Shown piece by piece: positions 1 to 64,000 of a stretch of 64,000 bases of DNA (positions within the stretch are counted from its first letter, which is position 1; each line of letters opens with the position of its first letter). The stretch is from Promethearchaeota archaeon. GTDB lineage: Archaea > Asgardarchaeota > Lokiarchaeia > Sigyniarchaeales > SOKP01. The stretch is taken from the NCBI GenBank assembly GCA_048939995.1, contig JBHLOY010000003.1:160001-224000 (forward strand). The letters run 5' to 3'. Under the pieces are notes generated by a model. It was not told the DNA's origin, made no database searches, and saw nothing but the letters and a program-made list of their open reading frames with translations. The translations under genes were made by a program, and so were the position numbers.

Positions 1-9264: not shown

Positions 9265-9711
9265 ATGTCAGAACGAGATTATGATTATGGAGTTTGTGGA
9301 GTTTTTTGTGAGATGTGTCCAACTGGAACTGGAAAAATTGCAAATTTAGCAAAAGAACTTTTAAGAATGATAGAAGGTTCATATAGTTGGGCAAAGGACT
9401 CCGTTGATTTTAGTTTTGATGATTTATATAAGGGACTTAGATGGCTGTCCAAGGATAGTTGTCCTACTTGCCAGAAAATTAAAGATCCATGGTGCGAAGT
9501 ATTAAAGTGTGAAAGAGCTAAAGAATTAAAAAGCTGTTTATTGTGTGATGTTTTTCTTTCATGTCAAAAAACTTCATATCATCGTGATAGATATCCATTT
9601 GTAATAGATCATTATCATAGAGTTAAAGAAGTAGGATTAGAAAAACATTTAGAAGAAGAAAGGGAAAGAACAAGAAAGGGGATAACTCTTATTGACATAA
9701 GAAAATGGTAA
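9265..9711 (+). CDS. Cys-rich DUF3795-like protein
   Basis: CGVFCEMC, CPTC, C.V.KC and CLLC...C pattern. Confidence 0.65.
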   Translation: MSERDYDYGVCGVFCEMCPTGTGKIANLAKELLRMIEGSYSWAKDSVDFSFDDLYKGLRWLSKDSCPTCQKIKDPWCEVLKCERAKELKSCLLCDVFLSCQKTSYHRDRYPFVIDHYHRVKEVGLEKHLEEERERTRKGITLIDIRKW

Positions 9712-9787
9712 GGGTCATCGTATATCTCTTGCTTTAAAAAATTAAATATTCTATAAACAATTTATTTGAAGTAATCCTAATTTAAGT

Positions 9788-11218
9788 ATGATGCCTATGG
9801 CGTTTATAACTAAAAAAATAACTAAAACAACATTTGGTATTATTGTTGGAAATAGAGATGTTTTCCCTGATCACCTCGCAAAAGAAGGAAGAGAACAAAT
9901 TATTGAAGTAATGAAGGAAATGGGCTATGATTATATTATCCTAAATGAAGAAGATACTCATTATGGTGTTGTGGAGACATATGAAGATGCAAAAAAGTGT
10001 GCTGAATTATTTAAAAAAAATCGTGATTCTATATCAGGGATTATCTTATGTATGCCAAACTTTTCAGATGAAAAAGGTTTTGTATCAGCATTAAAACTTG
10101 CAAATTTTAATGTTCCTATCTTAGTTCAAGCTTCTTCTGATGAAATTGATAAAATGGATAGAATTCATCGACGAGATGCTTTTTGCGGAAAAATATCAGT
10201 ATGTAGCGTTTTATATCAGCATGGAATTCGTTTTTCTTTGACAAGTTCACATACTTGCCCTATAAAGTCTGAGGAGTTTAAAAATGATATTACACGATTT
10301 GAAAAAGTTTGCAGAATAGTGAAAAACCTCAAAGGAGCCAGATTTGGTCAAATTGGCACTAGGCCGAATGCTTTTGAAACTGTGAGATATAGCGAAAAAA
10401 TTTTAGAGTTTAATGGAATTACAATTGAACCTATTGATTTATCTGAAATATTTGGAGAAATAAGTAGATTGGATAATAATGATCCTAAAGTAAAAGATAA
10501 GATGCAAGCTATCAAGAATTATACTCCAACTAGAGTTTTTCCAGAGAATAGTATTCTAAAATTAGCAAAACTAGCTGTAGTCGTAGAGAAGTGGGTATTA
10601 GAAAATGAATTAGATGGTATAGCAATACAATGCTGGAGTTCAATGCAAGATAATTTTGGAATTGTACCTTGCGCCATCATGAGTATGTTTAGCGATGAAT
10701 TAATACCAGCTGCTTGTGAAGTTGATATTGCAGGATTAATCGGGATGTATATATTACAATTGGCTTCAGATTCCCCTTCAGCAATTTTGGATTGGAACAA
10801 TAATTATGGAGAGGATCCAAACAAGATGGTTCTTTTTCATTGTAGTAACCTTCCTAAATCATTTTTTGAAGATATTAGAATGACAGTTCATCCGATAATT
10901 GGAGACGATAAGCCTGATTCGAGCTATGGTGCAATCCAAGGAAGGATCAAGATGAAACCATGTACTCTTTTAAGAATAGAGACAGATGACATGTATGGAG
11001 ACATTAAAGCATTGCTAGTAGAGGGGGATTATCTCGATGATCCCTTGGAGACCTATGGGGGTTTTGGAGTTATTAAGATTCAAAATTTACAGAATATTCT
11101 TAAAACTTTATGTAGAGAAGGATTCGCTCATCATGTTGCAACGACCTTAAATAAAGTAGCAGAAATCGTCAACGAAGCTCTTGATCATTATTTGGGATGG
11201 AACATTATACGATATTAA
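9788..11218 (+). CDS. L-fucose/L-arabinose isomerase family protein
   Basis: RDAFCGKIS, QCW, ACEVD, LFHC and GFAHH motifs. Confidence 0.85.
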   Translation: MMPMAFITKKITKTTFGIIVGNRDVFPDHLAKEGREQIIEVMKEMGYDYIILNEEDTHYGVVETYEDAKKCAELFKKNRDSISGIILCMPNFSDEKGFVSALKLANFNVPILVQASSDEIDKMDRIHRRDAFCGKISVCSVLYQHGIRFSLTSSHTCPIKSEEFKNDITRFEKVCRIVKNLKGARFGQIGTRPNAFETVRYSEKILEFNGITIEPIDLSEIFGEISRLDNNDPKVKDKMQAIKNYTPTRVFPENSILKLAKLAVVVEKWVLENELDGIAIQCWSSMQDNFGIVPCAIMSMFSDELIPAACEVDIAGLIGMYILQLASDSPSAILDWNNNYGEDPNKMVLFHCSNLPKSFFEDIRMTVHPIIGDDKPDSSYGAIQGRIKMKPCTLLRIETDDMYGDIKALLVEGDYLDDPLETYGGFGVIKIQNLQNILKTLCREGFAHHVATTLNKVAEIVNEALDHYLGWNIIRY

Positions 11219-11228
11219 TATATTTAGC

Positions 11229-12326
11229 TTATCTTATCATTTTAATTTCAAGTTCTTTTTGAAAGAATCCAGATTCTATAAGTTTTTTCTTTTCTTCTGT
11301 CAGTTCTGTTAGAATTTGAAAAGGGAACTTTTTACTTTTATCATTTTCCTTAGACTCTAACAATCGTTTTCTCGATAAATATATTGAATAAGATGAAATA
11401 TCAGATCCAATCCATCTCCTTTTCAATCGTTCAGCAGCTAAAAGCGTTGTTCCCGAACCACAAAAAAAATCCGCAATTAGATCTTGTTCATTACTACCTA
11501 ACTTAATAATTTTTTCAATTAAATCATGATGTTTTTGTGTAGGAAAGCCTGTCCATTCTTTTGAGGCCGGTTGTAAGCACGGGATTCTCCAAACATCATC
11601 CAATTTTTTATCTTTTACAATCCTATAAACTACATGTCCATTTTCATCCTTTACATTTTTCAATACTCCATTAATCATTTCTCTCTTTAATTGCTTTATT
11701 GGTGTTTGCCTTGGTATCCTGATTTCATTAAGAATATAATTGGAAGATTTACCATAAACTAAAATATTATCATGAGCCCGAGGTAAATTTTTCTTCCCTG
11801 CGGAATATTTATTGTAATAATACCAGATTACATCATTTACAAATCTGTTTTGGCCAAAAACCTCATCTAATAGAATTTTGACATAATGAGCTGCATGCCA
11901 ATCTAAGTGGATAAATATTAAACCATCAGGAGATAATAATTTTTTCATTAAAATTAATCTATCATAAAGCATCTGTAAATAGGAATCTAAACCGTTTTGC
12001 CAGTAATCACTATATATAGTATCTTCATAAATTTCTTCCTTGTCTTTGATTTCTATTTGATAATTATTACCAGAAAAAAAAGGGGGATCAATGTAAATTA
12101 ATTTTATTTTTTCCTCCCAATCTTCCAATAAATAAACCAAAATCTCTAAATTATCTCCCCAAAATAACTTATTTTTCCAATATGAATTGTCGTTATTAAT
12201 TTCGGCAGATATATTAAAATCTTTATCGCTAAAGTCTAAGATTTCATATCTTTTATAATATAAGTTTTTTGAATTATCTAGATCTTTAGAAATATCTGAT
12301 TTACCTTTCCAAATTAAGCTAACCAT
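11229..12326 (-). CDS. Solitary beta-class N6/N4 DNA methyltransferase (Mod-like)
   Basis: IYIDPPF precedes FPTQK and DFFCGSGTT; no adjacent restriction subunit. Confidence 0.9.
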   Translation of the reverse strand: MVSLIWKGKSDISKDLDNSKNLYYKRYEILDFSDKDFNISAEINNDNSYWKNKLFWGDNLEILVYLLEDWEEKIKLIYIDPPFFSGNNYQIEIKDKEEIYEDTIYSDYWQNGLDSYLQMLYDRLILMKKLLSPDGLIFIHLDWHAAHYVKILLDEVFGQNRFVNDVIWYYYNKYSAGKKNLPRAHDNILVYGKSSNYILNEIRIPRQTPIKQLKREMINGVLKNVKDENGHVVYRIVKDKKLDDVWRIPCLQPASKEWTGFPTQKHHDLIEKIIKLGSNEQDLIADFFCGSGTTLLAAERLKRRWIGSDISSYSIYLSRKRLLESKENDKSKKFPFQILTELTEEKKKLIESGFFQKELEIKMIR

Positions 12327-12406
12327 AACTCTTTCAAATCAAAATTGTAATTTTCCTATTTAACTATAGATTAACTGATTATAATAAATTTCAGAAAAAT
12401 CTATAA

Positions 12407-13696
12407 TTAATAAATAGATAAATTAAAAATTAAAATCGTAAAAATCGTGAATGTAATTAAGATACTGATTGTCAATATTTGATAAATTAATAAATGGACT
12501 GTAAAATTTCTTTTATTTTTACTTTCATGCAAATTTTTACGAGCATAAAATATTTTATTAATTATTGCAGCTGATAAACCAATTGATAACATTATTAATG
12601 CATTCGCTACATTAATTAAGGAGATACTATAGGTAGTTACAACGAATAGAGATGATGCCCCTCCTGATAAGAAACCTATAACAAATGAAATTATGTAATA
12701 CCAATAATAAGTTAAAGGTGGTAGATATGTTGCGTATGCCTCTAAACCGAGAGTTATTAAGATAGCTAGTAGATATGTCCCAGTGAAAATCAAAGCCCCT
12801 TTAATTGATAATGGGTTTTTTACCTTTAAAAGGGTTAAACCTACTTTCTTTTTCCTTAGAATTAAAAAAGCACCAAATAAACCTATGATTGTCGTGATCG
12901 TTATCGGAATTAATGCATAGTAGAATAAACTAAAAGCTCCAATCGCTACTATTAATAACATTCGCAATAGCATTGTCTGAATAACAAGCCAAATTGATGA
13001 TGAAGGGGCACCATTTTCTGCTAATTCAACAGTGGTTGCTTCACTATGAGCAAATCCTCCCAAAAATGATATATAATAAAGATTGTTTCTTGTTGAACTT
13101 TTTAAAAGAAAATAACTGAAGTACTTTATAGCTAAAATAGTTATAAAAATAATTATTATTGCGCGAATATTAATCCCTACAATTTGGATGTTTTCTGGAA
13201 TCAATATAAACAAAAGGATTACAATAGCTAAAAATTCGACAGTTCCTGTCCATTCTATTTGCTTCAATTCTCTTATCTTTTCAAATTCTTTTTTAGTTGA
13301 TAAAATTACTAAAAAAACTACGGAAATTGCAATAGCAAGATATGGCATATAATAACTCAAAATTCCCACCACTATCGCTAAAAGCATCGACATTGTAGAA
13401 GTATAACCCGGTTCTTGAGTATGAAAAAGGCGATAAACACTCCCAATAGAAAGGAATATGATCATCGCACCAAAAATTAAAAATATTATTATTCGAGCAA
13501 GGTCAATAAGGAAATTTTCATACAAAATTATTAATACTGTTGATAATATGGCATATGCGATATGATCTCTCGCTCCAAATAACTTTCTTGCCCTTGTCCT
13601 TTCAATTCCAATAAGAAAACCACAAAAAGTTGAAATTATAATTACTAAAAGAAACTCATAAAATTGCGCTTCAATAGTCGTAATTTGCACTAACAT
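12407..13696 (-). CDS. MgtC/SapB-DUF4010 family membrane protein
   Basis: GFLIGIER...FGARD and LGGFAHSEATT motifs; polytopic. Confidence 0.8.
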   Translation of the reverse strand: MLVQITTIEAQFYEFLLVIIISTFCGFLIGIERTRARKLFGARDHIAYAILSTVLIILYENFLIDLARIIIFLIFGAMIIFLSIGSVYRLFHTQEPGYTSTMSMLLAIVVGILSYYMPYLAIAISVVFLVILSTKKEFEKIRELKQIEWTGTVEFLAIVILLFILIPENIQIVGINIRAIIIIFITILAIKYFSYFLLKSSTRNNLYYISFLGGFAHSEATTVELAENGAPSSSIWLVIQTMLLRMLLIVAIGAFSLFYYALIPITITTIIGLFGAFLILRKKKVGLTLLKVKNPLSIKGALIFTGTYLLAILITLGLEAYATYLPPLTYYWYYIISFVIGFLSGGASSLFVVTTYSISLINVANALIMLSIGLSAAIINKIFYARKNLHESKNKRNFTVHLLIYQILTISILITFTIFTILIFNLSIY

Positions 13697-13800
13697 ATTG
13701 TTAATTTATTAAAGTGAGAATGTAAAATAAATAATTACCCTAAAAATTAAAAATGAGAAACTTAAAGATTAACGATATAAGAAAATAAGAAATTAGAAAA

Positions 13801-14502
13801 CTATTTGTTCAGATTCTTCTCTATAATATCTTCTAACTCTTTATCAGAAAGAAAACCTTTATGAGCCATAAACTCTTTAATCTCTTCAATAACTTGTGGT
13901 GCTCCCTTAGCCTCGGTTATATAATCTTCAAGTGATTTTATCTTTAGATTCAATGCTTCGACCTCTTTCTCTTTTGATAATACTTCATTTTTGCTTTTTA
14001 CGATTTCTTCTTCTTTATCTTGAATGATTTTATTTAAATCATCTTTTAGGCTTTCAATTTCAATATATTTATCCGAAATTGTTTGTTGTAGATCTTTCTT
14101 CACACTTTCAAGTTCTCTCTCTCTTTGTTCCATATCTTCTTGTAAATTTTTCATCTTTGGCTCCAAATCTTTTAATACATCCAATTCAGACAATTTTTTT
14201 TCCAAATCAGATTTATTAGATTTAAGTGATGTTACTTCTTTATCAAGTCTTTCTTTATCTTCTTTAAGACTCTCCACTTCTTCAGTTTTTTCGGTTAAAC
14301 TTTTTTCTCTTCCAGTTAATTTTCCTTTAGTTTCATTTAATTCATTTATTGTTCTATCTAATTTATCTGTTTTTAACTTTAACTTTTGTTCTAAATCATT
14401 TATTTTCGTTCTTAGGTCTAATAAGAACTTCCCTTCGACCTTATGCGCCTTTTCAGGTCTTTCTGAAACACGATCCCAGTTTATTGACAATCTTCTTAAC
14501 AC
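13801..14502 (-). CDS. Long coiled-coil protein, paralog A
   Basis: Heptad-rich E/K/L core; shares I(N/D)W..PEK..KVEG..LLDLR, KLTGREKSL and HKGFLSDKELE with its neighbour. Confidence 0.8.
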   Translation of the reverse strand: MLRRLSINWDRVSERPEKAHKVEGKFLLDLRTKINDLEQKLKLKTDKLDRTINELNETKGKLTGREKSLTEKTEEVESLKEDKERLDKEVTSLKSNKSDLEKKLSELDVLKDLEPKMKNLQEDMEQRERELESVKKDLQQTISDKYIEIESLKDDLNKIIQDKEEEIVKSKNEVLSKEKEVEALNLKIKSLEDYITEAKGAPQVIEEIKEFMAHKGFLSDKELEDIIEKNLNK

Positions 14503-14644
14503 CTACTATTTTTTGATTTGTTTATGATTATTTTACTTTAAATTATATAATTAAGTTTACAATATAATATATATATTTTTTCAAGCTTTCTATTTAATCT
14601 ATATTAGAATTTAAAACTTGTTTATTTGATTTTTATAATATTTA

Positions 14645-15319
14645 TTAATCAAATTCATTTATTATTTTCTCAAGTTCCTTATCCGAAAGAAAACCCTTAT
14701 GGATCATTGTTTCTCGAATTTTTTTAAGAACTTTTGGAGAACTTTCAACTTCAGATAATTGTCCTTCGAATTTTTTTACTTTTTCAATTAGCATATTATT
14801 TTCTTTTTGGTTATTGTTCAATTGCTCCTTAAGGCGATCTATTTCAGTATTCCTATTCTGCAGGTCTTTTTTGTGACTTTCAATCATTTTTTCTTTGAAA
14901 CTAATAGCTTGTTCCAATTCAGATACTTTTTCATTAGAAGATTTCAATTCCTGCTCCATTTGAGTTAATTTAGCTCCCTCTTCTGAGAGTTTCTTTTCTA
15001 ATTCCGCAATTTTAGGCTTCATTTTTGTAACTTCAATGTCTACATTCAACTTCTGCTCTGCAATGTCATCTAAATTCTTTTTAGCAGAAGAGAACTTCTC
15101 TGTTATTTTAACTAAACTTTTCTCTCTCCCCGTCAACTTTTTTTGAGTATCCCTTAACTCTGCCTTAACTTTTCGTAATTCTTCTTTATTATAGGATAAA
15201 TCATGTTCCAATTGAATAACTTTAGCTCTAAGATCTAATAGAACCCTTCCTTCAACCTTTTGACTCTTTTCAGGATGTTCCTCAGCTTTCGTCCAGTCAA
15301 TTTGATCCAATTGATTCAC
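14645..15319 (-). CDS. Long coiled-coil protein, paralog B
   Basis: Same three conserved blocks as 13801..14502. Confidence 0.8.
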   Translation of the reverse strand: MNQLDQIDWTKAEEHPEKSQKVEGRVLLDLRAKVIQLEHDLSYNKEELRKVKAELRDTQKKLTGREKSLVKITEKFSSAKKNLDDIAEQKLNVDIEVTKMKPKIAELEKKLSEEGAKLTQMEQELKSSNEKVSELEQAISFKEKMIESHKKDLQNRNTEIDRLKEQLNNNQKENNMLIEKVKKFEGQLSEVESSPKVLKKIRETMIHKGFLSDKELEKIINEFD

Positions 15320-15520
15320 TCAATAATTATAGTTTTTTTGTATTAAAATTCTTGAATAAGAATTATAATTATGCTCTCATTCTTATTAATTCACACTAAA
15401 TAATATATATTCTACATAAAATTAATTATTTATAAAAGTAATTTATTTTAACTCATTCTTTATTGATAGTTTTAGATAAGTAGTTAAATACTCCCATAGG
15501 AATTAAAGTTTTAAGTAAAT

Positions 15521-16324
15521 ATGGTTAAAATCTCTATAGGTACAGCAGGATGGGATTATAAGGGATGGAAAGGTACTTTTTATCCTAAAAAACTAGATAA
15601 ACAGCACTATTTAAATTTTTATTCTAATTATTTTAATGTTATTGAAATTAATTCAACTTTCTATAACCTCCCTTCAAAAATTATGGTGAATAACTGGCTA
15701 AGTAAAGTACCGGACAACTTCCGTTTTATTATTAAAGTTTGGCAAGAAATTACCCATAATTTAGAAGGTAATCTTAACGAGCGCTTATATCAATTTTTTG
15801 AAAGATTCAGGCCATTAAAGAAAAAGATATTTGGGTTCCTTTTTCAATTTCCACCGAGTTTCATATATTCTAAAAGACATCATGATAAGTTGCTAAGTTT
15901 AACTAGTCAACTTCCCTTGGACTTAGAGATTAGATATATCATAGAACTACGAGATGATAGTTGGTTTAACCCTAATAATCTTGCTGATATTATCGATGGT
16001 AATAGGATCATCCTTGGTACTACTTATCAACCAGGTATAAAACCATATTACTTCCAAAATCAAAGATATTATTATATAAGACTTATCGGAGATCGTGAAT
16101 TAACTACTTTTGGACGAATTCAAAGAGAACAACGAGATTCTTTAGATGATTTATTCAAAAGCATTAATATCTTACAAAAATCCAATCAAATATATGAAAT
16201 CTTCATTATTGTTAATAATCACTTCCAAGGGATGGCACCTCAATCTGCGAATCTTATAAAGGAACAATTGAATTTACCAATTAAATACTTTAATCAACAG
16301 AAAAGTTTGGAAGATTATATTTAA
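15521..16324 (+). CDS. DUF72 (YecE-like) TIM-barrel protein
   Basis: IGTAGW.Y..W...FYP, EINSTFY, LFQFPPSF, ELR..SW and VNNH motifs. Confidence 0.92.
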   Translation: MVKISIGTAGWDYKGWKGTFYPKKLDKQHYLNFYSNYFNVIEINSTFYNLPSKIMVNNWLSKVPDNFRFIIKVWQEITHNLEGNLNERLYQFFERFRPLKKKIFGFLFQFPPSFIYSKRHHDKLLSLTSQLPLDLEIRYIIELRDDSWFNPNNLADIIDGNRIILGTTYQPGIKPYYFQNQRYYYIRLIGDRELTTFGRIQREQRDSLDDLFKSINILQKSNQIYEIFIIVNNHFQGMAPQSANLIKEQLNLPIKYFNQQKSLEDYI

Positions 16325-16354
16325 AAATAATATCTGTCAAAAAAATAGAAAGAG

Positions 16355-17038
16355 TTATAAAAGGTTTGGGATTGAAACTCCGAATCCCCAGAGTGCAATT
16401 CCTTGAGCAAAACAGAAAACCATGATTATAAATGCTATTGGTGGCCAAGATAAAATCTTTGAGATCCATTGAAATATTCCAATAAAAAACTTAGCTGTAA
16501 TTGCAACTAATGCGGTTACTATTATGAAAACAATAAATAGAAGTAATTTAGGATTAATCCAATAAGCAATATTTTCCTCTATTCCTGGAGGGATTAATGA
16601 GGCTAAAATAAAAACTGATGCGCTACCTGCTATAAGTGCTAAAATACTTGACAGGGGTAAATCTTTTATAGGTTTAAAAAACATTCCGATCCCAAGTATT
16701 ATTAGAAAGATGCATGTAAAATGATTTGCTCCTGTTCCTAAATACCTAAAACTCGGGGGAATATCAAGAATCAGTCCCCAAGCTCCAGCCCAAATATCCA
16801 TTATACCTACAGCTAGCCCAAGATAGGATAATACTCGTAAGAATTTTGATATATCGACTTTTTCACCTTCTTCAAGCTTTCTTTTAGTGAATGACCCTCT
16901 TCGTTTTCTTTCATATCCTAACCAAGTTAATGCAATAAAACCACTAATGAAAACCATAACACCAGCAGATTGACCTACCCATTCAAAAAATGATTGTAAA
17001 TATATCCAATAATCAGTTTGAAATATCACTCTATTCAC
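16355..17038 (-). CDS. Hypothetical membrane protein
   Basis: 227-aa ORF with about 6 hydrophobic segments. Confidence 0.7.
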   Translation of the reverse strand: MNRVIFQTDYWIYLQSFFEWVGQSAGVMVFISGFIALTWLGYERKRRGSFTKRKLEEGEKVDISKFLRVLSYLGLAVGIMDIWAGAWGLILDIPPSFRYLGTGANHFTCIFLIILGIGMFFKPIKDLPLSSILALIAGSASVFILASLIPPGIEENIAYWINPKLLLFIVFIIVTALVAITAKFFIGIFQWISKILSWPPIAFIIMVFCFAQGIALWGFGVSIPNLL

Positions 17039-17162
17039 GTATTAAGAAAATTAAGTTAAATATTAGATCGTGTATCTGTTTAAATATTTATGTTTAGGAT
17101 AAGCTTTTTAAAAAGCATTACTAATTAAAAAATTTTAAATTAGTCAAGTCTATCTTTTTTTT

Positions 17163-18419
17163 ATGGAATTTATCGAAAATTTAAAGAAGCTGGGATTAAA
17201 GGAAAATAGGAGATATTTATTTCTTGTAATTTGGCTTTTAATTGATGTTATTCTTATTCAAATTCCCATTCAAATAACTATCCAAATCGAATCAATCCAA
17301 GTAGAATTGTGGGATCTTATTGGAGTTATTTTATTTTTACCGTTCCTAACTTTTTTAATATTTCTATACTTGTTATCTTTATTTTACAAAAAAGATGTAA
17401 AAGAGATACCCTCTTGGAAAGTATTATTAATATTTATAATTACATTACCCTTAATGTCAGTCATCGCAGTTATTTTGGTTGTCTTATTTGCTTTTTCTAT
17501 ATTTAGCTATTTTTTTTTCTCATCATGGTTCATACTTTATGGAGCTTATTTGATTGCAAAAAATATAGATAACAGATTAAAGAGACATAAATATCGAAAG
17601 ATAACTCGTGGTTTAACATTTTCTTCAGGCACGTTATTTTCCTTGTTTCTATTGGTAATTTTTTTTGTACCTGCATTAGGCATTCTCGATATAATCTATA
17701 CCTTTATTCCCGAATTATCCCTTTATCCTGGTTTAAATTTGGGTGTTAGAGTTTTATTTATAATTGTAGGGTTAACAATTATTGCTTTTGCATTTTTAAG
17801 CCTTGTTTTTTTATCTCGAAAGATTTTCAACGCATGGATTGGCATATTTTCAGTATTAGTGGTTGTTTATACTTATTATTTTGTAGTAAAATTATTTATA
17901 GCTGTTAATAGTGTAGGAAGTGGAGGATCCTCACCCATTTTTACCCAAATTATAATGATATTTCTAGATGTTTTTATCATTTTGTATTCAATAAGTACCT
18001 TAATGGGTTCTCAAGCTGAATTATTAAGTAGAAAATTTAAAATGAAACGATTTGGGCTAGACACAATTCTAATCTGGTTGTTATTTTCAAAAGTAGCTTA
18101 TGAATTCATCCACTTTTTTCCATATGAATGGTTACAAGGATTGCCATATATAGAATCTATGACGTTTTTAAATGAAGCAATCATAAACCTCTTGCGGAAT
18201 GTATTTGTTATTATCTTTTTTATGTCTATTTTGGTAATTCTAGGATTATACGAAATTAAGAAATATAACACAAATGAAAAGAAATTCATGCATAAAATCG
18301 ATGAAGAGGTTAGAAAGACTTTGAGCCTTGAACAAGAAATGAAATACTACACAGAGCAATCAGAAAAAAAATTTATAGCTCCAGATGACGACGAAGAAAA
18401 ATCAAATCAGAATATTTAA
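17163..18419 (+). CDS. Hypothetical polytopic membrane protein
   Basis: 418-aa ORF with about 10 TM segments and a charged tail. Confidence 0.75.
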   Translation: MEFIENLKKLGLKENRRYLFLVIWLLIDVILIQIPIQITIQIESIQVELWDLIGVILFLPFLTFLIFLYLLSLFYKKDVKEIPSWKVLLIFIITLPLMSVIAVILVVLFAFSIFSYFFFSSWFILYGAYLIAKNIDNRLKRHKYRKITRGLTFSSGTLFSLFLLVIFFVPALGILDIIYTFIPELSLYPGLNLGVRVLFIIVGLTIIAFAFLSLVFLSRKIFNAWIGIFSVLVVVYTYYFVVKLFIAVNSVGSGGSSPIFTQIIMIFLDVFIILYSISTLMGSQAELLSRKFKMKRFGLDTILIWLLFSKVAYEFIHFFPYEWLQGLPYIESMTFLNEAIINLLRNVFVIIFFMSILVILGLYEIKKYNTNEKKFMHKIDEEVRKTLSLEQEMKYYTEQSEKKFIAPDDDEEKSNQNI

Positions 18420-18503
18420 ATTATTATTTTAAATCCATAAATTCATTTTATTTAGAAATTAGAAATTCAAATGGGATTAATGCTTTAATAATTAGTTTTA
18501 TTA

Positions 18504-19076
18504 ATGAATCTTTCAGAAATTATAATACTTATATTAAAGGTAGAAAACCAATTGAGTAGTACTGACGATCTTATTGGTAAGGAATTGTTTTTGGAAAAGT
18601 TTGAAAAACTGTCTCTTAAGGTGGAACAACTTACTGAAGAGATAACAAAATTAAAGAATAAATTAGATAAAGCGAATTTAATTAATAGATCTTTTGGTTT
18701 AAGTTCGATCAGAAATTCTCAATCCTTGAGTTTTGCCAAAGATGTGATAGGGATTGGAAGCCCATCTAAAAGGTATATTTTATCTATTAGAGCTATTACA
18801 GAAGAATGGAAAGATCGAAAAAATGATATTTTTTTAGTAATACGCCAACAAGACAAAGAAACACATATGGATATAAAAGCATTAGGGGTAAGAATACCTC
18901 TTGATGATACTAAAAATATTGAATTACTTGCTAAACAAGTGCTTTCACTTCTATTTATATCATGTGAATTAAAAAGTTTAGAACTCAATGAGATTCTAAG
19001 AGATATTTTTTCGCAAGTTAATCGAGAAGGAACGAAATTAGTCCAAGAAATTAAGGAAAAAATGATTCTTCATTAA
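18504..19076 (+). CDS. Hypothetical protein (coiled coil plus possible PC4/whirly-like domain)
   Basis: 190-aa ORF; leucine heptads followed by a beta-rich segment EWKD..IFLVIR..LGVRIP. Confidence 0.6.
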   Translation: MNLSEIIILILKVENQLSSTDDLIGKELFLEKFEKLSLKVEQLTEEITKLKNKLDKANLINRSFGLSSIRNSQSLSFAKDVIGIGSPSKRYILSIRAITEEWKDRKNDIFLVIRQQDKETHMDIKALGVRIPLDDTKNIELLAKQVLSLLFISCELKSLELNEILRDIFSQVNREGTKLVQEIKEKMILH

Positions 19077-19220
19077 ATGAAATATTTTTCTTGTACATAT
19101 CCCTATAATATGTATAGTTGTGAAACTTAAATTTCACGATCTCTAGGACACTCCATCATTGTAAATTAATTTTTTTATAAAACCTAATGACTAAATTTAA
19201 ATTCACTGCAAGATAAGTTA

Positions 19221-20423
19221 TTGAATGAGGTAATTACTATGGCTTCAGAATTATTATATACAGATTTGCAAAACGAGGTTGAGGAAACTTCTAAAGATTG
19301 TAATTTCTATAAACAGATCTGTGAAAATCAAGAATATGACTTTGATCAAACAATTAAGGATTCAAACCTAGATGAAGTCCCCTATATTAATTGGAATTAT
19401 TTTAAAGAGTCTTTAGGAAAGTTTCCTGAACTATTACGAATTCCCTATGACAAATTATCTTATTGGACAATAAGTTCGTCCACAACTGGGGATCCTAGCT
19501 TAGTAGGGAGAGGTCCTGAAGATATTGATTTATTTAAAAGAAATTATCGAAGAGTATTTGAAGAGTATGCTAATATGGAATCCATCACACAATTGATCCT
19601 CTTTGCTCCTTCTTTAGCATTCATGAATAAAATGCCTGGGTCATGGTATGGAAAGCGTGGATTTCTGTTTTATCGAGATATAACTGATATTTGGAAAGGT
19701 TATAAAATTGAGTATCTTTTAAAATTTAAAATTGTTAAAGCGCTGTTATATATGATTAGTCATTTTAAAAAGAAGGCTTTCATTGAGATTGATGGAAAAT
19801 TAATGCAAAAAAGCCTTAAAGAGGTAGAACGTAAAAGCATTCCTACATTAATCGCTAATTCTGCTCCTCTAATGTACCAAAATTTTAAAGATTATTATAA
19901 AAGCCATAAAGAAGGTTTTAGTATGCCCGAATCTTTCAGACTGCAACTTGGTGGAGGAGGTTGGGATGGCGTAAAAGGTAGAGTGAAACTTGGATACAAA
20001 ATAAATAAAGCTGAATTTATGGAGTTCATATCCGAATTCTTTAATATTCCTTACGATAACATTTCAGATAATTATGGTGCCACTGAAATTCCTATAGCTT
20101 GTGGTGGTCATTGGAGTAAAAAATATGAAGATTTTATTTTCCATCTGGAAAAAAATCAAGGTCAAGTAATTATTCGAGAATTGAACAGTCTTGAGAGAAT
20201 AAAGAAAGTAAACGAACCAGGAATCTTGGAGGTTTTAACTCCCTATGGAGTTGAATCTTATGCTGGAGTTGCCGTCATGCTTGATGACATTATAGAAATA
20301 ATAGACTTTAATAGATGCAATGAATGTGGTAGAGAGGGAATAGTATTTCGAATAACGGGAAGATTAACTCCAGAAATTGGAAAAGGTTGCAGTTCCTTTA
20401 CAAATCTATATCCATTTAAATAA
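19221..20423 (+). CDS. LuxE-like acyl-protein synthetase
   Basis: SSSTTGDPS loop, GGGGW, YGATE, DD and C-terminal GR....E.KGCS with the acyl-accepting Cys. Confidence 0.75.
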   Translation: MNEVITMASELLYTDLQNEVEETSKDCNFYKQICENQEYDFDQTIKDSNLDEVPYINWNYFKESLGKFPELLRIPYDKLSYWTISSSTTGDPSLVGRGPEDIDLFKRNYRRVFEEYANMESITQLILFAPSLAFMNKMPGSWYGKRGFLFYRDITDIWKGYKIEYLLKFKIVKALLYMISHFKKKAFIEIDGKLMQKSLKEVERKSIPTLIANSAPLMYQNFKDYYKSHKEGFSMPESFRLQLGGGGWDGVKGRVKLGYKINKAEFMEFISEFFNIPYDNISDNYGATEIPIACGGHWSKKYEDFIFHLEKNQGQVIIRELNSLERIKKVNEPGILEVLTPYGVESYAGVAVMLDDIIEIIDFNRCNECGREGIVFRITGRLTPEIGKGCSSFTNLYPFK

Positions 20424-20470
20424 TTCTACATTAGACATTTTTATTTCATTTATCCAATACTTTTTAGAAT

Positions 20471-20965
20471 ATGGAATTTATAGTAGGATTTGACTTTGAA
20501 AAATTTGGAACTAATTTATCTGAATTGAGAAAAGAATTCCTTGACACTATTGAAATATCAGATGATATAGAAGAAACGATCGTCAGGGAAGATCCTTCCC
20601 ATCTAATAGTCTGGAGAAAAGATCAAGAGTTAATTGGTTGGGCGATATGGCATGAATCATATACTAATGAACATCGTAAAGGATATCCTCGTGTAGAAAG
20701 CGATAGGAGAATATTAGAGAACTTAATTGGTGAGAAAAAAGAAATAATAGAATTACATGAACTCTGGTTAAAGAAAAAATATAGAGGTAACGGTTATGGA
20801 AAGCTGTTCTTCAAATTTTTTGAAGATTTTTTAACATCTATGGGTTATAAATCAATAGCTTATTATACTGATAATCCTGCTGCAATATCTATATGTCGTA
20901 GTCGGGATTATAAGGAAGAATATAATAAGGATTTAAATGAATATACTTTCTGTAAAACATTATAA
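20471..20965 (+). CDS. GNAT family N-acetyltransferase
   Basis: YRGNGYG acetyl-CoA binding motif, NPAA. Confidence 0.85.
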   Translation: MEFIVGFDFEKFGTNLSELRKEFLDTIEISDDIEETIVREDPSHLIVWRKDQELIGWAIWHESYTNEHRKGYPRVESDRRILENLIGEKKEIIELHELWLKKKYRGNGYGKLFFKFFEDFLTSMGYKSIAYYTDNPAAISICRSRDYKEEYNKDLNEYTFCKTL

Positions 20966-21065
20966 CTTTTCCTTTTTCTAATTTTAAAGATATAGAGATT
21001 GCTTTAAATATAATTTCTTCATTTTATTTGATTAATTATTTAATAATATGTGAAGATGAAATAGA

Positions 21066-21854
21066 ATGGAATATGAAGATCTTATTTATGAAAAGAAAGA
21101 TAAAGTTGCCCGTGTTACAATAAACCGGCCTCAACGATATAATGCCTGCACACAACATACGATTCATGAGCTGATCGATGCATTAAATCAATGCATGGAT
21201 CCTGAAATTGGTGTAGTGGTATTCACTGGTGCTGGAGATAAAGCGTTTTGTACTGGAGGAGATCAAACAATTCGTGAAAAGGGGGGATATAAAGGAAAAT
21301 ATATGGTACCATTAGAAGTAGGATGGCAAACTGTAACACACCTGATTCGTACAATGCCTAAGCCTGTAATTGCAAGAGTTAATGGATATGCAATTGGAGG
21401 TGGTCATGTGTGGCATGTGGCTTGTGATTTAAGTATTGCAGCAGAACATGCCCAGTTCGGACAAGCTGGACCACGAGTGGGTTCTTTTGACCCTGGATAT
21501 GGAACAGGAGATTTAATGAGAGCCGTTGGTGTCAAACGTGCAAAGGAAATTTGGTTCCTTTGTCGTCGATATACTGCAAAACAAGCACTAGATATGGGAC
21601 TTGTAAATGCAGTAGTTCCATATGAAAAATTAGATGAAGAGGTCAATAATTGGTGCCAAGAACTATTAGAAAAGAGCCCTACAGCTATTAAGATGTTAAA
21701 GTATGCATTTTTAGCAGAAAGTGATGGAACTACAGGCATTACTCAATTAGGAGTTGGTGGACTTTCTCTGTATTATGGAACAGATGAAGCTGTCGAAGGG
21801 AAGAACGCATTCATAGAAAAAAGGAAACCCAATTTTAATGAGTTCAGAAAATAA
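21066..21854 (+). CDS. menB: Crotonase-family MenB/BadI-type enzyme (1,4-dihydroxy-2-naphthoyl-CoA synthase or 2-ketocyclohexanecarboxyl-CoA hydrolase)
   Basis: AFCTGGDQ, GYAIGGGHV, GPRVGSFDPGYG, KEIWFLCR.Y.A and LYY.TDEA.EG..AF.EKR.P.F. Confidence 0.7.
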   Translation: MEYEDLIYEKKDKVARVTINRPQRYNACTQHTIHELIDALNQCMDPEIGVVVFTGAGDKAFCTGGDQTIREKGGYKGKYMVPLEVGWQTVTHLIRTMPKPVIARVNGYAIGGGHVWHVACDLSIAAEHAQFGQAGPRVGSFDPGYGTGDLMRAVGVKRAKEIWFLCRRYTAKQALDMGLVNAVVPYEKLDEEVNNWCQELLEKSPTAIKMLKYAFLAESDGTTGITQLGVGGLSLYYGTDEAVEGKNAFIEKRKPNFNEFRK

Positions 21855-21883
21855 ATATCGCTTAATAATAATTTTTGCCTTTT

Positions 21884-22798
21884 TTATTCCTTTGAATATA
21901 AAAAATCAGGTTCAAGATATTCCGGATTAGGGTATGTATAAAATCCTTTACCTGTTTTTATTCCTAATTCCCCGTTCTTAACTTTTTCTAATAATGCTTT
22001 CGGTGGATAATCTTTCGGATCCCTAGAGTCATTGTAATATACCATCTCTATATCATATACCACATCTAATCCTACTTTATCCATAATTCCAAAAGGACCC
22101 TCAACTGATTCATTGAACACCATCCATGCCCGATCTATATCCCTAAAATCAACAAAACCATTTCCCCACATATATAGCGTTTCACGTTTGATTGCTCTCC
22201 AAACCCTATTAAAACAAAACCCTAATAGTTCCTTTTTCACGGTAAGAGGTATAAAATTTAAAGAACGTACCCATCCAACACCTCTCTCTAATATCATTGG
22301 TAAAGTGCGGGTACCCCCCATAACGTCTACCATATTTATCCCTTGTAAAGGAAAATAAAAATGAATATTAAGACAGTATTCAGCTCTTCCACTACTTTCT
22401 TCCAATTTAGAAACAGGTATCGATGAACTATTCGTTGCTATAATGGCATTCGGTATAGCTTTTTCTCCAATCTTTTTAAATATTTCTTGTTTAAGTTCAA
22501 TTTTTTCTGGTACTGCTTCAATAACTAGCTCTGCATCTTTAATACATTCTTCTATACTCTCATCTCTCATAATACTTTTTTCACATTCATTCCACTTTTC
22601 CCACGGAATGATAGGTTCAACATTTTTACTCTTTAATTCATCTCTGAGTGTTTTTAAATTTTGAGCGAAAGAATTTTGATTTATATCATAAATCCTAACT
22701 TTATAACCATTATATGCTGCTATCATAGAAATCTGTGTTCCTAAAACTCCAGTTCCTATTATTGCAATGTTTTCTAAAACTTTTTCCATTTTCTCCAT
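21884..22798 (-). CDS. 3-hydroxyacyl-CoA dehydrogenase family protein
   Basis: GTGVLG Rossmann motif, EAVPE...K, NSSS, HF, GF.FNR and GPF..MD.VGLD. Confidence 0.92.
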   Translation of the reverse strand: MEKMEKVLENIAIIGTGVLGTQISMIAAYNGYKVRIYDINQNSFAQNLKTLRDELKSKNVEPIIPWEKWNECEKSIMRDESIEECIKDAELVIEAVPEKIELKQEIFKKIGEKAIPNAIIATNSSSIPVSKLEESSGRAEYCLNIHFYFPLQGINMVDVMGGTRTLPMILERGVGWVRSLNFIPLTVKKELLGFCFNRVWRAIKRETLYMWGNGFVDFRDIDRAWMVFNESVEGPFGIMDKVGLDVVYDIEMVYYNDSRDPKDYPPKALLEKVKNGELGIKTGKGFYTYPNPEYLEPDFLYSKE

Positions 22799-22874
22799 AA
22801 TATTTATTTAATCTTCAAAATATTTATAGATTCTAATTAAATTGTAAATTAAAGAAAAAAGAAAGTTAACTGGT

Positions 22875-23378
22875 GTGATACTTTTGGATATCAAAATACG
22901 TAAGGCTTTAGTAAGTGATGCTGAAAATCTTTCAAACATATGGAAAGTAATTTGTGTTGAAAAAATCTATTCTGCTGTCGATAGAGCTTTTACGCCACAA
23001 GAAGAAAGAGATTATCTATTATCGCTTACTGAACGAGAAGTAGTTTATATAGCAGAAGTCGAGGGCAAAGTGGTAGGCTTTCAAACCTTAGATCTTTGGT
23101 CTAAAGTTTTGACTTCTACATCCCATGTGGGTACTATTGGCACTTTTATTCTTCCTGAATACAGAGGAATGAATATGGGTAATTCTTTAGCAAAACAAAC
23201 TTTTAAATTTGCTCGTGCAAATCTTTATGAAAAAATAATGATTTACATACGAAAAGGAAATGAAAAAGCTATAAAATTTTATCAGAATTTAGGATTTATT
23301 AAAAAGGGAGAGTTAAAAAGACAAGTAAAAATCGATAATAATTATGAAGATGAATTATTCATGGAAAAATTTTTGTAA
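22875..23378 (+). CDS. GNAT family N-acetyltransferase
   Basis: YRGMNMG and N..AIKFY..LGF motifs. Confidence 0.88.
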   Translation: MILLDIKIRKALVSDAENLSNIWKVICVEKIYSAVDRAFTPQEERDYLLSLTEREVVYIAEVEGKVVGFQTLDLWSKVLTSTSHVGTIGTFILPEYRGMNMGNSLAKQTFKFARANLYEKIMIYIRKGNEKAIKFYQNLGFIKKGELKRQVKIDNNYEDELFMEKFL

Positions 23379-23383
23379 TATTT

Positions 23384-24523
23384 TTATTTTAATTCTTCCC
23401 TTGCAATAATTAAATTCTGAATTTCTGAAGTTCCTCCGCCAATTTGAAAAAATTTTGCATCCCTCATATACCTCTCAACAGAGAAGGTATTAGTATATCC
23501 ATCCCCTCCATGAATTTGAACTGCTTCTGAAGTAATCTCCAATGCTGTCTTACTGCTGAAAGTCTTTGCCATTGAAGCTTCTTTGGTAATATTCTGTTTA
23601 TTTGCTAATGCTGCTGCGCTATAGGTTAATAATCTAGCTGCTTGAAGTTTAGTGACCATTTCAGCAATTTTGATTCTAATAAGTTGAAAGGTAGAAATAG
23701 GTTTGTTAAATTGAATCCGATTTTTAGCATAATTTTTAGAATCTTCTAAAGCTGCTAAGGATAATCCATTACATTCGGAACTTAAGGTTAAGCGTTCTAT
23801 ATTGAAAGTATCCATTAAGCTTTTAAACCCTATTCCTTCTTCTCCAATAAGATTTTCATCAGAGACTTTTACATTATCTAGATGAATAATGCCATTATAT
23901 ACTCCGTTTATTCCCATCAATTCATATGGACTTTCAATAGATAATCCTGGTGTATCTCTTTCAACTATAAACACACTCATACCATATCGAGGATTCACAA
24001 TTGGATTAGTAACACACCAAATAAAATAATAATCTGCGATACCAGCGTTTGTGATAAACTTTTTAGAGCCATTCAAAATATAGTTTTTTCCAGATTTTTC
24101 TGCTTTAGTTTTTATTCCAGCTACATTTGAACCAGCTTCCTCTTCTGTAACACAGATGCTACATAATTTTTCACCTGTTGCGATTTTAGGTAAGAATGTC
24201 TCTTTTTGTTTTTGAATTCCGTACTTATTTAAAAGATATCCATCTAAAATACAGGGTGTTCTAGTAACTGATACAGCTACATTAAATTTTGAGATTTCTT
24301 CAGTGATTTCGCAATGAGCAATTAATCCTAATTCCGTTCCACCATAATCTTTAGGGATTAAAGGTCCAAAGTATCCTTCTTTCCCTATTTTTTGAATTAG
24401 AGAAAGAGGAACTTTGTTTTGCCCATTTAAATTGTTCTTAATAGGCTCTAACTCCTTTACTAAAAATGTATTTAAATTATCTTGTAATTTATAGTGTTTC
24501 TCTGTGAAGAATAAATTATTCAT
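23384..24523 (-). CDS. Acyl-CoA dehydrogenase
   Basis: TEEEAGSN, NGSKKFITN, R.QF..PI..FQ, QIHGG.GY and IGGGTSEIQ. Confidence 0.95.
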   Translation of the reverse strand: MNNLFFTEKHYKLQDNLNTFLVKELEPIKNNLNGQNKVPLSLIQKIGKEGYFGPLIPKDYGGTELGLIAHCEITEEISKFNVAVSVTRTPCILDGYLLNKYGIQKQKETFLPKIATGEKLCSICVTEEEAGSNVAGIKTKAEKSGKNYILNGSKKFITNAGIADYYFIWCVTNPIVNPRYGMSVFIVERDTPGLSIESPYELMGINGVYNGIIHLDNVKVSDENLIGEEGIGFKSLMDTFNIERLTLSSECNGLSLAALEDSKNYAKNRIQFNKPISTFQLIRIKIAEMVTKLQAARLLTYSAAALANKQNITKEASMAKTFSSKTALEITSEAVQIHGGDGYTNTFSVERYMRDAKFFQIGGGTSEIQNLIIAREELK

Positions 24524-24616
24524 AATAACATCATGAATTTTTAAGACTTAATTAACTAATAATAAAGATTTTTTAAAATTTTTAATTGTTGAATTATGTA
24601 TATAAATATCTTATAG

Positions 24617-24799
24617 TTGATTAGGCTGAATAAATTGTTATGTGAAAATTGTGGGGATAAAGTACCTGAGGGAATCATATATGAATGTTCAGTATGCTTT
24701 AATCCATTATGTGATAATTGTGCGAATGTATGTAGGAAATGTGGAGATTATCTCTGCGATGGATGTTATCATGACCATAAGAAAGAATGTAACAAATGA
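24617..24799 (+). CDS. Small Cys-rich zinc-finger protein (possible start TTG 24635)
   Basis: Five CxxC motifs plus His/Cys in about 54 aa; TATA-like TATAAATA at 24601; ATGA overlap with the next gene. Confidence 0.7.
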   Translation: MIRLNKLLCENCGDKVPEGIIYECSVCFNPLCDNCANVCRKCGDYLCDGCYHDHKKECNK

Positions 24800-25191
24800 A
24801 GGGTTCATATTTATTAATTTTATCTTTTAAAAAAGAAAGAATTATCAGAATTGGCTCACTGGGAGAAATTTTGTTTTCTAAGGGTTTTTACCTTTATGTA
24901 GGCTCTGCAATGGGAGAAAAAGGCCCAACTACATTATTGAATCGTGTAAAAAGACACCTTTCAAATTCTAATTCAAAAAAAGTTCATTGGCATATAGATT
25001 ATCTATTAGCAGATGCATTTACTAAAATTATTAAACTATATCTTATTCCATCGATAACAGCTTTAGAATGCATAATAGCAAGAGACCTTTTAGCCAATTC
25101 TGAAGGTTACATCAAAGGTTTTGGTTCATCAGATTGTAATTGCGTAAGTCATTTATTTTGGTTTAAAGATTTTAATGATATCAATATTTAG
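24796..25191 (+). CDS. DUF123 / GIY-YIG (Uri) superfamily nuclease
   Basis: KGSY, G.Y.YVGSA, R..RH, HWHIDYL and GFGSSDC.C.SHL. Confidence 0.9.
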   Translation: MKGSYLLILSFKKERIIRIGSLGEILFSKGFYLYVGSAMGEKGPTTLLNRVKRHLSNSNSKKVHWHIDYLLADAFTKIIKLYLIPSITALECIIARDLLANSEGYIKGFGSSDCNCVSHLFWFKDFNDINI

Positions 25192-25700
25192 AAGTATAAT
25201 AAAAAATATATGAGTATATACAACACTATTAAGAACATTAATTCTATAATTAATCCATATTTTTTCTGATTCAAATTAGGGAGCCAAAAGAAAAATTTGT
25301 TGCTTACCCAATCTTTGAAAGGATGAAAAATTAATATAAAATCTTTGTTTGAACTAGAAGTTTTTTTATAGATTCTTCTTTGAATCGCTCTTAAGATTCG
25401 CCAATCTACAATATCTGGTATTTTGGCAAATAACATTCCTAACCAGAAAGGAAAAAAGAAGAAAATTATAACAATAACCGCACTAATACGTATTATTATT
25501 TGCCATGTAATCCAAAATTTATCTTTCCATTGTGGTTCTGACAAATGATATGTACTTCGTGCAAATATATCTATTACAATATGAGAAGCTACTGCTAAGA
25601 TTATTGTTAGAATAATATTTAAAGGAAATAAAAAGTAATGAAAACAAATAATCTGGCAAATTATTCCAGCAAAACAGTGAGTAATGGTTTCCATGAGCAA
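25188..25700 (-). CDS. Membrane protein, possibly a metal-dependent hydrolase
   Basis: TITH, SHIVID and PD..D motifs within hydrophobic helices. Confidence 0.55.
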   Translation of the reverse strand: MLMETITHCFAGIICQIICFHYFLFPLNIILTIILAVASHIVIDIFARSTYHLSEPQWKDKFWITWQIIIRISAVIVIIFFFFPFWLGMLFAKIPDIVDWRILRAIQRRIYKKTSSSNKDFILIFHPFKDWVSNKFFFWLPNLNQKKYGLIIELMFLIVLYILIYFLLYF

Positions 25701-25838
25701 TTATAGTTTTAGTTTACAAAATTTTAATAAATTAGAATTTAAAATTCTTAAAATTTTTTAAGTTTTGAAATTGAAATCTAATTATAACATATTAGAAAAA
25801 TATAATCGAATAATAAAAAAATGAGTTGAACATAAGAA

Positions 25839-26780
25839 ATGGGAATGTTAGATGGGAAGGTGGCCATAATCACTGGCGCTGGGCGAGGACTAGGTCATGA
25901 GGAAGCAACAGCTTTCGCTAAAGAAGGTTGTAATCTTCTAATAAATGATCTTGGAGCTGGTTTTGATGGTTCGGGAGCAGAAACTAAGGTTGCGGATCAA
26001 GTAGTTGAGGAAATGAAAAAGTTAGGAGTTAAGGCTATAGCTAATTATGACTCAGTAACTGATTTTAATAAAGCTAAAGCTATGATTGATCAAGCTATTG
26101 CTGAATTTGGTAAATTAGATATATTAGTTAATAATGCTGGAATCCTTAGAGACCGCATGCTCTTTAATATGACAGAGGCAGAATTTGAAGATGTTATAGG
26201 TGTTCATTTAAAAGGTACTTTTAACATGACACGCCATGCGTCAGCCTATTTTAGGGAAAAAGGTAAAGCAGACGATTCACTTGGTAATTTTGGCAGAGTT
26301 ATAAACACAGCATCCGACGCTGGGCTATTAGGAAATATGGGGCAATCTAATTATGGAGCAGCTAAAGCTGGTATTGCAGCTTTTACAATTATTTCTGCTA
26401 TGGAATTGAAGAAATATGCTACAGTTAATTGTATCGTTCCTTTAGCACGTACTCGTTTAACTGTAGATGCCACGCCTCAAACAGCTACAATTATGAAAAA
26501 ACTTGATGAAATTGGGTTTGATGTGTTTCATCCATCAAATGTGGCACCAATGGTGGTCTTTTTAGCCTCCGATCAAGCTAAAAAGATAAGCGGAGAAGTA
26601 TTTCGAGTTGTAGGAGATCGTGTTATGTTATTCCAAGGGTGGCATACTGTTAATCAGATTATAAATGATCACAAACCATTCACTCCAGATCAGATTGCTG
26701 ATAGAATAAACGAGTTAATGAAAGGAGCACCAAAAAAGGAAAATTTGATGGGTTTATTAGGAGATATGATTAAAATGTAA
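25839..26780 (+). CDS. Short-chain dehydrogenase/reductase (MFE-2/hydroxyacyl-CoA dehydrogenase-like)
   Basis: TGAGRGLG, NDLG, NNAGILRD and YGAAK. Confidence 0.93.
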   Translation: MGMLDGKVAIITGAGRGLGHEEATAFAKEGCNLLINDLGAGFDGSGAETKVADQVVEEMKKLGVKAIANYDSVTDFNKAKAMIDQAIAEFGKLDILVNNAGILRDRMLFNMTEAEFEDVIGVHLKGTFNMTRHASAYFREKGKADDSLGNFGRVINTASDAGLLGNMGQSNYGAAKAGIAAFTIISAMELKKYATVNCIVPLARTRLTVDATPQTATIMKKLDEIGFDVFHPSNVAPMVVFLASDQAKKISGEVFRVVGDRVMLFQGWHTVNQIINDHKPFTPDQIADRINELMKGAPKKENLMGLLGDMIKM

Positions 26781-26791
26781 TGTTGATTTAA

Positions 26792-26813
26792 TTTTTTTAT
26801 TTTTTTATTTTTT
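26792..26813 (+). terminator. Oligo-T archaeal-type terminator downstream of the SDR gene
   Basis: Three consecutive T6-7 tracts right after the stop, between convergent genes. Confidence 0.45.
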
Positions 26814-26823
26814 ATAGAGGAGC

Positions 26824-27108
26824 TTATTCTATGTTTTCAACAATATCTTTAAAAACTTCATGAATAAATAAAATAATCTTATCGAAGTCTGAATCTGATA
26901 AGGTGCTGTCATTACTTTTCAAGAGATTTAAGAGATATTCAAGTTTTTTCAAACCCTCTTGAAGACTATTCTTCTCATCATCAATTTTGTAGTTCTTAAT
27001 TCGTTTTTTTATGAAAATAATTTCACATAGAAGGATATTTACTAATTTCTCTCTTCGCAACTGATTACTAAAAAAATCATTATATTTCCATTTAGTCTCA
27101 TTACTCAT
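26824..27108 (-). CDS. Hypothetical protein
   Basis: 94-aa helical ORF with SD-like GGAG upstream; fills the intergenic space. Confidence 0.6.
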   Translation of the reverse strand: MSNETKWKYNDFFSNQLRREKLVNILLCEIIFIKKRIKNYKIDDEKNSLQEGLKKLEYLLNLLKSNDSTLSDSDFDKIILFIHEVFKDIVENIE

Positions 27109-27221
27109 TCTAAATCAACTCCTTACTATTCAAAATTAAAGGAAATATAAATCTCTTAAAGAGTCCAATTTTTAATTTAAAGGAATTTTATAACTTAATG
27201 AAATTCTTCATTTCAGGGGAT

Positions 27222-28376
27222 TTATGGAAATCCTAATGATAAATAAGTGGGAATAAAAATAAATTTCTCTGGCTTTGAAAGTTTCAAATTATCTTTCAAT
27301 TTCAATATCATAAGGCTCAAATCCTGAAATTTGAAGAAATTATACTCTTTCAAGGCGTCATTTAATATTATATTATCATGATTGACGTTAATCAGTAATA
27401 ATCCAACTGATCTATAGCTTGCAGCCTTCAAAATTTTATCGATTAGATACTTATAGGCAAATGAAAGTTCTTTCTTATTGTTAAGTTTGGAGGTATCTAA
27501 AAAAAGTTCATGTATAATTCCAATTCGTAGCTTTAATCCATATTTAAAATGATAGGTATTGAGATGAGTTAAAATTGTTCCACCCAAAATATCATTCTCT
27601 TTTTTAATCAAAATGTATGTTGGTCTATGCCTTTTAGACGGAACTCTAATTCTTGCCCAAATGGGGTATCCTTTTCTATGAATTGGATAGCCTGTATAAT
27701 AAGATTTTAAGATTTTATCGCTATATTTTATGTATTTAAAATGTTGCCTATTATATTCAATTTTATAGCTAAATCCTTTACTATAGGAACTTAATCTCAT
27801 AAAAATTTTCTTGATCAAACGAGGTAGATATGAAAATAACACCAAAGCGGGTAATACTAAAATAACTAACGGTAAATCTCTCACTAATCGATAAAAGTTC
27901 GGAAAAGTAATGTATCCATAGGATCTATCAAAATCTTGATACCCAAGTTTAGAATACAATCTATTTCTTGGAAAACCGTTAAAAGCCGTAATTAATAGCG
28001 ATATATCACATCCTTTCCGCTGCATATATTCTATTGACCTCTGCATTAGCTTTTTAGATATACCTTGTCTTATGTAGTCTGGATGGCACGAAACATCATT
28101 GATATTACCATTTAAATAAGTAACATTGTTCAAGTTTATCTTTTCTATTGGATTTACGCAAACCATTCCAATAAGCTTATGATTGTCAATATCTTCAGCG
28201 ATTTGGATCATTTCAGGTTCAAAATCAGGTGATTGAATATATCTCCATTCCCAGTTTTTCTTTGTTCTGATAAAACTAAATCCATTCATTTGAAAAGCTC
28301 GATTAAATAAATCTGCAAGTTGTTCCTCATCTCCTTGTTGATAATTGCGATAAATAATACTAACCATAGATTCCAC
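27222..28376 (-). CDS. GNAT family acetyltransferase (Eis-like tandem GNAT)
   Basis: V.CHPDYIRQGIS and LY.KLGY; long C-terminal extension. Confidence 0.8.
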   Translation of the reverse strand: MESMVSIIYRNYQQGDEEQLADLFNRAFQMNGFSFIRTKKNWEWRYIQSPDFEPEMIQIAEDIDNHKLIGMVCVNPIEKINLNNVTYLNGNINDVSCHPDYIRQGISKKLMQRSIEYMQRKGCDISLLITAFNGFPRNRLYSKLGYQDFDRSYGYITFPNFYRLVRDLPLVILVLPALVLFSYLPRLIKKIFMRLSSYSKGFSYKIEYNRQHFKYIKYSDKILKSYYTGYPIHRKGYPIWARIRVPSKRHRPTYILIKKENDILGGTILTHLNTYHFKYGLKLRIGIIHELFLDTSKLNNKKELSFAYKYLIDKILKAASYRSVGLLLINVNHDNIILNDALKEYNFFKFQDLSLMILKLKDNLKLSKPEKFIFIPTYLSLGFP

Positions 28377-28508
28377 AGTTTTATTTTTCTTTTTAAGAAA
28401 AAAATTGATTACTTAAATATTTTTAAATCTTAGATATCTATTATATGATCATAAGATTATTTATAAAAAATTAAGTGAATAATTGAAAAAGTGGAAGAGA
28501 TGAGATGA

Positions 28509-28862
28509 ATGAGTGATAGAATTGGAGAAATCCTTGAAAGTTTAAAGTCAATCAAAGGTGTTCATGGAGCTGCCCTTATTGAAAAATTTGGGTTGATAAA
28601 AGGTAGTGCATTGCCAGGATGGGTGGATCCAGAAGCTGTAGCTGCTATGGTCACCCTTATTCTAAAAGCATCTCAAAGAGCTACAAAAGAATTAGAGCAA
28701 GGTCAGTTTTTTAATGCTATTATAGAAAGTGAAAAAGGAAGGATTCTTTTTTCTGAAGTTGGTGGCAATATATTGTGTATAATTACAACTGTAGAAGCCC
28801 AATTGGGGATAATAAATTTAAAATTAAGTGCTGCAGTGGAAACCCTTAAGAATTTACTTTAG
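28509..28862 (+). CDS. Roadblock/LC7 (MglB-like) protein
   Basis: GV.GAALI...GL...S, AAM, EL.QG...IIESEKG.I and A.LG.I pattern. Confidence 0.9.
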   Translation: MSDRIGEILESLKSIKGVHGAALIEKFGLIKGSALPGWVDPEAVAAMVTLILKASQRATKELEQGQFFNAIIESEKGRILFSEVGGNILCIITTVEAQLGIINLKLSAAVETLKNLL

Positions 28863-28892
28863 ATTATTATTATTTCTCTTTTTTTGAGAAAA

Positions 28893-30344
28893 TTATAATA
28901 AACTTTTTAATATTTTTCTCGTGATTTTTGGATCTGCTTGACCTTTTGTTTTACCCATCACTCTACCTACTAATGCTTCAAATGCTTTCTCATTTTTTTT
29001 TAAGTCTTGCACGATATTTGGGTTTTCTTTAATCACTTCACTACAATATTTCTTTAATATTGTTTCATCAGAAATACGTTTCTTACCTCTATCTTCTATG
29101 AGATTTGAAATAGTCTCTCCCATCATCATGTCAGATATAAGAGTTTTTGCAATCTTAGATGTTATATTTCCTTTTTTAATATTAAGAATTAAATCGACAA
29201 TGTGGTGTGGTTTTAATTGAGTATCGTTTATCCTTAAGTTACTTTCATTCAACCAACCAACAATATTATTCATTAGCCAATTGCAATATACTTTAAATTC
29301 ATCAGGACCGAATGTAGGATCTGAATTAACTCCGTTTTCATAAAAATCGGCAATATCCTTATCAAGAATAAGATTTTCAGCATCAAATTCAGATAACATA
29401 TATTGCCTTTGGAAACGAAAAATTCTATCATATGGCATTTCTGGCATCCTCTCTCTCACTAAATTGATATATTCTTTATCCATTACTATTGGTACTAAAT
29501 CCTGTTCTGGAAAATATCTATAATCTTTTTCAAACTCTTTTGTCCTTAATCCAATGGTGACTCTTCCATCCCAATGCCTTGTTTCTTGAAGAATCTCTTT
29601 TCCTTTTTTCAATTCATTCTTTTGACGCATTATTTCATAAAGTAAAGCGCTTTCGACTTCTTTAAAACTAGAAATATTTTTTACCTCTGCTCTTGAGTGC
29701 CCTTTAATCGAAATATTTGCATCTACTCTTAAAGATCCTTCCAGATTCAAATCGGAGATTCCTGTATATTGTACAATCAATTTAAGTTGATTTAAGAATT
29801 CTCTTGCTTCTGCTGGTGAATTTAATACTGGTTCAGTCACAATTTCTATTAAAGCAATTCCGGAGCGATTATAATCAACTAAAGTATAAGGGGACGTTCT
29901 TATCGATCCTTTGTGAACTAACCTTGCGGGGTCTTCTTCCAAATGAATTCTATTTAGTAGAATTTCCTTTTTTTCCGAATTTATTTTAATCATTACCATT
30001 CCTCCATTTGCAAAAGCTTTCCCTCCTGCTTTATTATATTGAGAGACTTGAAAGCCTTTGGGGAGATCTGGATAAAAATAATTTTTACGAAAGAAGTACA
30101 TAAACTCATTAATTTGGCAGTTTAAAGCTAATGCAAGTTTGGTTGCATATTCTATTGCTCTTTCATTCAACACTGGTAATGAACCAGGTAATCCGAGACA
30201 AATTGGGCATAAGTGGGTATTTGGCTCAGCATTTCGATAGTCACTATCACAGCTACAGAAGAGTTTCGTTTTTAAATTAGTTAATTGAATGTGAACTTCT
30301 AATCCAATTACAATTTCTGAATACCCACTGTTCATTTTCAACAA
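28893..30344 (-). CDS. gatB: Asp/Glu-tRNA amidotransferase subunit B
   Basis: IGLEVH.QL..TKLFC, RKNYFYPDLPK, DYNRSG..LIEIVTEP, EGSLRVDANIS, YRYFPE and KG.ADP. Confidence 0.97.
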   Translation of the reverse strand: MLKMNSGYSEIVIGLEVHIQLTNLKTKLFCSCDSDYRNAEPNTHLCPICLGLPGSLPVLNERAIEYATKLALALNCQINEFMYFFRKNYFYPDLPKGFQVSQYNKAGGKAFANGGMVMIKINSEKKEILLNRIHLEEDPARLVHKGSIRTSPYTLVDYNRSGIALIEIVTEPVLNSPAEAREFLNQLKLIVQYTGISDLNLEGSLRVDANISIKGHSRAEVKNISSFKEVESALLYEIMRQKNELKKGKEILQETRHWDGRVTIGLRTKEFEKDYRYFPEQDLVPIVMDKEYINLVRERMPEMPYDRIFRFQRQYMLSEFDAENLILDKDIADFYENGVNSDPTFGPDEFKVYCNWLMNNIVGWLNESNLRINDTQLKPHHIVDLILNIKKGNITSKIAKTLISDMMMGETISNLIEDRGKKRISDETILKKYCSEVIKENPNIVQDLKKNEKAFEALVGRVMGKTKGQADPKITRKILKSLL

Positions 30345-30348
30345 ACCT

Positions 30349-31818
30349 CTATTTTAACGGAGGAAATTTCCTAAAAATATTTAGTTCCTGCTCCAATTGA
30401 TATCCAATATTAAGGATTCCTTTTTCATCAAAATAATTTCCAATTATTTGAAAACCAATAGGTAATCCGAGATTATCAAAACCGCATGGGATCGAAAGAG
30501 CTGGTAAACCTGCTAGATTGACGGGGCATGTTAAAATATCTGTGGTATACATCTGAATTGGATCGTTTATTAATTCCCCGATCTTAAAAGCAGTACGTGG
30601 CATTGTTGGACATACGATTGCATCGCATTTTTTGAAAGCTTCTTGGAAATCTCTTTTAATTAAAGATCTAACCTTAAGAGCTTTAATGTAATATTGATCG
30701 TAATATCCCGCTGATAAGGCATAAGTACCTAAAAAAATCCTCCTTCGAACTTCACTACCAAAATTCTGTCCTCTTGTTTTATTATAAACATCAAATACAT
30801 CACCACTTAAGTCTGAACTCATTTTTCCATATCTTAGTCCATCGTATCTAGCTAAATTTGAACTCGCTTCACTCATGCAGAGTAAATAATAAGTTGCAAC
30901 AGTATATTCGAGATGTGGTATTGTTATTTCATAAGTAGTGACTCCTAGATTTTCAAGTTTCTCAATGGATTGATATACGGATTTTTTAACTTGAGAATTA
31001 ATTCCTTCATCAAAAAATTCTTTAGGGATTCCAATTTGCTTTTTATCTAATGATTTTTTAATTTCCTCTGTATATTTATCTGCTTTTATATCTACCGAAG
31101 TTGAATCGAGGGGATCTTTACCAGAGATGATTTCAAGCAATAAAGCTGAATCATAGACACATTTCGTTAGGGGACCAATCTGATCTAATGAATTTGCAAA
31201 TGCAATCAATCCATAACGTGAAACTCTACCATATGTAGGTTTTAGTCCGACTATTCCACAGAAAGAAGCCGGACACCTAATACTTCCTCCTGTATCACTC
31301 CCTAAAGCTATGATGGATAATCCTGTTGCTATAGCTGCAGCTCCTCCTCCACTTGAACCTCCTGGAACTCTTTCCAAATCCCAAGGATTATAACTTGCAC
31401 CATAGCAACTTGCCTCTGTTGAACTACCGAATGCAAATTCATCCATATTTGTGTTACCTATATGAATTGCTCCTTCTTGCTGTACTAGACGTTCTATAAC
31501 ATATGCATTATAGGGAGGACGATAACCTTGTAATATTTTTGAACAACAAGTTGTAGGAAAATCTTTAATACATATTAAATCTTTATTTGCGAAAGGTAAT
31601 CCGTATAGACTTCCAAGCTTTTTCCCCCTCTGGATTTTTGCATCATATTCTTTTGCTTTCTCAAAAGCTTTTTCTTTTGATAGGTTGACAAATGAATGAA
31701 GGAGACCATCAAATTTTTCGATTCTTGCAAACGTTTCACTAATTACATCTCCAACGGTAATTTCTCTGTTTTTTATTTTTTTGATTATTTCATAACCCAT
31801 GAGATTAGTGAGTTCCAT
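30349..31818 (-). CDS. gatA: Asp/Glu-tRNA amidotransferase subunit A
   Basis: KD, NMDEF, PGGSSGG, GSDTGGSIR.PA, SSNLARYDGLRYG and LSAGYYDQYY.KA. Confidence 0.97.
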   Translation of the reverse strand: MELTNLMGYEIIKKIKNREITVGDVISETFARIEKFDGLLHSFVNLSKEKAFEKAKEYDAKIQRGKKLGSLYGLPFANKDLICIKDFPTTCCSKILQGYRPPYNAYVIERLVQQEGAIHIGNTNMDEFAFGSSTEASCYGASYNPWDLERVPGGSSGGGAAAIATGLSIIALGSDTGGSIRCPASFCGIVGLKPTYGRVSRYGLIAFANSLDQIGPLTKCVYDSALLLEIISGKDPLDSTSVDIKADKYTEEIKKSLDKKQIGIPKEFFDEGINSQVKKSVYQSIEKLENLGVTTYEITIPHLEYTVATYYLLCMSEASSNLARYDGLRYGKMSSDLSGDVFDVYNKTRGQNFGSEVRRRIFLGTYALSAGYYDQYYIKALKVRSLIKRDFQEAFKKCDAIVCPTMPRTAFKIGELINDPIQMYTTDILTCPVNLAGLPALSIPCGFDNLGLPIGFQIIGNYFDEKGILNIGYQLEQELNIFRKFPPLK

Positions 31819-31957
31819 CTACAAGACACCTTTAGTTAATAACCTAAAAAATTTAGGCTACTTTTCAGTAATTCATCGATAATAATTCTGGATGTCTAAA
31901 AAATTTGATTAAAAGTGGAAGGGAATAAGATTGGATTATGATTAAATATACTTATTA

Positions 31958-33259
31958 TTAAGGTGTCTTTCTTAACATTGTTCTAGGAAATGGAATGGCA
32001 TCTTTAATATTATCTAATCCACAGATCCAAGATACTACTCTTTCTACTCCTAATCCATACCCAGAATGAGGAACACTTCCAAATTTCCTTAACTCAAAAT
32101 ACCATTGATAATTTTTAGGGTCTTCCCCCTGCTCTTTTAATCTCTTGATCATATCATCTACTAGTAGACTTCTTTCTGATCCTCCTATTATTTCACAATA
32201 TCCTTCTGGGGCTAGCATATCAAAGCATAATGCTTCTTTGGGATTTTTTATACTAGGTGGTTTGTAAAAACCCATAATTTCCGTTGGATAATGGGTAACG
32301 ACAACAGGTACTTTAAAATGGTCAGCAATTTTAGCTTCTTCAATAGTTCTTAAATCTTTACCCCAAGGTACATCCATTTTATATTTTTGGCTAAGAATTT
32401 CCAACGCTTCTGCATATTTTATTGTCGGATATTCTGCTTCTGCATAGTGTTCAAGTAATTTGACATCTCTTTCCAAAATCTTAAGTTCTCTCCTATTATT
32501 TTTTAGAACTTCTTGAAGAATAAATCTAATTTCGGATTTAGCAACTTCAGTAATTTCTTCTAATTTCATCCATGCTGCTTCCATTTCAGCCATCCAAAAT
32601 TCAGCTAAATGCCTTGAAGTTTTTGATCTTTCAGCTCTAAACGTGGGCCCCATATTATAAATTTTACCTAATGAAAATATACCTGCTTCAGCATATAATT
32701 GCCATGTTTGACTTAAATAAATCTTATCTTCAAAATATTTCACTTCAAATAGCGTAGCTCCTCCTTCAGATTGAGTAGGTTGGAATATTGGGGCATCAAA
32801 TTCATAATATCCATGACTTCTAAAAAATCCATGTATGGCTCCTACAATTGTATGTCTAATTTTAAGAACTGCTGTTAACTTTCTAGATCTTAACCATAAA
32901 TGTCTATTATCATATAAGAGTTCAGGGGACTGATGCTCTGTAATTGGGAAAGGTTCAGCAATTTGAATAATTTCTAGATTGGATACGGTAATCTCATAAC
33001 CAGTAGGGGCTCTTTCATCCTTTCTTAATTCACCTGAAATTTCAACAGAAGATTCAATTGTCAATTTATTAGCTTTCTCGAATATTTCGGGTTTTTTACT
33101 CTTAGAAATAACACATTGTATTATATCAGACTCATCTCTCAAGACTATAAAAACAAATTTATTTGATGCTCTGTGTCTATATACCCATCCTCTTAGATGT
33201 ACTTTTCCAGAACCTTTTTTTAACGCCTCTTCGATGGTGAAATACTTTAATTCTGTCAT
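31958..33259 (-). CDS. asnS: Asparaginyl-tRNA synthetase
   Basis: OB-fold GWV..R, EGGATLF, FRAERS.T.RHL.EFWM.E.E, EIIGGS.R and PHSG.GLG.ER. Confidence 0.92.
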   Translation of the reverse strand: MTELKYFTIEEALKKGSGKVHLRGWVYRHRASNKFVFIVLRDESDIIQCVISKSKKPEIFEKANKLTIESSVEISGELRKDERAPTGYEITVSNLEIIQIAEPFPITEHQSPELLYDNRHLWLRSRKLTAVLKIRHTIVGAIHGFFRSHGYYEFDAPIFQPTQSEGGATLFEVKYFEDKIYLSQTWQLYAEAGIFSLGKIYNMGPTFRAERSKTSRHLAEFWMAEMEAAWMKLEEITEVAKSEIRFILQEVLKNNRRELKILERDVKLLEHYAEAEYPTIKYAEALEILSQKYKMDVPWGKDLRTIEEAKIADHFKVPVVVTHYPTEIMGFYKPPSIKNPKEALCFDMLAPEGYCEIIGGSERSLLVDDMIKRLKEQGEDPKNYQWYFELRKFGSVPHSGYGLGVERVVSWICGLDNIKDAIPFPRTMLRKTP

Positions 33260-33409
33260 TCTTAAAATTCAACACTTCAATTAGTATATATATATGAAAA
33301 TTGAGGATTTCTAAAAAATTTCACTAAAAGTAACAAGTTATTTCATGAAAAGCCTTTAATTTGAAATACTTTTAAAATCTAATGATAAAGTATAGAATAA
33401 AACCAATTA

Positions 33410-33958
33410 TTATAATATAAAAATCGCAGCAGCCACTACTGAGGCCCATTCGTTTTCGTTTGGAACAGTAGCTGAAGAAGTGATACTTTTTGTTTCTACA
33501 ATTTTGCCTTCCATTTTAAAGACTTCTTTTTTTTCGTCATAATTTGCATCTGGATCAAAAGGTATTCCCAATGTTGTTGCTAGCATTTCTGCAGCTAGAT
33601 CTTCCGCAAAATCTCCAACATTTTCAGGTTTTGTGCCAAAAGCATGATGTTCACTTAAATATCCATAATGGCCTATATCAGCCGGTTTTGCTACACCTAT
33701 AGAAGCACAAATTAAGCGATTATATTCATTAGAATCTGCTCTAGCAATGACTGCATAAACAATCTGACCCGGGCGAAGTTGCTCTAAGCCCCTACCTGGA
33801 TCTATTTCGATACAATATGGTGGCAAGATAGAAGAAACGTTTACTAAATTATATTTTTCAATTCCCGCCTCTCTAAGAGCTTGTTCGAACGCTGCTAGCT
33901 TCGATTTATGAAAACCTTTCCCTTTTACAAAAAAAACCTTTTTTGGAACGAGAGACAT
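33410..33958 (-). CDS. pdaD: Pyruvoyl-dependent arginine decarboxylase
   Basis: AF..ALR.AGI..YNLV.VSSILP self-cleavage motif; GYLSEH. Confidence 0.92.
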   Translation of the reverse strand: MSLVPKKVFFVKGKGFHKSKLAAFEQALREAGIEKYNLVNVSSILPPYCIEIDPGRGLEQLRPGQIVYAVIARADSNEYNRLICASIGVAKPADIGHYGYLSEHHAFGTKPENVGDFAEDLAAEMLATTLGIPFDPDANYDEKKEVFKMEGKIVETKSITSSATVPNENEWASVVAAAIFIL

Positions 33959-34309
33959 ATCTTAGCTTTAAATTTAATTCTTATATTTATTATAATAATA
34001 ATAAATACTAAAATTATTTAAATTTAATTAAAACTTATGAATAAAGTACAATACTATTAAAATAAGGTTTAAAAGACTTACCAATTCTTAATCCTTTCAT
34101 ATGGATTCTAATTTGTTATAAGTAAATATTACGTACTTCTTCTTAAAGATTATAATTTCTTGAAGATCAATTAAGTTAAACATAGGGAACAAAACGTAAA
34201 ATTCTTCTTAGGTTTGAGCATGATTTTTTATGAAAAACATATTTACATTTTTTTAATCAATATAATATTTTAGTGTTATTTAAAACATTTAAAGCATTTT
34301 TATTAATTT

Positions 34310-35299
34310 ATGAAGGAGTATCATTTAGAAGATTTCCTTATTAAAAAAATAACTCCATTTAGCGTATATAATGTGAAAAATGTCGATGACTTGTTAAATT
34401 CCTTAAAAAATTGTGGGTTTCAAGGAAGAAATTTAGGAAAAGCCCTTGATATTTTGTATAAGATGGTTACTGACAACCAGATTTTAACTGTTTTAACACT
34501 TTCTGGTGCGATGGTTCCCGCTGGGATGGGTGAAATAATATGTGCTTTAATTGAAAATCATCTTATTGATGTTATAGTGAGTACAGGAGCAAATATTATT
34601 CATGATTTAGTAGATGTTGCCTCTAATATTGGACATTACATTGGAAGCCCTAATAGTGATGATGAGGAATTATTTAAAGTTCGTATTAATAGAATCTATG
34701 ATACATTTTTACCTGAAGATAATTATAAAAAGGCAGAAAATTTAATTTTAGATATATTGCATAACACTTTTGATTCCAAGCAAATTGAAATTACTCCATC
34801 TGATCTTCTTAAAAGAATAGGAGAAAATCTCAAATCAAGATGTATTCTTTCACTAGCTGCTGAGCATAATGTTCCTATTTTTGTTCCTGCATTTTCTGAT
34901 TCAGAATTTGCGTTAGATATGATTAAATATTCTATCAGAGATGGGTATAAATTTACTCTTGATATTTTTGGTGATGTGTTAAGATTCGCTGATATCATTA
35001 AAGAAGCAAGAGAATATGGAACTGTTATAATTGGGGGAGGTGTACCACGAAATTGGGCTCAACAAATATTTCCACTATTAGATCAAATTGATCATATTGA
35101 AACAATGGGATTTAATTATTCCGTAAGAATACATACTGCTACAGAGTATGATGGTGGTCTTTCTGGGTGTACTATTAGTGAATCTAAATCTTGGGGCAAA
35201 TATTCCTTGGAATCTAAATATGTTAGTGTTTGGTGTGATGCTACGATTGCTTTACCTATATTGATTACTGGGTTATTTCAACGTTTAAAAATCATTTAA
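34310..35299 (+). CDS. dys: Deoxyhypusine synthase family protein, paralog 1
   Basis: GFQGRNLG, SGAMVPAG, STGAN..HD, NRIYD, GGGVP, DGGLSG, SWGK (catalytic Lys) and DATIALP. Confidence 0.9.
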   Translation: MKEYHLEDFLIKKITPFSVYNVKNVDDLLNSLKNCGFQGRNLGKALDILYKMVTDNQILTVLTLSGAMVPAGMGEIICALIENHLIDVIVSTGANIIHDLVDVASNIGHYIGSPNSDDEELFKVRINRIYDTFLPEDNYKKAENLILDILHNTFDSKQIEITPSDLLKRIGENLKSRCILSLAAEHNVPIFVPAFSDSEFALDMIKYSIRDGYKFTLDIFGDVLRFADIIKEAREYGTVIIGGGVPRNWAQQIFPLLDQIDHIETMGFNYSVRIHTATEYDGGLSGCTISESKSWGKYSLESKYVSVWCDATIALPILITGLFQRLKII

Positions 35300-35351
35300 T
35301 TTATAAAAAATGTGCCATTAATTTTTAAATTGGTATCTGATTACTTTCTAT

Positions 35352-36353
35352 ATGCCTTTTACTCTAAACGAAAACTATCTCATAAGAAAAGTTACACCAT
35401 TGGAGATCTCTAAAATCAAAAATATTGATGATTTATTGGAATCAATAAAATATTGTGGTTTCCAAGGGAGAAATTTAGGAAAAGCTGCTGAAATCCTTTA
35501 TGAAATGTTTTTAGATGATACTTGTCTTACTATTCTAACTTTAAGTGGAGCTATGGTTCCTGCTGGAATGGGAATGGTTATATGTGAATTAATAGAAAAC
35601 AAATTAATTGATGTAATTATTTCAACAGGAGCAAATATTACTCACGACTTTATTGATGCAATCGTAAAAGGAGGCCATTATTTAGGAAGTGATAAAGTAG
35701 ATGATGAGGATTTATTTAAGCACCGAATAAATAGAATATATGACGTATTTCTTCCCGAAATTAATTATAATCTTGCAGAAAATGAATTACTTAGAATACT
35801 AAGGATTAAATTTCCAGATAAGAAATTTGAAATAACACCCTCAGATTTTTTTCAAATAATTGGAAAAGAAATTAAAACAAGAAGCATTTTATCGAGTGCT
35901 GCAAATAATGATATTCCAATATTTGTCCCCGCTATTTCTGATTCTGAATTTGCATTAGACTTAGTTAAATTCACCGAGACAGAAGGTTTTGATATAGATT
36001 TTAGAGTTCTTAAAGATGTTAAAAAGTTTGCAAGAATAATCAAGAAAGCAGATTCATGTGGTACATTTATCATAGGAGGGGGAGTTCCTAGAAATTGGGC
36101 TCAACAAATTTATCCTTATATTGAGAATGTAGAGAAATTAAGAAGGGAAGATTATGAATTTGGCTATAAATATTCTGTAAGAATTCACACTGCTACAGAA
36201 AAAGATGGTGGTTTAAGTGGCTGTAGCTTAAGTGAAAGCAAATCTTGGGGAAAATATTCAATTGACGCAAAATACGTAAGCGTATGGTGTGATGCTACAA
36301 TTGCATTACCAATATTAATTACTGGAGTTATGCAAAGATTAAATATAATCTAA
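35352..36353 (+). CDS. dys: Deoxyhypusine synthase family protein, paralog 2
   Basis: Same motif set, including ESKSWGK and DATIALP. Confidence 0.9.
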   Translation: MPFTLNENYLIRKVTPLEISKIKNIDDLLESIKYCGFQGRNLGKAAEILYEMFLDDTCLTILTLSGAMVPAGMGMVICELIENKLIDVIISTGANITHDFIDAIVKGGHYLGSDKVDDEDLFKHRINRIYDVFLPEINYNLAENELLRILRIKFPDKKFEITPSDFFQIIGKEIKTRSILSSAANNDIPIFVPAISDSEFALDLVKFTETEGFDIDFRVLKDVKKFARIIKKADSCGTFIIGGGVPRNWAQQIYPYIENVEKLRREDYEFGYKYSVRIHTATEKDGGLSGCSLSESKSWGKYSIDAKYVSVWCDATIALPILITGVMQRLNII

Positions 36354-36366
36354 TGAATTGACTTTA

Positions 36367-37152
36367 TTAAGAATCTTCTTGTTTTCTAAGAAGATATTTT
36401 GAGAAAATATTCATATAAAGGCATTCTTCGGGAGGCATCTCCATGGTTAATTTTGGCTTATCTGCAAATTCCACATCTGCTCCTTGAATAATAACTATGG
36501 GTGTTTGTTTGTCCGCTTCACTTAGTAAAAACTGAGCAGCGCTTGCAAGGTCATCTGCTATAGCTCTCATAGTTATCTCTAAAGGTCTGTTAAAAAGATC
36601 TGGTTTTCCTCGGAGATCCTCGATAGGTTCAAATCCAGCCGTTGCTATGGCAATACCTATAGTACCTTTTCTTAAAGGTTGAACACGAGAATCTACTATA
36701 ATAATACCAAGTCTCTCCAAATTAAACTCGCTTTTTAACTCTTTCCAATAATTCCAAACCACACTTTCAAGATGTTTTGGGAGTAATACAACCTTACCCA
36801 ATCCTGCATTAGATTGATCTATTCCAGAGTTTGCAATTAAAAAATCGTTTACTTTAGTTAAAATTACATGTTTCATTCCTCCTAAAACCATAGAGGCTTC
36901 TTCTAATATGAGTTGAACGAACCTCTCATCCATATCATACTTTTTTGCTTGTTCTTTAGCTTTTCTCGAGATATTTTTAACATCTGATAATCTAACAACT
37001 CTTCCTTGGGACGTTGCTACTACTTTCTCTGCTATAACAACAATATCCCCTTCATTCAGGGAACCTTTTGACTTTTTAATACTATTAATAATAATTTTGA
37101 GAAGATCATCATTTTCCTTAATTAGTGGGAGTTTAATTGCAAATAGTTCCAT
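36367..37152 (-). CDS. cofE: CofE-family (COG1478) gamma-glutamyl ligase
   Basis: GD.VVIAEKVV...QGR, ANSGIDQSN, DS...PLR.G, G..DLF.R.L..T..A.AD.LA and P.V.I.G. Confidence 0.85.
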   Translation of the reverse strand: MELFAIKLPLIKENDDLLKIIINSIKKSKGSLNEGDIVVIAEKVVATSQGRVVRLSDVKNISRKAKEQAKKYDMDERFVQLILEEASMVLGGMKHVILTKVNDFLIANSGIDQSNAGLGKVVLLPKHLESVVWNYWKELKSEFNLERLGIIIVDSRVQPLRKGTIGIAIATAGFEPIEDLRGKPDLFNRPLEITMRAIADDLASAAQFLLSEADKQTPIVIIQGADVEFADKPKLTMEMPPEECLYMNIFSKYLLRKQEDS

Positions 37153-37207
37153 GCTAACTAAAAAAATTAAACTTATTTGATATAGTTTTTTACAATTATA
37201 GATAACC

Positions 37208-38071
37208 TTGAAGAAAATATATACAAAATTATTTGATTTTTTTGAGATTGGGGATGATTATCCACCCATTGTGATGGGTGTGTTAAATCTAAGCCCTGAA
37301 TCGTTCTATCAAGGTTCTGTTTATGAAGACCTTGAAAAAATGAAAATAGCAGCCTTAGAGATGATTGATAATGGAGCTAAAATGTTGGACTTAGGGGCAA
37401 GATCAACTGCTCCATGGTCTAAGAAAATCACAATTGAAGAAGAAATCAGTAGATTTAAACCAGCAATGGAAGTATTATGCAATATCATTCCGAACGACAT
37501 TATAATTTCTGTTGATACTCAATATATGCAGGTCGCTCAAGAAGCTCTTGAAATTTCAAAAAAGAATGGTAAAAAGATAATTATTAATGATGTTAGTTGT
37601 CTTAAAACAGATCCATTATTGGCACATTTCGTTAATGAGAATGATCTCCCAATTATTTTAATGGCTTCTAAAAACATACCCGGTGATTTATTAACAATAG
37701 AAGAGATTATTTATGAATTTAAGAAAACGATTAAAGATTTAAAATCTAAAGGATATGATATAGAGAAAGTTATATTGGACCCTGGCATTGGACATTGGAT
37801 TGAAGAAAAGACATATAAATACGATTTAAAAATAATAGCAAACCTAAATACATTAAGAATCTTGAATAGACCAGTTCTGATTGCTATTTCTAGAAAATCC
37901 TTTATAGGAACTGCTTTAAACATCCCTGACCCAGAAAATAGATTAAGTGGCACTCTTTCAGCAACAGCTATAGCCGTATATAATGGCACCCATATAATTC
38001 GAACTCATGATGTAACCCATCAGTTAAATGAAATCGTTGAACTGGCTTATCATGTAAGAAAAAGTAAATAA
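37208..38071 (+). CDS. folP: Dihydropteroate synthase
   Basis: MGVLNLSPESF, D.GA.STAP, SVDT, INDV, DPGIG, SRKSF and RTHDV. Confidence 0.92.
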   Translation: MKKIYTKLFDFFEIGDDYPPIVMGVLNLSPESFYQGSVYEDLEKMKIAALEMIDNGAKMLDLGARSTAPWSKKITIEEEISRFKPAMEVLCNIIPNDIIISVDTQYMQVAQEALEISKKNGKKIIINDVSCLKTDPLLAHFVNENDLPIILMASKNIPGDLLTIEEIIYEFKKTIKDLKSKGYDIEKVILDPGIGHWIEEKTYKYDLKIIANLNTLRILNRPVLIAISRKSFIGTALNIPDPENRLSGTLSATAIAVYNGTHIIRTHDVTHQLNEIVELAYHVRKSK

Positions 38072-38359
38072 TTTGACTCTAATTTTTAATATTAATTATC
38101 TTTTAATAGAACGCCCGATTGAATTAAAGTTCAAGAAATATAAATCTAATTTTATAAAAAGCTTTAATTCTAAATGGATTCTATGAAATACGCTTTAGAA
38201 ATTGAAAACAATTTAATTTTAGGTAAAAGAAAACTATGCTTATATTTAAATTAGCGGAATTACTTACATTATATGTATAATGTTAAATAATCTCATTAGT
38301 TCAATTAAGAATTGATTAATTTAACTTTACATCAGAATTTACATTGGAATAGATCTTTT

Positions 38360-40369
38360 ATGTCTGATAAGGAAACTTATGATGCAGAGGATATTAAAGT
38401 TCTTAAAGGCTTGGATGGCGTTCGAAAGCGCCCAGCGATGTATATTGGCGATACTGGGAAGAAAGGACTCCATCATCTGATTTTTGAGGTATTAGATAAT
38501 TCTGTCGATGAGGCTATTAGTGGATTTGCAAGTGAAATAAAAATAATCTTAAACATAGATAATTCTGTCCAAATACACGATAATGGACGTGGCATACCAA
38601 TTGATAACCATCCTGAGTTCAATAAACCTGCATTAGAAGTAATATTAGAGCATTTACATTCTGGAGGCAAGTTTGATAAGAAAAGCTATAAGATATCTGG
38701 TGGTTTGCATGGCGTTGGTCTATCTGTTGTTAATGCACTGACAGAATGGTTAGAAGTAGAAATTTGCAGAGATGGACAATTATATAAGCAGAGATTCTCT
38801 AAGGGTAAGAAAATTTCTGAACCAGAAACAAAAAAAAGTAATAGTAAAAAAAGTTATACTAAAATATCATTTTATCCTGATCCTGAAATTTTTGAATTTG
38901 ATCCAAAAGAACCTATTTTCAGTTTTTCTCTGATTGCTAATAGAGTAAGAGAATTAGCTTTCCTTACTCCACAAGCGAGATTCGAACTTCTCAATAAAAG
39001 CAATGATGATAAGGTAGAATATCATTTCGAGGGTGGTATTAAAGAATTTATAGCTTATTTGAATAAAGATAAACAACCTTTGCATGATGATATAATTTGT
39101 ATTAATGATACTTATCAGGATGAAGATGGTTCTACTACTTATTGTGATATTGCTTTACAATATAATCAAGGATATCAAACAAATATTCTTTCTTATGCAA
39201 ATACTATTAATACAATTGAGGGAGGAACACATCTCACTGCTTTTAAATCAGCGTTAACAAGAACGTTTAACTCTTATATTGAGAATTATATGGAGAAAAA
39301 GTACAAGGATCATTTATTAAGTGGATCTGATACTCGGGAAGGTTTATCAGCAGTTATTTCAGTAAAGATACCTGATCCTCAATTTGAAAGTCAAACGAAA
39401 ATCAAACTTGGGAATCCAGAGCTTAGGCAAATTGTAAGTCAAATAACTACCGATAAGTTGACTCAATATTTGGAAGAACATCCTGAAACTGGTAAAAAGA
39501 TCGTTCTGAAGACTATAAATGCAAAACTAGCTCGAGAAGCCGCACAAAAAGCAAGACAACTTATTCGACGTAAATCTGCTTTAGATAGTGCCAGGATGCC
39601 CGGAAAATTAGCAGATTGTTCATCAGATAACCCTGAAAAAACCGAAATATTTATTGTGGAAGGAAATTCAGCTGGAGGATCAGCGAAACAAGGTAGGGAC
39701 AGAACTTACCAAGCAATACTCCCCCTTAGAGGTAAAATTCTAAATGTAGAAAAAGCAAGGATGGATAAAATATTAAAAAATAACGAGATTCAATCCATTA
39801 TAAAAGCACTGGGAGTTGGAATTTATGAAGAGAACTCTTTAAATGGAACCAATGGAGATCATGAAGAAAATGATGATACAGATGACACTTTTGATTTAAG
39901 TAAGTTAAGATACCATAAAATTGTTATTATGGTTGATGCGGATATTGATGGAAAGCATATTGAGACGCTTCTTCTCACCTTCTTTTTTAGATATATGAGA
40001 CCTTTAATAGATGAAGGTCATTTATACATTGCTTGTCCTCCTTTATATCAAATTTCTTATAAAAAGTCTAAGCACTATGTTTATACAGACCAAGAAAGAG
40101 ATAGAATATTAGGGGAATTAAAAGATAAATATAAGTTAAAGAATACAGATACGATAAAAATTCAAAGATATAAGGGTTTAGGTGAAATGAACCCAGATGA
40201 ACTTTATGAGACGACAATGAATCGAGAAACTAGAAAATTAAAAAAGGTCACGTACGAGGATTATCTAGAAAATGATTTAATCTTTTCAAAATTGATGGGA
40301 AAAGAAGTAAAACCTCGAAAAAAATTCATAATTAGCAATTTTGATGAAGTAAATATTTTGGATATTTAG
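38360..40369 (+). CDS. gyrB: DNA gyrase subunit B
   Basis: L.GL..VRKRPAMYIG, EVLDNSVDE, DNGRGIP, GGLHGVG, EGGTH, PLRGK, DADIDG and RYKGLGEMN; ATG 38360 preferred over TTG 38312. Confidence 0.96.
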   Translation: MSDKETYDAEDIKVLKGLDGVRKRPAMYIGDTGKKGLHHLIFEVLDNSVDEAISGFASEIKIILNIDNSVQIHDNGRGIPIDNHPEFNKPALEVILEHLHSGGKFDKKSYKISGGLHGVGLSVVNALTEWLEVEICRDGQLYKQRFSKGKKISEPETKKSNSKKSYTKISFYPDPEIFEFDPKEPIFSFSLIANRVRELAFLTPQARFELLNKSNDDKVEYHFEGGIKEFIAYLNKDKQPLHDDIICINDTYQDEDGSTTYCDIALQYNQGYQTNILSYANTINTIEGGTHLTAFKSALTRTFNSYIENYMEKKYKDHLLSGSDTREGLSAVISVKIPDPQFESQTKIKLGNPELRQIVSQITTDKLTQYLEEHPETGKKIVLKTINAKLAREAAQKARQLIRRKSALDSARMPGKLADCSSDNPEKTEIFIVEGNSAGGSAKQGRDRTYQAILPLRGKILNVEKARMDKILKNNEIQSIIKALGVGIYEENSLNGTNGDHEENDDTDDTFDLSKLRYHKIVIMVDADIDGKHIETLLLTFFFRYMRPLIDEGHLYIACPPLYQISYKKSKHYVYTDQERDRILGELKDKYKLKNTDTIKIQRYKGLGEMNPDELYETTMNRETRKLKKVTYEDYLENDLIFSKLMGKEVKPRKKFIISNFDEVNILDI

Positions 40370-40406
40370 TAAAATTTATTTTTTAACTTAATAAGAGGTT
40401 AATAAG

Positions 40407-42845
40407 TTGAGTTCAGAAAATATTGAAGAGATAATGTTAAAAAATGAGATGAAAAGTAGTTATATCGACTACGCAATGTCCGTTGTTGTTGGAAGGGCTA
40501 TACCCGATGTAAGAGACGGACTTAAACCTGTTAATCGAAGAATTATTTATGCTATGGCACAAAATAATTGGAATCACACGAGTTCTCATGTCAAATGTGC
40601 TAAAATTGTCGGTGAAACTCTTGGAAATTACCATCCCCATGGAGACATGGCAGTTTATAATGCGCTTGTTAGGATGGGTCAAGATTTTTCTTTAAGATAT
40701 CTATTAATAGACCCTCAAGGAAATTTTGGCTCTATTGATGGAGATGAACCAGCAGCTTACAGATATACAGAAGCGCGATTATCTCAGATTTCAGAAGAAC
40801 TAATTGAAGATATCGACAAAGAAACTGTCAATTTTCAACCTAATTTTGACAATTCTACAATAGAACCTATATATTTACCAGGTAAATTACCTAATATTTT
40901 AATAAATGGAACAAAAGGAATTGCGGTTGGAATGGCCACATCTATGCCGCCTCATAATTTAACTGAAATTTGTGAAGGGATTATCGCTACAATTGATGAT
41001 CCTGAAATATCAATACAAGAACTCTTAGAAATTATCAAAGGACCCGATTTTCCTACTGGTGGAATAATCACTGATACTAATGGGATATATAATGCTTATT
41101 CAACTGGAAATGCAACAATTACGATTCAGGGAAAAATAGAAACAGAAACTAAAGGGGATAAGACTCAACTAATTATTACTGAAATTCCCTATTTAATCAA
41201 TAAATCAACTTTAATAGAATCAATTGCTAAGCTAATAAAAAATGGAGTATTAAAGGACATAAAAGATTTAAGAGATGAATCTGACAAGAGTGGGATGCGA
41301 ATTGTAATAGAATTAACTAAAAATGGTCATCCAATTATAATAAAAAATATTTTGTTTAAAAGAACGAGCTTATTAACTAGTTTTAGCATTACTAACCTAG
41401 TTCTAATCAATGAAGGAAAACAACCAAAAATCTTAACATTAAAGGAAATAATTCAGGAATATATTACTCATAGACTTGTTATAATCCAAAAGAGGACTGA
41501 TTACAAGTTAAGAAAAACTCAAGAAAGACTTCATAAAGTAGAAGGTTTACTTATCGCTCTGAATAATATTGATGATGTTGTTGATATAATCAAAAAATCA
41601 AAGGACGTTAATGAGGCTAAAAGTAAGTTAATTGAAAAGTACAGTTTTACTGATATTCAAGTTCAGGCAATTTTAGGGATGCCTTTATCCCGTTTAACTA
41701 ATCTAGAACATCAGAAATTAGTTGATGAAGAGAAATCCTTAAACGAAGATATCAAATTATGCAAAAAAATTTTGGCAGATAAACAAGTGCAACATAATAT
41801 TATTAAGCGAGAATTAAGAGATTTAATCAAAAAATATGGAGATAAACGAAGAACAAAAATAGAATTTGTCCCCTCAGAAGAATTTAAAGAGATTGAAAAA
41901 AAAGATTTGATTAAGAACGAACCGACGATAGTAATTTTTACAAAAAATCAATATATAAAAAGGATTTCAGTGCAAGAATATCAAACTCAAGCAAGAGGAG
42001 GCCGCGGCAAGAAAGGCATGACTGTTAGAGAAGAGGACTTTATCACAGATTTATTTGTAGCATCTACTCATGATACTATTTTAATATTTACATCAAAAGG
42101 GAGAGTTTATTCTATAAAATGTTATGATATTCCTTTACAAACAAGAACGGCAAGAGGAAAACCAATCGTTAATTTCATTGCCTTACAAGAAGATGAAAAG
42201 ATAGCTGATATGATTCCAATTAATAATTTTGATACTATTGAGATGCTTTTGATGACAACGAAATATGGGATAATTAAAAAGACACCTTTAAAAGCATTTT
42301 CTAAATTTAAAAGTACTGGAGTAAGAGCTCAAAGAATTCGTTCTGATGATGAATTAGTTAGTGTAAAAAAACTCTCAAATGAATTGCAGGATATCTTTAT
42401 AGCTACAAAGTTAGGCTATGCTGTTCGATTTGATGAATCAGAATTGAGAGAATTAGGAAAATATTCTATGGGTGTAAAAGGTGCTGACCTAAGAGAGGGA
42501 GATGCTGTTATTGATACACTATTAGTAAATAATGATGACATTATTCTAACTTTAACTGAAAATGGTTATGGACAGAGGACCCTTGTAAAAGAATATCGAA
42601 AAACAGGAAGGGGAGTAAAAGGGGTGAAGAACATTACATTAAATCATACTAAAAATGATAAAGTTATTGCAATTAAAATTGCAAAACATATGGATATGTT
42701 AATTGGTACTGAACAAGGGCAAGTTATTAGAGTTCCAGTAGATTCAATACGAATCACTCATAGAAAAGCTAAAGGAGTAAGAGTAATAAAACTTTATGAA
42801 GGGGATTCTGTAGTAGCAATCGGAAAGTGTGAAAAAGAAGATTAA
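40407..42845 (+). CDS. gyrA: DNA gyrase subunit A
   Basis: DGLKP, YHPHGD, AAYRYTE catalytic Tyr, GyrA-box QARGGRG and C-terminal beta-pinwheel repeats. Confidence 0.96.
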   Translation: MSSENIEEIMLKNEMKSSYIDYAMSVVVGRAIPDVRDGLKPVNRRIIYAMAQNNWNHTSSHVKCAKIVGETLGNYHPHGDMAVYNALVRMGQDFSLRYLLIDPQGNFGSIDGDEPAAYRYTEARLSQISEELIEDIDKETVNFQPNFDNSTIEPIYLPGKLPNILINGTKGIAVGMATSMPPHNLTEICEGIIATIDDPEISIQELLEIIKGPDFPTGGIITDTNGIYNAYSTGNATITIQGKIETETKGDKTQLIITEIPYLINKSTLIESIAKLIKNGVLKDIKDLRDESDKSGMRIVIELTKNGHPIIIKNILFKRTSLLTSFSITNLVLINEGKQPKILTLKEIIQEYITHRLVIIQKRTDYKLRKTQERLHKVEGLLIALNNIDDVVDIIKKSKDVNEAKSKLIEKYSFTDIQVQAILGMPLSRLTNLEHQKLVDEEKSLNEDIKLCKKILADKQVQHNIIKRELRDLIKKYGDKRRTKIEFVPSEEFKEIEKKDLIKNEPTIVIFTKNQYIKRISVQEYQTQARGGRGKKGMTVREEDFITDLFVASTHDTILIFTSKGRVYSIKCYDIPLQTRTARGKPIVNFIALQEDEKIADMIPINNFDTIEMLLMTTKYGIIKKTPLKAFSKFKSTGVRAQRIRSDDELVSVKKLSNELQDIFIATKLGYAVRFDESELRELGKYSMGVKGADLREGDAVIDTLLVNNDDIILTLTENGYGQRTLVKEYRKTGRGVKGVKNITLNHTKNDKVIAIKIAKHMDMLIGTEQGQVIRVPVDSIRITHRKAKGVRVIKLYEGDSVVAIGKCEKED

Positions 42846-42851
42846 ACACTC

Positions 42852-43205
42852 TTACTTTTGAAGATAAGGTATAAGGCATAAAAATACAAGGCTATCAGTC
42901 CCAGTGTTATTAATTCCATGTTCTTCATTGGGAGGAATATAAATTGCATCACCCGGTTGTACTCTTATTTCTTCTGAATCATTAAAAAATACTCCAGATC
43001 CATACAATATATAAATTTCATGATCCTGAGAGTGATTATGTAATGGAACTTTCCCATTTGGCCTAATTTCGAATCTCCTCATAGCAAAATTATGTGCACC
43101 ATCATTTTCATCAATTAACCAACGGACGTATACATCTTCAACAGGAGTTCCATCACTCAAAGTTGCTGGTTTATTTTCTATATCTTTAAAATACTTTTTT
43201 AACAT
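42852..43205 (-). CDS. Cupin domain protein
   Basis: HNH...HE.Y...G.G and PGD...IP....H cupin motifs. Confidence 0.9.
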   Translation of the reverse strand: MLKKYFKDIENKPATLSDGTPVEDVYVRWLIDENDGAHNFAMRRFEIRPNGKVPLHNHSQDHEIYILYGSGVFFNDSEEIRVQPGDAIYIPPNEEHGINNTGTDSLVFLCLIPYLQK

Positions 43206-43270
43206 AAAGTAAATAATTTATAATCAATTAAAATAATATCTTATAATATAAATAAATAAGGGAAGTAAAA

Positions 43271-44194
43271 TTGAGCACAGAATATAATTTAGGGTTTGAT
43301 TACTCTCATAAAAATAAATTTATTATTGAAGATCCTGCTTTTAACGACTTTATTGAGTTTCTATTTAATTCTGATTTGAAATTGGGAAAAATTGAGGAAG
43401 GTATTACGTATGAAAAGTTATCTCGCTATAATGTATTCATTATTGGAGTCCCTATGGCCGAGGCTTTTTTAGAACTCAATGAAATCAACGATCTAATTCA
43501 ATATGTTAAAGATGGAGGATCATTATTAATTCTGAATGATAAAGGAGGAGATAAAGCAAATAAAAATAATTTATCTGAACTCTCTTCCAATTTTGGAATT
43601 AAATTCAATTCAGATCAACTATTTGATAATGAAAATTTCTCAACAGATAATTTTCGACCAGTTATTAAAAATTTTAAAAAACATTTTCTCACCAGAGAAA
43701 TTAATCAAATAGTTCACTCTGGAGGGTGTACCCTAGAAATCATTGAAAATCTTGAGGATAAAGACTTAGATGTAACAGCAGTAGCATTTTCATCTGAGGA
43801 TTCTGCTTGGCACAAATATCTTAGTGAAGGACAATGGTTTGATGAGCCAGTAAAAAAATTTGTGATAATTGCAGCTGCGCGTTATAGCCTTGGTAAAGTA
43901 GTTGCGATTGGCAATTTATCTCTCTTTTCAAGCTTCCATGAAGTTTACGGCATCCATGCGGCGGATAACTTTAAATTAATTGCAAACCTTGTCTCATGGC
44001 TTATGAATAAAGCCCATTCAAAAGAGGCTCAATTGGCTCAACCATTTTATACAACGATACCCATCGACCAAGACTTATACTACTGGATAAAGGAAAAGCT
44101 TGATGAGGCTAGATGGAAAAATATACAGGAAGTTATCAATTTTGCCCTGAAAGTAGTAAAATTTAGAATGAAACAGCAAATTCAAGAAGAATAG
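43271..44194 (+). CDS. GATase-like GIFT/DUF4350 (GldG/IFT52-like) domain protein with C-terminal RHH
   Basis: FDYSH, E...L..YV..GGSLL, N.L...FGI.F, GKVV.IG and N.KLI.NLV.WL; terminal TIPID..L..WI......W.N..EVI..AL. Confidence 0.6.
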   Translation: MSTEYNLGFDYSHKNKFIIEDPAFNDFIEFLFNSDLKLGKIEEGITYEKLSRYNVFIIGVPMAEAFLELNEINDLIQYVKDGGSLLILNDKGGDKANKNNLSELSSNFGIKFNSDQLFDNENFSTDNFRPVIKNFKKHFLTREINQIVHSGGCTLEIIENLEDKDLDVTAVAFSSEDSAWHKYLSEGQWFDEPVKKFVIIAAARYSLGKVVAIGNLSLFSSFHEVYGIHAADNFKLIANLVSWLMNKAHSKEAQLAQPFYTTIPIDQDLYYWIKEKLDEARWKNIQEVINFALKVVKFRMKQQIQEE

Positions 44195-44197
44195 AGA

Positions 44198-44749
44198 GTG
44201 GAAATATTGATTAAATCAAATAAAGACGAGTTATTAATTGGCGTACTTTCAGATACTCATGTGCCCCATAGAGCTTCTGTAATACCTCAGAAAATTATAG
44301 AAGATTTTAAAGGAAGAGATGTTGACTATGTGTTTCATTTAGGAGACTTTACGTCTTTTAAGGTTTATCAACAACTTATTACAAATTTCGGCAGAGAAAA
44401 AGTGATCGCAATACGTGGAAATATGGATTTTGATAAAAATTTAGCAAAAGAATTACCAGAAAGAATAGAAATGGTAATACTTGGTCATAGAGTCTTAATG
44501 GTCCACGGTATGGGAGGTCCAAATATGATCATTAAGCATCTAATAAAAAAGTTGAACCTCCTTAACTCTAATTATGATATTGTAATCTTTGGACATACTC
44601 ATAGACCAGTTAATAAAAAAGAAAGTGGTATCTTATTCTTTAACCCTGGAACTACCACTCCTATAGATAATATGCTAACTATGGTGAGTTCTTATGGATA
44701 TCTCAAGATTTCTATTAATAAAGTTGAACGCGAAATTATATATCTTTAA
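44198..44749 (+). CDS. YfcE/Vps29-family metallophosphoesterase
   Basis: SDTHVPHR, HLGD, GNMD, HG, GHTH and NPG motifs. Confidence 0.92.
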   Translation: MEILIKSNKDELLIGVLSDTHVPHRASVIPQKIIEDFKGRDVDYVFHLGDFTSFKVYQQLITNFGREKVIAIRGNMDFDKNLAKELPERIEMVILGHRVLMVHGMGGPNMIIKHLIKKLNLLNSNYDIVIFGHTHRPVNKKESGILFFNPGTTTPIDNMLTMVSSYGYLKISINKVEREIIYL

Positions 44750-44833
44750 GTTGTTTAATTCGTAATGAAATGGCTAATAGCCACTTGATTCAATCCGAAA
44801 AATTAGCTGAAAATAGATAAAAAAAGCAAATAA

Positions 44834-45448
44834 CTAAAAGCCAGCAATTGATTTTCCTGAAAGCTTTTTATAATGATTCAATACTGCTTGTCGAGCAGCA
44901 TATACAAATGCTCTCTTCACATTAACTCCTTGAATCGCAATTGTCTCATATACTAGACAATGATTTAATCTAGCAGTATCTAACACTTGCCTGATCTTTG
45001 AGATTTCCACAATTTCCTCCAAATCTCTTTTGTTAGCGAGCAAAACAATTGGCACTTCAGGAGGATCAAATTCTTTCACTGGAATAAGTTTATCACCATA
45101 AAATTTTAATAGCTCCTTAAGCGACCAAATATTTTCTTGCCATTGATCAATTAGAGAGTCCCACGTGAAAATTACAGCATCAGTCCCTTTTAACACGGTC
45201 TGTCTTTGAAATTTATGGCGTCTTTGTCCTGCCACGGTGTAAACCTGAAACACTACATTAGATACCCGAGCAACAACACGATCAAAAAAGAGAGTCCGAC
45301 CAGTAGGATCTTGTATTTGTTGCATGTCACCACTTGCTAAACCCTCTTTATGGTATACCCATTCGAGTGCGGTAGTTTTACCACCAAGGCTTGGTCCATA
45401 AAAACAAATTTTAAAGACTAATGTTCCATCTCCTCTACGTGAAGGCAC
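44834..45448 (-). CDS. mglA: MglA-family small GTPase
   Basis: KI..YGPSLGGKTT, RTLFFD, YTVAGQ, LKGTDAV.F..DS and NKRD. Confidence 0.85.
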   Translation of the reverse strand: MPSRRGDGTLVFKICFYGPSLGGKTTALEWVYHKEGLASGDMQQIQDPTGRTLFFDRVVARVSNVVFQVYTVAGQRRHKFQRQTVLKGTDAVIFTWDSLIDQWQENIWSLKELLKFYGDKLIPVKEFDPPEVPIVLLANKRDLEEIVEISKIRQVLDTARLNHCLVYETIAIQGVNVKRAFVYAARQAVLNHYKKLSGKSIAGF

Positions 45449-45642
45449 TTTTTATTCACTCCATAGTATTCTTATGATGTTATTAAAAATTCTCGTTTTT
45501 TAGTTTTACCTATTAGAAATAATATAAAACTTATTTTATATAAAAATTTCTTTTCCAAAAAAGATTATTATAATCTTAAATTCTCAAGCCTTTTTAAAAA
45601 AGAAGTTTAATACTAGATTATTAACCGGAGATTTTTAATTCT

Positions 45643-46710
45643 ATGACAACGGACTCTTATGAAAAATTAAGAGAATTCCTTGATCAATTTCCAATAGGAT
45701 TTCGTAAAACAAGATCAGGGGTTGAACTTAAAATCTTAAAGCGCCTATTTACCGAAGAAGAGGCTGAACTAGCTACATTTTTAACCATACGACCAGAACA
45801 AGCTCGAACTATAGCAAGAAGAACTGGGAAGGATTTATATCAAATAAAAAAGAAACTTGAATCAATGGCAAAAAGAGGACTTATTTTTCGAACACGTAGA
45901 GAAAATAAGACACTTTACAACGCTATCCCGTTTATGATTGGTTTGTATGAATATTCTATTAAAAAAATTGATAAAGAATTAGCTAAACTCTTTAATGAAT
46001 ATTACAATACAGCTGGCCTTGAAGAGATGGGAGCAAGCGACGTTCCAGGTTTTAAGGTCATTCCGTTGCAAGAAACCATACAACCTGATACTACCCTTTT
46101 TCCCTATCAGAAACTCCAAGAATCAATAAGGAATTCAAGAGTAATTTCTGTAACTGATTGTATCTGCAGAAAAGAGGCCCAACTGCTAGGAGAAGGATGT
46201 AATTATCCTATAGAGACTTGTTTAAGTTTTGGAGTTGCTGCGGAATACTATATCGAAAATGGTATTGGGCGCAGGATAACATTTGAAGAGGCGATTCAAA
46301 TACTTAAAAAAGCTGATGAAGCTGGTTTAGTTCATGCGGGAGCTAACTCAAAACACCTTTCAAACATATGTAATTGTTGCCCTTGTTGTTGCGGCTCAAT
46401 GAAAGGTATGACTCAATTTGGTCAAGATAAACATAAATTTATGAATGCAATATTTGAATCAACAATTGAGAAAGAATTATGCGTCGCTTGTGGAAGTTGC
46501 ATAGAAAGATGTCCCGTAAAAGCTATATCTCTAGAGGATATTGCTATTGTCGATCGAGATTTATGTTTAGGATGTGGTTTATGCGCAAGTGTTTGCCCAG
46601 AACAAGCAATCATTTTGAAGCTTAGGGATGATCGTGAAGAACCTTTTGACCGAGTGTTAGAAATGGGGATGGCTATGATTGAAGGAAAACGAAAAAATAC
46701 GATAAAATAA
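45643..46710 (+). CDS. 4Fe-4S dicluster domain protein with N-terminal HTH-like domain
   Basis: CICR, CNCCPCCC and two CxxCxxCxxxCP motifs; paralog of 1656..2774. Confidence 0.82.
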   Translation: MTTDSYEKLREFLDQFPIGFRKTRSGVELKILKRLFTEEEAELATFLTIRPEQARTIARRTGKDLYQIKKKLESMAKRGLIFRTRRENKTLYNAIPFMIGLYEYSIKKIDKELAKLFNEYYNTAGLEEMGASDVPGFKVIPLQETIQPDTTLFPYQKLQESIRNSRVISVTDCICRKEAQLLGEGCNYPIETCLSFGVAAEYYIENGIGRRITFEEAIQILKKADEAGLVHAGANSKHLSNICNCCPCCCGSMKGMTQFGQDKHKFMNAIFESTIEKELCVACGSCIERCPVKAISLEDIAIVDRDLCLGCGLCASVCPEQAIILKLRDDREEPFDRVLEMGMAMIEGKRKNTIK

Positions 46711-46786
46711 GGTTTTGTAAAAAAGATGTAAATTTAAATGTTTTTTCATATTACAAATATAATCTCATATTAAAGGTGGAATCTCA

Positions 46787-47092
46787 ATGTCAAAAGCAGC
46801 AGGAATCGCTTTAAGCATTATTGGAGGGATTATATCAATAGTTCTTTTTGGTTTTTTATTATTAGTTATATATCCTGAGTTCCTAATTTTTGGGAGCCTA
46901 TTTATCCTAATTTTCCAAACTGTTGTGATTATAGGTGGAATCATTTCAATTTTAGGAGGTATCATTTCCATATTTGCTAAAACGCAGAAAAGCATAAGTT
47001 TCGCCTGGATTACAATACTTATTGGAGCAATTTTAGGAGGAGGAAATATTCTTTCAATTATAGGTGCTGTACAAATAAAAAGAGCTATATAA
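46787..47092 (+). CDS. Small Gly/Ile-rich membrane protein
   Basis: 101 aa with 3-4 TM segments; SD-like AGGTGG upstream. Confidence 0.65.
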   Translation: MSKAAGIALSIIGGIISIVLFGFLLLVIYPEFLIFGSLFILIFQTVVIIGGIISILGGIISIFAKTQKSISFAWITILIGAILGGGNILSIIGAVQIKRAI

Positions 47093-47129
47093 AAAAATAT
47101 CTTATGCTTCTTTTTTTAGTATAATGTTA

Positions 47130-47516
47130 CTACTGAAAAAATGTCCAAAAAGGCCAGATGAATGCCAACCCGAAGAAAATAGCAGTTAACAACAAGATTA
47201 TCTGGCCTGCTGATAACATTTTCGATGCTTTTTTATTTTTTAAATCCAAATCAGCCATGAATTGGAAAATATCCGATGAAGTTTTATGTTTAATCATAAT
47301 TCGATAAGTATGTTCCTCAACTTTATAAAAACTCCTTGAAGCGAAAATAAATAGAAAAAATGCACTGATTAACAGAAGTACAACACCATTTGATTGAAAA
47401 ATATCTAGATTCTGTGAGATTGAAATAATAAATATCAAAGAACTAAGAGAAAAGCCAGCATATAGCCCACATAATGTTTTACGAGAGGAAGACGTTCCTG
47501 TAATATATTTTACCAA
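47130..47516 (-). CDS. Hypothetical membrane protein
   Basis: 3 TM segments; frame stays open about 22 codons further upstream without ATG/GTG/TTG, so the start is uncertain. Confidence 0.55.
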   Translation of the reverse strand: MVKYITGTSSSRKTLCGLYAGFSLSSLIFIISISQNLDIFQSNGVVLLLISAFFLFIFASRSFYKVEEHTYRIMIKHKTSSDIFQFMADLDLKNKKASKMLSAGQIILLLTAIFFGLAFIWPFWTFFQ

Positions 47517-47658
47517 TGAATCAAGTTCTTTCCTTCCATCAACTTTTTGTGTGCTATTAATATCTTCTTGAACTATCTTTAATCACCAAAGCTGCCAAAT
47601 TCAAATTATAGCGATAAAATTTCATTAAATTTCTGCTTACAGTATAAGCCTTAATAAT

Positions 47659-47889
47659 TCAATATTCGATACTATTTACTAATATTTCTAACATTTTTTC
47701 AAATTCTAAAAGCAAAGAATTACCATTCCTGCCTTTCAATTCGAAACCCTTGATTAATACTGAATTAAATAAGGATTCTTCCTTAAAGAGAAATTCCTCT
47801 AGAGACAACTTAAAATCATCGAGACTTTTATTATTAATCTCACCAAACTCAGCTATTTCGAACTCATCCACCAAATTTTGATTAATCAT
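47659..47889 (-). CDS. Small acidic hypothetical protein
   Basis: 76-aa ATG ORF with protein-like composition. Confidence 0.45.
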   Translation of the reverse strand: MINQNLVDEFEIAEFGEINNKSLDDFKLSLEEFLFKEESLFNSVLIKGFELKGRNGNSLLLEFEKMLEILVNSIEY

Positions 47890-48299
47890 ATTAATTAGTT
47901 TACCTAATCTCCCTAAGTTTTAATATCTTCATAAAGCTTTTTCTTTTCATAAAAAAAGTTTTAAAGAATTCTTAAATATTACAAATGTTTAATTTCTTTA
48001 TAAAATTTATTAATAGTGAGAAAATTGAACGATCTAATGTCAATTAGTTTCATCTTCCCATCATTTTTCAATTTTAGATGCGATCTTAAACATAGACAAC
48101 TTTCCTAATTATGTAATCTTCTTGTAAAATTTAAAATCATAATTTTCCCATCTTTGCATGAAATACCAATTTATTAAAATATATTTTACAAATTCTAAGT
48201 TATAAAAAATTTTAAAGCAAAAGAGAATTGAAGAAAATTCTTTTGTTTTCTACTAATTTTTTTTAAATATTAATTAAAATTAATTCTAATTGAGAATTT

Positions 48300-48611
48300 A
48301 TGAGTGATTCGAATATCGATTGCAATGATGAAGCTTGGGAGTATTATGATAAACTTACAGATGCATTAAACGGATTATTTGAAATTTTGAATTTAGCATT
48401 AGATCCAAATAGTATTTATTACAAGTGTGGGGTAGATAATTTAAATGCGGTAAAGAGTAGTTTGATTGATGTCCTTATGAAAGATTATGATACTTTAGAA
48501 CTTCAAGACACCTTACGTAGAATTGAATTTGACATAAAAAAGTCTCTATTTTTTGAAAATCCTAAGAAAAGTAATCAACAGAAGAAATCAGATAAAGAAG
48601 AAAATTTTTAA
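48300..48611 (+). CDS. Hypothetical protein
   Basis: 103-aa helical ORF. Confidence 0.65.
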   Translation: MSDSNIDCNDEAWEYYDKLTDALNGLFEILNLALDPNSIYYKCGVDNLNAVKSSLIDVLMKDYDTLELQDTLRRIEFDIKKSLFFENPKKSNQQKKSDKEENF

Positions 48612-48680
48612 ATAAGCAAGGAACATTAAATTTAGTTTTCTAAGAAAATTTTTATTTAAGATGTAAATTTCATAACGATT

Positions 48681-49361
48681 ATGTCAAAAAAAGTATCTAA
48701 ACCATTCCTTTTAGCTCTTGTAGTATTGGTTACAGCACTTCTTGGTTTAGGTTTATTTCTTTCCGCTGGAACTTTTCTTTGGCTTGAAGCATGGATTTAT
48801 TTATGCATCTTTTTTACTTTTTTTACAGTTTATATTTTTTATTTTAATAAAAATGATCCCGAAATGCTTCAGAAAAGAGCAAAACCAAAGTTCGAAAAAA
48901 CATGGGATAAAATAGTTGTGCTTCTTATGTTTTTTGGATTTTTTCCAACCTTTATATTACCCGGTTTTGAAAGAAGGTTTATCTGGTCAAATGTTACATT
49001 AATCGTTGAAATTATTGGATTTATTGGAATGTCATTAGGATTGATAATTATATTCCTCGTCATGAAAGAAAACACCTTTTTATCGAAAACTGTAGAGATT
49101 CAAAAAGATCGTGGTCATAAAGTAATTACTACTGGACCTTATAGAATTGTGCGCCATCCTATGTATCTAGGGTTTATTTTATTTATTTTGTTTTATTGTT
49201 TAGCGGTTGGTTCTCTTTATTCGCTTATTCCAGCTGGTCTTGGCACTATCGGTATATTGATACGTACAATTTTAGAAGATCGCCTATTGCATAAAGAACT
49301 TGAAGGATACAATGAATATGCCCAGAAGGTCAAGAAAAAATTAATTCCATTAATATGGTAA
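48681..49361 (+). CDS. Isoprenylcysteine carboxyl methyltransferase (ICMT/Ste14/PEMT) family membrane protein
   Basis: EN.F.S..V.IQ, H.VITTGPY.IVRHPMY.G, ED..L..EL.GY.EY and LIP.IW. Confidence 0.9.
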   Translation: MSKKVSKPFLLALVVLVTALLGLGLFLSAGTFLWLEAWIYLCIFFTFFTVYIFYFNKNDPEMLQKRAKPKFEKTWDKIVVLLMFFGFFPTFILPGFERRFIWSNVTLIVEIIGFIGMSLGLIIIFLVMKENTFLSKTVEIQKDRGHKVITTGPYRIVRHPMYLGFILFILFYCLAVGSLYSLIPAGLGTIGILIRTILEDRLLHKELEGYNEYAQKVKKKLIPLIW

Positions 49362-49469
49362 GGAATCAATTTTGAACTAGAAATGACCATTATCTAAATA
49401 ATATTAAATTTTTTATAATGGTGCTAAATGTCTTAAATAATTGGATGAAAATAATTAATTAACAAATAA

Positions 49470-50324
49470 ATGCAATTTTTATTAGCACTGTCCTATTTTG
49501 ATCGAAAAATGGGACCTTGTGTATTTTATTCATATCCAGAGCATAAATTGAAAGAAGAAAATGCTTCAATCATTGCTAATTTAATGGACCAAATGATCTC
49601 AGAAGGATTCTTTACTCATTCATTTAATTCATTCTATACAATAAATTACTATTTTGAAATTGATTCAGAATGGGCTAGGGGAAAAAAAGAGTTCTTAATG
49701 ATATCAATAATATTTAAGCAACCAGTTTCTATTGAGACTGAGAAGGCATTATTTACTCTTTGTATTGAATTTATAGAATGGTTAAAAGCAAAAAAAGATA
49801 TTTTTAGTGCCTTTTATTTTAACACTGAGATAGATAATCAAAAGTATCATAATGATATCGAATATAATTTTAAGTTAATCATTGATTGGGTTCAAGAATT
49901 TAGTTTTGCAATAGAAGATGAGATTCAGAATAACCTAAAAGAGTTTAATATCTCTTCATTATTGGAGAAGCAAGAAGTTTTAGAAACTCTTAAGCTTTTA
50001 TCTGAGAAACCTTTACCAATAAGAGAATTGAAGACGTGGTATAATAAGGATTTTCCTCATAATAATTTTAACCAGCTTATTACTACATTGTTTAAGTGTT
50101 ACATTGTTTATATTCCAAAGATAGGAGGAAGGAAAGAAGCCCCTTTTAACGTTCATTTGACAAAAGAATTTAAAACTATAATTAAGCTAGTTGTTCTAAA
50201 AAACAAGCTTATTAAGGAATTTATAAAAAGCCATTTGTCAAAAGCTATACAAGATTTAGAAAAAAATTCCAAAGAATTTCATAAGTTTTTAGAAAGAGTA
50301 TTTTCTGAAAAACAGGTAATATAG
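49470..50324 (+). CDS. Longin/uDENN-like domain protein with C-terminal winged helix
   Basis: LSYFD.KMGP.V..SYP start, Y.FEI.S.WARG..E...ISII; helical/WH-like C-terminus. Confidence 0.6.
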   Translation: MQFLLALSYFDRKMGPCVFYSYPEHKLKEENASIIANLMDQMISEGFFTHSFNSFYTINYYFEIDSEWARGKKEFLMISIIFKQPVSIETEKALFTLCIEFIEWLKAKKDIFSAFYFNTEIDNQKYHNDIEYNFKLIIDWVQEFSFAIEDEIQNNLKEFNISSLLEKQEVLETLKLLSEKPLPIRELKTWYNKDFPHNNFNQLITTLFKCYIVYIPKIGGRKEAPFNVHLTKEFKTIIKLVVLKNKLIKEFIKSHLSKAIQDLEKNSKEFHKFLERVFSEKQVI

Positions 50325-50325
50325 C

Positions 50326-51474
50326 TTAATAAAATGGATTATGAAACCTCTTCGTATCTCGTTTTTCTATGGTTTTTTGCCTGATTTCTTTATTGATTAA
50401 ACCTTCAATATGACACAAATATTCATATTCATCTGCTAAACATAACGTAATAGCAGTACCACGCTTATTCATGCGTGAAGTTCTTCCAATTCGATGTATA
50501 TATACATCAGGGTACTTAGGAACGTCATAATTGATTATGTGAGTAATATTTTCAATATCTAATCCTCTAGCAGCCACATCTGTTGCTATTAACATATTAA
50601 TTTTATGTTCTCTAAATGATTTTAAAATTTTTTCACGTTTATGTTGTGTTAATCTTCCAGAAATCATATCAACGCGATATTTAAAATTATTTTTTGACTT
50701 TAACTTGCTGGCTAACCATGAAGCTGTTTTCTTAGTATTAACAAATACTAAGGTATGGTGAGGATTTTCAATTTTTAATATCTGTAAAAATGTACTAAAT
50801 TTTTCTTCAAAACGATCTATTAAATAGTAATATTGCTTAGTATTACCAACCGTTAGGTCATCTTTACTAAGATTTATGAATTTAAAATCATTTTTTGAAT
50901 GCTTTTTTACCAATTTTCTAATCTGTGAATAAAGTGTTGCTGAAAAAAGCATAAATTGATATTCAGTTCTTATTTTGCTCAAAATATAGTTGACATCGGG
51001 GGCGAATCCCATATCAAATAGGCGATCAGCCTCATCAATTACAACAAATTTTATGTTGTTAAAATTTAATTTCTTTCTTTTGTAAATATCAATAAGTCTT
51101 CCTGGTGTTCCACATATAAAATTAACTCCCTTTTCTAGATCCTCAATTTGGCGATCTATTGATACTCCCCCATAAATTGTTGTAGATTTAATGGTATGAT
51201 TTCCTAATTCTTTTAAGACTTGATCTACTTGTTTTGCAAGTTCTCTTGTCGGTTCTAAAATCAAAACTTCATTCGATTTGCCACTTAATTTTTCAATAAT
51301 TGGTAGTAAGAAAGCTAATGTTTTTCCACTTCCAGTTTTAGCTTGAACCATTGTATGGTATCCGCTTAATATTGCAGGAATAGCAGTTTTTTGTACTGGA
51401 GTTGGTCGAATTATTTCTAACCTTTGTAAAGCATTAATTAAAAACTCACTAATGCCCAATTCTTTAAAACTCAA
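50326..51474 (-). CDS. DEAD-box ATP-dependent RNA helicase
   Basis: PTPVQ, AKTGSGKT, PTRELA, TPGR, DEAD, SAT, ARGLD and HRIGRTSR. Confidence 0.96.
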   Translation of the reverse strand: MSFKELGISEFLINALQRLEIIRPTPVQKTAIPAILSGYHTMVQAKTGSGKTLAFLLPIIEKLSGKSNEVLILEPTRELAKQVDQVLKELGNHTIKSTTIYGGVSIDRQIEDLEKGVNFICGTPGRLIDIYKRKKLNFNNIKFVVIDEADRLFDMGFAPDVNYILSKIRTEYQFMLFSATLYSQIRKLVKKHSKNDFKFINLSKDDLTVGNTKQYYYLIDRFEEKFSTFLQILKIENPHHTLVFVNTKKTASWLASKLKSKNNFKYRVDMISGRLTQHKREKILKSFREHKINMLIATDVAARGLDIENITHIINYDVPKYPDVYIHRIGRTSRMNKRGTAITLCLADEYEYLCHIEGLINKEIRQKTIEKRDTKRFHNPFY

Positions 51475-51633
51475 TTTTAATATAACCTTAAAAATCTTCT
51501 TATTTCTCTCTCGTCAAATAATAAAAAGGTTGATAAAAGAAAAACCTTTGTAATTTACACTATTAAATTTATTTAAAATTAGAAATTTATAGAAAACACA
51601 TTTCTCTAATTATCTTATTTTTTATTAATAAAT

Positions 51634-53805
51634 TTAAATTTCAAATATCACTTGCTTTGTAAGAATATCTAACTTTTGGAGTTTTTTATTCATAAAAATC
51701 CTCACTTTTGACGAGCTAATTTTAGGATTATTAAAAAAAAGATCTTGAACAACAGTTTCATACTTTTTTCCCTTATTAGCTAATTTTCGATGAACTGGAT
51801 TTTCATTATTGTAAATTGGTATTGGAAATGAAAAAGGTCTTTTATGGATATGGCGACTGGATTTGATTAATCTTATATTCTTACTGAGTATATTAGAATT
51901 AAGAATTGATGATAGAAAGTATGCTTCATTTGCCAAGTCAGTGGAAAGATAATAGTTTTCAGACCCTATTATTACATCTTTTTCTTGATTATCAAGGACT
52001 GCTGCCTTAATCATCGAACCGCTGGCATTATATACAACAATGAAACGTTTATTATGATATTGCTTTGAAAGTTTATTCCAATAATTAAGGTTTGAAAATA
52101 AAGTCTGAATTTTGCTTGTAGTTTTCTTCTTGTTTTGGTAAATTTCATTTAGCTCATTATATAGCTTAAACGCTTTGGGGTATCTTTTTAGATACAAGAC
52201 ATTAAATTCAAATTTTTCATCAATAGGTAAAAACACATTCCTTAGTTTCTTTATATAAAATGGAATTAAATCTATATTCAGAAAGCTTTGAAAACTAAAT
52301 CCTTTTTCTATTTCTCTATGTTCAAATTTAAAGAACCAATTTTTCTTAACTCGAGTTAAAATGTCTAGATCTGAGGATATTTCAAGAAATTTACTAGTTT
52401 CATGATCAATTTTAAAAAATACAAGACTTCTTGGAACTAAGGTAGCTCCTTGAAAAAATAAATTCTTGTATCCACTTACTGAAAGAGCATTTAGGTCTTT
52501 AATCTGTTTTTCAGGAAGTATTATTTTAGCACCATTTTTTTCTAGTTTAATAGTATCATATAACGCTGTTTCTTGGAGTTCCAAATTATCATTGAAAATT
52601 TTTGTAGGGATAGGATATTTATTTGAAATAGATTCTTCACTAAATCTCCCATTATATCGTGCTTTAAGACATATATGGTCGACATTAAAGAAATAGTTCT
52701 TTGGAAAATCCCAAATCTCTAAACTATCAAAAGTAGTAAACTTTCTGAACTTATAACAATGATCTCCGTTAAGCACACTTTTTGTAATTACAAAGAAGAT
52801 TTTTCCCCTTTTTTTTAAATATTCTCTTGGAATTGCATAAAAAAATATAGATGCTAATTCAATATGAGTAATGTATTGACTTGGAGGTTTTATACTTAAA
52901 GAATCAGCTAGCTCTCTAATTTTACGTTGGTAGGTCTTATTAAAAATATCTTTATATGTAAGCCATGGAGGATTTCCAATAACTAAGTCAAAAGAGTTCT
53001 TCAAATTATAGTTATTTTTTTCTGCTTGCATAGGGAAAAGTGTATCCATATAATTTAATGTAGGTCCCTTTAGTTTAGGTTCATTAGGGTTAAAAAAATC
53101 TAAGATAATTAGCTTGAGATTAACTTTAGCAGTCAATATAGCTATTGGATTAACATCAAATCCGTAAATATTGTTAATTGCATCAATCTTTTCATCATTT
53201 GGTTGCTTAGAATTTAATATTTTTAATAGGATCTCAATTAAAAATTTGCCTGAACCACATGAGGGATCTAAAACCTTTTTCCCTATTTCATAAAAATCTT
53301 CAACCATCATTCTCACTAAATTACTAGAAGTATAGAATTCTCCTAATCGATGTCTAGTTACAGGGATAATAATTTGTTGGTAAAGTTCATGAAATAAATC
53401 TTCATATGAAAAATCGACGTTATTTAAAATTTCATGTACCTTCTCAAATGTTGTATGAAACAATGAATTTAGATTAAAAACTTTAAATTCGTCAAAGTCA
53501 TCTTTCAACACTTCATAATAATGTTTCTGGGCATTTGGAACTTGTACCCCCCTCATTTTTTTTGTTAGAATTAGTCTTAGAATTTGAATATAATAGGAGT
53601 ATTTAATGAATAAATCATAACTAAGTTCAAGACCATTAACTTTCCGAAATAGAGTTTTAAAACCATTGAACTTCCCTTGTAATTTACTTCCTTTTCCAAC
53701 TTTTTTCTTTAAAAGGTTTTCAATTTCTTCTTTATAAATTTGGGAGTTTAATCCAAAAAATTTTACAATATAATCAGAATTTATTACTTTTTTATCCTCA
53801 ACCAT
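51634..53805 (-). CDS. Gamma-class N6-adenine DNA methyltransferase with target-recognition region (type IIG-like, no clear nuclease domain)
   Basis: GEFYT, LDPSCGSGKF, GFDVNP.A, GNPPW; C-terminal YFLSSILNS...HIHK...PIP. Confidence 0.85.
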   Translation of the reverse strand: MVEDKKVINSDYIVKFFGLNSQIYKEEIENLLKKKVGKGSKLQGKFNGFKTLFRKVNGLELSYDLFIKYSYYIQILRLILTKKMRGVQVPNAQKHYYEVLKDDFDEFKVFNLNSLFHTTFEKVHEILNNVDFSYEDLFHELYQQIIIPVTRHRLGEFYTSSNLVRMMVEDFYEIGKKVLDPSCGSGKFLIEILLKILNSKQPNDEKIDAINNIYGFDVNPIAILTAKVNLKLIILDFFNPNEPKLKGPTLNYMDTLFPMQAEKNNYNLKNSFDLVIGNPPWLTYKDIFNKTYQRKIRELADSLSIKPPSQYITHIELASIFFYAIPREYLKKRGKIFFVITKSVLNGDHCYKFRKFTTFDSLEIWDFPKNYFFNVDHICLKARYNGRFSEESISNKYPIPTKIFNDNLELQETALYDTIKLEKNGAKIILPEKQIKDLNALSVSGYKNLFFQGATLVPRSLVFFKIDHETSKFLEISSDLDILTRVKKNWFFKFEHREIEKGFSFQSFLNIDLIPFYIKKLRNVFLPIDEKFEFNVLYLKRYPKAFKLYNELNEIYQNKKKTTSKIQTLFSNLNYWNKLSKQYHNKRFIVVYNASGSMIKAAVLDNQEKDVIIGSENYYLSTDLANEAYFLSSILNSNILSKNIRLIKSSRHIHKRPFSFPIPIYNNENPVHRKLANKGKKYETVVQDLFFNNPKISSSKVRIFMNKKLQKLDILTKQVIFEI

Positions 53806-53933
53806 CCTTTATCAAATATCCAATCCCAATCGAAATTATCCTCAGAGCTAATCTCTACTTTTGATGTGAAATTTAATTCTATATCTTTAATCTGCTTAGT
53901 ATTTTCTTTTTCTTTATCTCTATTCTGATTCAT
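53784..53933 (-). CDS. Small ORF (49 aa) absent from the supplied track
   Basis: Manual translation MNQNRDKEKENTKQIKDIELNFTSKVEISSEDNFDWDWIFDKGWLRIKK*; starts 19 bp after the upstream stop and overlaps the methylase start by 22 bp. Confidence 0.55.
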   Translation of the reverse strand: MNQNRDKEKENTKQIKDIELNFTSKVEISSEDNFDWDWIFDKGWLRIKK

Positions 53934-53952
53934 CTTCGTTTTAACTTTTAAT

Positions 53953-54492
53953 TTAATTCCTCATAAAAGTTGGAAGCATCATACTAAAAATCTGAGCGAT
54001 ACTCCGTAATTTTGTAGTCTCCTTGATGATAGTTACAATTAATATTGATTTTTCTAATTCATCTTTATCCAAAGACCCTCCAGAGTATATAGCTTTTTCT
54101 GAATTAAATAATAATAAATATCTAACATTGGGGTTATTTATTATATTTATTCCCTCTGTTTGTTTTAAAGCATCATAAATTTCTTGGTAACCTTTTGGAA
54201 TCCCCCCCCTATCATTAGTAATTATTAAAACTGGAACTCCTCTTTTAGCTAGTCTTTTTAACTCAGTAGCATAAAACATGTCTACTTTTGGTGAAACTAT
54301 ATTTAATTGTGTTCCCGTGGAATTAATAAATTCAATTAATTCATCATTTAATCTATATTTTTTATTAGAACCGCCTGAAGATACTAAATTCATCATTCCT
54401 ACGAGAGATAATACCTTGCTTTCTAATTCTTGTACTTGTTTCTTAAGCTTCTGATTTTCAATCCGAAGCTCAGTAAGTCTATTTTCTGACAA
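53953..54492 (-). CDS. Coiled coil plus PLD/TrmB-like domain lacking the HKD motif
   Basis: LI.FINS....L.IVSP, L....KRGV.V.IIT, then VRYLLLFNSEKAIYSGGSL in place of HxKxxxxD...GSxN. Confidence 0.6.
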   Translation of the reverse strand: MSENRLTELRIENQKLKKQVQELESKVLSLVGMMNLVSSGGSNKKYRLNDELIEFINSTGTQLNIVSPKVDMFYATELKRLAKRGVPVLIITNDRGGIPKGYQEIYDALKQTEGINIINNPNVRYLLLFNSEKAIYSGGSLDKDELEKSILIVTIIKETTKLRSIAQIFSMMLPTFMRN

Positions 54493-54574
54493 AGTTAATT
54501 ATTAAAATATTTAATTTTTATATACTATTTAAAATACTAAATTTTTATAAATCTTTCTTAAAAGAAATTTGGCT

Positions 54575-57157
54575 TCAAATTAACTTTTTCCAAGGTTTTC
54601 CGAAAAGCACATAACTTGAAATAGCTAGAGAGCTTTGTAAGTCAATACTTACACTTCCTTGTGAATCGCTTATATCCTTAAACTTGCTTTCAACAAGCTT
54701 AGTTACTTTATTAGCCATACATGCTTGTCGAGCTTTTAAAAGAGCTATCCCTTGGTTCTCTTTATTAAATAAGTTTATATAAAAATTAGCGTTAATTTCT
54801 TTTGTCTCATCATCAAAAATAGGATAATTGCGTGTGACAATACCGGTAATCTTCTCATAATCAAACTGTTTTCCGACTTCTCCTAAAATATGTGGAGCAT
54901 TCCTAATTTTGTTCCCATTAATATCAAAAACTTGGGTATTGAAAAATAAAAACGGTTGAATATTTGTGTTATTTCTTCTTATCGAATCTTGGATTTCTTT
55001 TATTGTAAGTATTTGACTATCATTAGTAATAAAGAAACTATCATTTGGATTCCAAGGAGAATAAAAGAGATTTCCTACAAAATGAATAATATGATTTGGA
55101 ACATCCATAATATGTGATAAGATAGCTTTTTTTGTTGAGTTTATTCCCGTAAGTATGGTTATACTTTCGATTTCCTTTACCTCATTAAAGAACTCCGTAA
55201 TAAAGTTTAATTCATTAGCGCCAGAGACAAATGGAAAAATTAACTCTTTATTTTTCGTAGTTTCATTCCATTTAAAAGGTCCTTGAGTATTTATAGAGTC
55301 AATCAATAATATATGATATTTAATGGGTGGAGTGTTAATTTCATTCCCTCCTTTTATATCCTGTTCAAAAGTGACACCACCTAAAGGTGGTTCTCCAATT
55401 ACATACCCTATTGAATATTTCAATAGAAAGAAATTATTATCATAAACTAACTCGAAAGGAATAGTCATTTGATCCAATATAAAATAGATTTCTGGTATAA
55501 ATGTTAGAGTCTCGATCTCAAACTGCTTTAATAGTTTTCTTATTGGTTTGGGAAGAAAAATGAATAATAATTTTCCAAATTCCATAAGATTAAAGTCATA
55601 TTTCTTGACTTCATGATTAGAAAAGATATCATTATAAATTTCATTAATTTGAGTATCATTCCAATATTCATTTAAAACTTTTCCATTAATTACTTTTCCA
55701 TCTTTTGACATCATTCTGTAAGAGATTAGCCCTTCTTTATTAATTCTAAGAATTATTTGTTTAATTATGAATTGATCTAATTCGAAATGGAATGATTCCC
55801 CCTCAAATGAATAAATATTTTGTTGCAATAATTCCGTCTCATGATATAATACAGCAGGATCTAAGATCATAGATTTGAGGTTTTTATCTAAAAACGGAAT
55901 AATTTTACGAGCAAGATTATAATCTTCTTCTTCAAATAATGCGCGATAGAACATTGTGCGCCAGAAATCTCTAGGTTCCAACGAAAAAAACATAGAGTTA
56001 AATTGCCAGAGATAATTACATGTATAAAAATAATGAAAAATTTGTGAATTACTCTCGGGTATCTTTAAATGATTATTCAATTTTTCAAGAGATTGTAGGA
56101 GAAAACTTTTTTCTTTCATATCAACAAAATTTTTACAAGCCTCAACCCATAATTCAATTAAATTATTGTCGTATCCTAAATCTGTTTCAGCAATAAATAT
56201 ATCTTCAAGAAAGTCATAAATTTCGAAAGCTATTTCAAACCTATTCCGCGTAATAGCGAAATTTATGTAACTTCTGATATAGGTTATAGCATCAACGAAA
56301 GATTGAAACTTTTTGATCTTTTCAAAAAGAATCTTTACAATTACTAAGATCCAAGAGAACTCTCCAATATTATTCAAGTAATAGATTAACTCTTCAAGAT
56401 CTACCAAAATCTCTTTAAAATTTCTTTCATTTATTGATACTCTACTTAACTTACCGAACTCATCCTTTAAATATCCTGGAAGGCGATTAACTAAAATTTT
56501 AGTCATAATTTGTACAAAATCAGATGAGTCTTCCACCAAATTATACTTAGAATTTATATTTTCTAAAAAAATATACAAAAACAAGGCCCTTTTATTAGGT
56601 TCTAATTTAAATAGAGTTTTTCCTAATATTTCAGTACTAAAATGAAAAAATTCTTGAGGTATAACAGATTTTCTCAAATACATTAATAGAATCTGCAATT
56701 CAATTAATTTCTGATACTCCTGCTTCTCAATAACCTTTACACAAAAAGAATTTATATATTTGGTAATCCCTTGTTGGGATAAATCATCCATTTTAATGAA
56801 TGATTGAAGTAGTGCAGTTCCAAAATTATTAAAAATATAAAAATCATCTATTTTTGATAAAAATGAAAAGAATCGTTTATAGGCATCAACATATTTAATC
56901 ATATCGATATCTACTTTTCCTTCTTTTCTTTGAATCAAAGAATTAATGTACATCCACCAAGAATTTGATATAATCATCATTAATTGATGCTTTTTCTGAA
57001 TGTCTAGCCATTCAGTTTTTTCAACCTCAAAATAAAGATCAGTTAGCAGTCTATCTGCCCATCTATGGTTCCCAGATTGTAGCAAACGCCTACCTTGTAT
57101 TACTTTTTGTTGGAAATCCTCTAAAAAAGTGCTTTTTTTATTTAAGATAGTTGTCAT
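54575..57157 (-). CDS. Helical-repeat (TPR-like) protein with a degenerate C-terminal CHAT (caspase-fold) domain
   Basis: FG..LF..LP, LD...IPFEL.YD...FL..KY.IG, E...I, IIHFVGN, FFNTQ, F...FY..L, G.AL..AR and YVLFG.P. Confidence 0.72.
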   Translation of the reverse strand: MTTILNKKSTFLEDFQQKVIQGRRLLQSGNHRWADRLLTDLYFEVEKTEWLDIQKKHQLMMIISNSWWMYINSLIQRKEGKVDIDMIKYVDAYKRFFSFLSKIDDFYIFNNFGTALLQSFIKMDDLSQQGITKYINSFCVKVIEKQEYQKLIELQILLMYLRKSVIPQEFFHFSTEILGKTLFKLEPNKRALFLYIFLENINSKYNLVEDSSDFVQIMTKILVNRLPGYLKDEFGKLSRVSINERNFKEILVDLEELIYYLNNIGEFSWILVIVKILFEKIKKFQSFVDAITYIRSYINFAITRNRFEIAFEIYDFLEDIFIAETDLGYDNNLIELWVEACKNFVDMKEKSFLLQSLEKLNNHLKIPESNSQIFHYFYTCNYLWQFNSMFFSLEPRDFWRTMFYRALFEEEDYNLARKIIPFLDKNLKSMILDPAVLYHETELLQQNIYSFEGESFHFELDQFIIKQIILRINKEGLISYRMMSKDGKVINGKVLNEYWNDTQINEIYNDIFSNHEVKKYDFNLMEFGKLLFIFLPKPIRKLLKQFEIETLTFIPEIYFILDQMTIPFELVYDNNFFLLKYSIGYVIGEPPLGGVTFEQDIKGGNEINTPPIKYHILLIDSINTQGPFKWNETTKNKELIFPFVSGANELNFITEFFNEVKEIESITILTGINSTKKAILSHIMDVPNHIIHFVGNLFYSPWNPNDSFFITNDSQILTIKEIQDSIRRNNTNIQPFLFFNTQVFDINGNKIRNAPHILGEVGKQFDYEKITGIVTRNYPIFDDETKEINANFYINLFNKENQGIALLKARQACMANKVTKLVESKFKDISDSQGSVSIDLQSSLAISSYVLFGKPWKKLI

Positions 57158-57184
57158 AAACTTAAACTCTTTTTTATTTTGGTG

Positions 57185-58327
57185 CTATAAATTTGGGTTC
57201 TCAATCCAACCTTTATCTAACTTTTCTTTAGTATATAATATTGATGCACCTATCCATCCCATATTTTCTCTGCCAGAAGCCGCTATAACTTTAATTTTGT
57301 CTTTTATTTTCTCAGAGAAGTATTTTTGTAATTCAAATTGAATTCTCTTATCTAATCCAGTGATCAAACTTCCACCTCCTGATAAAATAATATTCCCCAA
57401 TAAATCTTCCCAATTTTCTCTTTCCCAGGTCTTAATTACTTTTGAAATGGATTCTGGAAGACCTATATAATCTACATGAGCAAGTTTTGGATTGAATAGG
57501 GGTTCAGATAATAGAAACCGTTCTAAATTTATTTTTAAATCAGATCCATCAGGAAGATCTATTACTCTATCATATTTCGTTACTCCCCCTTTCACTTTTT
57601 TTAGCTCTTCTTGAGGATTTAGCACACATAATGACAATTTTTCTTTAATTTCTTTTGCAATTGATTTATCAATATAGACATTTTTTGATGTGCCAATACG
57701 GGTTAAAATTAAATTCAAAAAGTAACTTGTCAAATCTTTACCGGCAATAGGAAAAACATCTCGGGCCATTATATTGGTGAAACCATGAAATATTGTAGAT
57801 ATATAAGTGTTAGATTCTCCCATACTCACAATAACCCCACTAGCTTTTTGAAGTGTGGAAAGAATAGCTTGACTTTCATGCAAAAAAAGGAGGTATGGAA
57901 ATTTTAATGAATTAAAAAATAAGTGTTGTAATTTCGATTTCTCTAAATCTGACATGAAAAAAGGAGATATGATAATTAAAGGGTGCTTAAATTGATCTTC
58001 TTTATTGATTTTTAGCTGTTTATAATAATGTAAAAAGAACTTAAGCAAAATGTTAAAATTGTGTTCTTTTTTAAATTCATGAATTTTTAGAATATTTTGA
58101 TATTTCAGTGCCTGGTGTCCTACCAAATGAGGTGTCTGATCATTCTGAAAAAATAATTCTTCTAGGCCCTCAATGACATCAGAAGAGAATAAATAATCAG
58201 AAACGTCAACATATACACTTGGAGCAATAATATCTGGAAAATCTTCACCTGCCCATCCTATTCTTGAATTTGCGGTCCCAATATCAAGGATTAAAGGATT
58301 AGTCTGATCTCTTAATTTCGATGCCAT
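57185..58327 (-). CDS. Actin-related protein (divergent Asgard actin/ARP)
   Basis: ILDIGT..SRIGWAGED.P....PS, AG.DLT.Y, EIKEKL, LPDG..L....ERF..SEPLFNP, NIILSGG.S...GL..RI..EL and WIGASIL. Confidence 0.92.
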   Translation of the reverse strand: MASKLRDQTNPLILDIGTANSRIGWAGEDFPDIIAPSVYVDVSDYLFSSDVIEGLEELFFQNDQTPHLVGHQALKYQNILKIHEFKKEHNFNILLKFFLHYYKQLKINKEDQFKHPLIIISPFFMSDLEKSKLQHLFFNSLKFPYLLFLHESQAILSTLQKASGVIVSMGESNTYISTIFHGFTNIMARDVFPIAGKDLTSYFLNLILTRIGTSKNVYIDKSIAKEIKEKLSLCVLNPQEELKKVKGGVTKYDRVIDLPDGSDLKINLERFLLSEPLFNPKLAHVDYIGLPESISKVIKTWERENWEDLLGNIILSGGGSLITGLDKRIQFELQKYFSEKIKDKIKVIAASGRENMGWIGASILYTKEKLDKGWIENPNL

Positions 58328-58357
58328 AAAAAATCTTCTTCTACATTAATTCCAAAT

Positions 58358-59107
58358 TTAGAGAATTCTTTGTTGATGAACGTACTCGTCAGCAAGTCTC
58401 TTAAGTTGATATTCTTTAATCTGCAACTCTAATAAACCTAATACTTTTTTAAACTCACTCGACATAGATTCTATGTCAACATCTGCAAGCTTCTCAACTT
58501 CATCCCGCTTAATTTTAAATTGTTCTAAGTTAAATTGAATTTTTTCATGTAATTTATTGATTGAACTAACTAAATCCTCTGTATTCTTCTTAGTGATTTT
58601 TCTCATTTTCCTAAGAATTGCTAAAATAGCTGACACAGAATTCTCCCACATTTCATAGCGTTCATTATATCCTTGAAAAAAGTCCTCAAAGAATTGAGCT
58701 AACTTGAAATAGATACTATCTTTCTTAGAAATTGAAGACTTCTTAGTAAGCTCTTTTACTGATGAAATTACTTCTTTTTCTTCTTTTACACTCTCTACAG
58801 GTTTCTCCACACTTTTCTCTTTTTCAGTTACCGTAGTTCGGTCCTTAGTTTGACCACGTTCTGATAGTGGCACCTCTTCCATCATATAATCTTCAGCAAT
58901 TTTCTTTTTAGCTTCATATGAAAGTTGAGGTTCAATTTTCTTCTCTTCTTCTTTTGGTGCTATATAACCAGTATCTTCTGAAAATGCTTTAAGTAAATCT
59001 TGTAAAGCGGTTTCAGTTTTCTTTGAACTCTTTAATGCTGTATCAAGAGTGTAACTAGAAACTGTATCTTCTTCCTTTACCTTTTCTTTTTTCTTTTTCT
59101 TTCCCAT
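58358..59107 (-). CDS. Hypothetical protein with K/E-rich disordered N-half and helical/coiled-coil C-half
   Basis: 249-aa ORF separated by about 30-bp gaps from both co-oriented neighbours. Confidence 0.75.
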   Translation of the reverse strand: MGKKKKKEKVKEEDTVSSYTLDTALKSSKKTETALQDLLKAFSEDTGYIAPKEEEKKIEPQLSYEAKKKIAEDYMMEEVPLSERGQTKDRTTVTEKEKSVEKPVESVKEEKEVISSVKELTKKSSISKKDSIYFKLAQFFEDFFQGYNERYEMWENSVSAILAILRKMRKITKKNTEDLVSSINKLHEKIQFNLEQFKIKRDEVEKLADVDIESMSSEFKKVLGLLELQIKEYQLKRLADEYVHQQRIL

Positions 59108-59138
59108 TTGAAGTGATCAACATTTTCTGTTTATTATA

Positions 59139-59540
59139 TTATTCTAATGGAAGAACTTCTACTTTTATAGCCTCTCCTTTTTCTCTTAGAACTTTTCTAA
59201 GCTCGTCAAGATTATCTGGGCTTTCAGAAATCACTGTCCATTCAGCAGTCTTATCTTTTTCGATAATTACTGCTTCACTATACATCATACTAAGACCTTG
59301 TTCCCCAAACGTACCAGCAAGTTTTGCAAGCGCTCCTGGAACATCTTTCATAGTTATTCTTAGCTTTATTGGCCTTTTTTCATCTGATAAACCTATAGGC
59401 GTAATCTTAATTTCTTTATTTTCTGAATCAGCTACTAACATTAGCTGAGAATTCGTTGTAAGGCCCAAACTCTTTCGAATTAACTGAGGAATTACAATTC
59501 TGCCTCTATTATCAATTGTGATCACTCTGACTTCTTTCAT
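59139..59540 (-). CDS. AbrB/MazE-type DNA-binding domain plus ACT domain regulator
   Basis: ID.RGRIVIP..IRK.LG and D.PGALA.L ACT motif. Confidence 0.88.
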   Translation of the reverse strand: MKEVRVITIDNRGRIVIPQLIRKSLGLTTNSQLMLVADSENKEIKITPIGLSDEKRPIKLRITMKDVPGALAKLAGTFGEQGLSMMYSEAVIIEKDKTAEWTVISESPDNLDELRKVLREKGEAIKVEVLPLE

Positions 59541-59718
59541 AGTATCAAGTTTTTGTAATTTTAGTTATAATTATTATTAAATTTCGAATATAAAAATTTT
59601 ATATTTAGACGTATGTTAAAAAAGAGATTTAAGAAAAAAATTTATCTTTAATTAAGTTTAAATAACATTTCTATTTAATTTTACACTTTAAAGTTTCTAT
59701 AAGCTTTTTCTATTAGCT

Positions 59719-60108
59719 TTATTCTTGAATTGCTTTTAAATGAGCTTTTGCATTGAGTGGTAATAAAGGTGCACATGCCATGAGTTTACTAACATCTCCT
59801 TCAACAACGTATGATCCAGACATAGTTGCCTGAATTGGGTCAGATTCTCCCGAATTAACTTTCTTAATCGTTTCAAAGTTTGTCTTATGAATAATTATTG
59901 GAACTTTAGTCCCCGAATATTGACCCATTCCCCAATCCATCTTACTTTTATTAATGAATTGCCAGTAACTCATCTCTGGTTTATCAGTAATTTTATATTG
60001 AAATACCAATGGTGCAACTGGTTCTAATAGTTGTGCTAAACCTTGTAACTCATTATAGGCTTTCATGAAACGTGAAAGATATTGTTTCCATTCTTCTTTT
60101 GTCTCCAA
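59719..60108 (-). CDS. SCP2 (sterol carrier protein 2-like) lipid-binding protein
   Basis: G..DP.QA.MSG...VEGD...LM signature; strong SD GGAGGTGA (60117-60124) 8 nt before TTG 60108; the track start at 60261 is the alternative. Confidence 0.8.
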   Translation of the reverse strand: METKEEWKQYLSRFMKAYNELQGLAQLLEPVAPLVFQYKITDKPEMSYWQFINKSKMDWGMGQYSGTKVPIIIHKTNFETIKKVNSGESDPIQATMSGSYVVEGDVSKLMACAPLLPLNAKAHLKAIQE

Positions 60109-60253
60109 ATTTATTTTCACCTCCTTTATTTTTTGATTCTTAATTTTTGGTTTGTTAAAATTGATATGATTAATTATAATGCCTTTTTCACTGACTTTTT
60201 GAGTCATTAGTTCTATATCATATGTTGGAGATCTTATATCCTCTACTTCTTCA

Positions 60254-60397
60254 TTACTCATGCAATTTAAAGGATCTATTGCTTTCTCTATTAAGAAATA
60301 TAATATATCCTATCCGAAGGGTTGAGGAACCAATTGAAGTGTAATTGAAATGATCAAATTTGTTATTATTGTAATCTCTAGTAGTTATAAACTTCAT
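60254..60397 (-). CDS. Possible small ORF (47 aa) inside the biosynthetic cluster
   Basis: Manual translation MKFITTRDYNNNKFDHFNYTSIGSSTLRIGYIIFLNRESNRSFKLHE*; co-oriented with the cluster; only a weak SD. Confidence 0.25.
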   Translation of the reverse strand: MKFITTRDYNNNKFDHFNYTSIGSSTLRIGYIIFLNRESNRSFKLHE

Positions 60398-60443
60398 ATT
60401 TATTGATTTCCCTTGATTATTTTAATTTTTAAATAGAGATAAT

Positions 60444-61616
60444 CTACATATAAGAATCAAGGCCCGCTTTACAACCCATTCCTAAGAAATCTACCATCGC
60501 GCCGTTATAGTCATTTTCGATTTTATAGTAAAGACCTTTATTTGTAAATGTAACTCCCCAAATGAACTTACTTGATTTGCTTTGAAGTGGAGTTTTCTCA
60601 ACAAAATCTTTCATTAAGGGATGTAAATGCACTGGAACCTCCTTTGGGTCATCACACGCCATCCCAAAGCACAAACGTTCTAACTCTTCTGAAGTCCAAT
60701 TAAAAGTAAAATTTAGATGGACTGCTTTACGACAACTTTCCATTATTTCGCTAGAGGCGGGCTTGAGTCCTAAGTCCTCAACAAGTGCAATAGTGCTTTC
60801 GTATAGGGATCTAGCAGGCTGCTTAAGCATAAAGTAAATATTGGTGGTATTATGCAAGAAATCAAATGCAAAAAGACTAAATGCTGTTAAACCATGTTTA
60901 TCAAAGTATTCTCTATAATTTTTCATACTTTCTGGGATTGACTTCATCGTATAAATTGGATCTATGGAACCTGGTACTATGAATGGCCAAATCTTTGATA
61001 AACCACTTGTTGCATCTATATCCACCCCATAACCCATTATATCAAATGTGTTTATAACCTCTACTATCATATCATGGATAGGATGTCCATTCTTCTCGAT
61101 TAATTTTTTATTTACAGCTGTAGTATAAGGATCTGGATTATGAGGGATAAAGAATTCAACATATCGTACGGCTACATCTCTTTTTTCGGCTGGTTTTGTT
61201 GTTGTTCTCATCGATATTGGTGCCCCTCTAAAGAATTTTTCATAAGCATTTAATGTCCTCCAAATAGCTTCTTCATTAAATGCTACTCTAGTAAAATTAC
61301 AAATAATTGAAATATCCTTTACCATCTGAGTGAGATCTGTATTGCATTTAAAATTAGATTGTACCTTTGGTAGGTATTTATCATAATTTATTCCAAGCTT
61401 TTGTAGATCTCCTATCATAGTTGGTTGAAAAGCTGGAGGGGTTACTTCAAACAAAGCTACTACTAAATCAATCTCAGCTACTTCACTTCCATTGCGTTCT
61501 ATACATTTTTTTTCCGCAGCTTCAAAAAGTGCTGGTCTTACAGCTGGTCTCACCATTTCTGGGATTCCTAAAATTACCTTCTCAAAAAGGCTTTTTACTT
61601 CTGGTTGCCATTTCAT
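60444..61616 (-). CDS. ABBA-type (CloQ/NphB, PT-barrel) aromatic prenyltransferase with N-terminal PCP_red/DUF2621-like helical domain
   Basis: L.AY..FF, MRTTT.P...RD..VRY, DPY..A, YGVD.D...GL.KIW.F, S.FAFDF...T.NIYF, F.W.S...ERLCF and YYKIE.DY; N-terminal W..E....F......IP..VR......AE. Confidence 0.8.
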   Translation of the reverse strand: MKWQPEVKSLFEKVILGIPEMVRPAVRPALFEAAEKKCIERNGSEVAEIDLVVALFEVTPPAFQPTMIGDLQKLGINYDKYLPKVQSNFKCNTDLTQMVKDISIICNFTRVAFNEEAIWRTLNAYEKFFRGAPISMRTTTKPAEKRDVAVRYVEFFIPHNPDPYTTAVNKKLIEKNGHPIHDMIVEVINTFDIMGYGVDIDATSGLSKIWPFIVPGSIDPIYTMKSIPESMKNYREYFDKHGLTAFSLFAFDFLHNTTNIYFMLKQPARSLYESTIALVEDLGLKPASSEIMESCRKAVHLNFTFNWTSEELERLCFGMACDDPKEVPVHLHPLMKDFVEKTPLQSKSSKFIWGVTFTNKGLYYKIENDYNGAMVDFLGMGCKAGLDSYM

Positions 61617-61645
61617 TTTATTTTAACCTCTTCTATTTTAATTAA

Positions 61646-63061
61646 TTAATTTTGATATTTTGCAAATTGAATTTGGCTCAATTCAGCAAACCCTTCTGGA
61701 TTATTGAAACCAAGACCTGGCATCATCCATCTTGGATTTTTCTCACCATATTGCCTCAATAGGTGGAATAAGTCTGTCTCTTTAATTTGTGGTGATATAT
61801 AAAACCTAGGTTTTAGTAAATTCTCATTCTGTTGTATTATTCCCTCTTCTTCAGCAATACGTTGAAGTGGAGTATGGGGGTAGATTCTCATCCCTATAAA
61901 TATGATAACATCTCCATCACCTTGCCATAGATTTCTCTTATAGTTTTCTAAAGTTTCTAACCGATCTAACGAGATTCTAATACTTTTAAGAGTCTCTCCT
62001 GGGCCTCCAACAATAACATGTATCAATTGTTCGATTCCTAAATCAAAGCACTTTTTTGAAGTAAGAATCGCATCATCTGAAGTTCTTTCTTTATTCATAT
62101 TTTTTAACATCTCTTCAGAAAGAGATTCTATACCCGTAGCAAAGTGAATAGCACCACTTTCTCTCATCATCGGCATTAAATCAAGAAATTTTCTACTAGG
62201 AACGTAATTTGCTCCCCAGTTAATATCAATTTTTTGTTTAATAATCTCTTGACATGTTTCCTTTACGTGATCATAATTTAAGTTGAATAAACTATCTACA
62301 ATAAAAATATTTTTAATTCCATAATTGTTTATTATTATATCTAATTCTTCTGCAATGTTTTTCGGAGATCGATAACGAACATTGGACCCTTCTATGTATT
62401 TATAACTACAATAAATACAATTCATTGGGCAACCGCGTTTAGTTTGAATATTAGCCCAAATCGGACCCGATTTTTTCATAGGATCAATAAGGTATGCATC
62501 ATTATCTATTAAGGCCCTTAATGGAAAAGGAAGTTCATTTAAATTTTCAACTCGCCATGGTGGACTTTGGTGGTATTTACCCGTATTGCTTAGAAAGCAT
62601 ACACCGCGTTCAATTTTTTTGGGATTCTCATGATTTTTAATCTTTTCTAATATTTCAGCAAATACAAGTTCACCATCCCCAACAACGCCTATATCGTGCT
62701 TTAAATCACGTAAAATCTCCTCCGAAAAAATAGAAAACCCTGCTCCACCTAAAATTATTGGAATATGGGGCTCAACTAGTTGTTTAAGGTATTGAAGAAT
62801 ATTTTTAACGGGTAGATAAAAAAATAGATTCCCAGGATAAGTAGTTGAATCGACATTTCTGATCGAAAAACCTATTACGTGAGGATTAAAGTCATATATT
62901 GCTTTCGAAATATCTTGTTTATAATTATTACTTAAAGTCAAATCTAGTAACTTCACTTCATGACCTCGATTCATTAAGAAAGAAGCTAAATATGCTTCTC
63001 CTATTGGAGGTACCATCACATGGACTATCTCTCGACTTCCAGAAATTATTAACACTCTCAC
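61646..63061 (-). CDS. Cobalamin-binding radical SAM enzyme (class B; TsrM/lipid-associated type)
   Basis: PPIG.AYLA, GFSIRNVD, GG.GFS, G.GE, QTKRGCPMNCIYC, GIESLS and GGPGET. Confidence 0.9.
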   Translation of the reverse strand: MRVLIISGSREIVHVMVPPIGEAYLASFLMNRGHEVKLLDLTLSNNYKQDISKAIYDFNPHVIGFSIRNVDSTTYPGNLFFYLPVKNILQYLKQLVEPHIPIILGGAGFSIFSEEILRDLKHDIGVVGDGELVFAEILEKIKNHENPKKIERGVCFLSNTGKYHQSPPWRVENLNELPFPLRALIDNDAYLIDPMKKSGPIWANIQTKRGCPMNCIYCSYKYIEGSNVRYRSPKNIAEELDIIINNYGIKNIFIVDSLFNLNYDHVKETCQEIIKQKIDINWGANYVPSRKFLDLMPMMRESGAIHFATGIESLSEEMLKNMNKERTSDDAILTSKKCFDLGIEQLIHVIVGGPGETLKSIRISLDRLETLENYKRNLWQGDGDVIIFIGMRIYPHTPLQRIAEEEGIIQQNENLLKPRFYISPQIKETDLFHLLRQYGEKNPRWMMPGLGFNNPEGFAELSQIQFAKYQN

Positions 63062-63090
63062 AGTTTTTCTACCCCAATTAATCTCTAATG

Positions 63091-63999
63091 TTATTTTTCA
63101 AGTAATTCAATTTTTTTAGCCACATTAACTTCATGTTTGTGATCATTTTCATGCCAGCAGAATGGAAATGAGCCAAAGAAATCTCCAGTAATATATTCTG
63201 CAGTTACTCGACAACCACCACCGCAATATTTGAGGTGATGACAATCTGCACATTTTCCTCTAATCTTTTTTCTATCACGAATATCCTTATATAGTTGGGA
63301 ATTTAATACATCTTCAAAATTATCCTTTAGGGCATTTCCTAACGTTAAAGAGGTAGGGTATCCCGCAGGATAAATAGTTCCATCTATTCCAATACCCATC
63401 ATTGTTCTACAAGCTAAACACCCTACCCCCCATTCAATTGCAGCCAATTCCTTGTCATCTTGTGGTTGTTCCATAAACGGAACCATATCATAAATTTCAT
63501 AGGCAGGTAGTGTGCCAGCTTTACCTTTTCTTATCGTTTCAATTGCATGCTTATATTTAAAATTATACATTTTTTTATATTCTTCTGTACTAAGCCCTAT
63601 TTCATTCCAAAATTGAGCTGCTCGATTTTGTTTAACTACACATCTAAAATATGGTTGTGAACCCCATCTCTCAGATAATTCTTTAAGTTCTTCTAATTCA
63701 TCAATATTTTGTTTCATGACTGTTATTGATGAACATACAAAAATCCCATACTTTAAGCAAAGATCTATAGCCTTTTTGGCATATACTAAGGAATTTGAGA
63801 ATCCTCGTATGTGATCATTCTTTTCTGGGTCTGCACTGTCAAAACTAACAAATATGTGACTAATATTATTAACTTTGCACATTTTAGCAAATTTTTCATT
63901 AAACTGAACTCCATTGGTGATAAGAGCATGAATATAGTCTTTTTCTTTGCAAAATCTCATGATCTCACCGATATCTTTTCGCAAGGTAGGTTCACCACC
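63091..63999 (-). CDS. Radical SAM/SPASM-domain protein, 5'-truncated by the window edge
   Basis: Frame is open to the edge (GGEPTLRKD); TNG, S.D....HD.IRG; SPASM C..C and CADC....YCGGGCR...C. Confidence 0.88.
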   Translation of the reverse strand, partial: GGEPTLRKDIGEIMRFCKEKDYIHALITNGVQFNEKFAKMCKVNNISHIFVSFDSADPEKNDHIRGFSNSLVYAKKAIDLCLKYGIFVCSSITVMKQNIDELEELKELSERWGSQPYFRCVVKQNRAAQFWNEIGLSTEEYKKMYNFKYKHAIETIRKGKAGTLPAYEIYDMVPFMEQPQDDKELAAIEWGVGCLACRTMMGIGIDGTIYPAGYPTSLTLGNALKDNFEDVLNSQLYKDIRDRKKIRGKCADCHHLKYCGGGCRVTAEYITGDFFGSFPFCWHENDHKHEVNVAKKIELLEK

Positions 64000-64000
64000 A

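Follow-up and report, generated by a model that had tools for sequence, protein, structure and literature searches.

The crenarchaeal arcade cluster reportedly consists of crenactin with lineage-specific arcadin partner genes alongside. The locus described here is similar in that an archaeal actin-family gene is found with lineage-specific partner genes. It differs because the partners are a pseudo-caspase and a pseudo-PLD, which have unrelated folds, and because the actin is a fast-evolving actin-related protein (ARP) that exists beside a separate filament actin, Lokiactin. Arp2/3, dynactin Arp1/Arp11 and INO80 Arp4/Arp8 share with this locus the idea of an ARP as a fixed subunit and not a polymer. 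The companions found here resemble no known subunit of the eukaryotic ARP complexes and the best solved relatives of the ARP are conventional actins; the comparison is an analogy only.

Csx29, from the type III-E CRISPR Craspase, and the separase of eukaryotes have a layout in common with the pseudo-CHAT protein of this locus, in which the caspase-like CHAT domain comes after an N-terminal helical solenoid. Both have a His-Cys dyad (H585/C627 in Csx29, H2003/C2029 in separase; PMC9729208), whereas pseudo-CHAT has Asn and Gln at those columns. Its locus has no Cas7-11, Csx30, securin or cohesin context, and the partner gene is an ARP. The pseudo-PLD protein, PLD179, has a fold in common with the DUF1669 domain of FAM83 and the PLD-like domain of TrmB and TrmBL2, where the HKD does not work and the domain is used for binding, not catalysis. 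A coiled coil precedes the PLD-like domain in both TrmBL2 and PLD179. Unlike TrmB and TrmBL2, PLD179 stands alone at 179 aa, with no wHTH and no sugar-binding C-terminal subdomain.

Ca. Lokiarchaeum ossiferum has four actin-family genes according to the available sections of Rodrigues-Oliveira et al. 2022 (PMC9834061), all transcribed by RT-qPCR, with Lokiactin several-fold higher. Those sections give no gene context, partners or function for the ARPs and mention neither the cassette nor pseudo-enzymes. The four actin-family genes in this genome (G138) match that report as far as those sections go, and the cassette ARP is the one at C1:4586738-4587760. Our literature search found no paper describing the cassette, and no partner or function for any Asgard ARP. 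The cassette names three concrete candidate partners for one archaeal ARP, and its presence in a cultured, imageable organism makes the role of that ARP experimentally approachable. The locus also offers a clear natural example in which three different enzyme folds, among them one of separase/Csx29 architecture, have been put to non-catalytic use in a single unit. We lean towards the view that the four genes encode an assembly, probably without enzymatic activity, that has an obligate ARP/pseudo-CHAT centre and likely regulates Lokiactin.

Layout and conservation of the cassette

The window is the whole 64,000-nucleotide stretch that was analysed. The earlier note described six ORFs on its minus strand, from an AbrB-ACT regulator to a 49-aa ORF. 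All six are present with the gaps it gave (31, 30, 27, 82 and 19 bp), and the 49-aa ORF overlaps the methylase gene start by 22 nt. The note also took the six as one unit running into the methylase, which holds only in part. CC249, the ARP, pseudo-CHAT and pseudo-PLD form a conserved core, with AbrB-ACT in front of it in two families and in one genus of a third, but the 49-aa ORF is not conserved and the methylase adjoins the core only in the window's family. The core is redrawn here as those four genes.

Table 1. Cassette genes and neighbours, in positions within the window; all eight ORFs are on the minus strand.
Feature	Position	Strand	Basis
AbrB/SpoVT-ACT regulator, 133 aa	59139..59540	-	TIGR01439, ACT profiles
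CC249, orphan basic helical protein, 249 aa, core	58358..59107	-	orthologue alignment
Cassette ARP, actin fold, 380 aa, core	57185..58327	-	Pfam Actin
Pseudo-CHAT, TPR-like solenoid + CHAT, 860 aa, core	54575..57157	-	AF2 model, Foldseek, VIA
PLD179, coiled coil + pseudo-PLD, 179 aa, core	53953..54492	-	AF2 model, VIA
49-aa ORF, probably no gene	53784..53933	-	poor conservation, no family match
N6-adenine methyltransferase, 723 aa, f1-only neighbour	51634..53805	-	family profiles, motifs in translation
DEAD-box helicase, 382 aa, f1-only syntenic neighbour	50326..51474	-	profile match, synteny

We compared the window's family (f1) with two sister families (f2 and f3), all in the same order as Lokiarchaeum. 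The arrangement AbrB-ACT, CC249, ARP, pseudo-CHAT, pseudo-PLD is kept in 29 species loci of f1, with median gaps of 38, 48, 24.5 and 89.5 nt. The four-gene core is also kept in f2 and f3, where the flanks differ. Gene order, whose loss the earlier note named among the points that would count against its reading, is thus decisively conserved, down to proteins that are 23-44% identical. Insertions strike the junctions around the core and almost never fall inside it. The cassette is found in 117 of the 134 genomes of f1, as a single copy at a fixed locus that is inherited with the species, and the f2/f3 survey found the four-gene core in Ca. L. ossiferum as well. It is vertically inherited in the order that holds Lokiarchaeum. 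The cassette is not indispensable: five f1 genomes, at 92-99% completeness, have none of the four genes. G261 (locus L013) is a complete genome that lacks pseudo-PLD, so this gene is dispensable there. A common strand, short gaps and kept order, seen here at the sequence level, make the genes a candidate operon. There are TATA-like AT-rich boxes 5' of AbrB-ACT and 5' of PLD179, and an internal promoter upstream of PLD179 is possible.

AbrB-ACT matches TIGR01439 at 33.5 bits (cut-off 28.3) and the Pfam family AbrB/MazE_antitoxin at 28 (cut-off 24.7), and its ACT domain is borderline at 25.2 bits against a cut-off of 27. It is directly upstream of the cassette in 27 of 28 loci (median gap 38 nt). 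It heads the cassette in f1, f2 and one f3 genus, and is absent beside it in G143, G138, G133 and G142. AbrB-ACT probably acts as a transcription factor that responds to a ligand and controls the putative operon. The 49-aa ORF had a tblastn match in 6 of about 20 loci, mostly to its last 20 residues only, and matched no family in Pfam or NCBIfam. Several loci have only 22-23 nt between the genes flanking its position. It is probably spurious and not a gene. The methylase has a methyltransferase domain of the type IIG kind, with motifs I and IV intact in the translation. Its median gap to PLD179 is 197 nt, and there are insertions of 1.5-5 kb in four loci. The cassettes of f2 and f3 have no methylase next to them, and the gene is not counted in the core.

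The wider neighbourhood in f1 holds gelsolin-like, roadblock and small-GTPase genes, and in G132 a gelsolin-like gene comes directly after pseudo-PLD. A YjeF-to-GTPase block is likewise conserved in f1, where long-range synteny is high.

Three degenerate enzyme folds

The earlier note read three consecutive products as enzyme folds with dead active sites. All three folds are real, and the catalytic residues are lost across the whole family. The ARP matches Pfam PF00022 (Actin) at 165.6 bits over residues 7-375 (cut-off 27). Its best PDB relatives are actins (E 4.6e-37 and weaker). All of the best 60 PDB matches listed are conventional actins by sequence ranking, and none is from Arp2/3 or the nuclear ARPs. 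The phosphate-2 loop is degenerate as described: the window's ARP has S-M-G-E-S and its orthologues have N-[IM]-G-E-S, where the Lokiactin of the same genome has D-I-G-D-G. In full it reads S-M-G-E-S-N-T-Y in the window, N-[IM]-G-E-S-x-T-[YS] in f1 and D-x-G-[HY]-[YF]-S-T-R in f3. The Lokiactin reference is D-I-G-D-G-V-S-H, whose first Asp and His are not retained by the window's ARP. By this loop it does not qualify as a competent actin ATPase. The ARP keeps the phosphate-1 DxG, and those of f1 keep the adenosine motif LSGGGSLIPG and a Gln aligned with the MQAV motif of Lokiactin. The nucleotide-binding motifs differ between families (GES with LSGGGS in f1; GH[YF]S or GYYS with CGNGG, CGQGV or IGNGG in f3), so ATP use by the ARP is uncertain, and its apparent loss in the window's protein is a reading of the sequence. 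A conserved, family-specific insertion replaces the D-loop region. The cassette ARPs form one group in the tree (SH-aLRT 99-100) on long branches, which in this quick tree exceed those of Lokiactin by a factor of about 4 to 90. The window's genome has four actin-family genes including this one. Another Loki ARP orthogroup likewise has a degenerate phosphate-2 loop.

The 860-aa protein matches the CHAT profile (Pfam PF12770) at 28.9 bits (cut-off 24). Its AF2 model (pLDDT 78.8) is helical over residues 1-447, a TPR-like solenoid, and then has beta/alpha domains: first a small beta domain, then the caspase-like CHAT at about 524-830. A solenoid N-terminal to a caspase-like domain in one chain is the TPR-CHAT/separase architecture. 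Full-length Foldseek ranks the Csx29 TPR-CHAT first (4.9e-8), followed by DdvA and by separase, the last of these at about 1e-4. VIA gives SAVED-CHAT a Z of 14.0 over residues 612-820 (rmsd 4.0, 171 aligned) and caspases and metacaspases a Z of 10-11. The catalytic columns were located with hmmalign against about 90 active distant CHAT proteins, which have HYAGH and LNAC there. The His/Cys dyad is absent, as had been claimed: the window's protein has N696 and Q742, which excludes it as an active CHAT, separase or caspase protease. Full-length relatives have N (rarely S, T, Y or V) at the His column and mostly Q, R or K at the Cys column, with L in one relative. The ORFs are intact at 830-867 aa across the family. 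An Asn plus Gln/Arg/Lys dyad that is kept in intact ORFs indicates that purifying selection maintains some function other than catalysis.

PLD179 scores 24.6 bits against the Pfam family PLDc_2, below the cut-off of 27. We accept the PLD fold despite this score because of the structure match to NucT at Z 19.1 (VIA; rmsd 2.1, 141 aligned). Nuc follows at Z 17.3, two FAM83 DUF1669 entries at 17.1 and 16.4, and TrmB and TrmBL2 at 13-14. The AF2 model (pLDDT 84.6) has a coiled coil from the start, with a helix at 3-29. The absence of HKD is borne out: the position reads R-Y-L...N, with neither His nor Lys, and [RKT]-[YFM]-L-[LM]-x-F-N in 21 orthologues. Without HxK(x)4D it is not a catalytic PLD/Nuc enzyme. 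Nor is it a TrmB-family transcription regulator, since it has no wHTH and no HTH family match and resembles the effector part only, even if a distant homologue matches Pfam Regulator_TrmB at 2.4e-4. The family comprises 396 clusters. None of the 120 listed has a Pfam annotation, and the named members among those listed are all Asgard MAG records.

CC249 has a polybasic N-terminus with a lysine run, followed by an acidic linker that varies between orthologues. Its C-terminal part, about 125 aa, is a helical domain and is highly conserved. It is kept in f1, f2 and f3. It matched no family in Pfam, NCBIfam or PADLOC, its sole ESM Atlas match was its own cluster, and a search for longer fused forms found none.

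The ARP and pseudo-CHAT pair and a proposed role for a probable assembly

In the sister-family loci L067 and L068 there is a 4-nt overlap between the ARP and CHAT genes, and in L065 and L069, also from the sister families, the two are 3 and 5 nt apart. Three genomes of two genera (G135, G137 and G132) have CC249 and PLD179 directly adjacent in an unchanged context, with pseudo-CHAT absent and only three actin-family genes each. The ARP and pseudo-CHAT are missing together in both genera. From this pattern of genes the two appear to behave as one unit, an obligate pair.

We argue that this pair, a divergent ARP with a separase/Csx29-shaped pseudoprotease, would be the centre of a physical assembly. 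The caspase-like pocket, with its Asn and Gln (or Arg/Lys), may grip a peptide segment and not cut it. The pair would be nested between two older partners, the polybasic CC249 and a zipper-dimerised, TrmB-like pseudo-PLD, that may dimerise or anchor the assembly. In f1, AbrB-ACT at the head probably couples expression to a small-molecule signal. In its likeliest role the assembly would act on the Lokiactin cytoskeleton as a regulator, cap or anchor, and the ARP would be a non-polymerising subunit in it. This link to the cytoskeleton is tentative, drawn from the ARP fold and from loosely linked neighbours with gaps of 100-230 nt. One can imagine a more specific scenario, a forerunner-style ARP complex, where the separase-shaped pseudoprotease clamps a non-polymerising ARP and presents it to Lokiactin filaments as their template, cap or anchor. 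We consider this rather doubtful. If it were true, Asgard archaea would have evolved dedicated ARP-based regulators of actin either before the Arp2/3- and dynactin-type complexes of eukaryotes or independently of them, and the archaeal lineage nearest to eukaryotes would have possessed a separase-like scaffold.

Alternatively the ARP could form its own filaments with its three companions as dedicated regulators, in the way that arcadins do for crenactin, which would make a second specialised cytoskeleton. Partners encoded in the same operon are the rule for prokaryotic actins such as the arcade cluster and ParMRC, and the LSGGGSLIPG, DxG and MQAV-aligned Gln that f1 keeps also suit a polymer. 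However, the phosphate-2 loop is degenerate with residues that vary between families, an insertion sits in place of the D-loop region, and the rate at which this ARP evolves is many times that of Lokiactin, which does form filaments. We think a second cytoskeleton unlikely. A DNA- or chromatin-associated ARP module, like nuclear Arp4/Arp8, with CC249 and pseudo-PLD binding DNA or chromatin proteins, seems equally unlikely to us. Both the coiled coil and the PLD fold have their match in TrmBL2, a chromatin protein of archaea, and the Regulator_TrmB match of the distant homologue and the lysine run of CC249 are in line with this. The flanks are DNA-related too (Hef and PHP in f3, adenine methylase and DEAD helicase in f1, AbrB at the head). 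But these flanking genes vary by family and Hef is elsewhere in G000, PLD179 has no wHTH, there is no HSA-type helicase, and polybasic tracts also bind acidic lipids.

The products might also never form a complex, and simply be co-regulated or hitch-hiking neighbours. Most loci are from f1, where long-range synteny would keep genes together anyway, as it does the YjeF-to-GTPase block. Against this, the core survives when its flanks are replaced, insertions almost always spare its interior, two loci have overlapping ARP and CHAT genes, and two genera lack both of these genes. This makes mere neighbourhood distinctly improbable. The scenario we find hardest to believe is an anti-virus defence island of CHAT protease, PLD nuclease, methylase and helicase that has decayed or been domesticated. 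It must be noted that defence systems are typically built from such parts (TPR-CHAT proteins, PLD nucleases, type IIG-like methylases, helicases), and that the nearest solved structures of the 860-aa protein are the CRISPR-associated Csx29 and CBASS-linked CHAT proteins. However, catalytic residues are missing in every member, and a single copy at a fixed locus in 117/134 family genomes, inherited with the species, does not look like a defence island. The methylase and helicase are unlinked outside f1. The five cassette proteins had only two marginal, unrelated PADLOC matches (14-17 bits), and the methylase and helicase neighbours match generic PADLOC models.

Gene order and the conserved core

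The window, G000:C28:160001-224000, comes from a Loki-type Asgard genome (3.75 Mb, roughly 30% GC). An ORF listing reproduces the six minus-strand ORFs that an earlier note had described (133, 249, 380, 860, 179 and 49 aa), both in their coordinates and in their gaps of 31, 30, 27, 82 and 19 bp. The labels given to the proteins were upheld by profile searches. The 249-aa polybasic helical protein, CC249, has no family in profile searches or PADLOC. It is an orphan found only in its own ESM Atlas cluster, and no longer fused forms were found, which is weak evidence. The 49-aa ORF shares 22 nt with the methyltransferase gene that follows it. It had been counted as a cassette member, but it shows no conservation across loci. 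Positions 49000-62000 contain no Rfam family and no meaningful repeats. Two spacers have an AT-rich, TATA-like palindromic stretch in common (47 nt, 70% complementary). They may mark two promoters, or the similarity may be fortuitous in DNA of 28% GC.

Features of the cassette and of related loci (G000, source genome; C, contig; L, fetched locus; bare positions are in the window)
Feature	Location	Strand	Length	Profile match or remark
Cassette, six ORFs	53784-59540	-
AbrB-ACT regulator		-	133 aa	AbrB TIGR01439 33.5 bits; ACT borderline, 25.2 bits
Actin-related protein (ARP)		-	380 aa	Actin 165.6 bits
Pseudo-CHAT		-	860 aa	CHAT 28.9 bits, residues 530-724
Pseudo-PLD (PLD179)		-	179 aa	PLDc_2 24.6 bits, sub-threshold
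Methyltransferase	51634-53805	-	723 aa	N6_Mtase/Eco57I
Spacer upstream of pseudo-PLD	54505-54551			Shared stretch
Spacer upstream of AbrB-ACT	59560-59606			Shared stretch
VWA, roadblock, gelsolin, YjeF	L073:7472-12828 = G000:C28:231472-236828			Just past window end
508-aa actin paralogue	L003 (G000:C28:69883-73833)		508 aa	Outside window
Hef orthologue and Lokiactin gene	G000:C19:130446-132749 and G000:C19:136513-137625
Gelsolin-like, roadblock, VWA protein	L012:4299-8076
Partial extra ARP, full ARP	L023:8598-11128
Truncated ARP, split CHAT	L028:10001-13508			One MAG
f3 cassette	L065:5092-14653
Distant PLD-like homologues	L106:10192-14297, L107:3410-7653, L104:7475-9733

The case for a cassette is one of gene order. 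An ARP scan of species-representative genomes gave 29 loci from Promethearchaeota and Loki-type metagenome-assembled genomes (MAGs). Within the window's family (f1), tblastn with the window proteins finds the order AbrB-ACT, CC249, ARP, pseudo-CHAT, pseudo-PLD, methylase, DEAD helicase on every contig of sufficient length; the gene order is indeed conserved. Median gaps are 38, 48, 24.5 and 89.5 nt within the cassette versus 197 and 134 nt outside. Insertions, 1.5-5 kb long, are seen at the pseudo-PLD/methylase and methylase/helicase junctions. The stretch from AbrB-ACT to pseudo-PLD is free of them with two exceptions. In locus L031 AbrB-ACT and CC249 are separated by about 4 kb. In L023 a partial extra ARP (residues 1-129) stands about 1 kb ahead of the full ARP gene, the result of a duplication or insertion local to the cassette. 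An apparent ARP-CHAT fusion in L028 was ruled out, as it is out of frame and its CHAT gene is split. The ARP there is truncated and the CHAT gene, in two pieces, starts 3 nt on in another frame; this is cassette decay or an assembly error.

Around the f1 cassette, conservation extends over a longer block with many eukaryote-like genes. ORF clustering gives the order YjeF, gelsolin-like, roadblock/LC7, a 730-aa VWA protein, cassette, methylase, DEAD helicase and Arf/Ras-like GTPase, and the block continues on the opposite strand with a metallophosphoesterase and an IFT52-GIFT protein. The source genome and its closest relative (L005) have an inserted prenyl-aromatic cluster that separates the VWA gene from AbrB-ACT. 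The methylase is an N6-adenine methyltransferase of the type IIG kind with motifs I and IV intact, and its matches to type IIG models cover their methyltransferase part only. About 20 f1 species have it at a fixed locus. Such a stable position is not typical of restriction-modification genes, and the enzyme may have a housekeeping role in DNA or RNA methylation.

Across 400 Asgard genomes, a pseudo-CHAT profile finds matches in 117 of 134 f1 genomes, in the one genome of sister family f2 and in 7 of 14 from sister family f3. Weak matches to the CHAT domain only occur in two other families (f5, 3/3; f6, 1/2), and none was found in the remaining families (roughly 240 genomes). The f2 and f3 loci have CC249, ARP, pseudo-CHAT and pseudo-PLD side by side in the same order with different flanks, at 29-38%, 30-35%, 23-26% and 29-44% identity to the respective window proteins. 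This deep conservation defines the core as these four genes. The methylase had also been placed downstream of the cassette. That is true of f1, but outside it both methylase and helicase are unlinked.

The f3 block is instead Hef helicase-nuclease, PHP protein, the four core genes and an uncharacterised 405-aa protein. At f3 loci L065, L066, L068, L069, L101 and L103 the cassette, or just CC249 and pseudo-PLD, is packed tightly between Hef (helicase, ERCC4, HhH) with the PHP-domain protein and the conserved 405-aa protein. Hef in the source genome is on another contig than the cassette. The orthologue there lies about 4 kb from the gene for Lokiactin, the conserved filament-type actin paralogue, whereas in f3 Hef adjoins the ARP cassette.

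Three degenerate sites

The 860-aa protein has no matches to the PDB by sequence, single or profile, and the fold search alone succeeded. In its AF2 model (pLDDT 78.8) residues 1-447 form a helical solenoid, which is followed by a small beta domain and then a caspase-like domain. In Foldseek the best full-length match is the TPR-CHAT protein Csx29 (4.9e-8), with the CHAT anti-sigma factor DdvA next and human separase after it. For residues 612-820, VIA scores are Z 14.0 with SAVED-CHAT and 10-11 with caspases and metacaspases. Eighteen orthologues were combined into a profile, and its search against 1.84 billion representatives returned 160 proteins; about 20 are full-length relatives and the remainder are distant CHAT proteins matching residues 646-820. 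When aligned to the profile, the distant proteins have HYAGH and LNAC at the dyad columns. The window protein has HFVGN (N696) and FFNTQ (Q742), so the dyad is lost as had been proposed. All full-length relatives have N, rarely S, T, Y or V, at the His column and mostly Q, R or K at the Cys column. The catalytic dyad is H585/C627 in Csx29 and H2003/C2029 in separase (PMC9729208), and the N696 and Q742 columns are these same positions. Residues 564-610, strongly conserved at low pLDDT, were considered as an interface candidate. This was dropped because a canonical motif of the CHAT family, shared with active CHATs, makes up the N-terminal part, to about residue 590.

Pseudo-PLD (AF2 pLDDT 84.6) has a helix at residues 3-29 and then a PLD fold. 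It scores Z 19.1 to NucT, 17.3 to Nuc, 17.1 and 16.4 to two FAM83 DUF1669 pseudo-PLD entries, and 13-14 to TrmB and TrmBL2. The HKD is missing as claimed, with [RKT]-[YFM]-L-[LM]-x-F-N at its position in 21/21 orthologues. All proteins found in a PLD179 profile search are unannotated and come from Asgard MAG records. The link to TrmB therefore consists of the fold plus one weak Pfam match of a distant homologue.

Distant coiled-coil PLD-like homologues occur in other orders of the class (L104, L106, L107), and one of them matches Pfam Regulator_TrmB at 2.4e-4. Next to these genes are a small protein of 129 aa and one of 378 aa, a coiled-coil protein whose C-terminus has a weak HTH. A 573-575-aa Arf/Roc-type GTPase comes next in L106 and L107. 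This module is distinct from the cassette and apparently undescribed.

The ARP motifs were read from 29 orthologues aligned with the source genome's own Lokiactin. Phosphate-1 (LDIG...GWAG) is retained, and the adenosine motif LSGGGSLIPG is retained in f1. Phosphate-2 is degenerate, as the earlier note held: the window has S-M-G-E-S-N-T-Y versus D-I-G-D-G-V-S-H in Lokiactin, and the f1 orthologues have N-[IM]-G-E-S-x-T-[YS]. In f3 it is D-x-G-[HY]-[YF]-S-T-R, and the adenosine motif is degenerate too. Since these residues differ between f1 and f3, the nucleotide site is not what selection on the ARP conserves, although the window's protein may still bind ATP. A second Loki ARP orthogroup also has a degenerate phosphate-2, so this alone is not unusual. 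On these alignments, all three dead sites are confirmed family-wide, beyond the source genome.

A quick IQ-TREE analysis took in every actin-family gene from five genomes, together with seven f1 orthologues. The cassette ARPs form one group (SH-aLRT 99-100), on branches that in this quick tree are roughly 4 to 90 times the length of Lokiactin's. Lokiactin is 89-92% identical across the same genomes.

ARP and pseudo-CHAT as a nested unit

The pseudo-PLD profile matches 12/14 f3 genomes versus 7/14 for pseudo-CHAT. In two genomes of genus g18 (G135, G137) CC249 directly adjoins pseudo-PLD within the order Hef, PHP, CC249, pseudo-PLD, 405-aa protein. A genome of genus g15 (G132) has AbrB-ACT, CC249 and pseudo-PLD, then a gelsolin-like gene. 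The profile search finds no pseudo-CHAT in these three genomes, and only three other actin orthogroups are present. CC249 and pseudo-PLD thus stay adjacent where ARP and pseudo-CHAT are both absent, which means the latter are a two-gene unit nested in the former pair. Because ARP and pseudo-CHAT are present in f1, f2 and four f3 genera, it is simpler to suppose that g15 and g18 lost them. The ARP and pseudo-CHAT genes overlap by 4 nt in L067 and L068 and are 3 and 5 nt apart in L065 and L069, the usual signature of translational coupling.

Five f1 genomes (92-99% completeness) are missing all four core genes. The genes are adjacent, so one assembly gap could explain each absence. In G239 the stretch upstream of the DEAD-helicase match is without cluster genes, but this helicase is 67% identical and may be a paralogue. 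The complete genome G261 (L013) is missing only pseudo-PLD.

What the cassette might do

A PADLOC search with five cassette proteins gave no convincing match, only marginal unrelated ones of 14-17 bits. The cassette does not fit a defence island because it is single-copy, at a fixed locus and inherited with the species. A full-text literature search found no paper describing it. The accessible sections of the L. ossiferum paper list ARPs without gene context (PMC9834061).

Any mechanism has to account for four folds that are inherited together, three of them with dead sites kept under selection, and for the tight coupling of the ARP and pseudo-CHAT genes. We suggest that ARP and pseudo-CHAT would form an obligate complex. 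The caspase-like pocket is intact and has an invariant Asn and Gln; it may bind a peptide without cutting it, much as securin occupies separase or FLIP pairs with caspase-8. The zipper pseudo-PLD and the polybasic helical CC249 could dimerise or anchor the assembly. We lean, weakly, towards a cassette that acts on the Lokiactin cytoskeleton, given the fold of the ARP and the presence of gelsolin-like, roadblock and GTPase genes nearby. A role linked to chromatin or DNA is a real alternative. The TrmBL2-like fold of pseudo-PLD, the polybasic tail of CC249 and the Hef, methylase and AbrB neighbours all point that way.

It must be noted that these genomes have other actins. Four actin-family genes were found in G138, taken as Ca. 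Lokiarchaeum ossiferum B35 and one of the f2 and f3 genomes with the four-gene core, and its published description also reports four (PMC9834061). The 508-aa paralogue of the source genome has an insertion in its C-terminal half with four CxxC pairs, resembling two zinc ribbons. Long orthologues of it (500-555 aa) are present in every sister genome examined.

Follow-up and report, generated by a model that had tools for sequence, protein, structure and literature searches.

The four minus-strand genes at the end of the window, the 64,000-nucleotide stretch of Promethearchaeota DNA analysed here, are the tail of a larger operon for a small membrane protein (MEM), a U32 protein, two SPASM radical SAM enzymes, a B12 radical SAM enzyme, an aromatic prenyltransferase (PT) and an SCP2 protein. 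The operon is real and conserved in Loki archaea; a few anaerobic bacteria have it too, as do some other archaea. On balance, we favour the reading that it makes, independently of O2, an aromatic lipid or specialised metabolite that is prenylated, hydroxylated and sometimes methylated and is not a respiratory carrier. By analogy, its operation is best read as resembling the UbiT/UbiU/UbiV system without being that system. A literature search that reached few subscription journals found no published description of the operon and no archaeal ABBA prenyltransferase pathway. The Loki operon is apparently undescribed so far, and the search turned up no paper against the earlier note's statement that no such pathway has been characterised in Asgard archaea.

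Organization of the operon

The genes for SPASM radical SAM, B12 radical SAM, PT and SCP2 follow one another with gaps of 29, 29 and 182 bp. The reading frames, coordinates and gap lengths match the earlier description of four co-oriented genes, the first three 29 bp apart, in a cluster running off the window. D-SPASM2 (63091..64000, minus strand; Radical_SAM and SPASM domains) is the 3' part of a gene that continues past the window end to a full length of 465 aa (L001:8092-9489). It is followed by the cobalamin-binding radical SAM enzyme B12a (61646..63061, minus strand; B12-binding PF02310 and Radical_SAM PF04055) and by PT (60444..61616, minus strand; 390 aa; PF11468, E 3e-53), a CloQ/NphB-family ABBA prenyltransferase whose N-terminus is an 85-aa helical domain, D (61362..61616, minus strand; DUF2621/PCP_red-like). 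Four further features precede these genes on the same strand, beyond the window end: D-SPASM1 (L001:9502-10869), U32a with a C-terminal D domain (L001:10991-12400; PF01136, E 2e-15; likely ATT start), a 56-codon remnant of B12a (L001:12437-12607) and MEM (L001:12749-13444). A frameshift in the U32 gene was considered and rejected, as L003 and L099 have the same GGTGA-then-ATT layout. The U32 gene and the common D domain had been absent from the earlier account.

The last gene encodes the SCP2 lipid-binding protein (59719..60120, minus strand; PF02036, E 1.5e-5). Its longest reading frame starts at 60261 (59719-60261). The true start is probably near 60120, giving about 133 aa, because the ribosome site GGAGGTGA precedes this position and the homologues are 125-135 aa long (alignment of 33 sequences). 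In relatives SCP2 is fused to PT, U32c or SPASM3. Scanning the cluster for promoters and terminators gave matches at chance level. GC3 of most cluster genes lies inside the range of the host genome, with U32a higher (0.30), and recent transfer is not evident from this comparison.

The prenyltransferase and the D domain

The predicted PT model (pLDDT 95, pTM 0.91) contains a barrel at about residues 92-385, and together with the PF11468 match it places the protein in the CloQ/NphB family of ABBA prenyltransferases. The structure search agrees, with a TM of 0.92 to AmbP3 by target length; a separate comparison matched EpzP at 6e-33. The fold proposed by the earlier note for 60444..61616 is thus borne out, and the catalytic residues are intact. 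PT shares with AmbP1, AmbP3, FamD1, EpzP, NphB and CloQ (PDB 5YK9, 5Y4G, 5YNT, 4EE6, 1ZB6, 2XLQ) the ten-stranded PT barrel (rmsd 2.2-3.1 Å for most matches), the diphosphate cage and a CloQ-type Glu base. In contrast to these enzymes, with which it has 19-28% identity in structural alignments, it carries the fused D domain and comes from an archaeal, anaerobic host.

The conserved residues of PT are R137, R151, K208, N259, Y261, R314, K365 and E367. The diphosphate cage of EpzP (R49/K117/R232/K283/N172/Y174) corresponds to R137/K208/R314/K365/N259/Y261, all invariant, and EpzP A285, the position of the CloQ base E281, corresponds to E367 (PMC3485228). The cage is basic and has Arg at the EpzP R49 position, as in Mg-independent members. 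Unlike EpzP, which has Y220, PT has Asn at the equivalent position (N302). E367 is common throughout this PT family and leaves the acceptor undefined.

The D domain is present on four enzymes, namely PT, both SPASM enzymes and the U32 protein, and the only other copy in the host genome is a relic on contig C13. Against the Pfam models for DUF2621/PCP_red the operon's own copies score 16-22 bits (cut-off 27.7) and two homologues 30 and 47 bits; the Atlas score to DUF2621 clusters is 0.95. No significant PDB match was obtained with D alone in Foldseek, and a wider fold search returned common helical bundles only. D is a small bundle of helices folded like an AAA+ lid. In this it resembles the BchI lid, DUF2621 (PF11084) and PCP_red (PF08369; PDB 2KRU, 2L09), with weak profile matches to the last two. 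It differs from DUF2621 and PCP_red in being a portable module that stands alone or sits at either end of proteins from three unrelated enzyme families. The idea that D always needs SCP2 was rejected, since no SCP2 gene accompanies D in the loci L051, L072, L077, L100 and L106.

Radical SAM enzymes, U32a and MEM

The SPASM enzymes have the CxxxCxxC motif and SPASM auxiliary-cluster cysteines, as in AhbC/AhbD/NirJ and MftC-type enzymes, with one auxiliary-cluster Cys substituted in most SPASM2 copies. Their best matches are AhbD/NirJ/AhbC, with a top score of about 139 bits (NCBIfam cut-off 500), and no SPASM enzyme of the cluster reaches the curated NCBIfam cut-off for AhbD, NirJ, AhbC, MftC or PqqE. 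Unlike those enzymes, they carry an N-terminal D domain, and their cluster has no heme or peptide-precursor context. Modification of a tetrapyrrole or another cofactor would agree with these best matches, with the likeness of D to the BchI lid and PCP_red and with two HemN-like genes in the bacterial locus L077. However, the SPASM scores are generic and the fold match of D (Z no higher than 9.4) is to a widespread type of AAA+ lid bundle. A tetrapyrrole would also far exceed the known ABBA acceptors in size, and we regard such a role as the most improbable of those considered.

B12a has an invariant CxxxCxxC motif and a B12-binding domain, the features of class B radical SAM enzymes, and from its sequence is probably a C-methyltransferase; some class B members do chemistry other than methyl transfer. 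Its best NCBIfam match is the lipid-biosynthesis family TIGR04072 (279 bits, cut-off 360), followed by BzaD (209 bits, cut-off 450), and all radical SAM matches of the operon fall short of the family cut-offs. B12a shares the B12-binding and radical SAM architecture with TIGR04072 and BzaD, but its operon has no fatty-acid synthase or cobamide genes. Because B12a is missing from several contiguous loci (L016, L017, L029 and L033), methylation appears to be optional. Of the prenylated, methylated aromatic lipid put forward in the earlier note, the prenyl-aromatic part is kept as likely and methylation becomes an occasional feature.

Both SPASM and B12 radical SAM enzymes frequently act on peptides, so a RiPP-like or lipidation system in which the enzymes modify MEM, or use D as substrate or carrier, was also weighed. 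The constancy of MEM in Loki copies and a stand-alone D directly beside PT in L100 are consistent with it. However, neither a PqqD/RRE domain nor a short precursor with conserved sequence turned up in the loci examined, MEM is missing from L077, L030 and L101, and in structure comparison PT resembles small-molecule enzymes far more closely than the peptide prenylase LimF. Modification of a protein or peptide is thus very improbable. MEM itself had no family match in domain searches.

U32a combines PF01136 with ten invariant cysteines (57, 153, 163, 167, 195, 199, 314, 318, 321 and 324) of the Fe-S type conserved in peptidase U32 hydroxylases. The spacing differs from that of UbiU, UbiV and RlhA, and the motifs CX6CX16CX38C of UbiU and CXnCX12CX3C of UbiV (PMC6747719) were not found in U32a. 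In many genomes a U32b/U32c pair lies alongside U32a.

Distribution and gene content in relatives

PT was found in 32 of the 161 Lokiarchaeia genomes, against 0 of 239 for the rest of the Asgard archaea, and is patchy even within one genus. Existing Loki cultures may lack the PT cluster. A pan-Asgard cluster was rejected because of this distribution and because the NCBI Thor-, Hermod- and Hodarchaeota records L009, L007 and L015 match, in sequence, the window-family genomes G197, G258 and G204. A copy exists in Thermoplasmata. The conserved linkage on which the earlier proposal depended held in the 27 loci retrieved. Among 135 family genomes, 28 of the 29 with PT also have U32a and 25 have SPASM2, the exceptions sitting on short contigs or contig ends; SPASM2 is accompanied by PT in 25 of 26 genomes. 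PT-less clusters (G207, G172, G174 and G260) keep MEM, SCP2 and U32a, so prenylation by PT is not the core. PT and SPASM2 make up one optional module on a MEM/SCP2/U32 core; the B12 enzyme, too, can be missing. The U32 hydroxylase-like protein is more constant than PT.

These PT-less clusters are also what would be expected if the substrate of the core (MEM, SCP2, U32a, B12 enzymes and SPASM1) were an ether lipid or glycolipid already in the membrane, which the core would hydroxylate, methylate or cross-link, with PT and SPASM2 as an add-on decoration. The lipid-biosynthesis match of B12a points the same way, as do the CDP-alcohol transferase, GT2, LuxE-like ligase, sulfotransferase and hexapeptide acyltransferase genes flanking many copies. 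However, those flanking genes are unlinked in the host genome (contigs C13 and C31) and absent from L077, a locus with a U32/SPASM/PT set and no SCP2 or MEM, and the U32 substrates known so far are aromatic rings (PMC10990095). We consider such lipid tailoring unlikely, though the most probable of the alternatives.

The prenyl-aromatic chemistry supposed in the earlier note is likely from the gene content of bacterial copies. L077, a single contig of a probably clostridial host, encodes on one strand three U32 proteins with D, three D-SPASM enzymes, PT, an IPP isomerase (168.8 bits, cut-off 127) and a CM/DAHP synthase (429.5 bits, cut-off 279). Cassettes of PT and IPP isomerase occur in L051, L100 and L106. 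Together these loci point to DMAPP and chorismate-derived inputs, with the four isomerase-linked PTs forming one clade (support 100/100) and thus not independent cases. The CM/DAHP synthase could merely supply prephenate to the U32 proteins. A prenylation step is also in keeping with L072, which has a UbiA-family gene at the site of PT.

Host metabolism and the quinone alternative

The arrangement resembles UbiT/UbiU/UbiV, in which UbiT is an SCP2 protein and the U32 proteins have been tied to hydroxylation that depends on prephenate (PMC10990095, PMC6747719). According to PMC10990095, this reaction had not been demonstrated directly for U32 proteins, and most U32 subfamilies have no assigned function. 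Common to both are SCP2 clustered with U32 Fe-S proteins, U32-SCP2 fusions, paired U32 proteins, a prenylation step and prephenate supply in the host, whose genome has chorismate synthase and chorismate mutase. Chorismate synthase was discarded as a co-occurrence marker, being present in 127 of the 135 family genomes. In contrast to the Ubi system, a soluble ABBA enzyme replaces UbiA, SPASM and B12 radical SAM enzymes are added, the U32 protein has an additional C-terminal Cys cluster and a D domain, and the operon has no UbiE, UbiG or UbiD.

The first option of the earlier note was a membrane electron carrier, an unconventional compound of the quinone or phenazine kind. The parallel between prenyltransferase, U32 and SCP2 and UbiA, UbiU/V and UbiT (PMC6747719) would suit such a product, as would the UbiU/UbiV-like U32b/U32c pairs and L072, where a UbiA-family gene takes the place of PT. 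However, NuoH, Sdh cytochrome, NarI/HdrE and NrfD were absent from three genomes with the cluster that are 92-100% complete; NuoH was found in 0/29 PT genomes and a cytochrome bd-like protein in 2/29, and NiFe cytochrome b matches were weak only. In the host genome (98% complete), searches for NuoH, Sdh_cyt, NarI, NrfD and bd were negative, as were those for futalosine MqnA/MqnD (PF02621); the sole UbiD lies among mevalonate-pathway genes, and among the families searched neither the remainder of the ubiquinone pathway nor complexes that use a quinone were found. The patchiness of PT within one genus and the linked isomerase, which suggests a C5 chain, also argue against a respiratory role. Neither a respiratory quinone nor another electron carrier is a probable product; the genomes with PT lack the quinone-reactive membrane subunits searched, and only the secondary-metabolite branch of the earlier proposal is retained.

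Proposed pathway

In the favoured pathway to a prenylated, hydroxylated aromatic product, PT would form a prenyl cation, probably Mg-independently, and alkylate an electron-rich ring, with E367 as the presumed base, as in CloQ. Gene context suggests DMAPP as the probable donor and a chorismate-derived acceptor, perhaps a phenol of the 4-hydroxyphenylpyruvate or hydroxybenzoate type; the isoprenoid chain attached is most likely short. By analogy, SCP2 may hold the greasy intermediates while U32a, and in many genomes the U32b/U32c pair, would hydroxylate the ring with prephenate as oxygen donor. SPASM2, which tracks PT, would take the prenylated product as its substrate and SPASM1 the common scaffold, possibly by oxidative decarboxylation or ring closure. 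The B12 enzymes may then methylate, as an optional step. D would be a non-catalytic module tying the enzymes to one another or to the intermediate.

More tentatively, Lokiarchaeia, a lineage of Thermoplasmata and clostridia-like bacteria may share a novel type of anaerobic pathway, to a natural product or a membrane lipid, in which a common AAA+ lid-like tag assembles unrelated radical SAM, U32 and PT enzymes on one intermediate. It would then yield the first prenylated aromatic metabolite known in Asgard archaea and extend prephenate-dependent hydroxylases to another class of substrate. The cluster is a source of soluble enzymes for in vitro tests of such hydroxylation. Roughly one in five Lokiarchaeia would be expected to make the predicted lipid-like compound, a potential biomarker for sediments. 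A tractable entry that needs no Asgard culture is the clostridial cassette of D-PT and IPP isomerase; its PT has also been annotated in Acetivibrio clariflavus, a cultured species.

The prenyltransferase and its operon

The minus-strand gene at 60444-61616 of the window, the sole copy in its genome, encodes a predicted ABBA aromatic prenyltransferase (PT). It matches PF11468 with an E value of 3e-53 and EpzP, FamD1, AmbP3 and AmbP1 at about 1e-32 each, and its predicted structure (pLDDT 95) superposes on AmbP3 with a TM score of 0.92 (by target length), which bears out the PT-barrel identity put forward in an earlier note. Alignment to EpzP and its published active-site analysis (PMC3485228) gave R137, K208, R314, K365, N259 and Y261 as predicted diphosphate ligands, all invariant in 85 PT homologues. 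Judged from sequence, R137 is the mark of the Mg-independent type. E367 lines up with E281, the base in CloQ, and K350, which is nearly invariant, may be a binding residue for an anionic acceptor.

The four minus-strand genes of the cluster were confirmed, with gaps of 29, 29 and 182 bp, as was its continuation past the window end (the genome measures 3.75 Mb and is 98% complete; the window covers C28:160001-224000). The operon reads: a membrane protein (MEM), a B12-gene remnant of 56 codons, a peptidase-U32-type protein (U32a), two SPASM radical SAMs (SPASM1, SPASM2), a cobalamin-binding radical SAM (B12a), PT and a lipid-binding protein (SCP2); the genes before SPASM2 lie beyond the window. 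U32a probably starts at an ATT behind a GGTGA site, a layout repeated in two other genomes, and SCP2 probably starts near 60120. The nearest homologues carry Promethearchaeota/Lokiarchaeota labels.

Directly 3' of SCP2 on the same strand, 59139-59540 encodes a 133-aa protein with an AbrB/MazE-type DNA-binding domain and an ACT domain, possibly a metabolite-sensing regulator; it stands beside the cluster in three loci only. The stretch 54575-58327 includes an actin-family gene that matches PF00022 (E 2e-48) and, beside it, a gene whose 860-aa product contains a CHAT-like domain; the pair is also kept downstream of the cluster in loci L003 and L007. The 723-aa protein at 51634-53805 has an NPPW motif and appears to resemble a type IIG restriction-modification methyltransferase.

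A shared domain and an optional module

A helical 85-aa domain (D) is N-terminal on PT, SPASM1 and SPASM2 and C-terminal on U32a. Its modelled fold is an AAA+ lid-like or PCP_red-like bundle, and it resembles DUF2621 clusters. Elsewhere in the genome D occurs only as one 83-aa relic on contig C13. The relic follows the gene of a related cobalamin-binding radical SAM (B12b) that usually precedes the cluster, the two spanning L046:7534-9295; at the matching place the relative G262 carries a complete U32a-D. In other genomes D is also C-terminal on PT, duplicated or stand-alone.

PT was found in 32 of 161 Lokiarchaeia genomes; a sample of 239 genomes from the rest of Asgard yielded none. Some records bear NCBI labels of other Asgard groups, Thorarchaeota for example, but genome placement contradicts these labels. 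Linkage is conserved, since in all 27 PT loci fetched further genes of the set are present as far as the contig permits. Among the 135 genomes of the window's own family, U32a is present in 28/29 PT carriers and SPASM2 in 25/29, which are counts over kin, non-independent genomes rather than tests; the loci that lack U32a or SPASM2 are on short contigs or at the ends of contigs. Four genomes (two 98-100% complete) have contiguous clusters with MEM, SCP2 and U32a and neither PT nor SPASM2, and SPASM2 without PT was seen once, at a contig end. The PT/SPASM2-free clusters and the co-occurrence counts indicate that MEM, SCP2 and U32 form a core to which PT and SPASM2 belong as a single optional module. 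B12a is absent from several contiguous loci, and U32b/U32c pairs, SPASM-SCP2 fusions and further B12 enzymes are variable extras.

Genes for a CDP-alcohol transferase, GT2, LuxE-like ligase, SPASM, hexapeptide acyltransferase and deacetylase on contig C13 (L047:8158-16724) make up a probable glycolipid island; many relatives have a set of this type flanking the cluster. At L009:17792-20355 and L060:7926-10462, genes for a GlcD-like FAD-oxidase and a CCG Fe-S protein stand with a divergent SPASM4 and SCP2 inside the cluster or at its end.

Electron carriers and known systems

The earlier note read the product as a prenylated, methylated aromatic lipid, either a membrane electron carrier or a secondary metabolite. 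The carrier option was not borne out, as PT carriers lack the quinone-using subunits searched. NuoH, Sdh cytochrome, NarI/HdrE and NrfD were not found in the window's genome and two other carriers; NuoH occurs in 4 family genomes, none with PT, and cytochrome bd-like genes in 2 of the 29 PT carriers. NiFe cytochrome b matches are weak across the family. MqnA/D were not found in the window's genome, and UbiD is a single copy among mevalonate-pathway genes. On the quinone-using families searched, which did not include NDH-2, ETF-quinone reductase and SQR, the product is thus probably not a respiratory carrier; the carrier reading keeps low odds.

By analogy, the cluster may be likened to UbiT/U/V plus a soluble prenyltransferase. 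However, it is not a member of that system: the U32 Cys spacing differs, and the host is without the rest of the pathway. The SPASM and B12 enzymes score below the cut-off of every named family. A literature search found no paper on the cluster; the pathway is real and conserved, and apparently undescribed.

Copies outside Asgard and proposed chemistry

The Thermoplasmata genome CP070629 has D, U32, SPASM, SPASM-SCP2 and PT-D spread over two loci; of 37 genomes in its class, it alone was a carrier. The order on metagenome contig L072 is B12, D, U32-D, D and B12a, then a split UbiA-family gene at the place of PT. L077, whose host is probably clostridial by gene types and PT tree, carries on one strand a methyltransferase, two HemN-like enzymes, three U32-D, three D-SPASM, PT without D, IPP isomerase and CM/DAHP synthase. 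The shorter loci L051, L100 and L106 are reduced to D, PT and IPP isomerase. The PT of L051 groups with Acetivibrio clariflavus proteins, and the four isomerase-linked loci are one line of evidence because their PTs form one clade. Around other bacterial D-PT genes the cluster is absent, and the active site is degenerate in several.

Tandem D-PT pairs (L106:710-3699; proteins P0136 and P0143) have lost catalytic residues in one or both copies, which suggests pseudo-enzyme partners. In L048:199-8556 (metagenome), a D-PT homologue lies next to methyltransferases, an ABC exporter and an AstC-like terpene cyclase gene, possibly a meroterpenoid cluster. Bacterial L091:4891-19192 combines two related U32 genes with several B12 radical SAMs and a CrtI-like protein; PT and D are absent.

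The evidence on the pathway consists of folds, residues and linkage, from which we infer each chemical step. The linked IPP isomerase suggests that DMAPP would be the prenyl donor. CM/DAHP synthase at L077 suggests that a chorismate-derived compound would enter, either to accept the prenyl group or, in the form of prephenate, to serve the U32 proteins; characterised U32 relatives need prephenate for O2-free hydroxylation of aromatic rings (PMC10990095; PMC5727448). SCP2 may hold greasy intermediates, as proposed for UbiT (PMC6747719). SPASM2 would act on the prenylated product, because it is absent without PT, the one contig-end case excepted. The host genome has chorismate synthase and chorismate mutase. 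Outside the window, C28:3778-4008 encodes a chorismate mutase domain in a 117-codon open frame; in four relatives the frame has 357-378 codons, and the gene here may be split or frameshifted.
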